Shown here: in pieces, positions 1-62,180 of the stretch
How positions within the stretch are numbered: position 1 is the stretch's first letter
Layout: every line of letters begins with the position of its first letter
Origin: Hydrolagus affinis
Lineage: Eukaryota
Length of the DNA: 62,180 nt
Assembly (NCBI GenBank): GCA_012026655.1
Contig: JAAILG010001749.1
Coordinates: 1-62,180 of the forward strand
Direction: 5' to 3'
Notes under the pieces: generated by a model
Databases searched by the model: none
Told to the model about the DNA's origin: nothing
The model's input: the letters and a program-made list of their open reading frames with translations, nothing else
Translations under genes and position numbers: made by a program

Positions 1-626
1 CCCCCCCCCCCCCCCCCCCCGGCTCAGCATCTGGCAAGCGCTCTGGGACGCTACCCTGTTTCAGGAACACTATATAAATGCATGTTGTCAACACACTGGA
101 GACGTTATTAGGTATTGCCTGATCATCCGTGAATTCCAAGCTAACTGTGTTACTGTAGTAAAACATTTTCAGATGGGCATCCAATCGAGCAGGCAATCAA
201 TACATAGAGGTAAATGAACTTTAATTGGAAATTTCAGTGAATGCCAGTGTGGTTTCTGGTCTTGAGAGAGATGCCATTCATTGCCCCATCCTGAATCCCA
301 GATATACAGTACTCCGAAAACAAAGCTGCAGGGCCCATTCTGCCACATGTTCACCTGTAATCCTCTGGGATATCAGGTGTGCAGATATATTTTTTATCTT
401 GATATTAACTAGCTTTATACTTTTTAAAGCCAATGAAATGACTGTAATCGTAAGGGGGGAAATGACAAGATTCTTGCTGGAATGATTTTGACCACGAAGA
501 ATATTGGCTTTTGTGGCTTTGGAAAGAATTATCAAATTGGGAATGGTGTTAGTTACAGCTAACCGCAATGGCAACCCCGGAAATAGTTGGCTGTGGGTAA
601 TGTATTTTTTATTCAATGCATAATAG

Positions 627-748
627 AAGAACGATTGGAAGAACAAAAAGGAAAACTGTATAAGCCCTCTACGCGGGTTGCAGATATAAAGGGTTCGGGG
701 CTGGAGAAATCACCTCCGCATACATATTCAGTGGATACCAAAAAAACA
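627..748 (+). CDS. U2SURP: U2SURP exon A (122 nt): (E)ERLEEQKGKLYKPSTRVADIKGSGLEKSPPHTYSVDTKKT
   Basis: TAG acceptor 624-626, donor GTAAGT at 749; GKLYKPS matches the conserved GKIYKPS motif. Confidence 0.9.
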
Positions 749-792
749 GTAAGTGTCCAGATGCAGTATGTTTACGCAACTACAGAGAATTG

Positions 793-1275
793 TGGAGTTG
801 TGTAGTGTATTGCTTAGAGCACTCACTTGCAAGCGAGAGCACTGGGCTCGATTCCCAGGCAAGATTAAACCTTAAGTTTCCTTGCTCCACATGGCTCGGT
901 TTAGCTAGCGGTAATTAGGGGTAAAAAAAATATGTGACACTCAATCAACAACTGTTTGTAGAACACTGCAATGTGAAATTGGCTGAAGTATATTCTGTGA
1001 AGCACATTCACACGCCAACATCGTGATAAGGCATTATATCAAATGCAACGATTATTATCGAGCCACTTAAAAAACCATTAATAATCCCTCAAAAAAACAA
1101 ACAATAATAAATTGGTCATTTCAATCCACAACTTTGTGGGTCATTGCTTGGGGCAATTGACTGCCGTGTTTCGCCCACGAATATAGAGTCAGTTCACTTT
1201 ACAGTATATTCTAGAAGTCATTTAGAAGACGTGAAAAGTACTACATGAAATGCAAGGATTATTATTATTATTATT
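793..1275 (+). mobile_element. Diverged tRNA-headed SINE (793-1058) followed by the 3' half of a second copy
   Basis: Degenerate A/B-box head; ...tatatcaaatgcaa + (TTA)n tails shared with the other copies. Confidence 0.75.
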
Positions 1276-2777
1276 AAAACACTATTGTTATTCATCTATG
1301 TGCATGAAACTGTTAATGGATAATGTTATGGAATGGACTCCTGGGCTGACTTGGGACGCTTTGGTACGTCCTCCCAATGTGAAAGGCGCTCTATAAATGT
1401 AATATTGTTCTTGTTGCTGCTGCCACAGATTGGCAACTTGGCTGTCATTGATGCGATTTGAAGTAGGTCAAGGATCAGTCTATAATTATTTGAATTGGAT
1501 TGATTTCCCAAGTATTTGAGTTTCTCTTTTGACCATTTCAGCTGCTAACATTTAAAATTAATCTGCTGTTTTACTTTTGTGTCCATCTTGGCGAGTGTTC
1601 TCCCTTTTCATCCCTTGAGGAGTTTTGGCTCACTTGTTTATTTTTTAAACTGGGGTATAGTTTTAAGAGTGATTTCCAGTAGTTTGCTGAAGTGCTTTTT
1701 GTCCATGTGGGTGCTTGATGGTGAGAGTCAGCAAGCTATTTAACTGCAAGAGATATTTTGCAGTTAAACAACACTTGGAAGTCTGAAGGATCATTAATGG
1801 GCTCTTTTATGGGAGCTTGACGGTGGCTTTTGTTCACGTGGGAAGCACTGAGTTATGGTGAGATTGTTAATCATTGACTTGTCTGAGTCAGGGCAAAAGT
1901 CATCATATAGTCAATCTTGGCCCCTTTAGAATGGCAATCAAGAGAGAAAACCCTGACCGATTTTTCTTTCCTCAACACCTTTGAGAATTGGCCAAGCTTC
2001 TGGCCTGAATGGCTTAGTGCTGCATTGATCCATTGGGGAGGTCATCAGCTTATCTATCTCTTCCTCATTAGCTTTATACAGATAAAGGTATTAGAAGGGA
2101 CCATCACTGACCAGATAATGACCACATTGCAGTATGAAGTGCCAGATGCAATCGTAGCCACAGTTCCTGCCACAGTGATTTGTCAGGACCATGACAAGGT
2201 TGTGGCAGCCAGTGACTCCTCATAGGGAAAGTTGGAAAATTCTGGGAACAATATGTTTCGTGGGAAGGTTGAGTGATCGATCACGAGCGAGGTATGGCTG
2301 AAGGCAGCCAATTTGATCTGTTCCTTTCACTATATCCAATCCACCAATTTATCATTATAATGTCAAGCTTTTTCTTCAATGAGCCTAACTTTCTGATCTC
2401 AACCACCCTGTCTTTATCCCAGCCATTAATTTTCCCCGTCCCTAACTTTGCGTATAAAATATAGGATGGGGTCAGCGCTGCTTGATTACCAGAGAATGGA
2501 TAGAGTATAGATTCTTAAGGATTGATGCGGCAAAAATTTACTTGATGGGCTGAATGATCTTTTAGCAGTTTAGATTTATTTTGTGCATCAATGATTGTCT
2601 CTATTTCTCAGGTGACATCTTTTGATATGTCTTTAGGCTGGAAAGGGCTTGCCATTTAATGACTGAAGCACAGTTGATTTTCTTTGACAATATTCACATA
2701 TCGTGCCACTATCAAAATCTTTGCCATTTTTGCGAAAGCTCTTAACCCAAATCGATTGAAATCAATTGAATTTTCAG

Positions 2778-2845
2778 GTCGTTAAGAAGGGTGAAAAGGA
2801 GAAGAAAAAGAGCAATTTGGAACTGTTCAAAGAAGAATTGAAACA
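2778..2845 (+). CDS. U2SURP: U2SURP exon B (68 nt): VVKKGEKEKKKSNLELFKEELK(Q)
   Basis: ttttcag acceptor, GTAAGT donor; conserved KKKSNLELFKEELK. Confidence 0.96.
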
Positions 2846-3834
2846 GTAAGTGATGCCTTGATGTTTTATTAAAAATTGCATGAGGGCACGATTTGGCCAA
2901 ACAAGAATTGATATTTTGTGTAATATTAAATATTTAAGTAGCTTTTGTGATTCGTGAAAACTTTCTGTATAAATAGACGGTCCACCAATTTATCATTTAG
3001 CACTTGACATGGATTAATTTTAGCAATGTTACATAGACTAGCTGTGTCTAGCCGCAGGGGATAGCTACAGTAAAACTTAATCTAAGCTATATTAATCATA
3101 ATATCCAGTTCAAGAGTTTATATTCTTTACAAGTTTGACGTAACTCAAAGCTTTGCATAAGTCATATCAAGTATATGATCCCATCTATTACGACTTAGAG
3201 TGAGGTTTACTGTACTACAATGAATAGCTGTTGTTGCATTGGAAGATACATGGGAAATTGTCATGACCACAAGATTATCTGAGACAGACTTTACAACAAT
3301 CGAATCATAGAAACCCAGTGATGAAGTGGTTCATTGTATTAGTAATTGGGGTGAACACTCTGAGGACTTAGCCTAGCAATTCAAGAATATACAAATATAC
3401 AGTCAATTCACTTTACAGTATATTCTGTGAAGCGCTTTGAGACGTCAGTAAGATGTGAAAAGTGCTATATCAAATGCAAGGATTATTATTTATTATTATA
3501 AGATGCTTGGGCTGCTTCATACCCACTGTGCAAAGTGATGGCAGCAACCAAATGACATGGAAGTTGGCCATTTTGGTTTTCTTGGTACTAACAAAATGGT
3601 CTACCCTTTTGTTGTGAGTTTATGGCCGACTTCACTCCCCACACTGTGCGTGTGCAGTGAGTGGGAAGTGATGTGGCGATTTGGCTTCCACACCGACTGA
3701 TATCTCGTCTTTCTGTGCACACGCCCTCCGAACGTGGAAGTGCTGACCAGCGATTGCGCCCTGTTATACATAGTCCTGGTTGGGATTTTATGGAATCCAG
3801 CTACCGAGATACTAACTGGACTACACTGTATACA

Positions 3835-4179
3835 GTGGAGCTCCTGTGGCTCAGTGGTTAGAGCGCTTGTCTTGCAAGCTGGGGAGACCAAGCTGGGGAG
3901 ACCTGTGTTCGAATCCAGGCAGGTCAGGGCGAAACCTTGGGCAAGTTTCCTTACTCCACAGGCCTAATAATAATCCCTCCAAAAAAACCACAATAATAAA
4001 ATTGGTCATTTCAATCAATGACTGTTTGTGGGACACTGCTGTGCGCAATTGGCTGCCGCGATTCCCCACAAATATGTACAATCAATTCACTTTACTGTAC
4101 ATTCTGTGAAGCGTGTTGGGACGTTGATAAGATGTAGAAAGTGCTATATCAAATGCAAGGATTATTATTATTATTATTA
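3835..4179 (+). mobile_element. Full-length tRNA-derived SINE (dominant family) with an internal 14-bp duplication
   Basis: A box TGGCTCAGTGG, B box GTTCGAATCC, body ctgtttgtgggacactgctgtgcgcaattggctgccgcg, L2-like end and (TTA)n tail; roughly 30 whole or partial copies in the window. Confidence 0.92.
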
Positions 4180-4731
4180 CAGCGTACAATGAATCTGTAC
4201 ACCTCAGGGAAAAACCCGTAGTTAACAACAACAATAAGTTACATTTATACAGCGCCTATCACGTCAGGAGGATATTCCATTTGTATGTATTTTTAAGGTT
4301 TTTTCTTGTTATATTTAGAATACTTTTTTGTTACCTTTGGGAGTTGGTGTCTATTCCCATCCACTCCACGGAGACCTTTCAAAAGCCCTTCAGTCTTAAC
4401 CGATAGGATTATTATTCATCCTCAAAGCGTAGTCAAATCTCAGTGGGCCATTTTAGGCTGATAGGGGAGAATCCACCTAGGAGGTTGGGGTGAGGGAGTA
4501 GGGGTGACCAGCTTGGACTTTGTGAATGTCTTATAAAATGATTATTCAGATAATAGTCATAGCTATCAAGGCCACTTTGTCTCATCTGAACGCCAGATCC
4601 TTGCAGTCTGGGAGCTGGTAGGAAATACATGAAGAGGTTAGCGTTAAACCAGAATGCCTTTCTGATAGACGTCACCTCTAGTGTTTCATAGCAATTGTAA
4701 CGAGTTGTTGTTTTTCCCCCCCCCCCCTCAG

Positions 4732-4847
4732 AATTCAAGAAGAACGAGATGAACGTCAGAAGACGAAAGGGGGCAAAGACACTCCTTTTAGACCCAGCAG
4801 ATTTGAGCCTCTGCCAGCGGAAGATTCTCAACCGAACCGTCGCTCTT
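4732..4847 (+). CDS. U2SURP: U2SURP exon C (116 nt): IQEERDERQKTKGGKDTPFRPSRFEPLPAEDSQPNRRS
   Basis: Poly-C tract plus CAG acceptor, GTGAGT donor; IQEERDER and SRFEP motifs; phase 2 to 1. Confidence 0.94.
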
Positions 4848-4974
4848 GTGAGTAAATCACTTCAATCATAAGAGAACGCAGCCCGTGCTAATTTTCTCCG
4901 TGGTAGGACGGGTCTGAAAGAGATCGAGCCGTGCTGTAAAATGTGCTAACCATATAATCTATATTTTTACTGTA

Positions 4975-5165
4975 CAATAATAATCATCCTTGCATTTGAT
5001 ATAGCGTCTTATCAAATCTTCTAGACGACTCAAAGCGCTTTGCAGAGTATACTGTAAAGTGAATTGACTGTATTTTTGTGGACGAAACGGGCAGCCAATT
5101 ACGCAACAGCAGTGTCGCACAAACAGTGGATTGAAATGATCAATTTAATTTGAGGGATTATTATA
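4975..5165 (-). mobile_element. SINE 3' half (dominant family)
   Basis: Reverse complement of the SINE body and tail. Confidence 0.85.
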
Positions 5166-5484
5166 AAAATGCAAGGATTATTATTATTATGATGTGTTGT
5201 TGAGAGTTGGGATATTTGAACATAGGTAGAACAGAACACCCTCTTATTTCCCTCCCACCCCCCTGCATTTCCATTACCTAACTTGGTACATTGACTCGAT
5301 TTAAAACTTTCCACTGTTGAATTACAGCAGTTGCTACCATAACCCACAATCCTACAGTGATCTCACTCTGCAGAATATAGAGTTTCTTTCATACTGAAAG
5401 AATATGCAGTTAGTGCAACCGTTACTGTCGAGCTTGGCGAGTGAAAACCATCTCTTGCTGTTTGCAACTATTGTAATTGTTCCT

Positions 5485-5697
5485 AAATAATAATCCCTCA
5501 AAAAAAAATTGGGTCATTTTAATCCACATTTCAAACACAGAGTGTTTGTGGGGACACTGTTGTGCGCAATTGGGTGCCACGTTTCCACCATAAAAACACA
5601 AGTCAATTCACTTTACAGTGTATTCTGTGAAGTGCTTTGAGACGTCTAGAAGATTTGGAAAGCGCTATATCAAATGAAAGGAGTATTATTATTATTA
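5485..5697 (+). mobile_element. SINE 3' portion (dominant family)
   Basis: Body plus (TTA)n tail. Confidence 0.85.
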
Positions 5698-5872
5698 CTC
5701 ATAAAGACCTCAACCAGAATCATCCTTTGGAAAAACAACTTTCGCAATTGCTGATCGAGCCTCTGTAACCATTGTAGCAGCCTTGTGCTGAGTTTATACC
5801 CTTTTCCATGTTATATATTGAATCTCGGCATTTGGATGCCTAATATATCGAGCTCTGCTTTTCTCTCTTCAG

Positions 5873-5905
5873 CGGATTCCTCGAGGAGAAGCCGGCAAAC
5901 GAACG
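5873..5905 (+). CDS. U2SURP: U2SURP exon D (33 nt): (S)DSSRRSRQTN
   Basis: ttttctctcttcag acceptor, GTAATG donor; phase 1-1; resembles human DAPSRRNRSS. Confidence 0.82.
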
Positions 5906-5988
5906 GTAATGATTGTTTTTCAGTCCTTCTTGTGGGAGTGTTGACGTTTGTGGAAATTACCCTGATGTTGGCTTTAAAACTGTACTGA

Positions 5989-6123
<135 letters not shown>

Positions 6124-6169
6124 TGAGTAAGAACAGGTTGTTAGGGAATTGGAAATTCTAAATCCAATT

Positions 6170-6267
6170 TGTGTGTGTATGTGTGTGTGTGTATGTGTGA
6201 GATATATATATGTGTATGTGTGTGTGTGTATGTGTGAGATATATATATGTGTATGTGTGTGTGCGCG
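6170..6267. repeat. Compound (TG)n/(TA)n microsatellite with a duplicated ~38-bp block
   Basis: Directly visible; tgtgtatgtgtgtgtgtgtatgtgtgagatatatata occurs twice. Confidence 0.9.
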
Positions 6268-7767
6268 CAAAGTTTAACTCAAGCAATCAATCAAAAAAGA
6301 CTCGATCACTGACCTCTGGTGCTTAATCATACTGAATTCATGAATTTTGATCGAGAATGATGGCGAGTGGGTAGGGAGAAGGGGAATGGAGGAGCGAAAT
6401 CATCACAATTTACATGCTGTTTCAATTTGCATGTCGTAACAGACTTTCAGCGAGTACCACCTGTTAGTCCTCAAGAGGAGGAACCTGGCTGAATTATTTC
6501 CTACCCTGGCTCAGCAGCACAGGAGGAGGCCAATTCCTTCAAGTCCCACTTATTTCCTGACTGGTCGGCCAATTCTACATCGCTTGGTTATTGAATTTGG
6601 GGCTCTCTGCGTCAATAAATCTTGAGTTTAACTTTTCCAATGGCTTTGATAACAAATCAATCAAGTAATTTTTAAAAATTTGGCCAAAAGATAAAAGTGT
6701 TTTAAAGGGTTGCTAAACGTCTACCTTTCCCACTTGGGAGACTTCTCCACTCCTTTCTGCTTCACCGGGGCTGTCACATCTGGCATGAGGGAGAAGAGCT
6801 GATTTTTTTCAACCCTCTTGTCTGTGTTGCCACGTAACTAGCCACAAAGAAGTGGACACAAGCTTCAATCTTCAAAGCCTCAGTCTTCAAAGTCTCATTC
6901 CAGATATATACCTAGACTCAATTAATCCTGATTGCCAGTCAGTAGGTTGTAAGCTTGTTTCTATTGTGTGTTGAAACTATTTTAAAGGATTTTTTTTTAT
7001 TAAAGTTACAACATTCATGGCTTTGTCTGGAACATTTTTTAAAAATGAGATTTATAAATGTTTTGTTTTGCACTCTGGTTATTTTAGAAATAGTTCACAC
7101 TTTCTATCTAGAATAAATCTCAGCATGCTACTCTTTACGGTCTGTACAGTTTGGTCTGAATATGATTTTTTATGTGCGAAAGTGGCAAGACCAAGGAATA
7201 AAAACTTTGCTTAACTGAACTTTCCACAAACAAACCTTTTGTGTTTGGGTACCTCTTTACTTTGGGCAGTTCTGTTATCTATTTGAAACGTCTTAACACT
7301 TGAGTAGGGAGAATATTTCAATTGTATCCTCCCAAAGTATATATTGCATGTGCATTCTGGGGAGAAAACAAGACATATTCTGCAGTAAATAAAACTCTTG
7401 AGTCTTATCTTGATAAATTGTAGAAATGCTTAAGTCGTATATTCACCCCAGTCCCATTCCGTTTCAAATCCACTTAGATTTCTTTGTACTGCCCCATTTT
7501 ATTTACCTCCTCACTGGTAATTATGGCTCCCCTATCCTCCCATCAGCCGTCGGCTGCAGTGACAGTGCAGGAAACGCACTTACTGGCTGCTTTAAATTAT
7601 GCAATATAGATTATTTTTTTCCGACATCTGCAGTTTGTCTGCAACCCGGACTTCGCATTAAATCATATTAAATGTATTGGTCCTGACTGATATGACATGT
7701 GTGAGGTTTATTGTATTCTGTAAAATGATTTTTTTTTTTGTCTCATTAAATAACCCGAATTAATTAA

Positions 7768-8046
<279 letters not shown>

Positions 8047-9179
8047 TGAGCTACAGGACTCCATAACTATCACTAATGGAAAGATTATTATTATTATTAA
8101 GAGATAACTTGGTAGTCTTTGGATAGAAAAGCTGAATGGTAACTTATTAAGTGGAAAATTTGATTCAGTGTTTCTACTTGCTTCTAAAATTTGTATCTAA
8201 ATGGTGACTAGTCAAATATCAGAGTTTCATCGCAACACAAACTTGGGTTAACAATATTACAGTGGCACCCTTTGTCTGAATGACATGTAGGGGTTAGTCA
8301 AACATTGTTGAAAATGGCAATTACAGACTTAATTGAAGCTAGAAGTCAATTAAGATGGAAATCAAATTTTCTCCAGACACTGAGGTTTAACGCACGTGGG
8401 AATATTAACCTTGAATTGAACAGGAATTAGAGAACTGAACAGATCTTCAATCTGTACTGCGGGGCAACTTTGGCAACACTAAAAAGTTCAGATTAGGAAT
8501 TAGTAGTTGGTTTAATTGTAACTGTCATTTTGAGGCACTGAGCAATCACGTCACACAATGGGAGGGAGGTAGAACAAGACAAAGCATTCTGATGGCTCCA
8601 GTGATAGCCTACCAATTTGGGTGGTTGTCTGTCGTGAGCTGACCAATATTGGATTTGTGTAGATGTGCTGGATCGAGTGAGAGTGCAGATTCCATCTAGA
8701 TATTGTTAAAAATTGCCTGTGCCATCAAGATGGATAGGAAGCATTGCAGGTGTGATGTCCTCCCAATGTGAAGGGCTCTCTACAAGTGTAATGCTCCTTG
8801 TCTGCCTAGCAATCACTTCTGCATTATTTTTCTCGTTCATATTCTGCTCGTTTAGTTTTTTGTACACAAGCTCTGTTCACTGCTCATTAGAAGTCTATTC
8901 AGTGCCTCCGGTTATTCTGTTGTCCCCTAAAGTTTCTTGAGATGCCACCATGTTCGCTCAGACAGGCTAATTAAGCAGAGTAAAGGTCTTATTATTGACA
9001 TAGAGCATGGCTTTGCTGGGTCGCTACTGCTTGAAAACTTAATCTGCCGGCAACTCTAGACTGTCTAAATTTGAGATAACAATCAATCAGGAGCCTTACT
9101 GTGGCTATGTTTTGTTCAACTAATTAATCTATTCTGTATTTTCCAATCCATGGGTGCTGTATCTACATTAGAAACAATT

Positions 9180-9424
9180 CACACTGAGTTGAGAAAAAAC
9201 TTCTTCACTCAGAGGGTGGTGAATTCTTTACCCCAAAGGACTGTTGATGCTCAGTCCTTGAAAATATTCAAGACTGAGTTAGATAGATTTCTCATTTATA
9301 AAGGGATTAAGGGGTATGGGGATAAGGCAGGTAGCTGGAGTTAGAGTAGAATATCAGCCATGATTGAATGGCGGGGAGGCTCGATGGGCCGAATGGCCTA
9401 CTCCTCTTATTTCTTATGTTCTTA
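9180..9424 (+). mobile_element. CR1-type LINE 3' end
   Basis: Encodes RKNFFTQRVVN..LP...FKTELDRFL (CR1 ORF2 C-terminus); 3' UTR gatgggccgaatggcctactcc and ttcttatgttctta tail. Confidence 0.88.
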
Positions 9425-10430
9425 AAAAATATCTGATTATGCGTTTGTGCAGATGGCAGGTAGTTAACTAATCTGCCCAGATCAACAAAAAGACTACTGA
9501 TATAAAATGATACTGAAGCAGGTTTAGTGATACCTTTTTGATACCAATTCTGGGTGATAGTTGAACCATGTTTGTTGTACCTGAAGACTGCCCTCTATAT
9601 TCAGTGCATTTTAAATGACTGTGAACACAGAAGACCACTCTATCAGCATTATTGGTTAGGCTATTATTCTATTCTGGAATACCCTATCAGAAACATCCCC
9701 AAAAAACAGCTGTTTACAGTGCCATTTTCAGCCTTGCTGAAACCAGCTTTCAGAAGCATTGTAGAAACAGCATTTGCAGCTAGGCATGTTTCAATCATTG
9801 TCACAGGGTGTGTGTGTGTGTGTGTGTGTTGGGGGTGTGGGGGGTGGTGATTTAACTTGTAGTGAAAATCGTTTTTAACCAATTAACTTTCAGACAAAAT
9901 ATATTTATCGGTGTATCACTTCGACGATGGTGCTTAAAAATTGAGTCGGCGTCTTTGAAACTTTCTGACAGATAAAATATGTTGATTTGATATTTTCTGG
10001 CTGTGTGACATTGACTCTTTTTAAAATTACATTTCAAGCAGACACAAGCTTGAATGGTGTGGCAGTTTAGATTCTTTCAAAGTGCTGAGATTTGATCTCT
10101 CGTCTGATATCTACCTGCTGAATGTGAAATGGGGATTTATCTTCAGAGAAATGACTGAAACATTCTTAGACGCAAATATTTTTCACGGTAGTGTTCAGGA
10201 GGCTCTGGGCCATTCTTTTTCACATTCAGGTGATACGATGCCCTTGAAGGGAAGGAATGGTAATGATCCTTGCATTCGATGTAACGCCTTATCATGTCAT
10301 TGACTTCTCAAAATGCTCCATAGGCTATATATAGTGAATTGACTGTTATTTGTGGGGCAAAAGGGGCACACCGCACAGCAGTGCCCCACAAACAGCCTTG
10401 GATTGAGTGACCTAAGTAGTTTTTTTTTAA

Positions 10431-10739
<309 letters not shown>

Positions 10740-13047
10740 TAGGTGAGGGGCCTGTCACAATAGACCTAACTAGAAATGTGCACTTGTTTAGCGAATCAAT
10801 GGTTTAGATGAACTCTTTATAAAATTAGTCCATTAACAGAGAACATTACACTGCTGATTAAGGCTTTGCTAGACATGTCTGTCCTAATTTATTGTTTACT
10901 AGGGTTTCTTCAGGGATAGAAATCAACTTTTTTTTTGGTCTGTGATGTAGAGTGAACTAAATACTCCTGATAATATTAAGCACTTAAAGTTTTTTTTAGT
11001 CATTAAATAGTGACTGTATTTAAAACCCATTTTATGGGTCCATGCAGACTTCTGATGGCTATCCTTAGCTCAAGGCATAATAGAGGTTTTAAAACGTTTG
11101 CCCTTGTCCATCTCTGAGGTCTCTCTTTAAACCAATTCTAAACTAATTTATGAATTGAGTTCACTGGTAGACATAGCAAGAGAATATAAGAATACTGAGC
11201 AAGGAAGGGAGAAAGGATGTTTGACCCGTCAGGATTGTCCTTTCCACCAACCGTGGTTCCCCAGGTTGGTAGAAAGAACAAATCCTGACAGGTTGTTCTT
11301 GAGGGAAAGTTCTGCTCTGTTTCTGCTTCCCCTCATTTTCTTCTGTCCCTGCCCCACTTGTTTTTCCCCCTCCCCCAAAGGGAAGTCAAGCAGAACAACC
11401 AACTGTGGTTATATTTGTTATCTTTTGCCGCCTTTAAAATTCCTTTATGGTCCCATCCGCAAAAGCTGTGAAGGTTCCGATGCTCTTAAGATAGGAATCA
11501 CTCAATTTTTATCTTAATTCTTTTGGCGGGGGTGGGCGGGTGGGGGGGTTATTTAAATGGACATCATTAAATTTGCTTTGGATTTGGAAGTGTTTTTTCA
11601 CTGAAGTCAAGGGATTTTATTCACAGCTCCTGTTTTCTTTGTCTAAATCTCCTCTTCCCCACCGCTACTATACCCAAGCATATTGCATGAGAAGAGGATA
11701 TTTACATCTGGCTCTCTCCTTTAGGCGTTTGCCTATTGATTTTTCTCTTGTTATTGCCTGATGCTTTTATGGGTGTCAGATTCAATTTCTTTCTCCCATT
11801 CTTCCTCTCCATATGGGAGCCTGTCACAACAGTTTGAGCAGCGGAAAATAGACTCCTGCCTTGTTTTCTAATAAGCCCTGAAGTAATGCTTGACTTCCTT
11901 TTGTGTGCCAGTTTTCCTTTGGACAGTAAAGAAACATTTCCATTGTAGCAGAAAAGAAGGTACAAGGAATAAATTGGGGATGTCAAGCATTTTTCTCTCT
12001 GGCCCTATTTATACTTCTCGTGAAAACATCTTGTCCACAAAGTAAAGATATTTAACCATAGCTTGCCATGATTAAATTGGAAGTGTTCTTGCTGATTACT
12101 TGTGCCGGCAGATTAAAGATCCTGGTAACTGGTTGATATGTGAATCCAAAATGCAGAATTTATTTAAGCTAAAATGATGTTTCACATTTTTAACACCAGT
12201 CCGAACTTTGAGACTGATCAGCGTTTAAACACCAAACTCCATCAAGGAAAGTTGCCACAATAGCTTCCACGGGATTTATCCTATTGACTTTGACCAGTTT
12301 GTCAGTTAGCATTTTGAAAAGCTGTTTAGATATATTTGTCTTTCATACTGCTTTGCATATTAGATCTGGGACAACGTGTGAGATTACTGATTTTTTTTCT
12401 ATGTATAGGGTCAGCTTATATCTTTTTCAAATTTCAAATTACATTTAAAGCCTAATAGTAGATTAAGTTCCATATAGTCATAGAATAACTGGCAGAAACA
12501 GGATAGGAAAAACATATTTGCTCAAGTTATAACCTACTCGCCCAAAGTGTTTCAAACTTCCTGCTGTCATGTCACAGATTAATTAACACACAGTACAGTA
12601 ATAAAATGAACAAGCTATGATGTGAGGCTGCAGTGACTTCTGTCCACCAGAAAGCTAGCTGGCTGAACACATATCGTTGCTTGACATTCTGTGTGCACGG
12701 TATAAAAAATGCAAAGGATATCTGATGGTGCCTGTTTTGTGCACCCAAAGAGAGTTCTCAACGCTAATTTTCTCGACCTGCACAGTGTTTGTCCTAGCTC
12801 TAATGTCATAGCAAAGACAAATATCTGCAGTTATTTCTATCCCTGCTTTTTCTTAGCGCATTTCAGTTGTCTTTAATACATGCTTAGACTTTTTTTTATT
12901 CGATAAGTATTAACAAATAGCAGTATAAACGTTTGCTGTCTTGAAGGTTTTTTAAAAATGCATATGTATTTATATTTTTATGTACTTGCTTACGTTACCA
13001 ATACTCATATATCCTATCTTTATTATCTGATGTGACTTCATATACAG

Positions 13048-13091
13048 ACTCTGTCGCACGCCATAGTCAAAGTGGTTATCCCAACAGAAAG
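13048..13091 (+). CDS. U2SURP: U2SURP exon H (44 nt): TLSHAIVKVVIPTE(R)
   Basis: tatacag acceptor, AG|GTACAC donor; matches TLSQAIVKVVIPTER; required to keep the frame. Confidence 0.95.
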
Positions 13092-14040
13092 GTACACGTT
13101 TCTTCATTTTTCATTGCTGCTTTTAGTGGAAAGTGTCCCCTTGTGTAAAATATGACTTCTCACATGATTGTCATCAATGTGCTCTTGGTGACAATTCTGG
13201 ATTGCTGAGCAATGGTATCCTTCAACACACCTTCCTTCCCTTCAGGATGTTTCAGGTAGCAGAGTACTTGCAGAATTGTTTGCAGCTTTAGTTGGAAACG
13301 TATTTGTGTGGCCAGTACCTCTGAAAGCGTCCTGGAACACTAACCCTCATGAAGGGCGCAATATATAAACTGTTGTTGTTGGCTGTTTCCAGTTCAGGAA
13401 ATGTTAAATTGGTGAATTGAATGTACTTCTTTTTTGAATAAGTGCTTAAATTGATGGATTAATGTAATGGCTGTGAGTGCATAATTTGGTTCTAATTTTA
13501 ACATTGGCTGTAGACCTTTTGGTTTTCTTATCAAGTTGGCCCGAATTTAAAACTTTTCAAATGAAACTATTAGTTTTTTTTTGTCTGGCTGTCATTGTTT
13601 TGATACAAGATAGTGTAAGTCTGAGATTGCATACGGAAAGTTCATATACAGTAGTTTTAATCTTTAAAATCTTTTTGACTAGTTGTGTTTCATTATTGGA
13701 TTGCTATTTACTCATTGTATTTTTTTGTGCCTGATTGGCAGTGGTATATTATTTGGTTAATTTTAGATGTACTGTATATAAAAGTTTATACGTTTGACAT
13801 TTTAAGGGTATTTTTCAGAAAATCATAAATTTAACATAAAGCAGACTGTTGGGCTTATTTTGAATGTGCTGGCGTCCCCGAGAAATATTAACTCCAGATC
13901 CAAATTCCTGCCTTTTCCTGTTAAGTTTAAACATCTATTCTGTTTGGGGAATTGGAAACTGCTGGGAAGCATTGCTTGTGGATTTGAGTTGGATTTGGAT
14001 TGTGAAAGTTAACCTTTTGAGAAGTGACTTCAAATGAAAA

Positions 14041-14464
14041 CAGCTGGCTCCCCATCACTGAATGCATCGACTTCAGGATACTCACACTTCTGTTCAAATC
14101 CCTTCACTCTATGGCACTCCCTCCGTATCTCTCTGTCCTTCTGACTCCTCAATCCACAACCTGGCACCTTCGCTCAACTGCCACCTGCTCGGACTTGCAC
14201 CCACTGCCTCACCATCGGAGGTTGCACTTTCAGTCACTTGGCCTCGAAACTCTGGAACCTTCTCCCCCAATCCCTCCGACTTGCCCCCCCTCTCTCCTTT
14301 TTACTGCCTGAAAAAACCTTCCCCTTCGACCGTGCTTACAGCCACCTGCCCCCCCCACCCCACCCTCCCTCACTGCCTTGGAGTCAGGCTCCGCCACTGT
14401 AAAACTCTGAGGCGCTACCTTGTTTGGAGGGCGCTTTGTAAAGTATTAGTTGTTGTAATTGTTG
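14041..14464 (+). mobile_element. L2-type LINE 3' fragment
   Basis: WLPITECIDFRILTLLFKSLH...PYLSVLL resembles the L2 ORF2 C-terminus; decayed (TTG)n tail. Confidence 0.82.
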
Positions 14465-15632
14465 CCCATATCTAGTTTGCTTCTGAAGATAGAACAAAGT
14501 CAAATCCCAGAGTGCAGAAATGGTTTAAAGCAGCTATGGTTTGTGTGCCCAGATTGGATTGCATATTTTTGTAATCCCTTTCCCTCCCAATATTAACTAG
14601 ATTTATTAGCAGCTGTGGTTCGTTCCTCCTTTATCTCTGGAGACATCCATCTGATGGCTGCAGCACTTCTATTTATAAGCCGTGCACCATATCGGAGTGG
14701 TGGAACAGCCTGCCCTGTTAGTTAGGATTTTTAGGCTGAATAAACTTTCTAGTTGAAATGATCTTCAGTGGGGGGATGTATATTTGGATACTCCAGTTTT
14801 CTGAAGTACTTAGGCATTTTTAGACAACATAATTACATAATTTGCTTTAAACTGAACATAGAGCAATTTAAACTATCTTACTTGTGATTTATGTCAGATT
14901 GGAATGGGTGCCTGATATAATTAGCAGCTGTCACTTTTTTTATTTCGAGTTTGTCCTGGATAAATGGATGTGGAATAGCAGATAACTGTTTCAAATAACT
15001 GATGATGGAATAGAAAGCAGGGGCTGTGTTTTCGTTGGGCACTCTAGTATTTCAAACTCTCAGCCTCTTACCATCTAAGGTCTTGCATTGTTTACATCTC
15101 CAATTTATCTGTCTACAGTGTTCCTTTATGGTGTATGACTTAGTTTGGTTTGGAAATGGGCTAAGGGGCTGGCTACATTTAGGAATAGTATTAAGGGATT
15201 GTGTTTATGAAGGGTCCCCTTGCTCAGCTCAGCCAGAACGTTTTCTTCCAATGCACATTCAGCAAAATTTCAAGACCATCACCAAAATTTGGGCTTGTGA
15301 TGGACTCTGATTAAAAAAAAAGAGCTCTTTGTGACGTGTGACGTTAGCCGTGGTGAACAGCACAAGCTGAATTTCCTGTTACAGCGAGGGACCTGAACAA
15401 AGCACCATGGATTGGGAAAGTATTTGAGAGTCAATGGTGTGATCAGCTTCATTGACTAGTTGAATTGTGTTTTTTTTAAATGAAACATCCTTTATTTGTT
15501 GGCCTACCCAAGATGTGCGGTTTAAATTCAGGCAAACAATATCTCTTTAAACTTCTTTCCACTTACATGAAACACCCGATCATATTGGTCGAGGAGGAGG
15601 AAGAACCTTCAGCACACATTTGTCCTAATTAG

Positions 15633-15949
15633 GTGGAGCTCCTGTAGCTCAGTGGGTTAGAGCACTCGACTTACAAGCGTGAGACCTGTGTTCGAATCCA
15701 GGCAGATCAGGGCGAAACCTTGGGCAAGTTTCCTTACTCCACGCCTAATAATAATCTGTCCGAAAAAAAGCCACAATAATAAAATTGGTCTTTTCAATCC
15801 ATGACTGTTTGTGGGACGCTGCTGTGCGCAATTGGCTGCTGCATTTCTCCCCCAAATATAATCAATTCACTTTACAGTATATTCTGTGATGTGCTTTGAG
15901 ACATCATAAGATGTGAAAAGGATTATATCAAATGCAAGGATTATTATAA
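15633..15949 (+). mobile_element. Full-length tRNA-derived SINE
   Basis: A/B boxes, body and tail as in 3835-4179. Confidence 0.92.
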
Positions 15950-17997
15950 TGAGGATTTTTTTGGGGTACAGCTGCACTCTGCAGTTACTTAAAATTGCGC
16001 CAGGCTGTTAACACTTGCAGGAATGGAGCTTTCTTTTGAAGCGTTACATGCATAGGTCCTATGTCCTATGTTGCGCATATTTCTTATCTGATTAACTGCT
16101 TGTTCCACAACACATCTCTCACTTCGCACACTATTTTCGCACTACAATTCCACTGTTTTGTTTTTTAATTGCTGCCATTGCCCTCCCAAGAATTAAAACC
16201 ATATGTCGTGTAGATTTGATGTATTCAAGGCCAACAAAAATTGGATACTGGTCTAAATAATGAGAGAAAACCACTTTTTTTTAAAAAAAATTATGTTTTG
16301 CATATATTTAATGACCATCTTTTGCAGTGCTACCTGGTAGTTGAAGTTAGTCGAATGCTGCCCTTTCTTGTGTGTTTCATGTTGGACATGTTATGCTTGG
16401 AGTGAATTCGAACTTGCTTTGGATGAGTGGCATAATTTCCTCCTTCACCTTCCCAACGTGGCTGTACAGGAAGATTAACAAACAATACTTTGGATCGCTA
16501 ACCTTTTTATCCGTAGCATTTTTGTGATCCAGTAAAAGCAATCTTATTTTTGTTACACACGTCCTCTTTAAGCGCATAAAAGACTTTACTAAAATATGGT
16601 ACCAACATACAACAACAACAACAAAATTACATTTATAGTGTGCCCTTTCATGTCGGGAGGACGTCCTAACATAGAGCTCCTTTTGCAAATATAGGTTGGA
16701 TGTCACTGAATCCTTATATCCAATATGAAGTTTTAAAATGCATGATTATTATTCGAGATGTTACATAACTTCAGGTGAAACAAACCTACAACCTGAAGCT
16801 CAGTAAGTCAGACCTAAAACCAGGAATTAATTAATGAGAACATTCTTTGTTCTGTGGTTATAATGATGTCACCACAGTTTTAAACAGTTCTTAGAATTTT
16901 TTTCTGAATTTTAACATAGATTAGTTTAGAATTTTAACATAGATTAGTTTAGAATAGAACAGAGAAAATAGTAACTATTACTACCCTTATTTTTCTGATT
17001 TGTTGATTTTGAGACTGCTGTTTGAAGGGATCTGTGCAAAGGGGAAGCAAAATTATTTCAAGTATTGAGATTAAATAATATTTGCAAGTAATAATAAATA
17101 ATTGTCACTTTCTTTAACTTAACTCTGGGTAACAGTCGGTTAAAAATGTAGAATCTGTGGTCCGTAAAGTTTTTTTTGGGTTCTTTGTGAAAAGGGGAGA
17201 GAATAAATAAATGGAGCATATTTTATAGCTTCTGCCAATGGCTCAAAGCTTCTGCCAATGTTTCTGTTTGTAAGGCCACTTGTGAAACAGACTTACAAGG
17301 TCCCAGATTTAACAAGGCATTTCAATATAGCCTCAATAAGGCTATGTAATCTTTATTTGCAGTACTCTGTCATTTTCATTAATCACCCCTGATTAAGTAA
17401 TACACGCCTTACTGTAGTTAAGCCAAAGTGTTGACGTTTGTTGCAATTTATGCATATTTTCTGCATGTTATATGTTGCCTGTTACGAAGGGTATGATCAG
17501 TAGCAACAAATAACAGCACCTTTCACATCAGGAGGACATCGCAAAGCGCTAAATCAGTGCTATATTGTCAGTGAAAAACATCTGTTGCTTTATTTCAGGA
17601 GTAAGGCTTAGTTAGTAGGAGAAATATCACATTTAATTCCTTTTCTGCAGCCAGTATTTTTTCTTCACGAAACGATATGCTTAGCAGCCAGGGACTGGCT
17701 CGAAGCAACTGATTGCACCAATTTCTCTGGAATCCACAGACTTTCTGCTTCAGGCTGCAGAAAGGAAGGGGCAGGCTATCATTTTGTAGTTCTGTTCAGG
17801 CTCACTTGACTGGTAATGAATTTCAAAATGACAGAACAATATTCTCCGGCTCAGCATCATTGAATTGAAATCGGTGCTGCTACTGCTGATGCCCATTTTC
17901 CAGATCATATTGCCAAGATCAATGAAGCAGAGATTTTTGATGCAGAAAGGGGCTCCACAAGGCTAAGGTTATTCCAATTCTCCAAATGTTTGCAGTA

Positions 17998-18218
17998 CAG
18001 TAAAAGCCCATTTATCCAGCATCCTCGGGGCCTGGCCAAGTCGGTTAAAACTCGTGCCGGATATTTGGCTGAAAACCACCCCCCCCCCCCCCCCAATTTT
18101 TTTAATGCATTTTTTTGTAAAGATAAATTCCGGTTAATCGAATGTGGACCTTTTTTTTGCGGTACTGGTTATACGGAAGTTATGGTTGATTGGGACATGG
18201 ATAAACGGGCTTTTATTG
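17998..18218. mobile_element. Tc1/mariner-pogo (Tigger-like) MITE, 221 bp
   Basis: TIRs CAGTAAAAGCCCATTTATCC / GGATAAACGGGCTTTTATTG (18/20), flanked by TA on both sides (17996-97 and 18219-20). Confidence 0.88.
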
Positions 18219-19532
18219 TAATAAGCCACGTTTGACCAAAGTGGTGGGGAACAAGTAATATGCTTAAGAAAAGGACACTTCTACCATTACCACTGGTACT
18301 ATTTGTTTGGGTTCAGCTGACTCTTGGCTGCTCCACCGGAAGCGAACTTAATCTCAATTGAAAAGTGAAAGGGGAAACTGTAGAAAATGCTTCCGCATAT
18401 CCTTCTGCAATTGATCATTGTGCTATGTGATCAAGCAAGTGTGAAAATAATTTCATAATTGTATACTAGCAAGCAGAATTGATGGGCGTTGAGGGTAGTA
18501 GTGGGGAATAGAGTGTGAAACTGAAATGGGAAGAGAGGGGCCATCAGCCAAATGTAGAAATGGAGAGATTGTAGCTTTGGGAATGAATGTTTATACTCCA
18601 TGGATGGGAGAATACTTTACACAAGACATTACTTACTGGCAATTTGTTTGTTTTAAACAAACCTTTAGCATTGGAAAATTGTTAAAATAGGTTGCCATTA
18701 TTTTGGTTTTCTGCAGTACGTTGCCAAATTTGTTGTATCTCAAATATGTTAAACTGCTGTTTTTCTCCCAGCGCATGTTGGGCCTGAATGCCATTAACAA
18801 AACTCCTACATATCTAGAAATGTTGTTAAACTTTTTAGTTAATAACTTCAAGTTGTTGTACAAACTGTTTCCATATTTAGATTGCCAGCTTCCTTTACAA
18901 ATGTGGGGGTGGAGAGAGCATATGAGAAGCATTTACTTTAGCTCTAGTTACTTATTGTAAGAACCTTAATGTTCCTCCTTGTGTGTTTGTTTTTATAAAA
19001 GTTGCATCTTTTACCTGTGGCCAGAGCACTATACCAAATGTGTATTTTGGCAAAGTTAGTTACTATACATGTGAAACATCATTCCATCAACTCTTCTGAA
19101 CTGCATGTCCTTTGAAAGCTTGTCTGCCAATATTGACCCTGCAGTCAAAGCCTTAGTGTACAATACTGAAATAGATTTTTAAAAGAGCAGAACTTGCGTT
19201 TCCCCCCACGATTAATACCAAGAGAGTCTTTTGACAGGGTGAGTCGTAAGATTCCTGGGAAGCCATTCAGAATAAACCGTAGGGTTTCCTTGCATGGAAT
19301 GATCAGTTTTTAAAGAACATTATTTGTGTTAGACAGTGGAAATGTTTGGCCCTATAAAACATATTGCGTTGCTCAGCTAGCTAGTTGACACACTAGCTTT
19401 GGTTACCTAAAGTGATTTACAATGCCACAGGTTGGTAATCGCATTCCACATTAATGAGAAGCACCTGCTTGTTGTTGTGGAACTATTATTGCATAAGACT
19501 CTTCGTTCAACATTGCTGGCCCTTGGCCCTGA

Positions 19533-19676
<144 letters not shown>

Positions 19677-19745
19677 TAATCCATTATATATCTTCATCAT
19701 TTACCATTTGTTGTTTGGCATTTGGGAGAATGTAAGTAAGCGTAG

Positions 19746-19910
<165 letters not shown>

Positions 19911-19914
19911 TGAC

Positions 19915-20122
19915 CACTTCAAGGCCGGTCTCAAGACCCTCCTCTCCGACCGTGCCATCTGCTGCCCTCCCAACTCTCTCCCTCACCTCCTAACTCTCTC
20001 CCTTCCCACTCCCCCTACCCTGGCCCTCTCCTCTGCTCGGTTCCTGACCTGACTGTTCAGCATCTTGGGACGTCCTCCCCGCCAGAAAGGTGCTCTATAA
20101 GTGTAATTTTGTTGTTGTTGTT
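19915..20122 (+). mobile_element. L2-type LINE 3' end
   Basis: ttgggacgtcctcccc...aaaggtgctctataagtgtaatttt(gtt)n terminus, ending about 40 nt before the exon K acceptor. Confidence 0.8.
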
Positions 20123-20161
20123 CTTTAATTATACTTTCAAATTGTGGCTGTTCCTTCTTGA

Positions 20162-20473
<312 letters not shown>

Positions 20474-20880
20474 TAATAACCTTTTCTGATTTACATTCAA
20501 GCTAAAAATAGTAACTGATTGCAAATCCTTGTTTACTAACACTACAACAGTTGGACTGGACAGAAATGGATAAGCAAACAGCATGCATTTTAATGACAAA
20601 ATGAATATCTTTAATATTGCAATAACAGCAGTGACTTTTTTGACTCATACATCGCAAATTTATTGTGGAGCAGGTTTCATTTCTGTCATTTTTATACTTT
20701 ATTGCAAAACAAAAGTAATTATGAGTCAGTAAATTATTAATAACAAATCATAAATGATAATAGATCCAGGCAAGTTGCTGTAGTGAATGAAATTGTAGTA
20801 CTTTCTTTGAAATGCAGTTGGGCTTATGAAGTACAGCTTGAAATGATGTACTAAATCTATTTTGCTTTTTGTACTACTGA

Positions 20881-21060
<180 letters not shown>

Positions 21061-21089
21061 TGACGTTTGCAGATCCTTCACTATTCATT

Positions 21090-21326
21090 ACAAAAGGCTT
21101 AGAATATGAGAGCGGGGAACTGTATACGGCCTTGGTGAGATCGCACCTAGAGTATTGTGTGCAGTCTGGTCTCCTTACGTAAGAAAGGCAGCGTAGATTC
21201 ACTAAGTTGGTTCCTGGGAGGAGCTATGTGGAGTTAGAGTTGAAGATCAGCCATGATTGTATTGAATGGTGGGGCGGGCTCGAGGGGCCAAATGGCCTAC
21301 TGCTTATTCTTATGTTCTTATGTTCT
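21090..21326 (+). mobile_element. Internally deleted CR1 LINE fragment
   Basis: LYTALVRSHLEYCVQ (CR1 RT C-terminal motif) joined to a CR1 3' UTR and (TTCTTATG)n tail. Confidence 0.82.
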
Positions 21327-21368
21327 CACGCTTGTCTACAAATTATTGCCACTCCTAGTGTATGTTAG

Positions 21369-21524
<156 letters not shown>

Positions 21525-23415
21525 TAAGTATGCACGGTTACAAAAAAAATGTAAGATTTCATTTGATTATTTTGTGGTGACTTGCTGAACAAATCATTTG
21601 GTATAAATGGGTGCAAATGACTTATTTACATAGAATTCATCTGTGGCTGAAACAAGCATGATTGTCCGGGTCCCAAATCGCTCTTCTTTTATCTTCTTAG
21701 TGACTGTGCTGCACTTAGAGCATTGTCCATATACATTTTTGAAGGAAGCCTAGAAGCCAGTTAAATAAATAAGCAGGATTTAGGTTTTGTTGGAAAGAAA
21801 AACTTTGGGCATTCTTTCAAGGAACTATCAACTTTATCGAGGAACTTTTATCAAAGCCAGTGCAGTGTGTCAGCGGGGTTGAAACGAAGAAAGGAAACCA
21901 GTTAAACAATGGCTGGACGCCATGTTTACATTTTCGAATTCTGTAGATTCTGGGAGAAGGAGAGATCTGATGAAGATGAGCTTCCAGCCTTGAGGTCCTA
22001 GGAACAATAATGACACACTCTTAGTGCAACTTTCATGGGTGGACATCTCGATGTGCTTCACGGTGAATACATTAAGAGTAGAAATGTACATTTAACACTG
22101 AGCTTAATGACAGTGTTAAATGTAATGGATTGGATGGAGATGGTAGAGAGGAGGTTAGTGGTTATGAAGCTGGAACACAGTGGAATTAAATGTCTCCGTT
22201 TCCAATAGCTGATTCCTTAATCCAAACTAATAGATTCTATGCCCCTTCAGCTACCTTACCAGGTGACTTGGAAGGCTTTAAAACGTTCCATTTAATCTCA
22301 GTCATAGCTACAATGGCACCAAATGCTTCTTGGTTTTACTGCCTTGAAACACCTCCCTGTGTTTTTACACACATTTCTTTATTATGATTGGCAGCAAGTT
22401 AGACTCATGTTATTCATAATCTACAAATACCACAGTCACTATACTTTACACTAAATCCCATGATGCGGCTTGAGCTCTTTTGATGACATGGTAAGACCCC
22501 CATATCAAATGAAAACTTCTTAAAATTATTTCTATTTTCAGCTCAAATGTACTATATTGATCAATAAATCAGAACATTTAATTAATGGGAATAAATCTGA
22601 ACATTTAATTAGTGGGAGAATCTAATGAAAGAACTCTTGAGATTCACTGCCTGTGCAATATTTGGCTGAGTTCCTGCATTGTCCCTAGTTTTGCTAATTC
22701 CGCACCCTCTGTTGGTACACTCTGACTAGCTTGTGTCTGGAATATATATATATTTTTAAACGAATTTTTTATGTTTCGGAACGAAACAAAAGCTTCCAAC
22801 TTTTGAATAAAATGTGCAAGCTACTTGCAATACTCTTTGCTGCCAGGAGAGGCTGTTGATGCTTTGTGCACAGAAAGCTCGATGCTTTGAGGAGGTTTCC
22901 GATAAGCCTTAGAAAACTCACTTCAGCAACTTGACTGCCTTCTTCGGGCATCGAAGACTTCTCTAATTGTGTAAAGGATTATTATAAATTCTTGTGGTTA
23001 ATGTCATGCTTTAAGGTAGAGTCCCAAAGTGCTCCTGCGCCCTGGCCTACTTTAACGAGCTTGTTACACAGACAAGCAGTGCTGTGTGCCAGCAGTATTA
23101 TTAACAGTCAGTCCTGTGATGGACAGATTCAACTGTTTTTTAAAAGTTGAATGAGGGGAAAAATATTGGCACGCACATCGAGTCAAATTAATTCCATATT
23201 TTTTTTAATCTCTATCTGAATGACCAGAACTGGCTGGCTGGACAGGTTAGACATCTGCTAACACTGTAGCTCCCTTAATCCTCGACTAGTTGGCCTCCAC
23301 TAGTTTTGGCCTTAGAATATGTATTCAAATCTTGTTTTTGATCTTGAAATCTCAACTTTCAGACAGAGATCCAGAGCCAAACCATCTAATTCTGTCAATG
23401 GTTGAATTGATGGTA

Positions 23416-23419
<4 letters not shown>

Positions 23420-23460
<41 letters not shown>
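23420..23460. repeat. (CA)n microsatellite
   Basis: Directly visible. Confidence 0.95.
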
Positions 23461-23461
<1 letters not shown>

Positions 23462-24826
23462 TGGAATCAGTTGTAGCTTTCTTCCCTCAAACATCATTAA
23501 CAGTCGGAACTTTGCTCGACCTCATGTAAAAAGGACTTGCCTTGAGCTTTTGAGCTTTATCAGCCACTTATATTATCAACTTTGGAAAGTCTAGTGAAAT
23601 TCAAAATATCTTGAGCAACTGGCTTGCTGTTGCACTGGTCTTTAGCAAGAGGATGAAGTTTTTTTTAAAAAAAATCATTGAGTCTGAAGAGATTGTTCAA
23701 AGAAACTGGCTGGTACTGACCTGCGGGCCTTTCTCTTCAGTTGCATAGATCCCAGTTTATTTATTTACTGACTGAATTTAAATATTATTTATTTTCTTCC
23801 ATAATTAATTTCCTACAATTCGAAAATTGATGTGTAGCTAGCTGTAGTGAGGAACGGAGGCTTTTGTTGTTCGGGCCAGAATATAGCTGATGCCAAGGAG
23901 ATCCTCTGTTAATCGCCGTTGAAGGGGGTTTGAATTGAATCTGCCTTTAGAATCCCTGCTAGCACAACAAAATGTATTTGTTTTCAAGGGTAGTTAAACG
24001 AGCTGCAAAATGATGTGTGCTGGCAAGCGATTGTCAGAAACGAATCAACCCTCTGTGGTTTGGTTCTTGATCCAGGAGGGTCACACTACTCCAGGGCATT
24101 GCGAGACAGATCAGTCAGGACTTGGGAGGCACAGACCTGCCACTGGGAACAGAGATTCTACCCACTCAGTTCCCGTTAACCCCGCAAGCCCCAACTCTCA
24201 AAAGGATAGGTTGGTCCTAATTGGACAAGCAGTAGGAAGCTTACCAGACAGTGCTTTCAATGGCAAGCTCGGCAGTTTTAGCTGGTTAATCTCCCATCAG
24301 CACTGCAAAGCACACTTGCCTCTTGCTGACTTGAGATCTATCACTCTTTGGAATTGGGCCACTAGGATGCGTCCCTCTAGGGAGAGAGTGTGTGATCCAA
24401 ATAGGGATCCATCTTAATGAATATAGGGTCTTTCAGACCTGGTAGTCAGATTAGTACACCAGGTGAGTTTGTGTTTTATTTCCTCAATGCTGATAAACCC
24501 TCACAGAAGGAGAAACACACATATATATATACACATATATATATTTTACCAATGGCTGCATTTCATACTTAAAATCTCTCCAGCCTGTGTGGTCACAGCA
24601 GCAAACTTGTGAGAATGAGCGTCACTTTCACATTTCCTCTTCTGTGTTACTTGTTTACACTGCTTATGCTTACTGATAGTCACTTGTTCCTCAAATGAGA
24701 CCAGCGGAAGCACAATGAAACAATCTAGTGAAAGGTAGTCCGTGCTGAACAAAGAAAGTACTTGAAATTGTTATATGAAAAAAAATTGGAAACCCAAGCT
24801 ATGAGTTAATTTGCCTCACGCATTGA

Positions 24827-24943
<117 letters not shown>

Positions 24944-27104
24944 TGATTACTGTAACCACTTTAATTGGTCAATCATTTCTAAAGGCTACGCACATTCACA
25001 TTACATAACAGATGTGTGCTACTAAGTGGGGCAATGATATTACTCTAGCCTTCCTTCTGAGACTTTGGTTACTTTTTCTAGACTTGCATCATCTGTTTGC
25101 CGCAACAGTAACTCAACTTGTGCTTTCATGTTTCAGATGTTTTGTTCTAAATGTTTCAACCGATGTGTGTTCCAGGAAATCTCAACCATAACTTGCATGG
25201 ATTTGGTCTTTCATAAATGAGGCCCTGGAACGAGTTACGGTCCCTATTAATTAATTCCCTCCCTGATTTGTTGCTGCTGTCACTTTTTTTTTAATGATGT
25301 GATGTTGGCTTGAGCGTGGGCAAGTTTTCTTATACAAACAAATCTTTTCTTGAAAGAATGTGTTTTACTACTTACAACTGCGAATAGTAGACTCCAGACT
25401 CTGCTCCGCGGGGCTGGAGAGAGAGAAGCAGAGATTCCTTGGAGATGATCTGACTCCAAACTGACATCTTAGCAATGGAACTATTGGAACTGTCAATATT
25501 TCAGTCACGGTCTTAGTAATTTAGTTCTTAAGACAGGAAGGTCCGCAGTTCTCCAGGGCACTGGCTCAACGGCACGACTTGGAGGGGGGTAAACCAATCA
25601 TTGGGGGGCAGCATTCTTCCTACTTGATTCCTGTTAATTTCTCAAGCCAAATCCCTAACTTGTGAGGTCGTCTAAGCCGGATAAGCAGCAGGAAGCTTGC
25701 TCTCAATAGTAGTTTAGCCGGTTAAACTTTTGCAGTACCCCTACACGCACTCTGGGGGTCCCCATATTTAAACTCTTTCCAATTTAAGTCCAATACAATC
25801 CACAATGAGGCCCCTCCAGGGTGAGAGTGTAGCAATCCAGACACGGGGAACTTTCTGTGTCTCCCAAATCAAGTGTGGAACCTCAGTATGGTTTGCATGC
25901 TCTTCAGCATGGTGGGTTTCCATTTCAACATCTACTGACCAAAAAAAGCAAGTGTTAAGCCATTTTAGCCATTTTTAATATTGCAACAACTTTGGATAGG
26001 GGAAGACGGTGGGGCGAGGAGCAGTATATCCGCCAACACCTCCGAGCCACTGTTAGTTGAGCTTTTCAGTGCCACTAAACTTTGGAACCTCCTGACTTTG
26101 CCTCTGCCACCACCACCCCCACCCCCACCCCCCCCACACACACACTCTCTGTCTTGAAATCCCATTTTAAGAACCATCTCTTCGACCAGGCTTATGTATA
26201 GTCACTTCTCCCTCGCTCAGTGTTTGTCCCTGCCACTGTTAAGTGTGCTGAGAAGCAATCCTATGTGAAGGACTTGTACAAGTTGTTATAGATTTACTCC
26301 AGAACAGCTTGTTTGTCGGAACTCTTCTCCTGATTCCATTTTTTAAACAATAATGATACCAAAAATTAGGCACTGTAGCACCCTGAGCGTAAATGTTACC
26401 CCATGTATTATGTCATTTTCATAAGCCAAGCCATGGCCACTGTACAATTCTAAACCAGGAACTCTTGTGTAGCAAAGCTGTTTGTACTTGTGTGCTTTCT
26501 GCTGCATTTCAGAGAATCCTAGAAAATTGACAGCACAGAAAGAAGTCTTTGCTGCCTGCTGCACCCTAGCTCACTCCTGTTGGAGCTATGTGTTCAAAAT
26601 CCATTTGTTTTCCCTCTTATATCTTTCCCCCCGCAGATTTATCCAATTCCCTTTTAAATCCTGTTTTAGACCTAACTTGAACATCCATTTGTTTTTTTTT
26701 TGCTAACCTCTCTTTCTTAACCTGCAGTAATCCTAGGGATGTAGGAAAACTGTTTAAATTATATTAGCAATTATGTTTAGGTTTATTGCATTGCAAACAG
26801 TGTCTTGGGAGCAGAAGTTAAAGTGAAACTACATCAGGAGCCAGCAGTTTAGAAGCATTTCTTGTCGATCTACATTTCATGCTGTGTGTACAGTTTACAT
26901 TGGAGACGTAAAGCACAAACAGTGGTGAATGCCACAAAACATAAAATACGGTTGAAACGGTTTCAGGCATCTGGCTGCTAATGGCACAATATTTGATGGT
27001 GGAGCAAGTTGGCCAGTTATGAGGAATCTCACTGAGCTCCTGCATTGATTAACTGGGTTGTTGGGAGAGTAGAGTCAGTAAGGAAAACCATAGCATAGAA
27101 CCAT

Positions 27105-27307
27105 ATTATCCCTCAACATAAAAAAAACCACCCACACAGAATAGTAAATTGGTCACTCAGTCCACGACTGTTTGTGGGACACTGCTGTGCGCAATTGGCT
27201 GCCCACAAACATACAGTCAATTCACTTTGCAGTGTATTCTGTGAAGCACTATGAGAAGTCTAGAAGATGTGAAAAGCATTATATCAAATGCAAGGATTAT
27301 TATTATA
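27105..27307 (+). mobile_element. SINE 3' portion
   Basis: Body plus (TTA)n tail. Confidence 0.85.
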
Positions 27308-27799
27308 TGACTCAGTAGAAAGCTATTTGATCCATTGTATTGTTGTCAGTGCTTGTTCCTCCAATGAAGCCTTGTATCCTACTTCCAATTTTGGATGCTC
27401 TTAAGCATGGTGATGAGTGTATGTCAGACACCCGGCTAATCAAATCAAATAAAATTCTGTGCTCTTATCACCTTATCCTTTCAATACCCTTCCTCCACAT
27501 ATGCTTCTCTACTTCATTTTAAAAAACGATCTGCTCCTTTGGTGAATTAGCAGAAATTCTTGACTAAAGGAAACGCATTCAGCGAAGAGTCATCAGGAGT
27601 GCTGAGTTAGGCATAATATACAAATGATTATGGATGCAATATTGACAGCCTGACAAGATACGCTGGGTCATGTATTGAATTTACTATGTAGGGAAAGAAG
27701 GCGATGGATTTAAACTGGGGGAGGGTGTTGTAAGAAATAAAAATTATTCTGAATTTAAAAATTTAGATCAATGAAAGCAGTGAAAGTAAATTAAAATAA

Positions 27800-28315
<516 letters not shown>

Positions 28316-28397
28316 TAGCAACGTTTTCAGTTAATCTCTAATCTTGCCATGTGAATGCCTAGTTCATCTTGACTCTCCTTTGTTTGTTATTCCCCAG

Positions 28398-28457
28398 GCT
28401 GTCTATCTTGGATTGGTGGATGTTGAAGAGAATAAAGAAGTTGTCTGTAAGCGACCG
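28398..28457 (+). CDS. U2SURP: Candidate extra U2SURP exon O2 (60 nt): AVYLGLVDVEENKEVVCKRP
   Basis: Long pyrimidine tract ending ttccccag, CCG|GTAAGA donor, phase 0-0, no stop; peptide resembles the end of exon O. No transcript evidence available. Confidence 0.7.
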
Positions 28458-30403
28458 GTAAGAAACAGTGATCATTGAAAGTCGTGCTTTGCAAACATAA
28501 AAATCGAGTTATCTTCTACAGATTTTTTTAAGCGCCATTTGTAAATGTGCAGTGACAAAGAGTCGGGGTGGGGGTGGGTGGGGTGCGAAATCTGCCAGCT
28601 ATTTTCGTGTTGTGAAATGTTCATCATCAAATTAAAACACACATATCCAGATGTATCATTTTCGGTATGGGTTTTAAAATCCACATTATGATTGCTGCGT
28701 TTTAAAAGAACACAAATATTTCGGTATGTTTGTAGATGACAGTGAGTACCTTCTATCAAGCCTACCAGGCAGATTTTGGAGGTACGAGAAACCAAGTTCA
28801 AAGGAATTTTTTTTTAGATGTTTACGGGTTCGTTAGCAAAGAACGGACAGTAAAATCTGATCAGACATAGGAAGCAATGACTCAGTCTCAGCTAGGAAAT
28901 GCATCTCACTATGTAACAACCAATGGCAAGGGAATTGCTGGAATCCTGGGAAGGTCAGTGAGCTAAGTTGCTCTACATGAAGGACTACTCCACAGCCGAG
29001 AGACACTGCATTGTATTGTGACGCACTCAGCATGCCCTAATTGGTGTTGAGTCAACTTGGCTGATTCAGTTGGTTACAAGGAGCTCTGTGTGTGATCTCA
29101 ATGTGGGGACCAGTGCAGTCTCCTCGAATCAGGTATTAGTTGGAGATCGACAGTGGAACTTGATCCTGCACAGTTTGTCAAAAGTGACGAGTCTTGTTTA
29201 AAAAAAGAAGAGAGATTACCTGCATGTTGCAATAACAGGACTTGTGAGACAAGCAAATGTGTTAATAGAAAACAGCCATTGTTTGTTTGTATGTGTTTGT
29301 GTCCGGCGTGGAAGGCGCTATATAAATCGAAGTTGTTGTTGTTGTGTGTGAGCACTTGGAATGTGCTAAAGACTTTAAAATGCAGTGTACGTAAATGTGC
29401 AGTGATTGTGGTTGAAATGAGTGATCAAATTCTCAGCTGATATTTAAGGGTCGAAAGTTGCCATCCATGTTACAAGCAGCCTCTGAGACCAGTACAAAGA
29501 CATACAATAATTACCTAATGCCGTTGACACGAAAAAAACACATTATACAGCGTCTAGAGTGAAACTGCTGATGGTGAACTGAGACAAATGCTGCATGTAC
29601 ACGTCTTTTCATTGTTGCCCACTTCTTAACGTACTTTTATGGTTCATAATCCTTTGCGATTTACAATTCATTAACATTGAGTATCGTTGGTACTTTAGTT
29701 TTCTTTCGTCCGCTAATTACAATAATCTAGTATTTTAATTTGCATGGAAATTAAAGTTTCAAAATGCTTTGATGTGGAATGAGATGATTGAGTTTTTTTT
29801 GCTTCTATACTTGGTAAATTTCACATGTGCAAAGCTGCACAAAACTGATTGGATCAGTCGAGGTAATTTATCAAGCATGGTTAGGCCATTGAATTGATAA
29901 AATAGGCAGAGAAGAAGCAGTGAAAATTAACAGTGTATGAACAAACAATGCGTACACATCACATTGCACTCAATTACTCCCGTGTTGATGCAACGGCATC
30001 TCATATTCTTCTGAAATCGAGTCGTTTATATGATTAAACATGCAATTAATTGATCAACACTATTTGAAAATGTGCGTGGTGATATCACATCATAACTCGT
30101 TTCCGAAACATCAGGGCCATCAATGTTTTTAGAACGCTGCTACACACTTTCCCGCGTAAAGGGTGCTCTGCTAATGCTAATTGTTGTTTGAACCATCCCA
30201 GGTAGTCTACATTGTATAAATTAACCTACTGTGGAGGAAGTTTGCTTGCAAAACATCACAGATTCAGAAATCAGCCTTGTGGTTCATCCCTTGTTTAATT
30301 TGGATTTCAGCAACACAACTCAATTACAATGTTTGCCAATACTTTGTTGACATTTGCCTGGCTTTCAATATGATGTAAAATAGTCAATCTGTTTTTCAAT
30401 CAG

Positions 30404-30942
30404 TTGCCACCTCCGCAACATTGCCCAGCTCTGCCACTGCCTCACACGACAGGCCGCCAAAACTTTCAAATGTGCGTTCATAACATCCAGGCTTCACTGT
30501 GCAAATTCCTTGCTTGTTGGCCTTCCCAACTCCTCCCTCCACTGGCTGCAGATCATCCAGAACTCTGCAGGCTATGTCCTCTCCCGCACTAGGCTTTGTG
30601 ACTATATCACCCCCATCCTTCCCCGACTCCACTGGCTTTTCATCACACAGAGGATAATTCAAGATCCTGGTCCTCACCTTCAAAGCTCTCCATGGCCTCA
30701 CTCCCCCTTTCCTCTGCAACCTCCAAACCTCCTACCAACCTGCCCACTCCCTCCGCTCATCGGGCTCTGACCTGCTTCACGTCCCCGCCTTGCCTGCAGC
30801 ACCAATGGCAGGAGGGCCTTCAGCCTTCCCTCGCCTCCTTCCCGATCCCCAACCCCAGATCAAAATACTGCCTGTCCAGCGCCTTGGGGCATCCTCTCGA
30901 CATGAAAGGCGCTGTACAAATGTAATTTTGTTGTTGTTGTTG
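30404..30942 (+). mobile_element. L2-type LINE 3' fragment (degenerate ORF2 end plus tail)
   Basis: HLRNIAQL...AFITSRLHCANSLLVGLP...LQIIQNSA...ITPILPRLHWL is typical L2 RT C-terminus; (TTG)n tail. Confidence 0.9.
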
Positions 30943-31047
30943 GATGTGGTACACCGTTAGATTATGAAACAACTGGGTAAGAGTTGTAAGTTTATCCTGA
31001 TCTATTTGTACAACTCTAACGTTTGGCAAGTAATGTGGTTTTGGTAA

Positions 31048-31233
<186 letters not shown>

Positions 31234-32280
31234 TGATTGTATTATTTTTGAGAAGCATTTCTCTTTTTCAATTTGGAAACCCAAGGCCCGTAATGCAAGA
31301 GGGATTTGAGAGCCGTAGATTAATCGAAAGGTAGCGGTTCAGACGTCTGCAAACTTGGGGGTCCACAAAGATTTCAGGAAGAAGAAAAGACTCGGGGGAA
31401 CATTTGCCCATTCGCCAGATCCCTGGAAAGGAATCGGTTGGAGTAAAAATCTTAACAATAATCCTTGCATTTGATATAAAAAATGTATGTTTTGTGGGCA
31501 AAACGTAGCTGCAAATTGCACACAGCAGTGCCTCACAAACAGTAGTGGATTGAGTGACCAAATTATTCCATACCTCTGAACTAGCTAATATATATTTTAT
31601 ATTCAGTGATACTTAGTCGTATTGGTTTACAACTCTGGAATGGTGGGATATGGATTTATACTGCAGTTCCACTCAGACTTGTTCATGTCACAATGGAGAG
31701 GCATCAATATAGAGACAACACTTTCCCACAGTGAGGAGTTCTCTTAGGTCTCGCTCACACTTTGTCACAGACAATGATCACGTATGTATGGGGAGGAGAA
31801 GGAGAAAAATAAAATTGAATGAACTCCAAAGAATGTCTATTTGCCAAAGTCAGTGAATTGATTAATGATGTGTGCCTTTATGATTTGACATCTGAAACTC
31901 AATTGGCTGTTTTATTTGTGATCTGTTTCTTATATCCAGATATTACTAGGCCAATAATGTGTAAAATCCATTGGGATGTTTAAAGGAGGCAATAGATACT
32001 TGGGAAATATGGATATCAAAGAGTAAGGAGAATGGATTAAAATGGGAAATGATCCAATTTCTACTCTTTCTCTGGGTCTAAAGGGTAGGAAGAAAAACTT
32101 AAATGACTTTTACAGTAAAGACAGAATCTACTCACACGACAGACTGAACAACAGCTACAGATGTTATCATGCGGTCTTCAGTCCTTTATTGCTTCACTTT
32201 CTCAATCCATTGAGGCTTTTTATAGATTCATTCCCGTTTCTGATTAAAAGAGCTGATTAAAATCTTGAGTTTTTGGCTAA

Positions 32281-32424
<144 letters not shown>

Positions 32425-32471
32425 TAAAATAATTATGTTTGACATACTTGGCAGCCATGTCACAGTATGCC

Positions 32472-32577
32472 CTAGATCCAAAATGGAAATATCTGATTTA
32501 TCTCAAGCTTATACAAGTTTTTGACTAGATCCAAAATGGAAATGTCTGATTCATATCAAGCTTATACAAGTTTTTGA
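32472..32577. repeat. Tandem duplication, 53 bp x 2 (3 mismatches)
   Basis: ctagatccaaaatggaaat...cttatacaagtttttga at 32472 and 32525. Confidence 0.92.
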
Positions 32578-32617
32578 CTCTAGTATCAATCCTAATACAT
32601 TTGAGAAGCACCTTTTT

Positions 32618-32917
32618 ATAACAATAAAATAATAATGAACGCATTTTGATATAGTGCTTTTCACGTCTTCTAGACGTTTCAAAGCACTTCACAGAATAAC
32701 AATAACAACAACAAAATTACATTAATAGAGCGCCTTTCATGTCGGGAGGACGTCCCAAAGCGCTGAATGTACTGTAAAGTGAATTGACTGTATTTGTGGG
32801 CGAACCGCGGCTTCCAATTGCGCACAGCAGTGTCCCACAAACAGTGGTGGACTGAAATGACCAATTTTATTATTGTGTTTTTTTGGAAGGATTATTATTA
32901 GGCATGTGTGTGGAGTA
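32618..32917 (-). mobile_element. Headless SINE with a nested short L2 3' end (32698-32764)
   Basis: SINE tail and body on the minus strand, interrupted by an L2 terminus flanked by GAAT repeats. Confidence 0.85.
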
Positions 32918-33007
32918 CACACACACACACACCTTGTTGCTGATTGAACAATCATCGAGCATACTAGTAATTATTGCCTTAATTGATGCAGTGTGGTTTT
33001 CTTTCAG

Positions 33008-33074
33008 CTGTTACCACATCAAAATGGGAGCTTTTCGATCAGCCTACCGAATCGGAAGAGGAAGAACAACAAAC
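33008..33074 (+). CDS. U2SURP: U2SURP exon R (67 nt): (A)VTTSKWELFDQPTESEEEEQQ
   Basis: ctttcag acceptor, GTATGT donor; AVTTSKWELFD motif. Confidence 0.95.
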
Positions 33075-33745
33075 GTATGTTGATGATTTGACACTTCGTA
33101 GTGGCAGATGCGCAACAGGGAACAGTGGAAAAACAGCTTATTGCACTGGAGACAAAATCAAACCCTAAGGGCTGGGAAGGAATGAACTCGCAATGAGTTC
33201 TGATCATTCTTGTGAGTGGAATGAGCTTGGTTTTTCCCTGTTCTCCATTGTGTCTTCTCTTCTTGCAGTGGATGTGAGCGTGTTTTTGTTTTAAATTTCA
33301 CTTTTCTTTAAATATACAGTATTAAGAGTGCACTATTAATAATGCACTATTAAATCACTCGAAAAATAAAGCATAGAATGGGAACAGCCCCAGCTCTCTC
33401 CATAGTAAAACTTACCATAATATAAATTTTCTCACTCACCACCGTACTGATGTCTCCTTGGCTAAACCTCCGTGTAGGACCCCCCCACTCCTTCCCTTCC
33501 TGCCCGCGCCCTCCAAATCAAACAAAAAGCCAGTAATCGCACATTTTGGTAAGTGAATATCAGGGTCCATAGCCAGGGTTGTGGTATAAATAAACCTGGG
33601 GGATAACAAGACACTTACTTTATAAAGGAGATCTCCTGTGTTAGGTAGATAGAAAACCCATGTGGCTCTTCTTTATAGAAGCTGCACTATTATGGGTTCT
33701 TTTACAATGCAGTCTTGAATGTTTTACCCAACATTGTGTTCTTGA

Positions 33746-33994
<249 letters not shown>

Positions 33995-34281
33995 TAGGTT
34001 AAAGATTATTCCCGACCAGTGTCGAAACATAGACTCACAAGTAATTATAAAAATGTTGGATATTGTGAATTTTACTCTGTGTATGTGTGTATCGAGATCC
34101 TGAAGTATTTTTCTTTGCAAATCCACACTTGTTCATTTTCCTCCTTTGCCTTCTGTGTTCAAAATAGTGAGTGGGTTGGGGAGTGTGGGAGGATCTCTGG
34201 TTAGATATTGGGGGAGGTGGTGAGGGATCTGAAGAGCAGAGTTCCTCTTTCACCCATCACCATGCTCAAACCAGACACGTA

Positions 34282-34830
34282 GTGGAGTCTGGTACCTCAG
34301 TGATTAGAGTGCTTGCCTTATGAGAGAGAGAGACCTGGATTTGATTCCAAACAGGGTGGAACCTGTTTCCTTGCTTCACAAACCTGATAATAATCCCACA
34401 CACAAAAAAATAATAAATTGGTCATTTCAATCTACAACTGTTTATAGGGACACTGCTGTGCGGCAGCCAATTGCACACAGCTGGTCCCAGAAACAGTCAT
34501 GGATTGAAATGACCAATTTTATTATTGTGGTTGTTGTTGAGGGATTATTATTATTAGGTGTGTGGAATAAGGAAACTTGCCCAAGATTTCGCCCTGACCT
34601 GTCTGGATTCGAACACGCTTGTAAGGCGAGTGCTCTAACCACTGAGCTACAGTGGTTTCGTTGCTGATTGAATGAGCATCGAGCATACTAATAATTATTG
34701 CCTTGATTAACGCGTTTCGCCTACAAATATAGTCAATTCACTTTACAGTATATTCTGTGAAGCGCTTCGAGACGTCTGGAAGACTTGAAAAGCATTATAT
34801 TAAATTCAAGAATTATTATAATTATTATAA
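34282..34830 (+). mobile_element. Composite SINE: + 5' half, inverted 5' half, 54 bp of intron-derived sequence, + 3' half
   Basis: Orientation switches at about 34461 and 34712. Confidence 0.85.
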
Positions 34831-35694
34831 TCAAATGCTGCATTATAGTTACTTATCACTCCAAGGGTAAAAGCGGTCTAACTCAGTGGCAAGTTAGGCC
34901 TCATTGTGTATAAGTTCATAAATAAATGTGGCTGGGACAGAAAGATGATTTAAATGGTAGCGACAAGTTAAGCCAGAGTCGAGTTATCAGGCGATCACTG
35001 CATTTCATGAGGCATCTCTACTGAGCAGAGGGTTTATATGGCATTAAAGTACCATTGCATGGCACTTCTTCCTGGAGGATTTCCTGGATTTTTGAAGCAA
35101 AAATGTAATATTGGAATAAAATTGACTTGGCATTCCTGCACCCAAAAGGTCATTATACTTTGATTTAAATTACATTTCTGTATCAAAAGGTGATGCTGTT
35201 TCTGAAGCTGAAATTACCTTTAATTTCCGGTCCTTAGCTCACTGAGGTCTGTCAGCAACACTGGTTCCAGATAACTGCCCTTTGTGGTTGTCAGTTCTCA
35301 GTTTCAAGAACTGCCAACTCTCATGGTTGGTTATAAACGCTCTTGTACTGAGCGCAGGATAGGGATGAAGCATAATTGGGGAGTGGGAATGCACAAGTCT
35401 TTGGAAAAAGTCTCCTTTTGCAGAGTCCTGTTGAGTTTTATTACAACAAAGTTCGATCTGATTTAGATTTGTATTTCTTAGTCAGTGTAGAAGAGAGACA
35501 GGGAGATCCAACTCTAGCTGTATAATAGTAATAAAATACATCTGCAACGCCTTAATAGACTTCCAACCAATGACTTGGGTTGACCTCTTAGTTGATCGAT
35601 TTCTTCCTGAAGAGGCTTTTATTTTTCGACATAAAGAAACAAAAATGTTTGGATTTTAAGAAATTAGCTTGTGGTTGGGATGTGGCTCCTTTAA

Positions 35695-35901
<207 letters not shown>

Positions 35902-36221
35902 TAATAAATGTACTTTCTCTTCTTAACTTTGAAACTCTGCCTGAATCCCTTCACCTTGTCCCCTCATTGACTGCCTTTAAATCACACCTGAAGACCTCTC
36001 CACAGTCATCTTCCCCTCTCTCGGCATCACCGCCACTGTTAAGCAATCAGATGCTAGCTACCCCACACAAAGGGCCCTATATATTGTGGAGTCCTGTAGC
36101 TCAGTGGTTAGAGCACTCGCCTTACAAGCGTGAGACCTGTGTTTCCTGGCATCATCTTTGATAGGCGAACGCTTATCATACCTGCATTGTGTGATCTTAG
36201 TTGCGTTTTTGTTGCGTTTAG

Positions 36222-36349
36222 GAGAAAGAGAAGGAAATGGAAAGAGAGCGTGATCGAGACAAAAAGGACAAGGATATAATCAAATCAGAGACACGTGTAA
36301 AAGATAGGAAAGAACGGGAGAGTTCTTCATCCCCTTCAAACAAAGAAAG
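36222..36349 (+). CDS. U2SURP: U2SURP exon U (128 nt): EKEKEMERERDRDKKDKDIIKSETRVKDRKERESSSSPSNKE(R)
   Basis: gtttag acceptor, AAG|GTACAT donor; charged region; phase 0 to 2. Confidence 0.93.
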
Positions 36350-36746
36350 GTACATTTTAATCTGATTTACAGTTTATGAAAAGTTTGGATAAATTGTGTA
36401 TGGTGTGCAGAAAAATGCAATTGAGTGTAAATATGTATTTACATATGTTAAGGATACCACAGGATTTGGGTGTGTTGAGTGTGGCCTTATCTTTCACCAC
36501 ACTTTGGTTTGTCTCTACAGTTTGCTTTGAGAGAGATGCAAGCCAAACTGCTTTTAAGAAAGAATGACGTAGATATTAGTTGGGAGGGGGCGGAGGTGTT
36601 TTACTATGTATAATAATCCTGAAGAAATTTTGAGCAGTTATGTATTTAAACTTTTCTGTTTGCTGCCTCATCAAATGGTGAATTCTGTACACTGTTAGAA
36701 CTTTGTTAGGTATTAGGACTCGTTGTGTTAATGAATCTGTTGCTGA

Positions 36747-36923
<177 letters not shown>

Positions 36924-37099
36924 TAATTTATTGTGATTAGTCTGTTTATATTTCACCCACAAAATACAAGATATTCTATGAAGCACTTTTGAGATATCTG
37001 AACTGTGTGATAAGGCGCTATATCAAATAAATGATTGTTGATTATTATTGTATGAATTCTGAATATCTGCATTGAAATGAGGACGACCAAAAAATGGTA

Positions 37100-37722
37100 C
37101 AGTATCCGGCACCCACGGGACCTGGCCATTGCCGGTTAAAGCGCCTGTCGGATATTCGCTGCCACAAAAAAATTAAAGTTCTTTTAACACACACCATACA
37201 AAATAATAACAGATAATAACAGAATATCGTATTGGTACTTAGTGTTAAAGGTACTCTCTTGCGCTTCTCACCTTTACTGGTTGAGGTTTACAGTCCAGTG
37301 ATTCTTTTTTAAATGGAGGACGCCAAGTAGATGAAAAAAATGGCAGCGCGATTTTAAAGTTGCGCGACTTTACTAGCGGCAAGCTGGTAGCCCTAGACTC
37401 TACTAACGGCAAGCCGAAATACTGTACTTGCGCGACAATATGGGTTATTCGCTAGGGTTATCAGCTTGCCGCTAGTAAAGTATTAAAGTCGCGCTGCGTT
37501 TTTTTCACCCGCTTGGCGTCCTCCTTTTAAAAAGAATCGCTGGACTATAAACCTCAACTGCAACACCATGGCTTCAAGTGCAGCATCTACCAGTAAAGGT
37601 GAGAAGCGCAAGAGAGTAGTTTTAACAATAAGTACCAATACAATATTGTGTTATTGTTATTATTTATGCATTTACAAATGCTCCACCGCTATTGTTCTGG
37701 ATAAGTTCCGGTTTATCGAGTT
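37100..37722. mobile_element. Fold-back Tigger/pogo-like DNA transposon derivative with a transposase N-terminal stub
   Basis: Starts TA|CAGTA; subterminal sequence related to MITE 17998-18218; inverted arms ~37200-37396 and 37452-37668; stub MASSAASTSKGEKRKRVVLTIS at 37568. Confidence 0.78.
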
Positions 37723-37904
37723 TTTTTTTAAGAAAAACCTGTGTCTAGGCTTCACTCAGACCATTATTATCAAATCTGTTTTATTTATATAAAACTATGA
37801 TTAATAAAAATCCTTGCTTTCGATGCAGCCCCTTATTGCATAGTCGACTGTCTCAAAGCGATTCACAGGATTCACTGTCAAGTGGTGTAAATACCACAGT
37901 GAAC

Positions 37905-38065
37905 AACATCTCACAAACATCCATGGTGAGAATGTCCAAATTTATTTGGGTGATGTTGGCAGCTAATACACTGGGAGAAACTGTCTTCTCTTTGAATAGT
38001 ACCTGGAGATCTTTAACATCCCTCTGAACAGGCAGATGGAGCCTTTAACTTTTCATTTGAAATGG
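37905..38065 (-). mobile_element. Old DeuSINE-like fragment
   Basis: Resembles the reverse complement of the Deu domain as I recall it (tcttc..tgaatagt.cc.gggatcttt.acatcc); heavily diverged. Confidence 0.5.
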
Positions 38066-38679
38066 TTAGACCACATTTCTGTGGCTGTAATTATATATCA
38101 TTCTAAGTTCCATTCTGTTTCTTGTTAAATCAGGAGTGTTAAGACTGAGAAATAGCATATTTTGCTACTTGAGTACCCCCAAATCAATATGTAGAACGAG
38201 TCAAATATAGTAAAGTGGGAAGCGAAGGAAATCCCCTCTCTCTACACTGCCCGAACCTGGGATAGAGCATTCTCTGGTGTGTTAGTGGGACATGTTCTGT
38301 TGACCACACCAGACATTTGGCTGTTATTCCAGATTTATTAGAGGCCAATGTAGAGGCAGTTTATATTGTTGGCCGATGTATACTTGGATGTGGTTTGTGG
38401 CTGCTCAGTGCAGCAGGTTTCCTGTTTCACTCACTTCAGTTGGGATCCTGTAGCTGACAGGAAGAACAATCTTCGATTAAAATTGCTCACCTGATTTGGT
38501 GTGAAGATCAGCAGTTAACTGCAACATTGGCTTTATGCTCCTTTTTGACTCATTTGCAGGCTCAAAATGCGTTGTCTGGTCCAGATCAATGCCAAATAAG
38601 GTATTAGCCTGGCTTGGAAAAGCCAGGCCACTGAGGCAGAATGTTGTGTGTTTGAAGTCGCAGGCTAGGCTAACAATTC

Positions 38680-38845
38680 ACTGCAGGGCTGGAGATGCTA
38701 CCTTCAAATGAGGCATAAAAACTGGGGTTTTGTTTAGGTGGGTGAGTTTACGGGACGGTTTGAAAAGAGCAGGGATTTTTTCCTGGTGTCCTGGCCAAGA
38801 TAAAAAATTGTCATTGTTATTTCATGGCTATTTGTGGGACATTGA
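38680..38845 (+). mobile_element. Old DeuSINE-like fragment
   Basis: tttgaaaagagcaggga...cctggtgtcctggccaa...gctatttgtggga resembles the Deu domain of AmnSINE/SacSINE-type elements. Confidence 0.6.
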
Positions 38846-38900
38846 TATAGTCACTGGGTGCAGGGAGACATCCCACTCAGTCAGCTCCTCTTAATATAGT

Positions 38901-39086
38901 ATAATAATAATCCTTGCATAGCGCTTGTCGATGTTTCAAAGCGCTTCACAGAATATACTGTAAATTGTATAGAATGTATATTTGTGGGGGAAACGCGGCC
39001 GCCAATTGTGCACAGCAGCGTCCCACAAACATGGATTGAAATGACCAATTTTATTATTGTGTTTTTTTGAGGGATTATTATTAGGC

Positions 39087-39122
<36 letters not shown>

Positions 39123-39226
39123 AATAAGGAAACTTGCCCAAGGTTTGCCCTGATCTGCCTGGATTTGAATATAGGTCTCACGGTTGTAAGGCGAGTGCTC
39201 TAACCACTGAGCTACAGGAACTCCAC
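38901..39226 (-). mobile_element. Full-length tRNA-derived SINE with internal (CA)n
   Basis: Reverse-complement head, body and tail; (GT)n at 39089-39120. Confidence 0.92.
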
Positions 39227-40467
39227 TGGTTAATCTTGCGAAACAAAGCCCTTAACGTGTAGGGTGGTCGTCACTTGACCACTTGAGCAGCAGGAAACCT
39301 TGCCAGACAAGGTTAGCTGTGTAGACTCCAGCGGTTACCCCAACACACACTCTAGCGTGCTTTGAGGTGTCTTTTCCTGACGTGAAAGTTGCTACGTTAA
39401 ATGCATTGATCCTTAAATATTAAATATTTTAAACTGATAAAACATTCATATATTGAAGTCTCTTTTTTTGGGGGGCCCCGACTGTTAATTGAAACCTAAC
39501 TTACAATAGAAGAAAATCCATTGAATGCCCCAAATATAACCTCAGTCTTGCAAGATCTTAATTACAGTGACTCTACTTGGTTCTCGCAATGTGCGAACTG
39601 ACCTGCAGGAAGATGTGCTTATTTGTTTAATCGAACAGATACATGGCCCTGTCGTCACCATTCCAGCATTGCCAATTAAACTCCTTTGCCAGGCAATAAA
39701 AGTGTGGTTTAGAAAGCGATTTACTAGCCTGAGCAGTGCCAAACCCGTATGCCATCCACTCTCGGGTTTGCTAGTTACTCTGGACATTACCCTGAAGTAT
39801 TTTCCTTAGGCTGTCACTTCAAATCAGTAATACTAGATGTACATGGAAAACTAATCCAAAGTGTGTGATCCGATCTTTCCCAACAGGGTCTAACAGTACT
39901 CCATTGAGCCTCGCACAGTAATTATTGATGACTAGAATGTCAGTTGAAATTTTCCACTTCTCTAACCAACTGCATTTTAAAATATGTTCATTATAAGACG
40001 GGCTGATGTATTGACGTGAGACATTGGGGCCATATTATCTTCAGTGGCTTTCGTTTGTGACAGTGGACAGTTGCCATAATAATAATTCTTGCATTTGATA
40101 TAACACCTCATCACGTCGTTGAGACAAAGTGCTTCACCAAATATTGTAAAGTGGATCGACCGTATTTTGTGGGCGAAACGCGGCAGCCATTTGCGTACAG
40201 CAGCGTCCCACAAACCGTCGTGGATTGAGTGACAATTATTATGATGTTGGGAGAGGAGAGATACCCCTGGAATATGATTATATTATATAAGTTGCCTGGT
40301 ATCTGTTTCTGAACCTGGTGTACAAATTGCATTACCCGATTTAGCGTAATAACGTTGGAATTTTTTGTCCCAAGATAATGCCACTTTACATTCATTATTA
40401 GTTAGTTGTAGGCTTTTAGCGTAAGTTATTTGGTTGAACCCAAGCGATCTGTTGTGAATTATTTTGA

Positions 40468-40644
<177 letters not shown>

Positions 40645-41025
40645 TGAACTGTCCCACAACCCTTTCTGTCATTTTTAGTTTTGTCCTGTGCCTGAAACAA
40701 ACTGTTAAGGAATCTCATTCCTGACTTTTTTTTTGAATGCACATATATATTCATTATGAATATTCAACTCCAGTAAATCTGTGTGTTTTTTTTTGTATAT
40801 GAATGAATTTGACGACTTTAGTGCTATGGCTTCGCCGTCCCTAGACTTGTCCTTTAGATTGTGTTTAAAAAGAAAAAAAAACAGATCCTTTTTATGTTAG
40901 ATTTCTCATCAGAAACCTCTGTGTCTTCACCAGCAGTAGTCGTGTCGTATTTGAATAGGTGTGTGAGGAAGCCTGAAGCAGAAATGTTTTCCTTTTGTAA
41001 TTTTTAACATTTCAAAGGAGAGTTG

Positions 41026-41073
41026 AATAAAAATCAGCACAGAAAATTATATAATTTCTTCTTTTGTAATAAA
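41026..41073 (+). terminator. Two candidate polyadenylation signals (AATAAA at 41026-41031 and 41068-41073)
   Basis: Canonical hexamers about 380-430 nt after the stop, in U/A-rich sequence with upstream TGTA motifs. Confidence 0.6.
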
Positions 41074-43208
41074 GCAAATGCCGTAATGTTTGAATCATTC
41101 AACCATTAATACAGTATTTGAAGAAAATGCAACCTGACACTGTAATGATTTGTTCACCCAGCGATCTTGACACTTGACTTGGGAGTCTATATCTTTAATT
41201 TGTTACGGGGGCTGCATTTTGAAAATCATTCACGCGAGCTTCTAATACTCTGTTGTTTAAGCAGTTTACGACAAATAGGTTTGGCCATAAAAACTGCAGC
41301 TTTGCTATAATTTTAGCCAACCTGCCTTGATTCTGTTTGATGTGAAACTCAACATACAAAACTCAATTGTAATTGCAATATGAAATAGAACTCCCCAACC
41401 TTCATCTAAAATACCCTGTATGTTGTCGGTGCTATGTAGATCTCACCACCTTTTCACCCTCTCTCCAGGACCGTCCTTCTTAAATGGGAGAAACGTGATG
41501 TTTGGTTAGGACCTTGAGATACTTGAGCCTCCATCCATCCCTCCAAATACAAGTCAGTCCCACTCCTTGTTCAGCCTGTTGTGTTGGAGCAGTATGGAGA
41601 GGACATCCTACCAAGCATTTTCCTCAGCTTTTTTTCAGAAGACTTGGTTAAGAAAAAAAGTTCCTTTATTTTTTACGTTCTGCATTCTCTTGTCAAAAAA
41701 CTGTTCCAGTTCCATTGCTGTTTGTTTGTGAAGTCCACAGAGCTAAATCCGCAGCGCAAGGTGAAGAAGCCGTTTTTAGTACAAATGTCAAAATCTGGCA
41801 ATAGGTGGCAATAGGTCCCAGCTCTCGGATCTCTCTATTCCGAGCTTGGCTGATTTCTAACAAAGGATTTTTTCATGCGTTACATACGACGTGACAACAC
41901 AGACTGGTTAAGCTCTCAGGGTTCAGGTAAGCAGAACTGCAGGGCAAGTTAAGATAATGGGGAAGTACAGATAGATCAAGTGCAAAACAATGATGAAATG
42001 TACAGTTCTCCGACATTACCCTAATCATTTCCACTACCCTTTGCCATTTAATCTCTTATCTTACAAGGTGATCTTCAAATGAGAAATTTGTAAGGCGTGA
42101 TACATAAATCCTGACAGTAAGTTATCACCACAGCTCTCGATGTTAGAAAGAAAATGTATTACCCTGATCTCCACTGCTGAGGTCATTGTGATTGTAGTTT
42201 TGTCCTACAAAACTAAGTTGACTTACCAATGTAAATTGTGGCCTTTTAATATAAATGGTCCCAGGTGAGAGTGCTCCCAAGACGCTACAGCTTGTGAAGC
42301 GTGCTCTGTTAATGTGAGTCGTTGAGAGAAAATGGGCAAGCAAGCTGGTTCCTCGCGACTAAATTAAACAAGGATGATAAATTATATAATGTTTTGGGAC
42401 ACTCAACCCACGACTGTTTTGTGGAACACTGAGGTGCGCAATTAGCTGCTGTGTTTCGCCCACATAATATATACAGCCATTTCATTTGACAGTGTATCCC
42501 GTGAAGCGCTTTGAGACGTCTTGGGAAGGCTTGAGAAGGCGCTGCAATCAAGGCCTGTTATTGATGTTCCTTTGAATGCAATTCTCCGGTCAACCACCAG
42601 GAGATGCTAGGATGACATTTTGTCTTGGGTGTTTTGGTGACCTCTGATTGGCAGAGATGACCAAAACCCGTGTGGAACTGCGAGACGCATAGCTGTGCCC
42701 AGCTATCCTGAAGCCCTGCCCTGCACCAATGTCGTTAACTTCTCACCCAAAGTTAAAAGCCATTCAGTTTCCTTACTTCAGGTGTTTGATAATAATCCCT
42801 TGATAAAACAATAATAATCTTTGAGGGAACACTGCTGTGCGCTATTGGCTGCCGCATTTCACCCACAAATATACAGTCAATTCACTTTACAGTGTATTCG
42901 GTGAAGTGCTTTGAGAGGTTTAGAAGATGTAAAAAGCGCTATATCAAATGCAAGGATTATTATTATGATCCAACTTGCGTAAGTTATATTCACTCGTACA
43001 TTTTTAATAATTTTTGTGTATAAGGTATATTTTCTTGATGTAATTAATGCATTAAACCAACTTTTTTTTTGCACTAGTTGTCTAAAGACCAAGTGTATTG
43101 TACCAGTATGCAAGCAATCTGAGGGTTGTAAAAGGCCATCGCAGACTTTGCTGGGAAATGTCATTATAATTTTGTTACGCATGGTTTCTGCCCTGGAGAA
43201 TATTTAAC

Positions 43209-43390
43209 AGCCTGGCTCAGTTGGTGGCATTTTTTGTCTCTTGAATCAGTAGGATGTGAGTTCAAGTTCTACAGTAGGACTTGAAGCTCTAGGCTGACTC
43301 CAGTGCAGTGCTGGGGTGTGTTGCCTACGCGATGTTAAATCGATGTCCCATTCACCTTGTGGAGGTGGACGTTAAAGATTCAATGACACA
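43209..43390 (+). mobile_element. Old tRNA-headed DeuSINE-like element, 5' part (SacSINE1-like)
   Basis: ggctcagttggtggca...gagttcaagt...ctaggctgactccagtgcagt...ggtggacgttaaagat; distinct from the dominant SINE, whose head follows at 43391-43510. Confidence 0.65.
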
Positions 43391-44049
43391 TGGAGCTCAG
43401 TGGTTAGAGCACTCGCCTTACAAGTGTGAGACCTGTGTGTTCGAATCCAGGCAGATCAGGGCCGAAACCTTGGGCAAGTTTCCATACTCCACACACACAC
43501 GCCTAATAATAGGTGGAACCTGGTGAATCTGTGGAAAGGACATACCGATTTGTTGGAAGGTTTCGTTGATGGTTTCAGGATAATCAGTTGGTGAAGAAAT
43601 TAATGACCGATACATTTGGTGGTTGTGTTTTTATTGGGATGGAGCAGATGTACTGTGATGGCCTTTTTACAGCTGTGTTGTAGCCCTATGTTCCTAAAGA
43701 TGTTATTGTTTAGGGCCAGTAGGTGGCAGAATTCACTCTGAATATGAGCCAAATTTACCCTTAGTAGCTGCACTTCTCCATTGTACAGTATTAGGATAAT
43801 TTATTATTAGCAAGTTAGTGGTATGAACAAAATCCCTAATGGAGCTGACAGCACTATCAATGTCAACAGCAAACAGTGCCACTCATATTAATGTACTGTT
43901 ATTTATCCTGTGATATCTTCAAAAATATTCACGGTTCAGTAATTGTCTGCACTAATTAGTACTGGCTCCAGGACTGGTAGTGCAGATAATTGGACAACAG
44001 AATACCAATGGTGCTGACTTAAATGTTGTTTCGTTAGAAATTGTATTGT

Positions 44050-44436
44050 CATTTCCCCATCTCCCCCACCCTCGCCCGACTCCATTGGCTCCCCATCATC
44101 TAGAGGATCCAATCCAAGATCCTGGTCCACACATTTCAAGCACTCTGTAAAACCTCAACCCACCCTACATCCGTGACCTTCTCTAACCCCTTACCAACTT
44201 TCCCGCCTCCTTCCGCTCAGCAGGCTCTGGCGTGCTCCACGCCCCTCGACCCATCCATCGCAGCATTGGCGGGCGATCCTTTAGCTACTCTGCCCCCCAG
44301 CCTCTGGAGCTCCATCCCGCAGTCCCTCCGCCTTGTCTTGCCTCGCCTCACCCCCTCCCTGGCCTCCTCCAGCGCTTTGGGACGTCCTCCCGACATGAAA
44401 GGCGCTATATAAGTGCAATTTTGTTGTTGTTGTTGT
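44050..44436 (+). mobile_element. L2-type LINE 3' fragment
   Basis: Frameshifted LHWLP...; SIGGRSFSYSAPQ; terminus gggacgtcctcccgacatgaaaggcgctatataa + (TTG)n. Confidence 0.88.
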
Positions 44437-44833
44437 CTTTCCCCGCCCCCCCCCCCCCCACTTCCCTCCAGCTTGCAAGATAATAATAATCCTTGCATTT
44501 ATCACATCTCCCCCCCCCACCCCCTTCCCTCTCTCATTCTCTCCCTTTGTTACTGAATCGCAATGTGCTGTTTAACCTTGTGAGATTGACTTTCGTGTTA
44601 CCAGAAGGGAAACTGCACATGTGAAGTTCCGCACAGTTGCCAACAACTCCAGTCAGAGAAACTGTATTACGCCCTTAATCACCGAGTGTGCATGTGTGTA
44701 AAACTAGCACAACGCGGGCTTTATTTTGCCAGCAAGGCTTCTGCTTGGTGTAGATGAACCGCATTTTATAATAATGTACTCGCTCACCAGGCTCCACCGT
44801 ATATATCTATTTGTCGATACATACAGTATAATC

Positions 44834-45135
44834 ATAATAATAATCCTTACATTTGACAAAGCGTTTTTCACGTCTTTTAGACGTCTCAAAGCACTTCACA
44901 GAAAATACTGTAAAGTGAATTGTCTGTCTATATGCTGGCAAAACGCGGTAGCTAAATTGTGCACAGCTGTAACCCCACAAACAGTCGGGGATTGGAATGT
45001 CCAACTTTTTTTGAGGGATTATTATTAGGCGTGTGGAGTAAGAAAAGTTGCCCAAGGTTTCGTCCTGCCTGGAATCGAACTCGGGTCTCTCGCTTGTAAA
45101 GCGAATGCTCTAACTCCTGAGCTAGAGGACTCCAC
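44834..45135 (-). mobile_element. Full-length SINE
   Basis: Reverse-complement head to tail. Confidence 0.9.
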
Positions 45136-45605
45136 TGCACATTTTCAATTGGACCCTTGCAGGATAATATTTTATTATAATAATAATCTTGCATTTGATA
45201 TAGAGCCTCATAACTGAAGGATATCTCAAAACGTTTCACAAGATTTATTGTGAAATGGAGTGACTGTGTATTTGGAGGCTAATGCGACAGCACAATTGCA
45301 CCCAGCACAGCAACGTCCCACAAACGGACATGAAATGAATAACCAATTTTATTTGGGGGATGGGTGGCCAGGTCACCGGGAATACTCCCGTCTCTTATCG
45401 CCACGTGATCTCAATCATCCAGTCAGACGTGACCTCTCGACCAACTCTCGTTTCCCTCTCTTCTGCATCTCACCCCATTTCCATTTCCGGGTAAGAATAA
45501 TGCATTAAATACAGTATTACTGTGACCTACAGGAGGATTGGTAACAGTTGAAAAGAAAACCAGAAAAGAAAAGATGGTGTTCAACCAAGGATTAGGGAAA
45601 ACTGT

Positions 45606-45706
45606 TCCGACAAAGGGTCGTGGACCCCAAACGTTGACTCGTTTTCCTTTCTCCATGGATGCTGCCTGACCTGCTGAGTTTCCCCAGCAACTTCTGTTTT
45701 TGTTGC
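45606..45706 (+). mobile_element. Penelope-like terminal repeat relic with a decayed hammerhead motif
   Basis: ccgacaaa-gggtc-gtg-gaccc-caaacgttgact...gatgctgcctgacctgctgagtttccccagca resembles a common chondrichthyan Penelope-type repeat (recalled). Confidence 0.62.
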
Positions 45707-45898
45707 TAGGGAAAACTAGGTGTTCACAGAGCCAATGAAAACTGTGTATAAAGGGTTTGGACTGTGGCTGTTAACTCCATTATTCATCACTGAATTCATA
45801 AACATCGTTTCACACGGACTTTCACGATCAACATTGCCCCTTACAGTATATCGTAACTCAATAGCTTCCAATAAGAGTATGGAAAATCATTTGCAATT

Positions 45899-46193
45899 AT
45901 AATAATCCTTGCATTTGATATAGTGCTTTTCACATCTTCTAGACATCTCAAAGCGCAAGTGAATTGACTGTATATTTCTGGACTAATCACGGCAGCCAAT
46001 TGCGCACATCAGTGTCTCACAAACAGTCATGGATTCAAATGACCAATTTCTTATTGTGCTTTTTTTTGAGGGATTATTATTAGTCATGAGTGTGGAGTAA
46101 GGAAACTTGCCCAAGGTTTAGCCCTGCCTGGATTTGAACACAGGACTCAAGCTTGTAAGGCGAGTTCTCTAACCACTCAGCTACAGGACTCCA
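45899..46193 (-). mobile_element. Full-length SINE with a small internal deletion
   Basis: Reverse-complement head to tail. Confidence 0.9.
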
Positions 46194-47309
46194 TGAGTCT
46201 CTAATCCTATTACAAACTTTCTGTACAATATTATCTGACGTTTCAAGTACGAATGCTTTAGACTGATGCAAAATCATGCTGAATATTAACTTATTCTATT
46301 TGCTTTTCATAGGTGAACTTGAGCCACCCATCTGGCATATATAGTGGACAATGCACTGCATTAAAACTTGCGCGTATGTACATCTGCTGCAGAAACAAGC
46401 ACCAGCATCAATATAGAGTCGCTTGAGCCCTCACTCAGAGGTAGGTAGAGTTTTCACTGGCTGACAGTGTGGAGAGAATGCAGTGCCGAGTTACAGGGCA
46501 TCAGAGAACTGAGAATCCGAGAGCCCTCGGACATTGGGCCAACGTTGAAAAGAAAGAGTCTTGAGCACCAGAAAAGAAACGCGTAGATATATTGATTAAC
46601 GTGTGTGGTACAATGGTGATACAACATATTCTAGACTAAAGGTTACCCCCCCAAAGCTGTCTGCCGCTGGTAAACAATGCTATGACCCAGAAAAGAAAAC
46701 AGTAAGAAGGTGTTGCTCAAGTTTCTTTATCAGTAACTAAAAATCAAGGTTTCCGTTACACAGTTCCGGGCAGTATAAGCTTAGCATTATCAGTAGGAAC
46801 TGATACTCTCGGCACAACCCTGGTGACGGAAAGATTTAAGCTTTGATAATTCGGGAACGTTGGAATGTCGTTGTGAAGAGGCAGGCTTGGTAAACTTATC
46901 TTCTAGCGAGATGACGCAATATTTTCACAATGGGAAGTAAGGCGAATTGTGTCCACCTTTCGGGAGGAAATTTAATCTGAGTACATGACCTCTTTAAACT
47001 ATTATATTCTTGATGCTTTCATTGGATGTCTGAGAGTTGACGGTTCCATTATTTTTGAAGCGCACGCAGTTAAATATAGTTTTCTTCACTTAACATTGAT
47101 TGGATCAGTAGGCAGCGCTAAATAGTTCAGCAGTTTGAGTCATTCCATGATGGGCATTGTCTTGAGTATTGCTAATGTCTTGTTTCGCGGTACAAACTGC
47201 ACGATCTATCCACTTTCAAATATATTCTGTGAAGCTTTATCACGTCTCATGGATGTGATAAGGCACTATGTCAAATGCAAGCATTATTATTATTATTAAC
47301 TGGAAACAA

Positions 47310-47552
47310 AATGTCTCAAAGCTCTTCGTACAATATACTGTAAAGTGAATTATTTTGTGGGTGAAATGCAGCAGCCAATTGTGCACAACAAGCTCCCACA
47401 AACAGTCATGGATTGAGTGACCAAACTTTTTTTTTTAGAGAGATTATTATCAGTGTTGAAGTAAGGAAACTTGCCCAAAGTTTCACCCTGCAGGGAATCG
47501 AACCTGGGTCTCTCTTGCTTGTGAGGTGAGCGCTCTAACCATTGAGCTACAA
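47310..47552 (-). mobile_element. SINE, tail-to-tail with a + strand SINE tail at ~47215-47298
   Basis: Reverse-complement body and head. Confidence 0.82.
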
Positions 47553-50500
47553 GAGTTATTTGCTTAATTAAGGGAGTTGATGGATACAACTACAGGGACA
47601 CATTTTCCGCAAATAAGCGCCTGAGGTCAGTTAAGTCTTTGGGGACTTCCACTCCCAAGGAGACTCAAGAAAATCAGGGATAATTGGAAGCATTCAAAAT
47701 TAGCCTGTACCCTACAAAACATCTGACTGTACCTAGGCATTATTACCTTGACAGGCCATTAAAACTCTACCGGTCCATTTAATAGGCTACTCAATGCTCT
47801 AACTTGAACGTCAATGAGAGAATTCATTGTTTGACGGTGATAGAAGTCCACATTCTTACACACATCCAATTAGTGCTCCTTAAATCTGTGATTCCATTTG
47901 TCTTGGTTAGAAAACTTTCCAGCAATGAGATGGGATGACTGTGTGAGCAAACTCGGCATCAGGATGCTCAGTTTGTCCTGAGGCGTAAGTGGGTGGATTC
48001 AGCGTCAAAGATCTTGACTGGAACGCAATGAGGTATTTACAAGAGTTATATTGATGTCTGGATGCTTGTAACAGATTGCTGCACCGATGCAGAAGACAAT
48101 CACTTTTCATGACATCCCCCCCCTCCCACCACCCCACCCCATCTTCTTATTATATACAGTACCTAAAGCAGCTCTGTACGTCACTCTCTCACACAAATGC
48201 GCTTTATATCATGACAAATGGCCTTCCAAGTGTCAGTGGGAATGGGAAGATTATTGGTTTCCTGCTTCCAATCACTGCCTCAGTCCTGCCATTCACCGTG
48301 ACTGATCATTCCCGCAGACAGTAAAATGATCAAGGAGGATATAAATCCAGTCTGAAGATCATGGTGGCAGCTTGAGATCATCATTAAAGGCAGATGAATT
48401 CATCATGCCTGTGATGTCCCGATCGACCTCTCGCCTCTGGGCAAAGGGTTGAGTTATCTCTCCACTGTCCTCCCACCACCACCAAACATAGAATAATTGG
48501 AGTCAAAGGTAGAAAAAAAATACCCAAAAGAGAGTTAAAGATTAAGAATGTTATCTCACAACCCATTGTCAAGCAACTCGCTATAACTGAACCCCTGCAA
48601 TATGAAGCTGTAAAAATAGCTCATTTACGCGCAGCTCATTGAATGAAACTGTCGGCCGTTTTGATGTACCCAGATCGGGACTCCGAAAGACACAGGAACG
48701 AACATCCACCGGTTTTCATAGAACTCTTAGTTGATCAGTTTATACCCGTACCCATGGCTGGGTTTTTTGGAAGGTGAATGCAGCAAACCTTGATGCAGTG
48801 CAATGTTATTTGCTTGATTGACACAGTATCCGAGACTGCCATATGCTCGCTATGTCAGCTGTTGATATTTGTCAGTGGGATTGAAGGTTGAGGGAAGTAA
48901 TTAACTGTGACAAGTGTATGTCTTCTAGTTACGAGGATCTCTTGCTCCACTCCGAGCTCTTTAGAAAAGGTCAAATATTGAATAAAAATCTGAATGTTAT
49001 CAACACAAGACGTATTGCTGGCGAGCAGCCCCCAGAGGATGACAGCTATGCTTTTGGGTTAATAATGCGGATTCCTGGGGGAAAAAATGATTGTCTAGGA
49101 TTCATTCAGTAGGTAAACGATCTCTGCAATTACCAGCTCGTATACATACCCTTACCCCTCCACCCACGACTGCTTTGGTTTAAAAATACCATTCAAGGTC
49201 ATAGTGTGTAAATCTCTGACTCGTGAGAAACAAACTCTGAAGAAGTAACACACCAGGGGAGAGCTAATTGATAACCGCGTTGGAAGGGAAACGGATTCAA
49301 TTATGTTTTACATGCAAGGATTTTGGCAGGTCCCTAACTCAGAAATGTAATATTGGCTGCAATTTTGGGGAGTGTGAGGAGGGGCCAAATGCCCATTGTT
49401 AACAAGTGTGGGTTTGCACTGAGTTCAGAATCTGATGGATTATTAATTTGTGGATTCAACCAAGCCTTTGGCGATCAGCTTTCAAACACCAAGTGGGAAC
49501 CAATGCAAGAGTTACAATTTCCAATATTAGTTTTTGTAACCTTTAGAAATGACTTATTATAAACCCTTGCAATCCATCAGGATTGTGCAGTTACGTGGGG
49601 GAAAGAGCAGGAGATTGAGCCTCAATCTCTCAGCATCTTGGAACGGCCTCCCGATGTGAAAGGCGCTCTATAAATATACCTTTGTGGTTGTGGTTAATGG
49701 ATAGCTCTTTCGATGGCTTCTGTGCTGTAAATTTCTCTGGTTCTATCTCCGAAACAATCCTTGATGGAACCCTACTTGGAATGCAAACCCTCGAATGAAA
49801 CTGTATGGGAATTAGCAACTGAATCTTGTTGACTAATGGTTTGATTTCTCTCTCTCTATGTTCCACCCACCCACCCGCCCCACACACACAATGTAAAGCA
49901 CTGCTAATTTGTCCCTAGCCCATACAAATCAATACTTTTTTGTACGCTCCTCTTGCTGTTGCATTGGTTGACTATTTATATGTTATATCAGCAGAACACT
50001 GAGGAGAACACTGGATGCTGAAATGCTGTACCACATCTTTTTCAATAGGGGCTCGAATTCCTCTTGCACCATGTTTTCCCTCTTCCTGTAGTTCCGACTC
50101 ACAGGCTGAAAGCTTGACTCGTCTGCCGTGTCCGATTGGTAATTCACTAATCGATCCAGTTGTTAGAAAATGACTACCGTACGTTACACTTCATTAATTC
50201 TCCAGTTAAAAGAATGTGGTCCTCGAGTACTGTAGCCTTGTGTGTCAGTCCTGCGATTAATTAACTGAGAAGAGTTTCTTAACATCTCCCAAAGATTTTC
50301 CTTGGCCAATTGTCCAGCAATTTGACTTAACTTCCAATGATAATGCACAGTGATGTGTACATGTATATATTATATCAATATATGTGTACTGTAATGGGGG
50401 TAGTCAGGATATTAATGGTAGTGTATTCCTCCCTACCATTACCCAGTCAGCACTCTATTTAGTTATAAGGAAGTTACTAAAGGGGAGACCAAGCAATTAT

Positions 50501-51342
50501 GGCTTCCAATTGACATTGGAAGAGAGCTGGGAGCAGGGTACTTGCCTCACACCATTGGGTAAATGCCTAATGGAATGGGGACTTTTTTTTTAATATTAAT
50601 AAAAGTTGCTTAAAACAATAGGAAACACAATTTTTGTGTGAAACTCACTGAAATGAGACTTGGGGAGTGCTGCTAAAGAAATGTGCAAGCAAATCTCAAG
50701 CAGGCATTGGCAGAAAACCATATCGGATCTAGTCAGGAGTGTAAAAAGGATTTATTTTCTCTCAAATAATACATTATTGATCAGGGCTCAAACATTACAC
50801 TCTGAACTGGCCCCATGCACAACGACTCGCAATGTGTAACACACACAGCCTTACCTGCTTGAATTAATGATGAGACTGTAAGCATTGGGGAGAGAATAAT
50901 GCATCAAGGACAGAGGGAAAACAGCAACACTGTGTAGCTTGAGGCATGTGCTCAATAGGCCATTTGTACACCATCTGGAGTACCTGAACCCTCTAGCTTC
51001 CAGCTAATGTCAAGCTCTGATTATACAGTAGTTCAGATCTTCCTATGGATATTACAGAAGACACTTATTTGGAACAGATTGTATTTTTAAAAAGCAATCA
51101 TAAAAGTCACGGAAAGAAATGCATTGCTTCGAAACACAAATTGCGCCCAGCTGGAGATCTTGCATTCCATTTACACCCCCCCCCACCCCCTCCCCTAGTC
51201 TGCAGCTCCTGAACCAGAATGGAAATCCTAGTCTCCCTGACGAGGTGGCAGACGGTCTCGTTTCAATTGAATTCTCCACAGTTAGCCCAGCGGTCAGCAC
51301 AGTGTGGCCTCCACAGGTTTTGGGGCCTAAATTTACAATAAT

Positions 51343-51542
51343 CTAATAATAATCCTTATTTTTTATTTAAAAAAATTGGTTATTTCGATCCACGACTGTT
51401 TGTGGGGGACGCTGCTGTGCGCAATTGGCTGCCGTGTTTCACCCACAAACATACAGTCAATTCACTTCACAGTATATTCTGTGAAACGCTTTGAGACGTC
51501 TAAAAAATGTGAAAAGCACTATATCAAATGCAAGGATTACTA
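51343..51542 (+). mobile_element. SINE 3' portion
   Basis: Body plus tail. Confidence 0.87.
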
Positions 51543-51567
51543 TCCCAGCGAGGGGGAATACAGGAAG

Positions 51568-51985
51568 AGCAACAACAACTTGGATTTATATAGAGCCCTC
51601 ACTCCACGCTGGACGGCGGCTCAGAGCGCTTCCCAATAACGGATCGTGGGGGCTGTGGGAGGGGAAAAGGTGACCAAAAGCGCGGTCGGAAAGAAAGGTC
51701 TTTAGCCGAGACCTTAAAGTAAGAAGAGAGGGAGGGGTGAGGCGAAGGGATGTAGTGTAGTGGCTGAAGGCACGGGGTGTAGTGGCTGAAGGCACGGGGT
51801 GTAGTGGCTGAAGGCACGGCCACCGATGGTGGAGCGGAGGATTCGGGGGACAAGGAGGAGGCCAGACCCGGTAGAGCGAAGGCAACTGGTGCTGTTGTGA
51901 GGAGAGAAGAGGTCAGAGAGGTAAGAGTGTGCAGAAGAGTGGAGAGATTTGAAAGAGCAGTGGGGGACAGTGGAGGGGGGGGACA
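51568..51985 (-). mobile_element. L2-type LINE 3' fragment with an internal 22-bp x 3 repeat
   Basis: FKSLHSSAHSYLSDL...STIGGRAFSH and LKTFL on the minus strand; gtgtagtggctgaaggcacggg at 51755, 51777 and 51799. Confidence 0.85.
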
Positions 51986-53525
51986 AAAGTAACCCTGAGG
52001 AACCATATACTCTCTTTCTTGCACTTCTCTGGAAATCCAGAACCCACTAGATATACAGAGCAAAGACGGATAAGTTGCATTTGATATCGCGCTTTTCACA
52101 TCTTATCGACGTCTCAAAGCGCTTCACAGAACATACCATAAAGTAAATATTTGTATATTTGTGGGCGAAATGCAGCAGCCAATTGTGCACAACAGCGTCC
52201 CCCACAACCAGCCGTGGATTGAAATAAATTGGCAACGGGGAGAGAAAATATCTCGGAAAGTAGACAGGAAAGCTATAAGTTAAATAACAGGAGGAAATGA
52301 CACGGTGCAGATTTCTGGGTGGAAAAGGTCAAGTCAAACGATAATATTCATTTGTTTCCAGACAGTTGGCAATATAGAAAGCCAACGTTACCACATTTCC
52401 TGCTGCTCGTGTCATCCCAGCACAACGGTTCAATGAAAGGTTGAGTTCCAACACAAAGGTCCCTTGTTGGCTATTTTGCAAAAAGAATCAATTCCTACAT
52501 GTTTGCAATTAATCTCTTGAGTTCGATGAGACCAAAATATACAGTGAATTCATTTACCAGTATATTCTGTGAAGCGCTTTCAAACAACAACAAAATGACA
52601 TTTTGAGCGCCTTTTACATTGGGAGGACGTCCAAGGCGCTAAACAGTCAGGACGAGACCTAATGGAGCTGGGCGAGGTGGGGAGTGATGCACTTGCGGAG
52701 ACGTCTGGTAGGTGCAGTATCAAATACAAGTATTATTATTGTACATTTGCACCAAACTCAAGTGAGATTTTGTCCATTTAAGCTACTTTTAAACGACTAA
52801 TTGTCTGACCATCTCTGAGCTAACTGTTTGAGAGTTTATTGGCACGGTTGGCAATCTGGAAAGGCGAGATCAAATGACTCTCACCCCTTTTGATATCTTG
52901 ATTGGCTTAAATGTAATGAGGACAAGAGGATTGCAAAGGGGTTAATGCAATGGTTGCAATTTGGTTTTAGATGGAAATGGAATGGGCGAAAGCACTTTGA
53001 GTATAAACTATTCAACCTTTCATCAGCCCAATGCAAACTATTATAAATATGCTCTTATTAGGAGAAGTCGCTAAAAAAAATTGTTGCTGCAGTTACTGTC
53101 AATTATTATTCCCAGCTATATCAACATGTGTCCTGTGGGAAATCTCTTCACATCATTGAACAAATGTGTTTCATTAATGTGTCACCCAATGACTCTGAGG
53201 TTAATTTTTAATTTCGCCTTTCTCTCAACACATATATCCGCAGCTCTCGGAAAAGCTGGAGAAACACTGAGATTTACAGAACACGACACTGCTGTTGGTC
53301 AGGTTTCACTTCCCTAGTATGAGGAACAGGGATAAATATATGGAATAAGTGACGGACTGATAAGAGAAAGACATTAAGTAGAGAGAGACCAATAATGGCA
53401 TATTAACAAACTACAGAGACTTGTTTAAGAGTTGTTTAAGACCTGTTTAAGTGGTAAGAGTTTAATGTCAAGACATAGGAAAAGTCTTAATAGCTAAAGA
53501 GAAAATAGAGGAAGATGAAAAACAG

Positions 53526-53734
53526 TAATAATCCTTGTATTTGATATAGCGTTTTTCACGTCTTCTAGACGTCTCAAAGCGCTTCACAGAATGTACTGTA
53601 AAGTGAATTGACTATATTATGTGGGTGAAACGCGGCAGCCAATTGTGCACAGCAGTGTCCCCCACAAACAGTCGTGGATTGAAATTACCAAATTTTATTA
53701 CAGTATTATTTTTTTTTGGAGGGATTATTATTAG

Positions 53735-53770
<36 letters not shown>

Positions 53771-53875
53771 AATAAGGAAACTTGCCCAAGGTTTCGCCCT
53801 GACCTGCCTGGATTCGAACACTGGTCTCACGTTAGTAAGGCGAGCGCTCTAACCACTGAGCTACTGGAGTTCCAC
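53526..53875 (-). mobile_element. Full-length SINE with internal (CA)n
   Basis: Reverse-complement head to tail; (TG)n at 53736-53768. Confidence 0.92.
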
Positions 53876-54257
53876 ACTTATAAAATGAGAATGTAATACA
53901 AAAAAGCCAAGAAATGTGGGATACGAACTGAACACACCGCACAGGATTCAATTTCCTCCCACAGACCGAGGCCCATCGACTCGCCCACAAATATTATGCG
54001 TCTCCTATAATTTCCTGAAGAAAGTGGCTGCCAAAACTGACAAAGAAATCAAACAAAGCTGCAGATTTCTCTCTAACCTGAGCTCCTGCATTATTAAGCC
54101 TTGACTGATTTGTTGGCACACACCTTGTCCCAGGAGCGACCATGTTCAACAATCATCTCTATCAGTGTTTATCCTTACACAGTACCAACCTTCCATCGTT
54201 CGATTGGAATTATACAGCTTTTGTAGAAATGTTGACCAGCTGTGGATTCACTCTTTC

Positions 54258-54380
54258 ATGGAATTGTACAGCATAAGAAGGTGGCTATTTGGCCCGTCAT
54301 GTCTGTATCAGATCTTTGAAAAGAACTGTCCAAATCAATCCCACTCTCCCCCGCTCTCTCCCCACAGCTCTGCAAACTTA
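54258..54380 (-). mobile_element. Old CR1-type 3' UTR fragment (related copy at ~26520-26660)
   Basis: acagcataagaaggtggctatttggcccgtc...cccactctcccccgctctctccccacagctctgcaaa; family assignment from memory. Confidence 0.5.
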
Positions 54381-57294
54381 TCCTCCCCAACTCTTATGGG
54401 GAGAAAAGTAATCTCTCAACTTGTTCCATCCTTGTTTGCTTGCATCTACTTTATAAAGTTCCTGTCTACATTTTAATGTTCTCCTTTCATCTTTTTCCAA
54501 CGCAATCAAGGTCTTTTCAGTGAATTTCTCTAGACAACATGGAACAGAGAAACCATCAGTAGCTACTTTTACATTCTGCATTTTTGCTTCCAATCCCAAC
54601 GTGAGTCATCATTTTATCAGATTCCTGGATTCAAGTATTTACAAGTATTTACGTTGAAAGGACTTTCTTTCACTTTCAACCCCTGCTTAAATCTGATTTT
54701 TATAACACATCCCAAATGACTACCCATCCCTTTAAATGCAGTTGTATATCTGGAAGATGGCCAATTCAATAAGATCAATGGTTTTCTGTCATCGCACACT
54801 TAATTCTCATTTATATTGACTATGTAACCAAGGACACCGATTCAGTTACAACACTTGATTTAAACTATACATTTAAATCAAATTTACTTCCTTTCCGACT
54901 TCCATTTTGTGCTAAAGTTTGGATTTAACTCAATCTTTTTTTTTAACCCCTGCGTTGAAATTACAAAGTGAGTTTGAGCCTCCAGTGCTTTTCGTTTAGC
55001 GTAGCATCGGGGACTGATTTCCCAATGTACGAGTGATTCAGTCAATCTCAGGGGAGCCCCACAGAGAGGGCCAGACATTCTCGAGGAGAAAGGCTGGAAA
55101 ACACAAGACTCCCCAAAGCAATCTTAGTAAAATGATCGACGATGATCTTGTCCAGTGGTGTGTGAGGAGACAATAACGAAACCTAAACTAAGGGGACATA
55201 TCACACCAAAATGAAAGGTCAGTGAGTGTTAGAAAAAAAATATGAATAGTGTGGGTTTTAGATGGCAGCGAGCATTCCAAATTCGAATCCATTCAAAATT
55301 CCCAAATGGCTACGTTGCTTTTGGAGGTTTACTCCTTAATATTTCCTAAAAATGGGCCGTTAAAAAGAGGCCATTTTGTTCTGTGGATAATTGTCAATCT
55401 GCCACCATGGAAAATAATTAGAGACAAATTTCACCTGTAACGTTCTCCGAGTACAGTCAAGCATCTCACCTGACGTGCTGCTGAAATCCGAAGGGACGGA
55501 ACCATTTTCTTCTTATCTCTTGCAATTCCCCAGTGTCACTGATTCTTACTGGTTTGGGTTGGAACTGCAGAGAGCCTCAGAATAGTGGCTTGTGAGTAGC
55601 AATGTCTTCAGTAATTTGAGTTTTCGGAGGCTATTCAGACCATCCATCCATCCACCCAACAACAACAACTAAGTTACATTTGTATAGCGCCTTTCACGTC
55701 GGGAGGACGTCCCAAGCTGCTGGACAGATAGTATTCCCAACCCAAGCTGGAGGTACGGATTGGGGAGGGTGGAGGGCAGAAGGGGGGAAGGAGATTGATC
55801 GAAAGCATGGTCAAAGAGGATGGCTTTGAGGTGAGGCTTCACAGGTTGTCGACAAAGTCCTGCTACCCCCAATGTTTTTTTTTCTACTGAGCGCTGACCA
55901 ACAATGGAGACATGCGGAAGAATTATGATAATTCAAAACTACTCAATTGTATTCAGTATAAGTGCATAACTGTATTTAGACGTCCAGAGGATCGGTGTGT
56001 GTGAGTGCAAACAGTCGTGGATTAAAGTGACTGTTTTTTTTAAAAAGAGGGATTATTCCCCCGGGAAGCGATCCGCCCATCGAATAACAACCGGGTTCCT
56101 ACTCACTGCTAGATAAACAGAGGTGGGTTGAGTAAGGAAACTTGCCTAAGGTTTTGTCCTGCCCGGAAATCAAACCCGAGGCCTCTTGTTGCAAGGTGAG
56201 TGCTCTACCCATTAAGCCACGGGACTCCCCAACTATTCGCAGTCCTTTCTCTCACTAACAGGAATGCGTAGTAAGAACCCTGGCCGATTCTATTTTACGA
56301 GCCCAATTGTAGGATCTCCAAAACCATGGAGGCTGGCAACCACAAGCCTGCAAAGCGAATGCTGTAACCAATATGCTCTGGGACTGAAGTCGTTTTGTGG
56401 TCAGTGTTCCTGCATGATAAAACTCTGAGCGTGAATTTCAACTTGCATTGACACAGCGCTCTTCACGCAATGTAGCATCTCGGAGCGCTTAATGAAATTT
56501 ATCTTTGCTAAACCTTGCTTCACACAAACCAACTAGTGACTGCAGATCAATATCTCTGAACATAACTCGATAGTTGCAAATGGCCTTTGCAGTTAATGTA
56601 AACCATAAAGGCCTCTGAAAATAACTAAACTATCTCTCCCCATCATTGATTTTCTTTTGTGTGTGTCCCCCCCCACCCCTCCTCCTCCCTCCGCAACTGA
56701 TATCGGACAGCCATTGGTAAACACATCAACGCCTTGCGGATAGCCTACTGAGAGTGATGCATCACAAATGCTTTTCAACAGCTTCTTATACACAACGCTG
56801 AACGCACAACAGCGCAAGCTGGAAAACTAGTTTTCTTAACAGATATACGCTGTTAAAAAAAATATATTATCAGGAGTCTGAAATTCTGCAGCGGCAGGTT
56901 TATACGGAATAATCGATGAATTACATGGACATTGGATTGCCTCGGGAATGCAGTTTTGCATTCCGATAACAACATCCTTTTTTTTCTCTCCCTTTAAACG
57001 GTTCTGAAATGATTCTGCGGTAAATACAACAGGTTTTGGTGTCTGGCTTACGTTCAGACCTGACATGGTAACCTGAGGAATTGAGTTCACCTCCTCTCCT
57101 ACTCGTCCGTAGCTTCAAAACCAAGGGGGATAATTGCTGGTTGGAAATTAAATCGTGCGCATGAGAATTCAGATATTGCGGTGAATTATTATTCGTCGAT
57201 TAGCAGTGAGACTGTGCAAGTTAAGATTTACTGTATAAGTATTATCTCCCCACAATACTTGCTTGGCTGCATTGTCCCTCAACGGATCGACTTT

Positions 57295-57790
57295 GTGGAG
57301 CTCCTGCAGCTCAGTGGTTAGAGCACTCGCCGTACAAGCGTCAGACCTGTGTTTCGAATCCAGGCAGGTCAGGGCGAAACCTTGGGCAAGTTTCTTTACT
57401 CTACACACACCTAATAATAATCCGTGCAAAAAACGCTCACAATAATGAAAATTGGTCATTTCAATCCGTGACTGTTTGTGGGGGACGCTGTTGTGCACAA
57501 TTGGCTGCCGCGTTTCGCCCACAAATATATACAGTCAATTCACTTTACAGTACATTCTGTAAAGCGCTTTGAGACATCGATAAAACGTGATTGTTCTGCG
57601 GGGTTAATAATCCCTTAAAAAATAATTATAATTTGATCACTCGATCCACAACTCCTTGCCGGACACTCCATTGGCTACTGCGTTTTGCCCACCAAAATGC
57701 TCAGTCAATTCACTTTACAGTATGTTCTGTGAAGTGGTTTGAGACGTTGCAATGCCATGATAAGGTGCTATATCAATTGCAAGGATTGTA
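57295..57790 (+). mobile_element. Near-full SINE followed by a second SINE 3' half
   Basis: Head at 57295; second body starts at about 57605. Confidence 0.88.
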
Positions 57791-58127
57791 ATTAATCGCA
57801 TCACACCCCAGCATCTCTCTGACCTTGTACTGTACACCTCCACTCACTCGATTTGGAACTCCCGTCCTTCTGCCTCGCCCCCTCTCTATCTGTCATCAAA
57901 TCCTACCTCCTCCTCCTCCTCTGCGCTAGGCTCACTTCCCCTCTCCCACCTCAACCTTTGCTCAGTGTCTGACCCACTACCATGAAGTGCCGCGAGACGG
58001 ATTTGTGGGTTCAAAGCCCGTGGCCACGCTTTGAACTCAGTCTACGGTGACATTTCTGTTCAAGTGAATGTTGAAGAACTCGCTACTTGAAAAGAGAAGG
58101 GAGTTTCTCCCTTTGACCTGGCCATCG

Positions 58128-58370
58128 ACAACAAAATTACATTGATAGAGCGCATTTCACGTCGGGCGGGAGGACCTCCCAAGGCGCTGAACAGTCAGGT
58201 CGGGACCCGAGCAAGGGGGAGGGTTAGGGTGGGTGGAGGGAGAGAGTTGGGAGGGCAGCAGAAGGCACGGTCGAAGAGGACGATCTTGAGCCCGGCCTTG
58301 AAGGAGACGAGGGAGGAAGCGAGACGAAGGGATTGTGGGATGGAGTTCCAGAGTGTGGGGGGGGCAGTGA
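58128..58370 (-). mobile_element. L2-type LINE 3' end
   Basis: APPTLWNSIPQSLRLASSLVSFKAGLKIVLF on the minus strand; (CAA)n tail. Confidence 0.87.
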
Positions 58371-59812
58371 GTGGAGGCATCAATCTCCTAAATAAAATTT
58401 GTTACTTCTTTCACAGCTGTTTGTGTCGCACATTGACATGTGTAAACCGTCTGCTACATTTACATAGTTTGAAGACTTTAAGACCCCCCACACCCCCACC
58501 CCGTCCTGATGTGAAAGACGCGATTAATAATACTGCATTTAACAGCTTTTTATAAGCTTCTCATAGTATCTCACAGGATACACTGTAAAGTAGAGTGATG
58601 TGCATTTTGGTTCTGTGGTAAAGACAATTTAAGTTTTGTGGTTGAACGTGGAATGAGCCGTCAAGCGCATTTAGCAGAAAACTGAAATATTGCACAAGGC
58701 AAATGATACAATTAATTCAGGGGGATGTTAGAAATGCAAGGTGCAGGCAGCAAAGCCACCGGTGAGATATGTAGATAGCGGGTATTAATCTGACAATAAC
58801 ATGAGTACGGCTAATTACTTTTCACACTTAATTACCACCAACGGAAAATGAGTTGCCCCGAGTTGGAGAGACACATGCTGTGGAGGGAGGTGAGAAAATC
58901 TTAAAGTGCTGTGCAAATCAAACTTTGTCAGCAGTGAGCTAATAAAACCCATGTCTAATTTTCTGTTGTCGAATTGCTTTGGAAGCCATTATGAATGAGC
59001 TTGTCAGTGATTTTTCCCAAATACTGACGTAAAACAGCGTTAAATAAACAGAGATAAGTAAACAGTGGCAATCCTTCTGCCCTCACACACAGTTCAACCC
59101 CTCACCCTCACAGTACGCCCATGTTATTACAAACGCCCCCACCCAACACCACCACCACCCCACCCCATGCCCTCCCACAAACGTGCGGCTACACACACGC
59201 CTAGTCTCGCACTCACTTCACACTTGTGGGATGCTATCAGACACTGTAACTGGCACAGTGCTTTGAGATGTCTTCTCAACCTGAAAAAAACACACTATAT
59301 ATACGCGTAAATAGTGTTGTGATTATATTGCCAGTGAGATACGCGGATGATCTGTTTTGAAATGTAGATTTGCATGCACACGTTCAATTCTCTCACCACA
59401 TACACACGTGTATAATCCTTGCTCCCACCCAACCGCACACACAAATAATTTTGCCTCCTCGCCTACCACCCACACCCCACTCTCCCTTGCTCTGGCTCCA
59501 ATGGGAGTGTTTCTCATTGGACCTATTCCTATCGCCAATACCAATTAAATCTCCTTTCTGGTCTCAGCTGCTAAGTATCTGAAGGTATCAGAGAAAGATG
59601 ATGAGATGCCCTGTGTTTTAGACATTTATTTACTTCTGAGGGTCTTTGAAAAGTACACAGCGCTCACCCAGACTTTGCACAAACATCCTTTGGGGGTTTT
59701 GACACCCTCCTGTTCTACAAATTAATGCTCCGAGATTATAATCTGCAGACAACTACTAGTGCAAGTGATTAAATTGCTAAGAACAGATATTAATGAAATG
59801 TTCCTCATTATC

Positions 59813-59985
59813 TAATAATAATAACTTGCATTCGATATAGCGCTTTTCACGTCTTCTAGACGTCTCAAAGCGCTTCACAGAATACACTGTAAAGTGAATT
59901 GACTTTACAATTATGTGGGCGAAACGCGGTAGCCAATTGCACACAGCAGCGTCCCCCACAAACAGTCATGGATTGAAATGATCAA
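59813..59985 (-). mobile_element. SINE 3' half
   Basis: Reverse-complement body and tail. Confidence 0.87.
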
Positions 59986-60637
59986 TCTATGCGTTCACAA
60001 CCGATACATTTTGCGCACACTGCGCACACTGCTTATCGTTCCTGAGCAAGCGACGGAGGTAGGAGAATAGAGGGTGGCAGCTGTCTGAAGTCAGAGTAGG
60101 TCAATCGATCTTGACTGATTTGAGTAGATCTTCATAACTCTCTGGACTTCAGGACACTTCACTTTGCCTTTTGCTCCAGATTTGTATTGGCCCAAACTCA
60201 CCATCTGTATCCATTAGCGTTTCTCTGGCAAGGCCAAATGCCCTGTACTCATTACACTCAAGTATATCTATTGCCTTACATTTGCAGCCTTACCACATCG
60301 TCGTATTATTTCTTTCCAAGTGACCCATCTTTCTTAATGCTCTTCAGGTTAGTAATGGCTGATGATTTATCATGTCATCGTGTCTTTGTATCGTATTATT
60401 CATCTCCAAGCGACACCGATCATTCCTTTACTCTTAAATTCCTTTCTCTCTCTCTCATGTGTACATCTCACTTCTTCATTAATGCATCCGTCACTGAAAG
60501 GCGCTCTATCAAGGTAATTTTGTTGTTGTTGCATCTGTTTCGATCACCACTTCAGGAGGTGAGGTTCACATTCTCACCACCGTCACCTAGTTGTTTTATT
60601 ACTTGGTTACAGACTTGGTTCCCACCAAGTGCGAACT

Positions 60638-60745
60638 GTGGAGTCCCTGTAGCTCATTGGTTAGAGCACTCGCCTTACAAGTGTCAGACCTGTGTTTCAA
60701 ATCCAGGCAGGTCAGGGCGAAACCTTGGGCAAGTTTCCTTACTCC

Positions 60746-60776
<31 letters not shown>

Positions 60777-61010
60777 TGTCTAATAATAATAATCCCTCCA
60801 AAAAAAGCACAATCATAAATTGGTCATTTCGATCCACGACTGTTTGTGGGGACGCTACTGTGCGCAATTGGCTGCCGCGTTTCGCCCGCAAACATATACA
60901 GTCAATTCACTTTACATTTTACTGTGAAGCGCTCTGAGACATCTAGAAGACGTGAAAAGGCACTATATCAAATACAAGGATTATTATTATTATTACTACT
61001 ACTATTATCA
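60638..61010 (+). mobile_element. Full-length SINE with internal (CA)n
   Basis: Head, (CA)n at ~60745-60775, body, (TTA)n tail. Confidence 0.92.
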
Positions 61011-61352
61011 TCACCATATATAATTGCAAGTTGTTGCTATTGCGCGGTGTCGCGCTAGTAAACCTACTTCCCAAATTGCGGAAGTCTGTCTGACGTGAGG
61101 AACGCTGTTCATTTTGAGCTTCCTGCATGTCGCAAGGGTTTTTTTTGTTCGCGGAAAAAAACAGTACAGTGTTTTGTATGCGGTTTCCTTTATTTTGTGC
61201 TTCAACTGCGAGCGAGACCAGACAGCAGTACACGCCCCCCAACCCCCCCCCACCCCCATCACAAATACTTCAATGACATCCGGAGCAGACCCCGGACGCA
61301 GACAGGTAGCAGCTAATGAGGAACCGATCTCTGCTCAGGGTGCTGCAGGGTG

Positions 61353-61353
<1 letters not shown>

Positions 61354-61388
<35 letters not shown>

Positions 61389-61399
61389 GTGTGTGTGTG
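61354..61399. repeat. (TG)n microsatellite
   Basis: Directly visible. Confidence 0.95.
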
Positions 61400-62010
61400 C
61401 GTAAAAAAAAAAAGTGCTTGATTTTCAAAGAAGTGTTTTTATATTAAAAGCTAAAGGTTCCTCCAGCCTGGACTCTCACTTTCCAAGCCAACCTCAACCT
61501 TTAAAGCGATTAAAGGGTGAAACAACACTGTGTGCATTTTGGGGGCAGTCGGTCGTGTGTGAAAGTGGTCACTTTTGGTTTTTAAGTTAATAATTCCAAT
61601 CACATGTGTGTGTGGGTGGGTGGGTGTGTGGCTGGCGGGTGGGTTCTGACCTATCTGTTGATAAGACTATTTAATATAACAGTAAGTAGGATTTCGTAAA
61701 GTCTGTCACATAACGCACACCTCCTTTCTTTCAGGGCCTTTGGACATCCTACCGACGTGAAAGGCGCTCTATAAATATAATGTTCTTGTTCTGATGTAAG
61801 TCCCATCTGAAATTCTACCTCTTCCAGCTATCCTTGGCCATATCTCTCTCTCTCTCTGCATCCCAACCCAATCCTGTAAAGTTCTCCCAAGAGTTCCCCC
61901 CCACCCCCCCGGTGAAGGACCTAACATAAAACGCAAGACGTTGCTGTTGTGAAGTTAATGTGGAGTAGGGAACTGTGTCTGGCATAGCGGTTGTCTTCCA
62001 TCAGTCAATT

Positions 62011-62180
62011 GTGGAGCTCCTGTGGCTCAGTGGTTAGAGCACTTGTCTTGCAAGCTGGGGAGACCAAGCTGGGGAGACCTGTGTTCGAATCCAGGCAGGT
62101 CAGGGCGAAACCTTGGGCAAGTTTCCTTACTCCACACGCCTAATAATAATCCCTCCAAAAAAAAAAACACAATAATAAAA
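62011..62180 (+). mobile_element. SINE 5' part (cut by window end) with the same 14-bp internal duplication as 3835-4179
   Basis: caagctggggagac x 2 at 62051-62078. Confidence 0.92.

What the first reader, a model, noticed from the sequence alone, without database searches (positions are those of the whole stretch)
28398..28457. Extra in-frame U2SURP exon that looks like a diverged duplicate of the end of the CID exon
Seen: 202 nt after exon O lies a 60-nt, phase 0-0, stop-free segment with a strong acceptor (tccttgtttgttattccccag-like tract) and donor (CCG|GTAAGA). It encodes AVYLGLVDVEENKEVVCKRP, which aligns with the end of exon O ([20 protein letters not shown]). In the shared core several differences are synonymous (ggc/gga, ctg/ttg, gaa/gag) or conservative (F/Y, L/V). 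Recalled: human U2SURP has a single IFLGLV motif here. Inference: partial exon duplication with a newly gained acceptor, kept as coding sequence, repeating the last CID helix either constitutively or as a cassette.
Basis: partly seen in the sequence, partly recalled or inferred. Interest (0 to 1): 0.8.

Follow-up and report, generated by a model that had tools for sequence, protein, structure and literature searches.

The report
Duplicated U2SURP exon of cartilaginous fishes
Chimaeras, sharks and most rays carry a small extra exon in the splicing-factor gene U2SURP that copies the end of the exon before it and is spliced into the message; it likely arose once in their common ancestor, likely only lengthens a flexible linker, and is already in public gene annotations.

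Summary
Real, but already annotated. The 60-nt segment 28398-28457 has AG/GT ends and an open frame, and is 35/60 identical to the end of exon O. Contigs from a related chimaera join it to the next exon in 3 of 3 contig runs. It is in 38 of 51 chondrichthyan U2SURP records, covering 19 named species. It is absent from bony vertebrates, hagfish, distant homologs and this genome's own paralog. The likely origin is one tandem duplication across the exon-intron boundary on the chondrichthyan stem: the donor was copied, and the acceptor was recruited at the Gln codon of "LQ", which in the paralog still reads as a pyrimidine run plus CAG. It repeats only the last turn of the final CID helix plus its tail, and is predicted as low-confidence coil. 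Stingray and manta records lack it and carry an unrelated 19-aa cassette at the same junction. A clean case of a known intron-gain mechanism, with later turnover; no paper found on it. Interest low to moderate.

The parts
28061..28195 (+). U2SURP exon O (45 codons, end of the CID domain); source of the duplication
   Evidence: 98% identical to the Callorhinchus milii protein
28113..28135 (+). Pyrimidine-rich coding stretch ending in the Gln codon (CAA here, CAG in the paralog); inferred template of the new acceptor
   Evidence: 13 of 17 pyrimidines; the paralog has 12 of 17 plus CAG; template role inferred
28136..28195 (+). Copy 1: last 20 codons of exon O
   Evidence: 35/60 nt identical to copy 2
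28196..28210 (+). Five-codon extension by an alternative donor at 28210
   Evidence: both donors in C. milii records and in contigs of runs X5 and X9
28196..28397 (+). 202-nt intron (from the 28195 donor) with polypyrimidine tract, CAG acceptor and a branch-point-like TTGAC at 28369
   Evidence: branch point untested
28398..28457 (+). Copy 2: the extra 60-nt in-frame exon
   Evidence: 17 of 20 residues identical to C. milii
31072..31228 (+). Exon P, acidic linker repeats; the exon to which copy 2 is joined

Best explanation
The segment is a real, spliced-in U2SURP exon that copies the last 20 codons of the preceding exon; it likely arose once by a tandem duplication in the ancestor of living cartilaginous fishes and likely acts as a mostly constitutive extension of the flexible linker behind the CID domain. 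Shown: sequence, inclusion in contigs of a related chimaera, presence in 19 chondrichthyan species, absence outside. Inferred steps: (1) a segment spanning the 3' part of exon O and its donor was duplicated in tandem; (2) the second copy kept the donor, while a pyrimidine-rich coding stretch ending in a CAG Gln codon became the acceptor, so the new exon starts at the codon after Gln and stays in frame; (3) the rest of the copy decayed into intron; (4) copy 1 still completes the CID fold, and copy 2 is an added 19-20 residues between the CID and the acidic linker, kept under linker-level purifying selection and apparently dispensable, because myliobatiform rays do without it.
For: Inclusion: a joint from copy 2 to exon P in X8, X9 and X5 (two studies); single contigs span exon O, 58 or 62 letters, and exon P in X5 and X9. 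Spread: 38 of 51 chondrichthyan records, 19 named species. Outgroups: 0 of 92 long non-chondrichthyan records; 0 of 90 placeable distant representatives; 0 of 103 short records; 15 of 693 candidates pass when the repeat is the query, all among the chondrichthyan hits; single copy in this genome's paralog. Single origin: chimaera copy 2 matches elasmobranch copy 2 at 8-10 of 11 core positions against 8 for copy 1, better in 16 of 17 comparisons. Acceptor: elasmobranch copy 2 starts with the same Asn that follows Gln in copy 1; the paralog has a pyrimidine run plus CAG at that place. Linker role: AF2 gives CID pLDDT 94-99 with the last helix at 243-254 and copy 2 (271-289) as coil, almost all below 50; core identity 88% against 100% for copy 1 and 86% for the linker behind; Leu-to-Pro and Gly-to-Glu changes are tolerated.
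Against: No RNA from the window's own species was laid; X5, X8 and X9 are contigs of a relative, flagged as RNA by guess, and contigs drop rare forms. 485 joints were not shown, so skipping is not excluded, and raw-read run X11 shows 0 reads in the listed joint row. Flanking DNA keeps no detectable similarity, so the extent of the duplication is not visible. Only 20 of 150 alignment rows carry copy 2, which lowers pLDDT by itself. 10 of 11 core residues are shared between chimaera and many sharks, more than a purely neutral spacer needs. Two UniRef C. milii records lack the segment, though they also lack the end of exon O and look like prediction artefacts. 11 cluster members were not listed.
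Confidence: 0.72

Rival explanations
1. Copy 2 is a functional second motif: it docks on the CID or swaps register with copy 1, or binds a partner, and so tunes SF3B1, RBM5 or RBM17 contacts.
For: Core conserved at 10 of 11 positions between C. milii and 8 of 17 elasmobranchs compared; the CID contacts SF3B1 and RBM5 (PMC13041897) and is predicted to bind SPF45/RBM17 (PMC13332222).
Against: It lacks most of the helix; predicted coil; Pro and Glu substitutions in the core in two batoids; absent from all 11 myliobatiform records.
Confidence: 0.13
2. The exon is a regulated cassette in chimaeras and sharks, skipped in some tissues.
For: Phase 0-0, so skipping keeps the frame; rays splice a cassette alternatively at this same junction; the joint table was cut.
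Against: No clean skip form among the 40 non-myliobatiform records (38 with the copy, 2 aberrant models); in X8 the inclusion joint depth (101) is like that of the exon P contig (94).
Confidence: 0.12
3. All of exon O was duplicated, and the second copy later shifted its acceptor inward; same product, two steps.
For: A weak diagonal runs upstream to an AG-CAA near 28317.
Against: Upstream similarity is at chance level (p=0.30-0.48); one step suffices.
Confidence: 0.15
4. The exon is older, arose in the jawed-vertebrate ancestor and was lost in bony vertebrates.
For: The distribution alone allows it with one more event; it was evidently lost once, in myliobatiform rays.
Against: No trace in any osteichthyan record examined; bichir, gar, coelacanth and lungfish were not among the named hits and no intron DNA was available.
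Confidence: 0.06
5. Chance resemblance or assembly artefact.
For: The protein-level margin over the next hit in the window is small (41 against 35).
Against: Spliced joints and orthologous segments in 19 species.
Confidence: 0.01

Closest known systems
[quoted passage not shown]
   Same: A tandem duplication activates a latent site in the duplicated part and adds codons.
   Different: Here only one site is latent (the acceptor); the donor is inherited from the old exon-intron boundary; the event is ancient and seen only through protein comparison.
Potato RdRp intron gain (PMC4974935, abstract read)
   Same: A duplication across an exon-intron boundary, with one splice site inherited and one taken from former exon.
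   Different: Mirror image: there the acceptor is inherited and the donor is new; recent, with the duplicated DNA still recognisable.
ATP2A1 vertebrate intron gain (PMC3265369, abstract and Results read)
   Same: Ancient vertebrate event; a paralog keeps the ancestral coding sequence with a polypyrimidine tract and CAG.
   Different: Precise AG|GT model with no added residues, and re-enacted in cells; here 19-20 residues were added and nothing was tested at the bench.
Tandem-exon-duplication-derived substitutions / mutually exclusive homologous exons (PMC8373072, search listing only)
   Same: Two homologous coding stretches in tandem, old and conserved.
   Different: Both copies are in the same mRNA, and copy 1 is part of a larger exon with no donor in front of it, so they cannot replace each other.
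NCBI/UniRef U2SURP records of cartilaginous fishes (for example XP_042194941.1, XP_038671148.1)
   Same: They contain this very segment, and in C. milii both donor forms.
   Different: They annotate it without noting its origin.

Membership tests
U2SURP/SR140 gene | RRM, SURP, CID and cwf21 domains in order | tested here: met
   Pfam on the C. milii ortholog; its exons map in order to the window; human chain 9r8v_SR is the top PDB hit
Bona fide coding exon | Splice signals and open frame | tested here: met
Bona fide coding exon | Spliced joints in RNA | tested here: met
   3 of 3 contig runs of a related chimaera; not tested in the window's own species
Intron/exon gain by tandem duplication with a latent site | Homology of the new exon to the adjacent exon | tested here: met
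Intron/exon gain by tandem duplication with a latent site | Outgroups and paralog keep one copy | tested here: met
Intron/exon gain by tandem duplication with a latent site | New splice site lies at a latent site of the parent sequence | tested here: met
   boundary at the Gln codon; CAG plus pyrimidines in the paralog, CAA in this ortholog today; ancestral CAG inferred
Intron/exon gain by tandem duplication with a latent site | New intron still resembles the duplicated DNA | tested here: not met
   flanks at chance level; expected for an event of this age, but it leaves the breakpoints unknown
Mutually exclusive homologous exons | Only one copy per transcript | tested here: not met
   both copies in one contig and in 38 records
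Regulated cassette exon | Skip isoform exists | tested here: inconclusive
   no clean skip record outside myliobatiform rays; joint table cut
Repeat of a CID structural element | Copy spans and folds as the last helix | tested here: not met
   covers 4 of the 12 helix residues; predicted coil at low confidence, on a thin alignment

The most novel reading that the evidence does not exclude
The junction behind the U2SURP CID is a selected 19-20-residue slot in cartilaginous fishes: filled first by a duplicate that can contact the CID or its partners, then in stingrays and mantas by an unrelated exon of the same length that became switchable, giving a lineage-specific way to tune how this scaffold spans the spliceosome.
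Probability: 0.12. Interest if true: 0.55.

Novelty: new member of a known kind. Interest (0 to 1): 0.27.

Why it matters
It is a well-resolved vertebrate example of exon and intron birth by duplication across an exon-intron boundary in a core splicing gene, with the latent acceptor still readable in the paralog. It can be rebuilt in a minigene, and it gives two rare genomic characters: one for Chondrichthyes (gain) and one for Myliobatiformes (apparent loss and replacement). It does not point to a new mechanism, and the protein effect is likely small.

Tried and rejected
Whole-exon duplication trace in the flanks: chance level. Ray cassette as a shifted or inverted reading of copy 2: best degenerate match 31/57 against a shuffled mean of 32.9, positive control 46/57. 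Ray cassette elsewhere in the window: no hit above background. Second copy in the paralog locus: none in 9.9 kb. First AF2 job (C. milii, 48 rows): mean pLDDT 43, uninformative here. Run search: no holder on record as RNA was listed; 4 of 13 runs were laid. The laid stretch held SINE copies that filled the joint table, so the skip junction could not be read. X11 raw reads were too few and their joint row was empty. Search of shorter proteins found no chondrichthyan transcript fragment with a skip junction. Gao and Lynch 2009 is not held. Earlier scan findings: none. No complex prediction was run. No dN/dS across orthologs: no ortholog DNA was available.

Full report
Observation. The segment is as described. 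Exon O runs 28061-28195 with a second donor at 28210; a 202-nt intron follows; 28398-28457 is a 60-nt, stop-free, phase 0-0 segment with a CAG acceptor behind 14 pyrimidines in 17 and the donor CCG|GTAAGA. It matches the last 60 nt of exon O at 35 positions without gaps (shuffled mean 15.9; 0 of 5000 reach it). Of 20 codon pairs 4 are identical, 4 synonymous and 12 non-synonymous; in codons 4-11, 7 of 8 residues are the same. Neither flank is similar beyond chance. The 481-nt region has one DNA match in the genome.

The gene and the organism. The C. milii U2SURP protein maps exon by exon across the window and has RRM, SURP, CID and cwf21 domains. Exon O is 98% identical to C. milii and 89% to sharks and rays, so the window is most likely from a chimaera (inference).

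It is spliced in. I laid 4 of 13 listed runs on 24700-32500. Three contig sets of a relative (X8, X9, X5; two studies; RNA by the tool's guess) show a joint at 28454 to 31069, which is the copy 2 to exon P junction shifted by three letters, probably because the relative ends the exon with a Gln codon that matches the acceptor CAG (inference from the protein). One X5 contig holds exon O to 28209, 58 letters, then exon P; one X9 contig holds exon O to 28190, 62 letters, then exon P. These fit the 28210 and 28195 donors, each with copy 2 included. Against: the raw-read run X11 has 0 reads in that row, 485 joints were not shown because SINE copies filled the table, and contigs drop rare forms. Skipping is therefore not excluded, and the window's own species was not tested.

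It is shared by cartilaginous fishes and already annotated. All 15 top hits to exon O carry the second copy; 14 are named chondrichthyan records and one is unnamed. With cluster members (15 of 20 and 15 of 21 listed in the two large clusters), 38 of 51 chondrichthyan records have it, from 19 named species: C. milii, sharks, skates, a sawfish and an electric ray. C. milii records show both donor forms. Two UniRef C. milii records lack it but also lack the end of exon O and keep four of its residues, so I read them as prediction artefacts. An unnamed batoid-type open frame runs from the end of copy 1 straight into non-matching sequence starting with Val, as an intron read-through would, so copy 2 is likely a separate exon in batoids too.

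It is absent elsewhere. No second motif in 92 non-chondrichthyan records of 450 aa or more, one hagfish record included (11 shorter ones dropped); in 90 of 150 distant representatives where the CID end could be placed (one placement was wrong); or in 103 of 104 new short records with the motif. With the repeat as query only 15 of 693 candidates passed, the same 15. Human has one copy: 33 C. milii residues stand against 4 human residues. This genome holds a paralog on contig C1322 whose matching exon is followed by the acidic-linker exon with no second copy in 9.9 kb. Gain on the chondrichthyan stem is the shortest history; bichir, gar, coelacanth and lungfish were not among the named hits. The chimaera-elasmobranch split is about 410-420 million years old (recalled). 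Chimaera copy 2 is closer to elasmobranch copy 2 than to copy 1 in 16 of 17 comparisons (Heptranchias left out for a one-residue insertion), which points to one origin.

How it likely arose. In 18 of 18 elasmobranchs copy 2 begins with the Asn that in copy 1 follows the Gln of 'LQ'. The coding sequence before that codon is pyrimidine-rich (13 of 17); the Gln codon is CAA here but CAG in the paralog, which reads like a ready acceptor. A tandem duplication covering the 3' part of exon O and its donor would thus give a new in-frame exon in one step: donor inherited, acceptor latent. The ancestral CAG and the breakpoints are inferred; a whole-exon duplication with a later acceptor shift cannot be excluded. 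This is the 'imprecise' form of intron gain by tandem duplication (PMC3443670, passages), the mirror image of the potato RdRp case (PMC4974935, abstract), and akin to ATP2A1, where a duplicated coding stretch was shown to splice in cells (PMC3265369, abstract and Results).

What it likely does. The human CID spans 534-679 and contacts SF3B1 and RBM5 (PMC13041897, passages); it is predicted to bind SPF45/RBM17, and residues 755-770 to bind CTNNBL1 (PMC13332222, passages and one section). The duplicated core equals human 673-679. In an AF2 model of the horn-shark protein on 150 rows, the CID scores 94-99, its last helix is 243-254, copy 1 supplies only the last four residues of it, and copy 2 (271-289) is coil, almost all below 50. 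Only 20 rows carry copy 2, so this is weak. A first model was uninformative. Over 19 species the first 9 residues of copy 1 are invariant; those of copy 2 vary at 6 of 9 columns (mean identity 88%), like the linker behind (86%), with Leu-to-Pro and Gly-to-Glu changes in two batoids. So it is under selection, but not like a domain core. The best reading is a linker extension between the CID and the CTNNBL1-binding part.

Turnover in rays. All 11 records from Hypanus, Hemitrygon and two Mobula species (Myliobatiformes) lack copy 2, while Pristis (Rhinopristiformes) keeps it. Six carry an unrelated 19-residue segment at the same junction and five go straight from exon O to exon P. That segment is not a shifted or inverted reading of the window's copy 2 and has no match in the window. 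This suggests the duplicate is dispensable. The equal length (19) may be chance; it is the basis of the novel case. No ray DNA was available.

Literature. No paper held both U2SURP and 'exon duplication' or U2SURP and 'elephant shark'; none of the 15 listed papers of a broader search mentioned U2SURP; two more searches listed nothing on this exon (listings only). The library lacks most subscription journals, and I read no supplements, where genome-wide lists of duplicated exons could include it. No earlier scan notes exist.

Verdict. Real, expressed in a relative, lineage-wide and annotated; origin by a known mechanism, apparently not described for this gene. New member of a known kind; interest 0.27.

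Noticed in passing
proteins P0142-P0148, P0150-P0153 (junction equivalent to window 28195/31072): Stingrays and mantas lack the duplicated exon and have an unrelated 19-aa cassette with included and skipped isoforms at the same junction.
   Followed up: partly
G000:C1322:57740-57868 (L003, L004): A U2SURP paralog, 68% identical over 40 residues of this exon, with a single copy of the motif and a latent acceptor at the Gln codon.
   Followed up: yes
window 28196-28210: Alternative donor adding five codons; seen in C. milii records and contigs, in none of the elasmobranch records.
   Followed up: partly
window 28184-28186 and 28446-28448: Reciprocal Cys/Ser pattern: chimaeras have Ser in copy 1 and Cys in copy 2, elasmobranchs the reverse. 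May be chance.
   Followed up: no
window near 20880-20900: A one-residue (Glu) isoform pair at the exon that starts the CID occurs in both C. milii and Hypanus records; looks like a conserved tandem splice site.
   Followed up: no
window 24935-28060: The intron before exon O is covered by RNA contigs and by stranded X11 reads (about 3-7 deep over 26005-28092), whereas the unique parts of the intron after copy 2 are nearly bare; possibly a retained or slowly spliced intron.
   Followed up: no
window about 27140-27306, 29137-29397, 30442-30963, 31486-31746: High-copy repeats, SINE-like, with very high read depth in all four runs.
   Followed up: no
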